From an uncultured cyanobacterium (GTDB lineage: Bacteria > Cyanobacteriota > Cyanobacteriia > Cyanobacteriales > Microcystaceae): a stretch of 25,771 nt of DNA. The translations under genes were made by a program, and so were the position numbers. Of this stretch, positions 1-25,771 are shown piece by piece. The stretch covers positions 1 to 25,771 of the forward strand of contig CAWEDJ010000027.1 in assembly GCA_963807635.1 (NCBI GenBank). The letters run 5' to 3'. The notes beneath the pieces were generated by a model. The model searched no databases, was not told the DNA's origin, and worked only from the letters and a program-made list of their open reading frames with translations. Position 1 is the stretch's first letter, and every line of letters starts with the position of its first letter.

Positions 1-2
1 AA

Positions 3-38
3 CCCCAAAACCCCAAAACCCCAAAACCCCAAAACCCC
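3..38 (+). repeat. Ciliate-type telomere, C-rich strand (C4A4 repeats)
   Basis: CCCC(AAAACCCC)4 read directly at the window start. C4A4 is the telomere repeat of nanochromosome-bearing ciliates such as Oxytricha, Stylonychia, Euplotes and Nyctotherus. Confidence 0.95.
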
Positions 39-55
39 AAATTTTAATTTTATCG

Positions 56-729
56 TCAAATAATGTATTTCATTCGTCTTGGTTAATATCCATGATTTAT
101 TTAGGTATGTGACTGAAATTCCGCAAAAACATGTATCGTCATCCCCCTATTCCGGAAAAGTATTTATCAAATTCTTCTACTATTCGGCCATGAGTAATTA
201 CTATAAGAATCTATGAGATGCATATGGAGAAGAAATAAGGAGCTGCTGCAGTGTGCTGAACTCCATTTCTTACCCTCTCCACCGTTTGCTTCATAATTTT
301 TCCGGATATTTCCACATTTTTGTCCTCCATTTCCCACGACCTTCACTTTCTCGTACAGCATTCCCATAACTTTCTTCTCGTTTCTTCTCCACAAACAATT
401 TACCATCGGATTCTCATAAAAATGGTGCTCATACAATTCCTCCAAAAATGCATTCTCCATCACTATTTCTCCAGTCACTATTCATGGATTTAACAATTTC
501 ATTTGCTGTCTGAATCGTCCTCAATAATGGCGAGCAAAAGATAGTCACTTTACTTCCGCTTCAAATACGTTTTTAAATATTCACCCGTAATTTTGGCCTG
601 TTCTTTTCCTGCAATGGATAAGCATGGATCATAAGATATATCATAATGGTATTTCTCAGTTTCACTAAAAACATAATCGGCCCGCTCTCCATGTCTTAAA
701 TATATAATACGTTTTGCCAGAATTTGCAT
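56..729 (-). CDS. Eukaryotic (ciliate) histidine phosphatase / phosphoglycerate mutase family protein, about 220 aa, reconstructed across several frame switches
   Basis: Hand translation of the minus strand from ATG 729 gives MQILAKRIIYLRHGERADYVF...YDPCLSIAGKEQAKITGEYLK. From 551 it reads KVTIFCSPLLRTIQTANEIV, from 478 VTGEIVMENAFLEEL (the listed 167..478 ORF), from 210 ILIVITHGRIVEEF, and from 140 DDTCFCGISVTYLNKSWILTKTNEIHY. The RHG, SPxxRxxQTA and THG motifs occur in the correct order. The stop position is uncertain (TGA 58-56 in an adjacent frame). Confidence 0.85.
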
Positions 730-753
730 TTATTTTATGTATTTTATTTCCAC

Positions 754-802
754 TTTTGGGGTTTTGGGGTTTTGGGGTTTCGGGGTTTTGGGGTTTTGGG
801 GG
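754..802 (+). repeat. Ciliate-type telomere, G-rich strand (T4G4 repeats)
   Basis: Six G blocks, (TTTTGGGG)n, with one T>C at 781 and a final G5. It is inverted relative to 3-38, so it closes a linear molecule. Confidence 0.95.
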
Positions 803-1276
803 AATTTTTCCACCTAATTCTTACCTAATTCTTAATCAATCAACTTAGTCAATTATCATGGAAAGATAAAAGTTTAAATTTTACCAAGCAAATTTTTAGA
901 TTTTTTGGAGTTAAGATTCTAATTTTTGGTATTTCTTCAGAAGATAAACATTTCAGATTTACATTCCTTGATTTTTGTAAATAAGACTCTAGAAATTGAT
1001 AGGTCTATCAATAAATTTTACTCTATTAACAAACTGGACACCCTTTTAAATGCCTAGCTATAGACGACTTCTCTCTCTTAGTGCTTTTTGAAAATTATTT
1101 TTCTATATTTTCTAAAGAGAATGGCGTTAATTGATATTATTATATTTTAAACATCCTAAAATCCTTATTTTAATCAAGCTCTATTAAAAACTGATCGTCC
1201 CAATTCCTGCTCTTTCTCATGTTTTGCCTTTAATTCAAAAAAATTATTGTTTTTCCTTACTTTCCCCGTCGAATTC

Positions 1277-2808
1277 ATGCCTGATTCAAATACTTCCTTT
1301 GCCAGCTATTATCACGAACAAACCAAGTATCATCCAGAAACGATCGCGTCAAAAAATAAAGTTTTGGACTGGGGAAATCAGCCCTCAGTTTTCAAAGAAT
1401 ATAAAATCGGCACAATCTACGATTTACAGCCGTTTTTGACCGCTTCTCCTACAGAAGACCCCGACATAAGAGCATGGGAAAGATTGTCTCGACTTTTAGC
1501 CTGTAGCTATGGTCTGACCGCGAAAATTCCCAGCATGGGAAATCCGATTTACTTGAGAACGGCTCCTTCGGCAGGGGGACTGTATCCCGCAGAGGTCTAT
1601 TTGATTTCTAGAGGAACAAAGCTTTTACCCTCTGGTTTGTATAGCTATCAACCCCTGACCCATTCCTTGATCCATTTTTGGGCTAGTGAGGTTTGGACAA
1701 AGCTGAAAGAAGCGTGTTTTGGTCATTTAGCTTTGAAAAATACGAGTTTTGTCTTGGTGACAACGGCAATTTTTAATCGTTCGGCTTGGCGTTACGAAGA
1801 CCGAGCCTATCGACGGATTTTTTTGGATACAGGTCATCTTTTAGGCAATATTGAGTTGGCGGGCGCGCTCTATGGCTATCATCCCCACTTAATCGGCGGT
1901 TTTCGAGATCAGGCGATGAATGATCTACTCTATCTTGATGCCGATCAAGAAAGCGTGATGACCGTGATTCCTTTGACGGATTTACAAACGGTTAACCCCG
2001 CGATCGCCGAATCTCCCCTAACCGCCTTGCCTTCTCCCATTGGTCAGGATTTTCTCTCAGTCAGAAAGGGAGAATTACTCAAGACCTTTCACCGCGCAAC
2101 GGAAATTCAGGCGCAAACGCCGAAGGAATTATTGCTATCTCAAATCACTCATCAGGGGTCGGAAGATAAATATAATTTTCCCTTTTGCCTAAAGATCTCC
2201 ACTCAGACATCTCCGATCAATTGGGGAAATAATCTAGCAGAACTAGAAAAAACAATTCTCCGTCGGCGTTCCACTAGGGCTTATACAGGGGAATTTTTAA
2301 CCCTAGATGAATTGAAGGCATTGCTAAGTTTTACCTATCAGGCTCAAGATTATGAAACACAAAATCTCGACTCCAGCCCTGATTATTTTGATTTAAGTTT
2401 AATTCAAACCTTTATTGCCGTTTCAGGGGTAACGGGTCTGGAAGAAGGCTGTTATTATTACGCTCCCCAAGCCCAGGAGTTGCGCCAAATTCGGTTTAAA
2501 AATTTTCGATCTGAATTACATTATCTCTGTTTGGGTCAGGATTTAGGACGGGATGCGGGGGCTGTGATTTTCCATACGGCGGATCTCCAACAGGCTGTCC
2601 AAAAATACGGCGATCGCGCCTACCGATATCTCCATCTAGATGCGGGACACCTGGGACAACGCCTAAACCTAGCCGCTATGCAATTGGGTTTAGGGGTGAG
2701 TGGCATTGGAGGGTTCTTTGATGATCAGGTCAATGAGGTGCTAGGTATTCCCGAAGATGAAGCGGCACTATATATCACAACCCTTGGCGGCCTCGGTTTT
2801 CGATCTAG
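1277..2808 (+). CDS. SagB/ThcOx-family dehydrogenase (tandem nitroreductase domains)
   Basis: Motifs RTAPSAGGLYPAEVY, WRYEDRAYRRIFLDTGH, RRRSTRAY and KYGDRAYRYLHLDAGH. ATG 1277 is the likely start. Adding one base at about 2786 restores the family-like end YITTLGRPRFSI* (TAG 2806-2808), so the ORF-track tail to 3025 is probably an artefact. Confidence 0.85.
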
Positions 2809-3178
2809 AGTACTGATGATATTCATAATTAATTATTCCCAATTCCAGAATTTGGAGCAAAAATCGGTTATTATTGATCTCAACCCAGAAGGCGAGAAAC
2901 TTTTCTTTTTATATAACGCCAAGAAATCCTCCTATGGGAACCTTTATATAGAACGAAAAAACATAAAAGTCATGAATCCTTTCGGAAGAGCAATGGGGCA
3001 GACAAAACATTCTCTCTCAGATTGACTGTTAAATAAGCCAAAATTTTTTTATCCACCTAATTAATGCGCAACTATCCACTCTAGGCAAAAACGACCAACA
3101 AGTGCTATACCATCTATAGTGCTATAGACAACTAGACCCCCCTTGACCCAAACTTCGTCTTTTTTCATTGATAGAACC

Positions 3179-5504
3179 ATGTCAAACCCCCAATCCAATG
3201 GTGTTAATCTTAGCGAGTATCCTCTAATTCAAAACTCCTTCTCCCAAAACTCTGTAAATCAAGCTCCAGAGGTATTTGAAGATGACGACGAAGAACTAGA
3301 TCTCAGGCAAATTTCTAAAGTCATTCGTCGCCGAGGATGGTTAATGCTAGGGGCAGGGTTGGCCGTGACTTTTTTGGTGGGAAGTAGACTTATGAACACC
3401 CCCCCCATGTATCAAGAAAAATTTCAACTGCTGGTTCAACCCCCCAGGAACTGATATGTCTAATCCTCTTGCAGGGATTCAAAGTCTCACGGCTGGCTTA
3501 AATTTGGGGAAGGATGTTTCTTATTATGACACGCAAATACAAATTCTTCTCAGTAACAAACTTCTACTACCGATCGTCTGATTAAGTTAACCAAGAATTT
3601 CTTCAAGACAAGACTAATCGAGAATATTTTCAAGGAGATGACCCACTCAAAATTTTTGATCTTGACTTTTTGCTTGGCAACTTGAGAGTAGGACAATCTA
3701 AAAGATACTCAAATTTTGGAAGTTGGCTTTCAAGATAAGGATCCAAAATTGGTTGAGTTCGTTTTACGAGCTTTGTCAAATGCCTATTTAGCCTATACCT
3801 TAGAAGACCAAAATATTAAGTCCGCTCAGCAGTTATCCTTTGTTGACAAACAAATTTCAGCCGTTAAAAAACAATTGGCCGACTTACAAAAACAACTTCA
3901 AGAGTTTCGCCTTAAAACGAATTTTATCGATCCCCAGTCCCAGGGGACTGTAATTTCCAGTAGCCTGGTTGCATTAAATCAATCAAAACAACAAAATGAC
4001 GCTGAGTTAAATCAGTCCATCGCTCTATATAATAATTTGCGCAAACAATTAGGAATTGGCGAAGAGCAGGCGATCGCCCTGAGTGCCTTGACCGAATCTC
4101 CCCGCTACATGGGGCTCTTAAATCAATTAAGAGAAATAGACAGTAAATTGGCGGCAGCTTCAGCTCGTTATACCGATGACAATATTATTATTCAGCAACT
4201 CCAAACAGAAAGAGAAAATTTATTGCCGCTCCTTTCCCAAGAAACCCAAATTGCTTTAAAAGGTCTTCCCATTGATTCAACCCAGTTCCAGAGTAAGTTT
4301 GTTTCTCCTAATAGTATTCGACTCAATCTTACCCAGCAAATCCTCGTAGCCGCAAACCAAGTAAAAGGAGCCAAGGCACGCCAAAAATCTTTGGTAGTTA
4401 CTGAGCAACAAATGCGTCAATATATCAGAGACTTTGCCAACGCTTCAGGACGCTATGCAGAACTGACAGGAGAGATTGAAATTGGCACCAGAAGTTTAAC
4501 CTCTCTACTATCCGCTAAACAATTACTAGAGGTAGAATCGGCTAAACAATTTATTCCTTGGCGGCTAGTTTCCGAAATTCGCACTCCCCAAAGACCTTAC
4601 AGTCAGTTATTGCGAAATTTATTGTTGTCTTTATTAGCAGGAATCGTTGCTGGGGCTGTGGTCGGACTACTGGCAGAAAGTTTAGACCGCAGTTTTCATA
4701 CTCCCGAAGAAATCACCGAAGAAACAGGGGTTAGTGTGTTGGGGACGATTCCCTTCCAGCCTGGAATGACCGATTTTAAAACAAAAGCCTTTAAGATTTT
4801 TGATCAAAAAAAATCAGACTGGACAGGTTTCACGGAAGCTTTCTCTTTTTTTATATACCAATCTCTTCTTTCTGCGAGAACGCCGCTCCTGCCGTTCTTT
4901 TGTGATCACCTCTGCCATTCCGGGGGAAGGCAAGTCCACTAGCGCATTTTTTCTGGCTCAATCAGCAGCTAAAATTGGGCAAAAAGTCTTACTAGTTGAC
5001 GGAGACCGTTATTTTCCCCAACAGCAACGCTGGTCATTGCTTGCCAAGGTTCATGGCAAAGAGCAAGAGGTTCCCTCTGAAGCACTGCCCGATGAATCAG
5101 ATAATCAGCTCGTTCCATCGCTCATGAGTCAGAATCTCTACGTGATCAAGGCCGCAGGGAAATGGTTTAATCCGACTGAATTAGTCAGTTCTAAAAGTTT
5201 GGCGATGTTTATCAAGCAGTGGGAAGAGGAGTTCGATCTAATCTTGGTCGATTCTCCGCCTATTTTAGGAATCGCTGATACAAAATTATTAGCCAATCAA
5301 ACTGATGGTGTGTTACTCGTGGTACGTTTGGATAAAACCAGTCGTGATCTCACCAAGGAAGTTTTATTAGAGTTAAAAATGTCCAATATTCCTATCTGGG
5401 GAATTGTTGCCAATGGATCGAAGAATTCTAGTCGCAGGGATTATTATTACCATAATTATTACCATCAGGCAAAGACAAACAATGCTTCACTCGCTCCTTT
5501 TTAG
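3179..5504 (+). CDS. wzc: Wzc/GumC-family polysaccharide co-polymerase with BY-kinase domain (frameshifted in this sequence)
   Basis: The pieces in order are an N-terminal ELDLRQI..IRRR plus TM segment, YYDTQIQILLS (about 3522-3555, another frame), a coiled coil and second TM (3716-4942 ORF), Walker A TSAIPGEGKST, VDGD, Walker B LVDSPP, and a C-terminal tyrosine cluster DYYYHNYY. Frame switches occur at about 3445, 3580-3715 and about 4850. Confidence 0.85.
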
Positions 5505-5553
5505 TTTTTTTATGTGTGTATATTCTGAGTCCCCTGATAGAAAATCCGAAAGA

Positions 5554-6807
5554 TTATAAGGACCGAAAAACGGCAAAGACAGATGTGTACCCATGCAAAA
5601 AGGTTCTTTTACCAACAGGGCCGATTTCACCGTTGCAAAAAAATCCTGCTAGGGGAATATCTGGAATGTGATCTCGGAATAATTCAGAATCAAAGTTAGG
5701 AACTTGATAAAGAGAGCTGCCTCTTCCTAAACAGGAAAATAAGAGAGCCGCTTGAGCTAAATTCGTTTTTGAGTTTGTTTGATATTTTTTTAATAGAAAA
5801 TTCAGGTCTTCTGCTGAAGTTTGAGCGTCCCTCAGATGAAACTGGATTCTTTGGCCTGGACGGACACGATCGCCGATGGCAATAGCTCCATAACGGGGAT
5901 CAACTCCCAGTAAGTTACGGATCAAAAAATCGCCTGACTGTAGGGCTAATTTAAATTCATCCCCGACGAGGCCGACAAAAAGAGAATTTTGGGCTAATTC
6001 TTGATCTTTTTTACTTAAGGTTTGGATTAAATTTCTTAACGCTTCTAACGGTGGAACAGGACGTAACTCGCCACTTTTATCATCGGGGACTAAAATTTCC
6101 GTGATAATATTTCGTTCTCCTTGACTGACTTGATAGGGTTGGCCAATGGGACGACAGCCCTGGGCGACAATCGTATCAATCTGAATATTTCCACTGAGCG
6201 CAACTCCGATAGTTCCCTGCCCATAGAGGGGAGAAGACGGTTGATTTTTATCATAAAAAAATAAATTTCCCTGATTCATCATCCCGCCACCACTGGCTAA
6301 ACCACCAATTTTGACCGATTGGGGATAGGCAAAATCTAAACCTTCGAGCAGATCATTAATCCCTGTTGCCATCGGATCGGATAAAAGAATGAAATGGGGA
6401 TTTTTTTCGGGGGCAACTTTGACAAGTTCCGTCCATTTTTTGGGAGGGCTATCGGAATCGGGTAGGCGATCGCTGTCAATCCGAAACGCTTGGATCTCCA
6501 CGTCTGGTAAACGAGCGACCATTAAACTCAGAGCAGGAGTTCCTTCTACTTCTAAAACCTGATCGGGTTCTTTCATCCCAATAATGCCACCGCCGCCACA
6601 ACCAATGAGTAGGGGCAAAGATATTTTTTCCAGTAACAGAGGTACAAGACGAGAATAATCACTGGCAAAGGCTGCTGAAAGAAACACAATCCCTAAATCA
6701 GGGCTATCTGTAAAGGATTCCTTGATACCAGCGACAACTTCAGACACCGCAGCCTCCAATGAAGGACGAGTGGATAGCGCATTGGCCCATTGCATTGGCT
6801 TGGTCAT
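5554..6807 (-). CDS. FIST domain signal-transduction protein (FIST_N + FIST_C)
   Basis: Motifs GCGGGGIIG, GGLASG, VAQGCRPIG, FSCLGRG and GFFCNGEIGP...LHGYT. ATG 6807 was chosen as the start. Confidence 0.88.
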   Translation of the reverse strand: MTKPMQWANALSTRPSLEAAVSEVVAGIKESFTDSPDLGIVFLSAAFASDYSRLVPLLLEKISLPLLIGCGGGGIIGMKEPDQVLEVEGTPALSLMVARLPDVEIQAFRIDSDRLPDSDSPPKKWTELVKVAPEKNPHFILLSDPMATGINDLLEGLDFAYPQSVKIGGLASGGGMMNQGNLFFYDKNQPSSPLYGQGTIGVALSGNIQIDTIVAQGCRPIGQPYQVSQGERNIITEILVPDDKSGELRPVPPLEALRNLIQTLSKKDQELAQNSLFVGLVGDEFKLALQSGDFLIRNLLGVDPRYGAIAIGDRVRPGQRIQFHLRDAQTSAEDLNFLLKKYQTNSKTNLAQAALLFSCLGRGSSLYQVPNFDSELFRDHIPDIPLAGFFCNGEIGPVGKRTFLHGYTSVFAVFRSL

Positions 6808-7031
6808 GAAATTTGCCCCCAGGCTTTTAAAAATCACAAAAACGATGGATCAGTCTTGAAAAATTGAAGATCCTAGTTTCATTGTCCCCCAGGACGCGAT
6901 CGCCAAATAGCATCTTCTAGCATCTGTTATATTATAGGGAAGATATCTACAGGGGCGTAAGCACTGCGGATCCCATTCGTTAGGACAAACTTGTTTTTTA
7001 CCGTTTAGAAATTTTAGACATTCAAACACCT

Positions 7032-7258
7032 ATGAGCAATATCCAAGAAAAAATCGAACAAGAATTAGCCAACGCTAGAGAAATCTGTAGCGTAGATGGA
7101 TTATACGTCCTGGTGAATGCGCCGCCGCCTGGGATGCGGTAGAAGAATTGCAAGCTGAAGCCGCCCACCAACGCGAAGGAACTCCAGTGCCTAACTCTCT
7201 TCAGCAATATTGTGATGAAAATCCAGATGCTGCCGAATGCCGTATCTATGACGACTAG
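7032..7258 (+). CDS. cp12: Calvin cycle regulator CP12 (absent from the ORF track because of an indel at about 7100-7112)
   Basis: Reads MSNIQEKIEQELANAREICSVDG / GECAAAWDAVEELQAEAAHQ...YCDENPDAAECRIYDD*. It has the AWD_VEEL core and both cysteine pairs. The 227-nt span is not divisible by 3. Confidence 0.95.
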
Positions 7259-7308
7259 ACTAACGCTTTAATCCCTTCATTTCTTTAAGACCAAAACTTC
7301 TTTTTTCT

Positions 7309-7345
7309 AACAGTGAGATTCTTTTTGAGGATTTTCACTGTTTTT
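7309..7345 (+). terminator. Probable intrinsic terminator after cp12
   Basis: AACAGTGAGATTCT...AGGATTTTCACTGTT forms a stem with G-U pairs and runs into a T tract. Confidence 0.55.
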
Positions 7346-7403
7346 AGTGACTTTTTATCTCCCTATCTCCTGCTAAAATAATTCTTTCAATACATTTAAT
7401 ACA

Positions 7404-7997
7404 ATGGAACAAGTCTGGTTTCGTCCCTTGGTCTGGCTCGATTATCGGTTAGAGGTAATTTTTGCCCTATTTTTGCCCATAATTTTGTTGATTTGGTCGC
7501 TCTTACAACGCTCAGATGCCATTCAACAATTACTAATTATCTATTGGCGTGTAGCAAGCTTGTTGATGATTACGGTTTATCTGATGATTCCTAGTTGGCC
7601 CGTTGCCTATGTGACGGGGATAATTGCGCGAATTCTCATTCCCCTATCCCTTTGGTTCTGGGTTGATCTCAATGATGAAATCAAGGATTCCCGCCCGACC
7701 CTTTTAAAATTAGTGACAACCTCCTGGCGATGGGCCATCACCATCTATTGCAGTTTAGGAGTCATGGCTTTTATTCCCTTCCTTTCCTGTGCTTTTTCGG
7801 CTGGAGCCGTAGAAACTCCCTTTTGTCAGGTGTGGTTACAGGCTCCCTGGCGTTATAAAGAAATTATTCATCCGAATGCAACCCCTGGCTTTTTAGGATT
7901 TTTGGGCATCATCGGACTCGTCAGCTACGTTCTGTATTTTCTCTATTTTATTTTTATCCGTCTTGCTAAACAGGGACGCTCTGCCTTAGAACAGTGA
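7404..7997 (+). CDS. DUF3177-like cyanobacterial membrane protein
   Basis: 197 aa with several TM segments and motifs LVWLDYRL, IYWRVASLL and LWFWVDLNDEI recalled for this family. Confidence 0.75.
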   Translation: MEQVWFRPLVWLDYRLEVIFALFLPIILLIWSLLQRSDAIQQLLIIYWRVASLLMITVYLMIPSWPVAYVTGIIARILIPLSLWFWVDLNDEIKDSRPTLLKLVTTSWRWAITIYCSLGVMAFIPFLSCAFSAGAVETPFCQVWLQAPWRYKEIIHPNATPGFLGFLGIIGLVSYVLYFLYFIFIRLAKQGRSALEQ

Positions 7998-8299
7998 AAC
8001 CATCTATTTTACCGATCAGTCGATTAGAGCAATATAGCTTGCGTTTTCCCCAGGAAGTTTTATTCCTCACCGTAGAGGATCGAGGAGAACGGGATGAAAT
8101 TTTAGTCTTCAAAGGATTTTCGAGTTCTTTAATTAATTTCACCCATTCCGATCCCGATATTCCGATTTTGTCCGAAACGGCTGTTATTTTAAGCATCGAT
8201 CGCCTTCTTAGCCCCTACAATCCGAACTCTCCGAACTATTTGGAAAAAGGATTAACTTGGGATCGGATGCTTGAACGTTTGAACGACTTAAATTTATAA
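7994..8299 (+). CDS. Conserved hypothetical protein
   Basis: 101 aa with a GTGA start/stop overlap with the upstream gene and an EILVFKGFSSSL...IDRLLSPYNP motif typical of a cyanobacterial/plastid conserved protein. Confidence 0.7.
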   Translation: MKPSILPISRLEQYSLRFPQEVLFLTVEDRGERDEILVFKGFSSSLINFTHSDPDIPILSETAVILSIDRLLSPYNPNSPNYLEKGLTWDRMLERLNDLNL

Positions 8300-8402
8300 T
8301 TCGTCAGGCACTAAACTTATTGAAAAAATGTCTCTCTAAATTAAGTTCAAATTGTCTATAAAGATATATCCTTGTAGTGTGATGCGTGAGGACGTGCGAT
8401 TT

Positions 8403-9857
8403 ATGGTTGCTTCTATGGTTTCTGGTATTAATAGTCGATTATTGTCTGAGTCTTCTATTTCAACTAATTTGTCTAATCAAGGCTTAAATTTCTCGAAAGC
8501 TCCCCTCTTTGGGACTGATGGTATTCGAGGCAAAGTGGGCGATTTACTGACGGCTCCCTTTGCATTGCAATTAGGTTTTTGGGCGGGTCAAATTTTAAAG
8601 GAAAATTCCCCCGTTGCTGGCCCTGTGTTTATTGGTCAAGATTCCCGCAATTCTAGTGATATGTTGGCGATGGCGATCGCGGCGGGATTAACCTCGGCGG
8701 GGTTAGAAGTTTGGCAATTGGGTTTATGTCCCACGCCCTGTGTCGCTCACTTGGCAGGGGTAATGAATGCGATCGGGGGAATCATGATTTCAGCCAGCCA
8801 CAATCCCCCCGAAGATAATGGCATTAAATTTTTTAGCGCGGAAGGACTGAAATTAGGCAAAACCCAGACCCAACGCATTGAAGCAGGACTACGGGGCCAA
8901 ATTCCCTCCTCGGTAGAAAATTCTTCTCCCTACGGTAAAGCTTTCCATGACCCTAATATGGTCAATTACTATGGACAGTTTTTATTAAACGGATTGCCTA
9001 AAGACATCGATTTTAGTGGAATGCGTATCGTTTTGGATCTAGCCTGGGGAGCCTCTGTCCTCATTGCCCCTGAAATGTTTAGAGTCTTGGGAGCAGAAGT
9101 GATTTGTCTCCATGATCAGCCCAACGGCGATCGCATTAATGTGAATTGTGGTTCTACCAATTTAACTGCATTAAAACAAGCCGTTAAGGAACATCAGGCC
9201 GATTTTGGCTTTGCCTTTGATGGGGATGCTGATCGCGTGATGGCGGTTGATAACAAGGGAAAAAGTATTGATGGAGACTATATTCTTTATTTTTGGGGCA
9301 AAACCCTCAAAGAACGTCAAGAATTACCCAATAACTTGATTATTAGTACGGTGATGGCGAATCTAGGCTTTGAAAGAGCTTGGCAAAAATTGGGCGGAAA
9401 TCTCGTTCGTACCGCCGTCGGAGATCAATATGTCCAAGCCCATATGTGGGAAACAGGGGCGATGTTAGGCGGAGAACAATCGGGTCACATCATCTGTCAT
9501 CATCACAGTTTTTCGGGAGATGGCGTACAAGCGGCATTGCATTTAACCTCCTTAGTGAAACAATCGGGACTTTCTCTCAGTGAGCTTTTGGAAGAAAGTT
9601 TCCATCCCTATCCCCAAATTTTACGCAACGTTCGGGTAGAAGACCGCGATCGCCGATTGAATTGGCAAGATTGTGATATTTTGCAAAACGCGATCGCCCA
9701 AGCTGAAGCCGCAATGGGAGAGGATGGACGAATTTTAGTCAGAGCATCAGGAACGGAACCCGTTATCCGCGTTATGGTAGAGTCTGCCAGTGCCGACGAT
9801 GCCGAACATTGGACAAGCGAACTAATTAAAGTCGTTCAAACCCAATTTGCGGCTTAA
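8403..9857 (+). CDS. glmM: Phosphoglucosamine mutase
   Basis: Motifs [17 protein letters not shown] (catalytic Ser), FDGDADR, GGEQSGH and VRASGTEP. Confidence 0.96.
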
Positions 9858-11398
9858 AAATAAGTGTTGACAAGCTGGAATCAAGTATTGAGATAACGTC
9901 CAGGCATCAACGCCTAACTCTGTGCGTTCTTTAACGGCTAAAATTCCTGCTTGAGCGTGCCACCAGGCTGATATTGCAACCAGTTTTTCTAGAGAATCTT
10001 GGGCATTTTGAGCGAGAATTCCCCCCATTAATCCTGTTAAAACATCTCCACTTCCTCCCCTGGCGAGGGCGGGTGTACTTTCAGGAATGACCCAAGTTTG
10101 ACCGTCGGGATGGGCAACAATTGTTCTGGCTCCTTTGAATAAAATAATTGCCTGACTGTATTTTGCGGCCTCTTGTACTGCTTGAATGCGATCGCCGTTC
10201 GTTAAAGAAATTTCAGGAAATAAGCGTTTAAATTCTCCTAAATGGGGCGTTAAAATAGTCGGCTGAGTTCTTTTTGTTAAACCCGAAACCGTACCGAGTT
10301 GAGCCAAACAATTCAGTCCATCGGCATCTAAAATCAGGGGAACGGTCGCCGTTAACACTCTTTCAATAATGGGCAAAGCGTCTAACGTTAAGCCTGGCCC
10401 CGCCGCAATGACGGTATAATTTTCAAAATTGCTGGCTAAATCGGGTAATTCCGCGATCGCGCCTGTTTCAGTTTCGGAACAATCGATGATTAAAGCTTCG
10501 GGTAAATGGCTGACTAAAAGTGGTTTTAAAGATTGGGGAGCCGCAATGGAAAGCATTCCGACTCCACTGGCTCTAGCTCCTAATCCTGTTAAAATCGCGC
10601 CGCCTGCATAACGCCGTGATCCACAAATCAGCAATAAATGACCCTGTTGATATTTATGGGTTAACAAAGGACGAGATAAGGGTAGCGATCGCCGAGCTAG
10701 ATTAGGAGTTACTATTTTTATAGAAGAAGCATCAGAAATGACCTTTTTAACAACCGCCCCAGGAATCCCAAAATCCAATCTTTCTACTTTTCCCAAATAC
10801 TCCAAGGCTTGATCTTGAAAAAATGCCAATTTCCATAAACCCAGACATAAACTATGGGTTGCTTTAATGGCAATACCTAAAACTTCCCCCGTATCTGTAT
10901 GAAGACCCGACGGTAAATCAATACTGACAATCGGTTGCGGCCATTGATTTACCTGTTCGATCGCTTCTCCAATCCATCCCACCAAAGGACGATTTAAGCC
11001 AAAACCAAACAAGCCATCAATGAGAACATCACAATTTTGGAGTAATTGAAGATCTTGGGTAAAAGGAATCCCCAGAAATTGGGCATATTGGGCATGGCAA
11101 CCCGTTAATTCCTTAACTTTTTCAAAAGGATGATAAACTAAAACTTGATAGTCTTTTAGCCATATCTCCCGTGCAATCACCAAGGCATCTCCGCCGTTAT
11201 GACCTGGCCAACTAGGATTCCTATGTGCTTATATTGATCAATGGGGTAAAGTTCCTGAAGGCGATCGCTCATCAACAGAGCCGCTTTCTCCATCAAAGCA
11301 GCTACGGGCATCCCATTGGCAAAAAGTTGCTCTTCAACTTGTCGCATTTGTTCCGCGTTGACTAACACTTGTTCAAAGATTTCATCGGCTTGAGTCAT
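9822..11398 (-). CDS. nnr: Bifunctional NAD(P)H-hydrate epimerase/dehydratase (YjeF), frameshift at about 11207
   Basis: N-terminal LMEKAA motif. [10 protein letters not shown] is restored by adding one base. Also [28 protein letters not shown] and [11 protein letters not shown]. Confidence 0.92.
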
Positions 11399-11465
11399 AA
11401 TAAACTCCTGCTGTCCCGTTGGATTTGATGATCGCGATCGCCTCAACGTTATCAATCTAAAGACT

Positions 11466-12338
11466 TTACAGATATTTTTGTAAGAGTAAGGCGAGTTTTT
11501 CTTTCGTCGCTTCGGGAGCTTTGGCTAAGGGGGTAAGAACAGCGTACTTTAAAGCAGAATGGGCGGCAGAAGAGGGGGGATTTTCGGCAAGTTTTCTGAC
11601 AGTTGCTTGAATGACTTTTTGAGCATTAATCGCATTTTTATGGAGATTATCAATGATCATTTCTACCGTAACGTGGTCATGGTCGGGATGCCAACAATCA
11701 TAATCCGTGACCAAAGCGAGGGTTGCATAGGCGATTTCCGCTTCACGGGCCAGTTTTGCCTCCGTTAGGTTGGTCATGCCGATAATATCCGCTCCCCAAC
11801 TACGGTAGAGATTGGATTCGGCGATCGTGGAAAAGGCTGGGCCTTCCATACAAACATAGGTTCCACCCCGATGTAGCTCAATGTCGGGCAAGTTCAGACC
11901 AGCGACAGAATCCGCTAGAACTTGGGATAAATTTTGACAAAAGGGATTCCCAAAGGCCACATGGGCGACAATTCCTTCCCCAAAAAAGGTAGAAATGCGA
12001 TCGCGAGTACGGTCAATCAATTGGTCGGGAACAACGAGATCGAGGGGTTTAATGTCTGCTTTTAAGGAACCAACGGCAGAAGCTGAGAGGATATATTCTA
12101 CGCCTAAGGTTTTAAGGGCGTAAATATTGGCACGAAAGGGAATCTCAGTAGGGGTTAAATGATGGTCACGGCCATGACGAGCTAAAAAGGCAACGGAAAC
12201 GCCTTCTAGGGTTCCCATAATCAGGGCATCTGAGGGCGTTCCAAAGGGGGTATCTATGCGGATTTCTTGGATATGCTTGAGTGCATCCATTTTGTAGAGA
12301 CCACTACCGCCGATAATGCCAATTTTTGCTTGTGTCAT
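11466..12338 (-). CDS. mtnP: S-methyl-5'-thioadenosine phosphorylase
   Basis: Motifs [28 protein letters not shown] and VTDYDCW. Confidence 0.95.
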
Positions 12339-12540
12339 GGAAAATAAGAAGAATAGGGAAAAATGAGAATTTTGGGTTATGGCTGTTCATTATAGTACGA
12401 GGGCTGGGCGATCACACAGTGCCGCTTCGCGATCGCAGTGGGATATCTGAGTTAAGCTTTGCAAATTTAGGGTTGATCCCCAGGTTGAGGGGAATTTTGC
12501 AGGTTAGAATGGGCAGAAGCAATGTTGGAGGTTAAGCTTT

Positions 12541-12754
12541 ATGTCTGAAAAAATGGAAGCTCGTTGTCTCGTCGAACTAGAAAATTTGGATCAAGTTGAT
12601 CCCGTCCAAGGAGCCGCCTGTCGAGAAGAAGCCCAAGAACTTTTGGCAGATTCTTCTGTCACCTTGAAAGTCCGCACGGCGATCGCGGAATTCATTGATG
12701 CAAGCAAATCAGGCTCTCAGCGTAAAAAATGTTGTTAGCGAAGATAGTTACTAG
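12541..12754 (+). CDS. Small hypothetical protein (probable indel at about 12693)
   Basis: The 12541 ORF continues plausibly in another frame as LMQANQALSVKNVVSEDSY* (TAG 12752-12754). This end is inferred. Confidence 0.5.
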
Positions 12755-13256
12755 AGTTAATGCTCTTTTAAGTCACAAAAGACTTTTTTTATCAATTACT
12801 GGGGTTTTAGTGATCTTGACGGGATGCAGTAGAGCCGTCTTGATCAATCCCCAATTGCCCAGTGGTGGCATTAATAGCACCGCCCCCGACGAATATCCTG
12901 CCTATAGTGGCGACGGCCGTTATCTAGCCTTTGCCTCTGATCGAAACGGCCGTCGCGAAATTGTTCTCTATGACGTGCAGCAACGTCGCTTAGTATTCCT
13001 ACCAAATTTGAACCAGCCCAATGCCAGTCAGGATCAACCGTCTCTCAGTGCAGATGGTCGATTTGTGGCCTACGTTTCAACGGCACGGGGTAAAACCGAC
13101 ATTATGGTTTATGACCGCAATAGCCAACGTTCTGAATTATTAAGTGCTAATGTTCGTGGCTCGGTCGCCCATCCTACCATTAGCGGTGATGGAAAACGGG
13201 TTGCTTTTCAGACGAATCAATTAGGCCAATGGCATATCGCGATCGCGGAACGTTAA
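12729..13256 (+). CDS. TolB-like PD40-repeat lipoprotein
   Basis: Lipobox-like LTGC and three repeats, PAYSGDGRYLAF, PSLSADGRFVAY and PTISGDGKRVAF. The true start is uncertain. Confidence 0.82.
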   Translation: MLLAKIVTRVNALLSHKRLFLSITGVLVILTGCSRAVLINPQLPSGGINSTAPDEYPAYSGDGRYLAFASDRNGRREIVLYDVQQRRLVFLPNLNQPNASQDQPSLSADGRFVAYVSTARGKTDIMVYDRNSQRSELLSANVRGSVAHPTISGDGKRVAFQTNQLGQWHIAIAER

Positions 13257-13325
13257 TCAAAACGGGGATCGCTAAAAATATTATCTCCCATCCTGAGAGC
13301 TTGCCATTTTGCTGCAAGGCGATCG

Positions 13326-14539
13326 TTAGCCCATTTTTTCAAAGATTTTAAACATGGGTAAGTACATCGATAATAGAATCGTTCCTACCAAGGCCGCAAT
13401 AGCAACCATCATGAGAGGTTCAATGACACTTGTGAGTGCTTTGACGGCTTGTTCTACTTCATCCTCATAAAAATCTGCTACCTTCATCATCATGGAATCC
13501 AATTCCCCCGTTTCTTCTCCAATACTAATCATCTGAATAGCCAAGGACGGAAACACCTTACCCCTTTGCAGGGCCAGACTCATCATTCCCCCCTGTTGAA
13601 TTTCAGTCATCGCATCCGCAACCGCATTGGAAATTACCTTATTAGGAATAGTATTACAGACAATTTCTAGAGCCTGAATAATGGGGACTCCAGAACGGGT
13701 CAGGGTTCCAAAGACTCGGCAGAAACGAGCCACGGCGGTTTTTTCATTTAAAGGGCCAAAAAGGGGCATCTTGAGCATCATGCCATCAATTTGTAATCTA
13801 CCCATAGGCGAAGCATAGTATTTCTTAAAAAGAAAACTTGCCCCCCCAATCCCAATAATCGGAAGCACTACCAAGGGACTCCGCAAAAAACCACTTAAAT
13901 CCAGCATAAATTGGGTAAGAGCAGGCAACTCAGTCCCTAGACTCTTGAAAATGTTAGCGAAAACAGGAATCAAAAAAATCGTCATCCCTAAAAATGCCAA
14001 GATTGCCAAACAGCCCACTGCCACAGGATAGGCCATCGCCGATTTAATTTGGTTTTGTAGGCGGGCCATGTCTTCCAGCAGTGTGGACAAACGATTTAAG
14101 ACTTCGTCTAATACCCCCCCCGCTTCTCCCGCTTCCACCATGCTGACGTAAAGTTGGTCAAAACATTCGGGATATTTGGCCATTGATTCGGACAAATTAT
14201 TTCCCTGTTGAACATCTCCACTGATGCCAACCAATGCTTTTTTAAATTTGGGATTAGGACATTGCTCTGATAATACCCCCAGGCATCGGACGATCGCGAC
14301 CCCCGCATTGATCATCACGGAAAATTGCCGAGAGAAAACGGCTCGATCTTTCACGGTAACTTTATTAAGAAGAGCTTCTAAAAACTCAAGATTGATCTCT
14401 CCCCCACGGGCTTAACCGAACCGATCGCGGCGTATTGTTGTTTGAGGATGGTACGGGCCTGTTCGGGAGACATGGCCTCAATTTTTCGCTTGGTAACTTT
14501 TCCGCTATTGTCTTTAACTTGGGCAACAAAGGTAGGCAT
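13326..14539 (-). CDS. pilC: Type IV pilus platform protein PilC (frameshift at about 14405)
   Basis: ATG 14539 gives MPTFVAQVKDNSGK..., which joins EINLEFL...KDRAVFSRQFSVMINAG. Also AGEAGG and IGEETGELD. It lies downstream of pilT. Confidence 0.93.
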
Positions 14540-14596
14540 GGATTTTCTTCCTATCAGACATAATTTAGAAAAAATTAGACAAAGTATTCCAGGAGC

Positions 14597-15713
14597 TTAG
14601 CGGGTTTTGGCCTTAGCAGCAACGGCGGTAGGAACAGCCCCCGCCACTAGGCGTTGTAGTTCGTCGGGTTTGGCACTTTTAGACAGTCCTTCTTCTAGAG
14701 TAATCACACCAGAAACAATTAAATTGCCCAGGGATTGTTCCATCGTCTGCATACCCAATTTCATCCCCGTTTGGATAGATGAATAAATTTGTGGAGCCTT
14801 TCCTTCCCGAATTAAGTTGGCGATCGCGGGAGTAACAATCATAATTTCCTGAACCATTGCCCGACCGAATTCGCCTGGTTTGGGAGCCTTTTTCTTCACT
14901 AAATTTTGACTAAAGACAGCCAATAGAGAATTAGATAACATGGCACGAATTTGGGGCTGTTGAATCGGTGGGAAAACATCTGAGCATCCGATCCACTGTC
15001 CCCGATGCCGAATTGGTGTGGAGAGTACCAAAGACTAAGTGACCCGTTTCTGCCGCACTAATCGCCAAAGAAATCGTTTCTAAATCCCGCATTTCTCCCA
15101 CCAGAATAATATCAGGATCTTCCCGCAGAGCGGCTTTTAGGGCATTAGCAAAACTCTTGGTATCCTCTCCTTTTTGGCGTTGGTGGAAAAGACTTTTAAC
15201 ATTAGGAAAAACGTACTCAATCGGGTCTTCAATAGTCAAAATATGTTCTGCTCTCGTTCGATTGATCAAATCCAATACGGCGGCAAGACTAGTGGTTTTA
15301 CCCGATCCCGTTTGGCCTGTCACCAGAATTAATCCCCTGGGGCGTTCGGCCATTTCTCGCATAATAGTGGGAAGTCCTAATTGCTCAAAATTGGGGATTT
15401 TAGAGGATAACGCCCGCAAACAAGCCGCGTAGCACCCTCTTTCCTTATAAACATTGACCCTAAAACGCGCTAACCCCTTAACCCCGTAGGAACAATCCAA
15501 CTCCCAATTTTGTTCTAATTCTTTGCGTTGAGTATTATTCAACATACTAAAAATCAGTTTTTGACTATCCTGGGGAGTGAGAACCTCTTCATTGATCGGG
15601 TTAAGCTTACCGCTAATCCGAAAATAAACTGGTGCGCCCGCCTGGAGGTGCATATCTGATCCCCCCATTTCAACGAGTTGCTCCATCAAGTCTTCGATCA
15701 TGTAATCTACCAC
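14597..15713 (-). CDS. pilT: Type IV pilus retraction ATPase PilT (frameshift at about 14982)
   Basis: Motifs GQTGSGKTT, TIEDPIE, LREDPDIILVGEMRD and GHLVFGTLHTNS. The C-terminus is in the 14597..15031 frame (QIRAMLS, AIANLIREGK, GMQTM). Confidence 0.95.
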
Positions 15714-15773
15714 GGGGTTAAGGCTCCTAACGCTAAAAAAATAAGAATGTTTGCAAAACGAATGAATCGTTGA

Positions 15774-17792
15774 TTACTGGGTAAAACGTGGGGTCATGCA
15801 GTAGGGACAATCGATCCATTCCTGTTGGAGTTCAGCTTGACAAACTCGGCAACTTAAGGCACTTTTTCGCTTTGCCCTTAGTTCCGATTCTAGCCCAGTA
15901 TCGGTAAATGTCACCCGTTCTACCTCTTCCAAGGTGGTGTGGCCTTCCTGAACGAGATTTAAACTATAGGCTAATAGGGTTACCATGCCTTCTTCTACAG
16001 CACAATCCTTAATGCGATCGGTGGTGGCTCCTTCGTTGACTAAAGCGGCGAGTCGCTCTGAATTACGCATGACTTCATAAACCCCGACCCGTCCCTTATA
16101 GCCGCCGCCATTACATTTTTGGCAAAGGGTTCCCTGCTCACGGGCGGTATTGATTTCATCGAGGGTGAGGGTGTTGGCCTTATAAAAGGTGACTTGTTCT
16201 GTGTTAGAAACTCCAAAACCAAAGCGCAGTAGTTCCTCCCTAGAGGGATGGTAGGCAACTCGACATTCGGTACAGACTTTTCGCATTAACCTTTGGGCCA
16301 ATACTCCGAGTAACGCCCCCGAAACCATGAAGGGTTCAATGCCCATTTCATCTAAACGGGCGATCGCCCCTGCGGCATCATTGGTATGGAGGGTGGTTAA
16401 CACTAAGTGACCTGTAAGAGCCGCTTCAATAGCGGTTTTCGCGGTCTCTTTGTCCCGTGTTTCTCCCACCAGAATGACATCAGGATCTTGTCGCATAAAA
16501 GCCCGCAAAATCGAAGAAAAGTCCATCCCCTTTTCCCGAATTACCTGTACTTGGGTAATGCCAGGTAAAGAATACTCGATCGGATCTTCCGCCGTATTAA
16601 TATTGACCGTCGGTGAATTGCGTTCTGCTAAAACAGAATATAAACTCGTGGATTTTCCTGAACCCGTTGGCCCCGTTACCAAGAATAACCCGTAGGGACG
16701 ACCTGCCAATTCCCGAACGGTTTCTAAGGTTTCTTGACTGGTAATTAATTTATCCAAGCCCAACTGGGTTGCTGAGTTATCCAAAATCCGCAGACACACT
16801 TTTTCGCCGTAGCGACTGGGAATGGTATTGACGCGAAAATCCACATTACGTCCTTGAAAGATCCGTCGAATTTTTCCATCCTGGGGTAAACGACGCTCGG
16901 CAATGTCCATATCCGCCATAATCTTGAAGCGGGCAACGATCGCGGGGATCAATTTTTTCGGTAGGGGATTAAAGGCTTGGTGAAGAATACCATCTCGGCG
17001 AAAGCGGATTTTGAGTTCTGTTTCCTGGGGTTCGATATGAATATCAGAGGTTCCCTCTTGAATGGCTTTAGCTAAGATCTTATTCACTAGGTTGATCACA
17101 GGGGCTTGGTTAGCGGCACTAGAATCCAGTACGTCTGCATCATCACTAGGCCCTTCCTGAACACCACCATCAAAGGCATCGACAATATCCGCGATATCCC
17201 CTAGTTTTTCAATTTCCTTCTCTTTATCCGCTTTTTTATGTTCTTGTTCTATTTCACCTTGAATCTCATAATATTCTTCTATCAGACGGTCATAGTCTTC
17301 CTGGGTAATGACCAATCGGCGCATCTCTAGCCCTTTAAAGCGCAAAATTCGCTGTAATTCATCCTGGGCAGCCAGATCGTCGGGATTGATCATGGCCACT
17401 AGAATAATGGGGGGATCGCCGTTTTGTTTCGCTAGGGGCAGTAATTTGTAACGACGGCAGGTATCGAAGGGAATGAGCGAGTGAATGAGTTCCGCCATTT
17501 CTCGATTGGCGATCGGACTAATTTCTGGGTCTAGACTATCGACTCCGTAGAGAATTTTAAGTTCAAATAGGTAATGTTTTTTATATTGTCGGACTAATTC
17601 AGGAGAGAGAGCATGGCCAGTAATCGCTTGGATTTCCTGGGGAAGGGAGCGGCCCGTCTTCCGCATTTGCACTAGAGCCTGTTGAAGCTGTTCAGGGGCA
17701 ACGTGTCCGCCTGCGACTAGTTTGTTGCCAAAGGGAGAAAAATAATTGCGGAGAGCAACTGCACGGGTTTTCTTAGAGGATGAATAGGTCAT
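15774..17792 (-). CDS. pilB: Type IV pilus assembly ATPase PilB (GspE/PulE family)
   Basis: Motifs SDIHIEP, GPTGSGKST, RQDPDVILVGETRD and HLVLTTLHTND, plus tetracysteine motifs and a C-terminal CxxC...CPYC. Confidence 0.96.
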   Translation of the reverse strand: MTYSSSKKTRAVALRNYFSPFGNKLVAGGHVAPEQLQQALVQMRKTGRSLPQEIQAITGHALSPELVRQYKKHYLFELKILYGVDSLDPEISPIANREMAELIHSLIPFDTCRRYKLLPLAKQNGDPPIILVAMINPDDLAAQDELQRILRFKGLEMRRLVITQEDYDRLIEEYYEIQGEIEQEHKKADKEKEIEKLGDIADIVDAFDGGVQEGPSDDADVLDSSAANQAPVINLVNKILAKAIQEGTSDIHIEPQETELKIRFRRDGILHQAFNPLPKKLIPAIVARFKIMADMDIAERRLPQDGKIRRIFQGRNVDFRVNTIPSRYGEKVCLRILDNSATQLGLDKLITSQETLETVRELAGRPYGLFLVTGPTGSGKSTSLYSVLAERNSPTVNINTAEDPIEYSLPGITQVQVIREKGMDFSSILRAFMRQDPDVILVGETRDKETAKTAIEAALTGHLVLTTLHTNDAAGAIARLDEMGIEPFMVSGALLGVLAQRLMRKVCTECRVAYHPSREELLRFGFGVSNTEQVTFYKANTLTLDEINTAREQGTLCQKCNGGGYKGRVGVYEVMRNSERLAALVNEGATTDRIKDCAVEEGMVTLLAYSLNLVQEGHTTLEEVERVTFTDTGLESELRAKRKSALSCRVCQAELQQEWIDCPYCMTPRFTQ

Positions 17793-18161
17793 AAAATAAC
17801 AGTCGTGGCTCTTGATGGCTCCTTGTAGTAGTCAGTATTCCCGACGCAGGAGAATAAATTGCTATTTTAACCGAAAATTTTTGCCAATTTACTCCACTTT
17901 AACGAACGGCTCTCTATTGCGATCGCGAAATGTGCCTGCGGCATCGCGTCTAATTCTATTTTTTGTGACTCTATCCCAAAAAGTTGATGGTTAATGTTAA
18001 CTGGCATCATTCATGGGTGTTATATTTTGAGAGTCTTATAACTTTGAAATTCTGATACCGTAATTTACGGAATTAGTCTGATCAGAAAGATAGTCTGGGT
18101 TAATCGGTCAAATTGTGTCAAACTGTATGAACCCTTGGGTTTGGCAAAGGACAGAAAAAGA

Positions 18162-19346
18162 ATGAGGATTTTAGTGCTGGCTTGGGAATTTCCTCCCCGA
18201 ATTGTCGGGGGGTTAGCCCGTCACGTCGCGGAACTTTATCCAGAAATTGTCAAATTAGGCCATGAAGTCCATCTGATTACCGTCGAGTGTAATGGTTCTC
18301 CTGCCTACGAAAATGTGGAAGGAATTCATGTCTATCGAGTAGCTGTCGCGGCGGGCAGTGATTTTTTTCACTGGGTTGTTAATATGAATCAAAGTATGGA
18401 TCAGCAGGGGCAACGTTTAATCGCCCAAAACGACCAGTTTGATCTGATTCATGCCCATGATTGGTTAGTGGGAGATGCGGCAATTTCCCTTAAAAATCAT
18501 TTTCAGATTCCTCTGATTGTGACTATCCACGCCACTGAATATGGACGCTACAACGGACTTTATAATGACACCAACCGTTACATTGCGGGTAAGGAAAGCA
18601 CTTTAATTGAGAATAGTTGGCAGGTCATTGTTTGTAGTGACTATATGCGCCACGAACTCCAACGAGCTTTCGGGACAGAGTGGGAAAAGATGAGCGTCAT
18701 TTATAACGGCATTCGTCCAGAGAAAAAGCATCGCGATCCTGACTTTGATTACATCAATTTTCGTCGTCGTTACGCCCAGGATCACCAAAAAATTGTTTAT
18801 TATGTCGGTCGTATGACTTACGAAAAAGGAGTTTCTGTTCTGTTAACGGCGGCTCCCAGGGTGTTAGATGAAATGAATCAGTGTGCAAAATTTGTGATCG
18901 TTGGCGGCGGAAATACGGATCGATTGAAACAATTAGCCTGGAACTTGGGAATTTGGGAGCAATGCTTTTTTACGGGGTTTATTTCCGACGAAGATCTGGA
19001 TAAATTTCAAACCGTTGCCGATTGTGCGGTTTTTCCCAGTTTATATGAACCCTTTGGCATTGTTGCCCTGGAAAGTTTTGCGGCCAGGGTTCCCGTTGTC
19101 GTGTCCAATACAGGGGGACTGGCGGAGGTGGTGCAACATGGCAAAACAGGGGTTGTCACCTATACCAATAATCCCGATTCTCTGGCCTGGGGAATTCTCG
19201 AAGTGTTGAATAACCCAGCCTATGCCCAGATTTTAGTCGAGAATGCCTATCGAGACTTGGATTTGCGTTTTAGTTGGAATAGGTTAGCGAAGGAAACGGA
19301 GATGGTTTATAACAAAATCGTTGAAACGCGATCGCGAAATGAATAA
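18162..19346 (+). CDS. Glycosyltransferase family 4 protein
   Basis: Motifs WEFPPRIVGGL, HAHDWLV, VGRMTYEKG and PSLYEPFGIVALE. Confidence 0.92.
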   Translation: MRILVLAWEFPPRIVGGLARHVAELYPEIVKLGHEVHLITVECNGSPAYENVEGIHVYRVAVAAGSDFFHWVVNMNQSMDQQGQRLIAQNDQFDLIHAHDWLVGDAAISLKNHFQIPLIVTIHATEYGRYNGLYNDTNRYIAGKESTLIENSWQVIVCSDYMRHELQRAFGTEWEKMSVIYNGIRPEKKHRDPDFDYINFRRRYAQDHQKIVYYVGRMTYEKGVSVLLTAAPRVLDEMNQCAKFVIVGGGNTDRLKQLAWNLGIWEQCFFTGFISDEDLDKFQTVADCAVFPSLYEPFGIVALESFAARVPVVVSNTGGLAEVVQHGKTGVVTYTNNPDSLAWGILEVLNNPAYAQILVENAYRDLDLRFSWNRLAKETEMVYNKIVETRSRNE

Positions 19347-19373
19347 TTCTGATAACACCTCTGGATTAACCCG

Positions 19374-19963
19374 TTAACCGAGATCCTTAACAAAATTCCG
19401 TAATAGGGCTTTTCCTTGACTCGTTAAAATACTTTCGGGATGAAACTGCACCCCTTGAATATGGGGATAATCTCGATGACGCGATCCCATAATCATGCCA
19501 TCTTCTATCCAAGCGGTGACTTCCAGGCTGTCGGGTAGGGTATCCCGCTCTACGATTAAACTGTGGTAGCGTGTCGCGTTGAAGGGTTTATCTAAGCCTT
19601 GGAAAACACCCTCTGCGCTGTGGTAAATTTCAGAAGTCTTACCGTGCATCAACACAGGAGCGGCAATCACTCTGCCCCCAAAAATTTGACCGATACACTG
19701 ATGACCGAGGCAAACCCCCAACAAGGGTAATGTTGGCCCCAATTCTTTAATAATGTCTAGGGAAATACCGGCATCATCGGGACGACCGGGCCTGGCGAAA
19801 TCACAATACCATCGGGTTTAAGGCGGCAAATGGTTTCTAGATCAATTTTATCGTTGCGATAAACTTCAATTTGCTTGGCAACAGGAAAATCTTCCCCTAA
19901 TTCTCCCAAATACTGAACCAGATTATAGGTGAAACTGTCGTAATTATCGATAACGATGATCAA
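19374..19963 (-). CDS. trpG: Anthranilate/aminodeoxychorismate synthase component II (glutamine amidotransferase), frameshift at about 19787
   Basis: TTG start at 19963 after GAGG. Motifs [15 protein letters not shown] (restored), GVCLGHQ, RYHSL and QFHPES. TrpG and PabA cannot be told apart from sequence alone. Confidence 0.9.
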
Positions 19964-20017
19964 GATTGATTTCCTCGCGTTCCCTGTTGGCCTCTTGGCC
20001 ATAGTGTGCCAAAGCTA

Positions 20018-20542
20018 TTAAAACACTAAAGCGATCGCAGGGGGAACTAATAAACAAGATCCGACAATCACGGCGGCGATCGCGGCAATGAAAACCGCAC
20101 CTGCGGCACAGTCCTTGGTAATTTTAGCTAACTCATGGTAAGACTGGCCAACGGTGAGATCAACCACAGATTCTAGCGCCGTATTTAATAATTCTAGCAC
20201 CATCACAAAAGCAGACGTTAAAGCCAAGATTGCCAAACAAACAGGAGCTAAGTGGAGCATAATCCCCGCACTCAGGGTTGCAATACCGATAAAAGTATGA
20301 ATCCGAAAATTTCGTTGGGTAGCATAAGCATAACAAACCCCCGCCCAGGCATATTTGAAGCTAACTAACAAATTTGGAGCAATTTGCCAAGCGAGATCTC
20401 TCCTGGGAACAGTACCAGAGACAGAATGAATCAAGGTGGGTTGGGTAATTTTATTGGTCATAAAAGGAGAATTTCCCGTCAAAAGCGTCGTTCTAGCCAG
20501 GGAGGAGGAGTGAGATTGAGTCATAGGTAATTGAGATTTCAT
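20018..20542 (-). CDS. dgkA: Diacylglycerol/undecaprenol kinase family protein
   Basis: Motifs SFKYAWAG, QRNFRIH, ELLNTALESVVD and KDCAAGAV. It is adjacent to ybeY. Confidence 0.9.
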   Translation of the reverse strand: MKSQLPMTQSHSSSLARTTLLTGNSPFMTNKITQPTLIHSVSGTVPRRDLAWQIAPNLLVSFKYAWAGVCYAYATQRNFRIHTFIGIATLSAGIMLHLAPVCLAILALTSAFVMVLELLNTALESVVDLTVGQSYHELAKITKDCAAGAVFIAAIAAVIVGSCLLVPPAIALVF

Positions 20543-20613
20543 AATATTTCTTTGCTCCAGAAAGCGTAACTAACAAATAAATCAAATATCTGTTCACTAA
20601 GAACAATTGGACA

Positions 20614-21145
20614 TCAAAAAATCGTGGCAAAACCGACCTGTTTGAGCAGATTAGCTTGTTGAGCTAACATTTCCTCCAGGCGTTGATCGTCAGGATGATC
20701 CCAGCCCAACAGGTGAAGTAATCCGTGGGAGGCGAGCCAAGCAAGTTCAATGGTGAGAGAATGATTATTTTGTTGAGCTTGTACGGCTGCGGTTTCGAGA
20801 GAAATAATAATATCTCCTAGATAAAGCGGTTCGGGATCGTCGGGTTGAAAAATTGGCATCTCGGCTTCTAGGGCAGCAAAGGGCCAATACATCCGTTGGT
20901 TTGTTCTGCTGGCGATATTGGCTATTGAACGTTTGAATTTCGGAATCATCAGTCAATCTAAGGGTTAATTCGTAGGTGTCTGACTTGGGGAGATCGCCAT
21001 CCAGAGAAGTTAACCAAACCTCTAGCCAGCGTTGCCAATCCGCTAGGGAGATGGGACTAACTTCGACGGAGGATTTAGGTTTACCCCCAGAAACCTCCTG
21101 AAGATTGAGTTCAACATTAACCGCACAAAGAGAAGAACCAGCCAT
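20614..21145 (-). CDS. ybeY: rRNA maturation endoribonuclease YbeY (frameshift at about 20885)
   Basis: [14 protein letters not shown] is in one frame. LGDIIIS and [11 protein letters not shown] are in the next frame. Confidence 0.95.
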
Positions 21146-21156
21146 AAGATTTCACC

Positions 21157-21345
21157 CTAGCGTGTCAGATAGGACAAACCAATGAGAACAGCAAATAAAC
21201 CCACTGTGGTTAGAAAAAAATGAGTGAGAGACTTGCCTCTTTTGCGAACCATATTTCGCATTGCCAGCTTAACGTAACTGGGTTGGGGTTCGGTTGAGGT
21301 CGGTTCGTCTATTTCGGCAACAGTAGATTCACTCTTTTCACTCAT
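21157..21345 (-). CDS. DUF3285-like small membrane protein
   Basis: PSYVKLAMRNMVRK followed by a C-terminal TM helix. Confidence 0.8.
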   Translation of the reverse strand: MSEKSESTVAEIDEPTSTEPQPSYVKLAMRNMVRKRGKSLTHFFLTTVGLFAVLIGLSYLTR

Positions 21346-21672
21346 AGGACATAAACCAAAGTAGTTACAAATTGATTGGGCAATTTCAAAAAGTTGATAT
21401 TAACATATCAGGTTATTTACCGCAAAAAGCTTAAGGGTAGAAGTACGGCTTTATCGGCAAGGGGGAAGTCCACGCACTCCGTATTTATCCTTAAGTTTTT
21501 ATACTGTCCACTGGGGATGGTGTTAGGAAGCCAATAAATTTTGGCGGAGGTTGACAATAAAATAAGGTTAAGTGGGTTTTAAGTCTTAATCGGAGGGATT
21601 AAAGGGATTTATCTCTCCAACTGCCTTAATTATTAACCAAATTTTTGAATTTGATCCATTTTTTTAGAGTTT

Positions 21673-22795
21673 TCATTTCATCTCACTATCATTGCGGCTG
21701 GCGTAACGGAGATAATTTTCGATAAAGTTATTCAGATCCCCGTCCATGACCCCACTTACGTCCGTAGTTTCCACATTGGTTCTGAGGTCTTTCACCATTT
21801 GGTAGGGATGAAACACATAATTGCGAATTTGTTTCCCCCAGGCGGCATCAACCATGTCTCCCCGTATTTCCGCGATCGCGTTGGCGCGTTGTTCTTGGAG
21901 AATGATCAGTAATTTTGCCTTGAGAATAACGAGGGCTTTCTCTTTATTTTGTAATTGGGAACGTTCCTGGGTACAGCGTACCGCAATCCCCGTCGGTAGA
22001 TGGACAATCCGCACAGCAGTTTCTACCTTATTAACATTTTGGCCGCCCTTGCCACCCGCCCTAGAAGTGGTAATTTCTAGTTCTTTGTCGGGAATATCCA
22101 GATTAATCGACTCATCTCCCAACATCGGCATGATTTCCACTCCTGCAAAACTGGTCTGACGCTTATCATTGGCATTAAAGGGAGAAATGCGGACTAAGCG
22201 GTGGGTTCCCTTTTCGCCCTTGAGATAACCGTAGGCATACTGACCGACCATTTCCAGAGTGACGGATTTAATGCCCGCCTCATCTCCCTCGGACAATTCG
22301 GCCAAATGCACTTTATAACCTTGTTTTTCACCCCATCGGGTGTACATCCGCAGTAACATTTCCGCCCAATCTTGAGCATCCGTTCCCCCCGCCCCTGCAT
22401 TAATGGTCAAAACCGCTCCATTGGCATCATAGGGGCCAGCCAGCAGTTGTTGCAGTTCCCAACGGTCTAATTCTTGTTGGAGGGTTTGGAGGGTTGTCTG
22501 AGCTTCATTGAAGAGGGCTTCATCGCTTTCCAGTTCCAAAAGCTCCACAATACTTTTAACGTCCTCTAGCTGACTACTCCATTGTTGAGATTGGGTCAGT
22601 TGGGATTTGAGGTCATTCAGTTCTTGTAGGGTTTTTTGGGCCTTTTCGGGACTATCCCAAAAATCAGGTTGGGCGGCGATTTGCTCTAAATCTTGAATTT
22701 GAGCGTTGATAGCAGGTAGGTCAAAGATAGTCCTGGGCTTTACCCAGGCGCGGACTGACTTGCTCTATTTCCCGTTTAAGGTCACTGATTTCCAT
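21673..22795 (-). CDS. prfB: Peptide chain release factor 2 with programmed +1 frameshift
   Basis: ATG 22795 and 24 codons lead to CTT TGA C (22726-22720). The +1 frame DLPAINAQI... runs in frame into the 21673..22548 ORF, which has the SPF and GGQ motifs. Confidence 0.97.
22720..22735 (-). promoter_or_regulatory. prfB autoregulatory +1 ribosomal frameshift site
   Basis: The minus strand reads CAGGAC TAT CTT TGA C, the canonical slippery CTT-TGA-C with an upstream SD-like AGGA. Confidence 0.93.
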
Positions 22796-22881
22796 AGCTT
22801 TAGATTAATTTATTTTCTATTCTCTCATTTTTATTGCCTCAAGTTCTTTTTTCAAATTTTGAGTTCAGAGATACTTGCCTG

Positions 22882-22985
22882 GAACACGGATTGAATGGAT
22901 TACCTTGATTTCACAGATTTTTAGCATTAAGCTGTCATAAAAAATAAAATCCGTGTCATCCCTTAATCCAGCTTAATCCGTGTTC
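22882..22985. repeat. About 104-bp imperfect inverted-repeat element between murE and prfB
   Basis: The left arm GAACACGGATTGAATGGATTACCTTGATTTCACAGATTTT matches the reverse complement of the right arm, GAACACGGATTAAGCTGGATTAAGGGATGACACGGATTTT. Confidence 0.75.
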
Positions 22986-23005
22986 TAAGCCGATTGAATT
23001 GACTT

Positions 23006-24499
23006 TTAACTTAAACGCAGAATTAGAGCTTCTCTAGCTTGTTCTCGGTCATCAAAATGGATTTTTTCCGTTCCTAAAATTTGGTAATCTTCACTGCCCT
23101 TACCCGCGATTAACACTCCATCTCCCGATTGAGCTTCTCGAATGGCATGACGAATAGCCGTTGCGCGATCGCCGATGACGATAGGTTCTACGATCGCAGG
23201 AATTCCCGCCACCACATCCGCCAAGATTTGCTCAGGATCTTCGGTACGGGGATTATCAGAAGTCACGACGGCAATATCGGCTAACTCGGCCGCAATTTTA
23301 CCCATGAGGGGCCGCTTAGTGCGATCGCGATCGCCACCACAACCAAAGACACAGATCATTTTGCCCTGAATAAAGGGCCGCGCCGCCTTGAGTAAATTTT
23401 CTAAACTATCGGGGGTATGGGCATAATCTACAATCACACTAATATCCTGTTCGGGTTTGATGTGTACCCGTTCCATCCGTCCAGGCACTCCCGCAAAGAA
23501 GGGCAGAACCTCGATCATTCTATCGAGATCTAAGCCTAACTCTAGCCCTGTGGCGATCGCGGCTAACAAATTGGCTAAATTAAATTGACCGACCAAAGGA
23601 GAACGGAAAGCCACTTCTCCAACGGGAGTCACCAAAATTCCGCTCACACCAGTGGGTTCATAGGTTAAATCACGGGTATAAAAATCCGCCGTTTGATCCT
23701 CCACACTATACGACCAGACCGCATCTTTACTTAAGCCTGTGATTAGGCGTTGTCCGTAGGGATCATCCTGATTAACCACCGCACGACCTTTTAGATATTG
23801 AGCATCAAAGAGTAACGCCTTGGCCGCAAAATAATTCTCCATTGTTTCATGGAAATCTAGGTGATCCTGGGTCAGATTAGTAAAAACGGCGACCTTAAAA
23901 TGACATTGTTTAACTCGTCCCTGGGCTAGAGCATGGGAACTCACTTCCATCACCCCATATTGATTCCCCGCTTTCACCGCTTCTGCCAATTGTTCCTGTA
24001 ATTCCGCCGCAAAAGGGGTTGTATGAACGGCTGTTTTTTGAAAACCTTGCCAGCGAGTATAAAGCGTTCCTAAAATCGCCGTTGGATGACCGAATTCTGT
24101 TAAAAAATACTCGATTAAATGGGTTGTAGTGGTCTTTCCATTGGTTCCCGTCACTCCAATCATGGTTAAATTTTGGGTCGGTTGGCCATAAAAAGCGGCG
24201 GCAATTTCAGCGCAAGCCGTTACCATGTCCTCGACAGCAATGACACAAACTTCAGAACTAGCGGGATAGTTGGCCAATGCCTGGGGACTTACTAATGCCG
24301 CGATCGCGCCCGACTCCATCGCACTGGTGCAAAATTCTCCACCATCCACACGAGTCCCAGGCATCCCCAGAAAAAGCGAACCCGCCCCGCAAGCATGGGA
24401 ATTAGTTACAATACTGTTGATTTCTTGATCAAGGACGGGGTGATCGGGTAGGGATTGTATGGCCGAGACCTGGGTTAATAGTTCACGTAAAGTCATCAT
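23006..24499 (-). CDS. murE: UDP-N-acetylmuramoyl-L-alanyl-D-glutamate--2,6-diaminopimelate ligase
   Basis: Motifs GVTGTNGKTT, MEVSSH, TNLTQDHLDFH, VDYAHTPD, FGCGGDRD and DNPR (DAP specificity). Confidence 0.97.
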   Translation of the reverse strand: MMTLRELLTQVSAIQSLPDHPVLDQEINSIVTNSHACGAGSLFLGMPGTRVDGGEFCTSAMESGAIAALVSPQALANYPASSEVCVIAVEDMVTACAEIAAAFYGQPTQNLTMIGVTGTNGKTTTTHLIEYFLTEFGHPTAILGTLYTRWQGFQKTAVHTTPFAAELQEQLAEAVKAGNQYGVMEVSSHALAQGRVKQCHFKVAVFTNLTQDHLDFHETMENYFAAKALLFDAQYLKGRAVVNQDDPYGQRLITGLSKDAVWSYSVEDQTADFYTRDLTYEPTGVSGILVTPVGEVAFRSPLVGQFNLANLLAAIATGLELGLDLDRMIEVLPFFAGVPGRMERVHIKPEQDISVIVDYAHTPDSLENLLKAARPFIQGKMICVFGCGGDRDRTKRPLMGKIAAELADIAVVTSDNPRTEDPEQILADVVAGIPAIVEPIVIGDRATAIRHAIREAQSGDGVLIAGKGSEDYQILGTEKIHFDDREQAREALILRLS

Positions 24500-25501
24500 G
24501 ATTAATCTGGGAGCGGGTTTTTGCCGTTTATGAATACTAAGGAAACCATTAAGTTCCGTCTCCTTTGCAAAATAGTCTAAACCGTCACTGTTCTGTTTGA
24601 TCTATCTTTCTCTATAAAAATGATCTATACAAAAGATTAGCGATCGCCCTGATATCCCTTTCGGTTCGGCCCAAACTTGCAACTTCGATGATGATTTGTC
24701 TAACACTCCGACCCCACAATAGCGACAGACCTTTTTTCGGTCACAGAGCTAAAGCTTCATACTTTTTAATCTATAAACCTTTTCTGTCTTTAAACTGAGT
24801 TACAGAGAGAAACAAGATTCAGTACAATCACTGACTTCAATGCTCAGGAAATAACAAAATGTTCCCTGATGTAGTAGAAAATTGATGCAAAGACTAAGTT
24901 TCATGAAGTTGAGCATTGAATTGATATTCCTGGGTATCAAATATCAGTGCAAAAAAGATTATTTTTCTGAAGTTTTGTTCGCCAAAAAATACAACGTTTT
25001 GTAACAGATTAAGCCATAAAATTCTAGTTTCGTGTAACCATCTAGGGTAAGTAAAGAAACACCACCTTAGGAACAAGTTAGATATTGAAAACCTATTTTG
25101 ATCTTAATTGCAAAATTGTATCTTAGGATATGGTTTTACAATTATTTCCTTCCCAATGGAGCGATCAACCGTTAATTTTCGACTGATGATTCCCTCTTCC
25201 AAGGTCTTTCAAAAAAGCTAAAATACCTAGTGGCGTTTCAACTTTACCTAAATTCACAACCAACCTGTCTTAAACGAATTTCCTTTCCCTCTCTCCTTTC
25301 TTAGCCACTATTCGATGACCCAAATATTCCTTATCAGTTTTTTTATCTAAGTATAATCACGAGATCTCCCAAGGCGGGAATAGGATATTTCCTGAGAACC
25401 ACAGAGGAATTGAGAAAAAGAATTTGTTTAGAATACGGATAGGTTAAAAAAAGATTGCTAAGTTTTATTTTAATTAACATTGTTTTGAGGATATTGAATC
25501 T

Positions 25502-25771
25502 ATGGTTTTGACCTCAATTGATTCGTCTATTATTAAGCCACAAGGGTTGATACAAGTAGAACACAGCCTGAGAAAAGTTCACCCGCGCAAGCACCACCAC
25601 TACCAAGTAGAAGATTTCTTTTGCTTCCAGATGGGAACAGGAACCATTGTGGACTGGAATAATTGTCGCAATGTTCTCACGAGTGAAGATTTTATTATTG
25701 GGTTAATTGAAGGATTACAGGAAGAAGTCGGCAATGCGTCCAGCGTTGTCATGTATAACATCGGTAAGGAA
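25502..25771 (+). CDS. V4R-domain protein (Slr0144-like), 3'-truncated by the window edge
   Basis: The frame is open from ATG 25502 to the end and reads ...EDFFCFQMGTGTIVDWNNCRNVLTSEDFIIGLIEGLQEEVGNASSVVMYNIGKE. This resembles the N-termini of cyanobacterial V4R proteins, recognised from memory. Confidence 0.7.
   Translation, partial: MVLTSIDSSIIKPQGLIQVEHSLRKVHPRKHHHYQVEDFFCFQMGTGTIVDWNNCRNVLTSEDFIIGLIEGLQEEVGNASSVVMYNIGKE

Follow-up and report, generated by a model that had tools for sequence, protein, structure and literature searches.

Gene-sized macronuclear chromosomes that are capped by C4A4/T4G4 telomeres have been described for the ciliates Nyctotherus ovalis (PMC2633312), Euplotes aediculatus (PMC10449743) and Strombidium cf. 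sulcatum (PMC10901763). For N. ovalis, a member of the Armophorea likewise carrying C4A4 telomeres, the published account reports coding sequences in which all three stop codons are avoided, with leaders of 60–184 bases and trailers of 33–125 bases (PMC2633312). The C4A4 telomeres of E. aediculatus are reported to average 38 bp, +1 frameshifts occur at AAA-TAR, and a TTGAA motif is given for only 36.4% of the chromosomes (PMC10449743). A second body of literature concerns artificial joins: chimeric reads were found to make up 0.88–1.41% of the reads of ligation runs, arising either from physical ligation or from two molecules being read as one (10.1101/2021.02.21.432182), and contigs joining organisms across domains have been reported from long-read metagenome assemblies (10.1101/2025.04.22.649783). 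The locus described here resembles these published cases in the sharp join of unrelated organisms and in the accompanying change of gene-level taxonomy and of sequence quality. In contrast to the plasmid and bacterial reads and the bacterial-archaeal contigs of those reports (10.1101/2021.02.21.432182; 10.1101/2025.04.22.649783), however, one of the partners is here a ciliate and, moreover, an entire eukaryotic chromosome with both telomeres, so that its natural ends are visible.

The window, that is, the whole stretch of 25,771 nucleotides that was analysed, represents the complete contig C27 of the cyanobacterial genome G000 (107 contigs, 4.03 Mb), and the contig starts inside a telomere. 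As proposed in the initial annotation, C4A4 and T4G4 arrays enclose exactly one gene, which lies on the minus strand (Table 1); the array at the right is preceded by TTTT at 754–757 and, with its six G blocks, occupies 758 to 801/802. The C4A4 repeat at the 5' end, like the T4G4 repeat at the 3' end, faces inward, in accordance with the definition of a nanochromosome, and a single gene running from 729 to about 57 between short non-coding ends is what a gene-sized chromosome requires. Matches to a 20-base telomere motif (at most one mismatch) number seven in the window and were obtained in none of 100 shuffles, arrays of three blocks are confined to C27 among the 107 contigs of G000, and only one substitution is present over ∼80 telomere bases. 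Neither ARAGORN nor Rfam identified RNA genes in the window. Composition taken alone is a weak signal: positions 45–744 are among the bottom 1.5% of the 11,456 windows, and the block ranks 44th of 71 outlier runs.

Table 1. Coordinates of the features of the window (contig C27) and of the foreign blocks at other contig ends of genome G000.
Feature	Location	Strand	Remarks
Left telomere, AA(C4A4)4C4	1..38	+	AA, then five C4 blocks at 3–38
3' trailer, very short	39..58	-	stop position inferred from sequence
Histidine phosphatase branch 1 gene (phosphoglycerate-mutase-like, Sts/UBASH3-like), ∼220 codons	57..729	-	ATG at 729; profile alignments
5' leader, purine-rich	730..757	-	between telomere and ATG; purine skew +0.40 in the first 50 bases
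Right telomere, G4(T4G4)5	758..802	+	T-to-C substitution at 781, fifth G at 802
Chimeric junction	802..803	.	no extra sequence between telomere and host DNA
Native AT-rich intergenic DNA	803..1276	+	in relatives between divergent guanidine operon and SagB-type gene
SagB-family dehydrogenase/nitroreductase, host	1277..2801	+	one base deleted near 2790 compared with G003 and G004
Foreign block (set L168–L171)	C28:87233-124822		∼37.6 kb
Foreign block (set L168–L171)	C102:54477-57787		∼3.3 kb
Foreign block (set L168–L171)	C65:1-5615		∼5.6 kb
Foreign block (set L168–L171)	C11:60827-61629		∼0.8 kb

In the repeat and its orientation, the presence of one gene, the short purine-rich leader, the total size of ∼0.8 kb and the length of the telomeres, bases 1–802 thus resemble the chromosomes known from Nyctotherus, Euplotes and Strombidium (PMC2633312; PMC10449743; PMC10901763). 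They differ (i) in having a leader of just 28 bases and a trailer of under ∼20 bases, both shorter than the ranges given for Nyctotherus (PMC2633312), (ii) in carrying the TTGAA motif at neither end, which is also the case for many Euplotes chromosomes (PMC10449743), and (iii) in lacking the subtelomeric purine skew at the 3' end (-0.16), where the coding sequence nearly reaches the telomere. The last reading frame remains open into the telomere, and TGA (58–56) and TAA (52–50) are located one frame off; the true stop would therefore call for one more indel. Hence, the earlier description of the segment as an intact ciliate chromosome is borne out for its layout, and not for the deposited sequence with its at least four frame breaks and missing in-frame stop.

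Judged by its family, the gene presumably encodes a branch 1 phosphomonoesterase that is cytoplasmic and works via a phosphohistidine. The motifs RHGERAD, DPCL, SPLLRT, YPE and ITHG follow one another in successive pieces between which the frame changes, and the positions RHG, DPxL, SPxxR, E, PE, R and HG, shown by alignment A2 to be conserved or invariant, are all found across the pieces, including the catalytic core of PF00300 (RHG, second Arg, distal His). Taken singly, the best piece matches PF00300 with E = 0.0029 and 17.7 bits, which is below the gathering cut-off of 21.7, and four of the five pieces, which are only 43–104 residues long, were assigned to no Pfam family; the four closest full-length relatives (P0053, P0007, P0063 and P0058) are all above the PF00300 cut-off. 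The C-terminal piece (110–57) looks family-like by eye, though without alignment support (0.2 bits, with shuffles reaching up to 2.0). The first 82 codons match the phosphatase domains of Sts-2 and Sts-1 (best E = 2.5e-6, for Sts-2), which represent the nearest solved structures; an earlier protein search with these codons retrieved nothing among 50 candidates.

When compared with 1.84 billion proteins, the first piece gave 14 matches, including itself and one repeat protein. Ten of the matches were looked up, and the four that bear taxon names are all from ciliates (phosphoglycerate-mutase-family proteins of Stylonychia lemnae and Paramecium). A read-through ranking of 140 homologues is headed by P0053, P0007, P0063 and P0058 (28–34% identity), followed by Stylonychia and Paramecium, and places the three phosphatases of the host itself at 120, 134 and 138 and the one named Euplotes homologue at 84; since this set was built from ciliate-like seeds, the ranking contrasts ciliates with the host and not with all bacteria. 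A tree of 43 rows, comprising the top 28 matches, all named rows and the three host phosphatases, with the remaining matches left out, puts the gene into a 33-row clade that holds all named ciliates (93/88; the node is not starred and the branch is long), next to P0053 and P0063 (83/89, not starred), and the host phosphatases outside the clade uniting the gene and the named ciliates. The protein affinity, which had been singled out as a check of ciliate against bacterial origin, came out, among the named relatives, on the side of the ciliates, and together with the inward-facing pair of telomeres it upholds the identification as a ciliate nanochromosome. With the ciliate phosphoglycerate-mutase-family proteins, e.g., CDW74263.1 and CDW81206.1 of S. 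lemnae, the gene shares the PF00300 motif positions; it is set apart from the relatives in this family by its low identity even to the best of them and by being broken in frame as deposited. P0007, which is among the closest relatives, is encoded on a contig of 245,714 bases; this may be a further chimera or come from a ciliate whose chromosomes are large. A homologue of the gene was absent from all telomere-bearing loci fetched, and two scans of metagenome collections gave 482 pattern stretches, none of which was confirmed as a relative, and no exact 23-base match.

When the gene is aligned with its closest relatives and frameshifts are allowed for, breaks near 549, 476, 324 and 292 are needed whichever of the four penalties is applied, and further ones near 258, 211 and 144 at lower penalties. 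This amounts to 4–7 breaks in ∼600 bases at penalties 8–14 (seven over 708–111 at penalty 8) and to ten at penalty 5. The ciliate part accordingly exhibits ∼7–12 breaks per kb compared with ∼0.4 per kb in host genes, it being understood that cross-species indel counts mix true divergence with errors. For the host, eight breaks were flagged in ∼19.4 kb of coding DNA aligned with a genome of the same genus, G004; at least two others, around 2790 and 19788, escaped this count and are seen against both G003 and G004. Only one indel separates the window from G004 between 803 and 2790. The high density in 1–802 and the low density to the right of 803 indicate that sequence quality changes at the junction; the very high indel density noted in the initial annotation therefore holds for 1–802, and not for the rest of the contig. 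Compared with G003 as well as with G004, single-base indels in or at genes of the host lie at 2790, 3445, 3579, 3703, 14406, 14984, 19788 and 20881 and affect, among others, the end of the SagB-type gene, a Wzz/tyrosine-kinase-like region, a type IV pilus ATPase and a glutamine amidotransferase; these are probably consensus errors and not pseudogenes.

We read the breaks in the phosphatase gene as uncorrected read errors. The best alignment path (penalty 8) contains no stop in 196 aligned codons, and the path at penalties 11–14 contains one TAG. TAA or TAG takes the place of none of five glutamine codons on the former path and is represented by that one TAG on the latter, and none of five cysteine codons is TGA on the best path; in loci of the table-6 type from our genome scan, in comparison, about half are TAR (29 of 59 in L039, 32 of 66 in L086). 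The code would thus lean weakly away from TAR being read as glutamine, which would favor an armophorean or euplotid, five codons being too few to settle the matter. One might then suppose that the join is artefactual and that some of the breaks are nonetheless programmed ribosomal frameshifts of the Euplotes type, or tiny introns. The first break, a +1 shift at AAG-TAA, is the sole one located at a stop codon and is reminiscent of the AAA-TAR shifts of E. aediculatus, in which telomere length is likewise similar (PMC10449743), and the lack of TAA and TAG among the glutamine codons of the best path would agree with such a code. We nevertheless regard this as unlikely: the site is AAG-TAA and not AAA-TAR, the breaks near 476, 324, 292 and 144 lack an in-frame TAA or TAG at the shift point, TGA is absent from the cysteine codons, and the single named Euplotes homologue ranks low. 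One Euplotes frameshift path running consistently through the gene was rejected, as translation beyond the first shift departs from the frame that is conserved. Introns fare no better, with no AT-rich GT-AG candidate of suitable length covering the breaks and the stretch around the first of them already falling short of its length in the homologues.

Turning to the junction, the AT-rich DNA that had been described as leading from the telomere into cyanobacterial genes is indeed host DNA, and is 93% identical to G004 beginning exactly at base 803. Examination of the region upstream of the SagB-type gene, which had been recommended as a check, revealed what is missing: in G004 the neighbour to the left comprises a Guanidine-I riboswitch, a ureohydrolase gene, genes resembling HypA and HypB, and a gene for an ABC substrate-binding protein (L013:11227-15523), and G003 has the same left neighbour (L014). 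We take this cluster to resemble an operon for the use of guanidine. No match to 3,460 of its bases (L013:12064-15523) was found in G000. Further to the left, G004 matches contig C101 of G000, with the homology stopping inside the substrate-binding gene, 36 bases before the end of C101, which carries no telomere. Since C101 ends in the middle of a gene and 3.46 kb are missing, the ciliate block sits exactly at a gap of the host assembly. The last 36 bases of C101 (L172; C101:13678-13713), which have no match in G004, are possibly another short chimeric tail. The missing bases could also reflect a real deletion in the strain, as they have no match in G001 and only a short one in G002, both from the same genus, in which loss of the operon thus occurs. 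Elsewhere in the window, at 9858–9862, G004 is ∼1 kb longer (L015:9560-10541), between the phosphomannomutase and carbohydrate-kinase genes.

Other contig ends of G000 are foreign as well. A Markov composition model applied to the assembly yielded 71 outlier runs, and the four strongest are GC-rich blocks touching contig ends (Table 1). In all four, homology to five genomes of the same genus stops sharply at the change in composition, and the foreign parts (for C28, the first 4.8 kb of the block) have no match in those five genomes. The fifth run, C39:1001-6100, turned out to be an rRNA operon and was discarded.

The layout of the window recurs in other prokaryotic genomes. A scan for (C4A4)3C4 over 185,579 of them resulted in at least 142 rows representing at least 136 loci. 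Among the 136 loci listed, 105 have the array at the end of a contig of at most 12 kb, as is expected for mis-binned nanochromosomes, an assignment that is collective and not made locus by locus; two more are at the ends of longer contigs and 29 are internal. Fifteen of the listed internal loci are on contigs longer than 12 kb (14 contigs), and seven of these 14 exhibit the window's layout, with the inner side of the telomere reaching the contig end within 4.5 kb. Both telomeres are present on four (L048, L061/L062, L076 and L164/L178) and only the inner one on L038, L051 and L123/L177. The hosts, which include a verrucomicrobium, an acidimicrobiacean, bacteroidetes and an alphaproteobacterium, are unrelated to the cyanobacterium. 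In most of these contigs the GC content jumps sharply (from 0.32 to 0.70 in L062; little in L051 and L076), L038 contains a 444-codon ThiF-rhodanese frame under a ciliate code, and in L062, L048, L038, L174 and L178 it is the end of the telomere that abuts unrelated host DNA. Six of the 14 contigs (L046, L050, L105, L116, L144 and L166) carry arrays that look like bacterial simple repeats. Such arrays (L046, L105, L050, L116, L144) include two from isolate genomes, and in G040 an 18-base motif is matched 66 times. Among metagenome-assembled prokaryotic genomes (L032–L167), many contain short contigs with C4A4 telomeres at their ends, in some cases several per genome, and arrays of 28, 36, 44 and 52 bases are seen repeatedly. 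On a 157 kb contig, a T4G4 array (L165; L176:12517-12544) lies 3.9 kb short of the end; it has no partner array in its genome and is flanked by AT-rich DNA at the left and GC-rich DNA at the right.

Particularly instructive is L174 (1170–4292), a block with two telomeres (20 bases at the C end, 36 at the G end) and DNA on both sides. The flank at its right is host DNA, setting in midway through an AhpC/TSA gene and recovered from 24 of 25 relatives. The 1,169 bases at its left encode something else and have no counterpart in any of the 25. The two flanks being unrelated to each other, L174 represents a three-part concatemer and not an insertion. Its genome has another contig start capped by a telomere (L058/L175). 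With a C-strand telomere of at least 38 bases at the left of the window and 20 bases in L174, telomere asymmetry gives no clean single-strand signature.

In view of the anatomy observed, a gene of ciliate affinity, the neighbour present natively in relatives, the gap in the host assembly, the contrast in errors, the further foreign contig ends and the same layout in other genomes, a ciliate nanochromosome was almost certainly joined to the end of a cyanobacterial contig during sequencing or assembly, which makes it contamination and not gene transfer. The nanochromosome is real and of a known kind of ciliate chromosome; its fusion with the cyanobacterium is an artefact and not a real feature. 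Very probably, a chimeric long read that contained the whole nanochromosome became the end of C27. In this reading, bases 1–802 are the complete macronuclear nanochromosome, with its one histidine-phosphatase gene, of a ciliate from the same sample, and its telomere end was most probably joined end-to-end to a cyanobacterial fragment in the sequencing library or in the read stream. The assembler would have taken the chimeric molecule as the end of C27 where the neighbouring 3.46 kb of the host failed to assemble, and the ciliate part, having little or no other coverage, would have kept the indels of the raw read, with the sequence to the right of 803 being corrected by other reads. The use of long-read technology, the single supporting read and the choice between ligation and in-silico fusion are what we infer here. 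Being short and abundant and having two natural ends, nanochromosomes would make ready partners. The chimera by ligation or assembly that the initial annotation had favored is hence corroborated by the missing native neighbour, the four other foreign ends and the recurrence of the layout in unrelated genomes.

A misjoin made by the assembler in the absence of any chimeric molecule, i.e., the merging of separate ciliate and cyanobacterial reads at the low-complexity telomere by way of an erroneous overlap or path in the graph, is quite improbable. Long-read assemblers have been reported to produce cross-domain chimeras (10.1101/2025.04.22.649783), the 37.6 kb foreign end of C28 may exceed the length of one read, and the native bases to the left of the junction in G003 and G004 are loosely T/G-rich. 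The five native bases adjacent to the junction, however, share nothing with the telomere, and the agreement (by eye) in 15 of the 33 columns further left is near what we estimate by chance for such a composition (∼11–12). Moreover, five loci (L062, L048, L038, L174 and L178) are likewise joined at the telomere end to unrelated host DNA.

For the real insertion from a eukaryote into a cyanobacterium, which had been put forward as the alternative, we found no support. It would require that a whole ciliate chromosome, telomeres included, was taken up and integrated in place of the guanidine operon, that the contig ends in the far telomere, and that the gene has since decayed to a frameshifted pseudogene. 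The absence of the operon from G000 and the broken gene would agree with this, and an island with eukaryote-type actin and profilin has been described in Microcystis (PMC3254629). Yet a true insertion has host DNA on both sides that is syntenic in relatives, and here the left flank is missing: C27 begins in the telomere, and the matching end of C101 is without one. In addition, (i) a single substitution in ∼80 telomere bases and the stop-free 196 codons, the latter qualified by the one TAG on the path at penalties 11–14, would fit indel errors better than decay, (ii) positions 45–750 were matched in none of 30 other cyanobacterial genomes of the order, (iii) a two-telomere block with host DNA on both sides was not encountered among the 136 loci listed plus L174, and (iv) the contrast in indels across 803 argues indirectly against even depth. 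We thus consider both the uptake and the replacement of the operon by a complete chromosome to be highly improbable; if true, this would be a striking transfer from a eukaryote to a bacterium caught with the chromosome ends intact. Least probable of all, and already largely refuted, is the notion of a bacterial gene between simple repeats that are likewise bacterial. C4A4 arrays can be found within bacterial sequence (L046, L105, L116, L144), and cyanobacteria do have related phosphatases, but the arrays of L046 and L105 are single, no inward-facing pair capping one gene was seen in the genomes of those four loci, and both the taxon-named matches and the position of the host phosphatases in the ranking and, subject to the unstarred node and long branch, in the tree point away from it.

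The origin of the join as a chimera of a ciliate nanochromosome and host DNA is biologically ordinary in that both the type of ciliate chromosome and the type of sequencing artefact are already known. Another ∼47 kb of foreign sequence at contig ends of the assembly should be trimmed. We found no published account of ciliate nanochromosomes contaminating metagenome-assembled genomes in the portion of the literature that was accessible, and make no claim that there is none. The finding serves as a warning that ciliate nanochromosomes are present in species-representative prokaryotic genomes, either mis-binned or fused to long host contigs, and that fusions of this type can mimic gene transfer from eukaryotes to bacteria. 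As telomeres mark natural ends and thus make the exact position of a join visible, telomere-marked joins could be used to measure the carry-over of chimeras into long-read metagenome assemblies.
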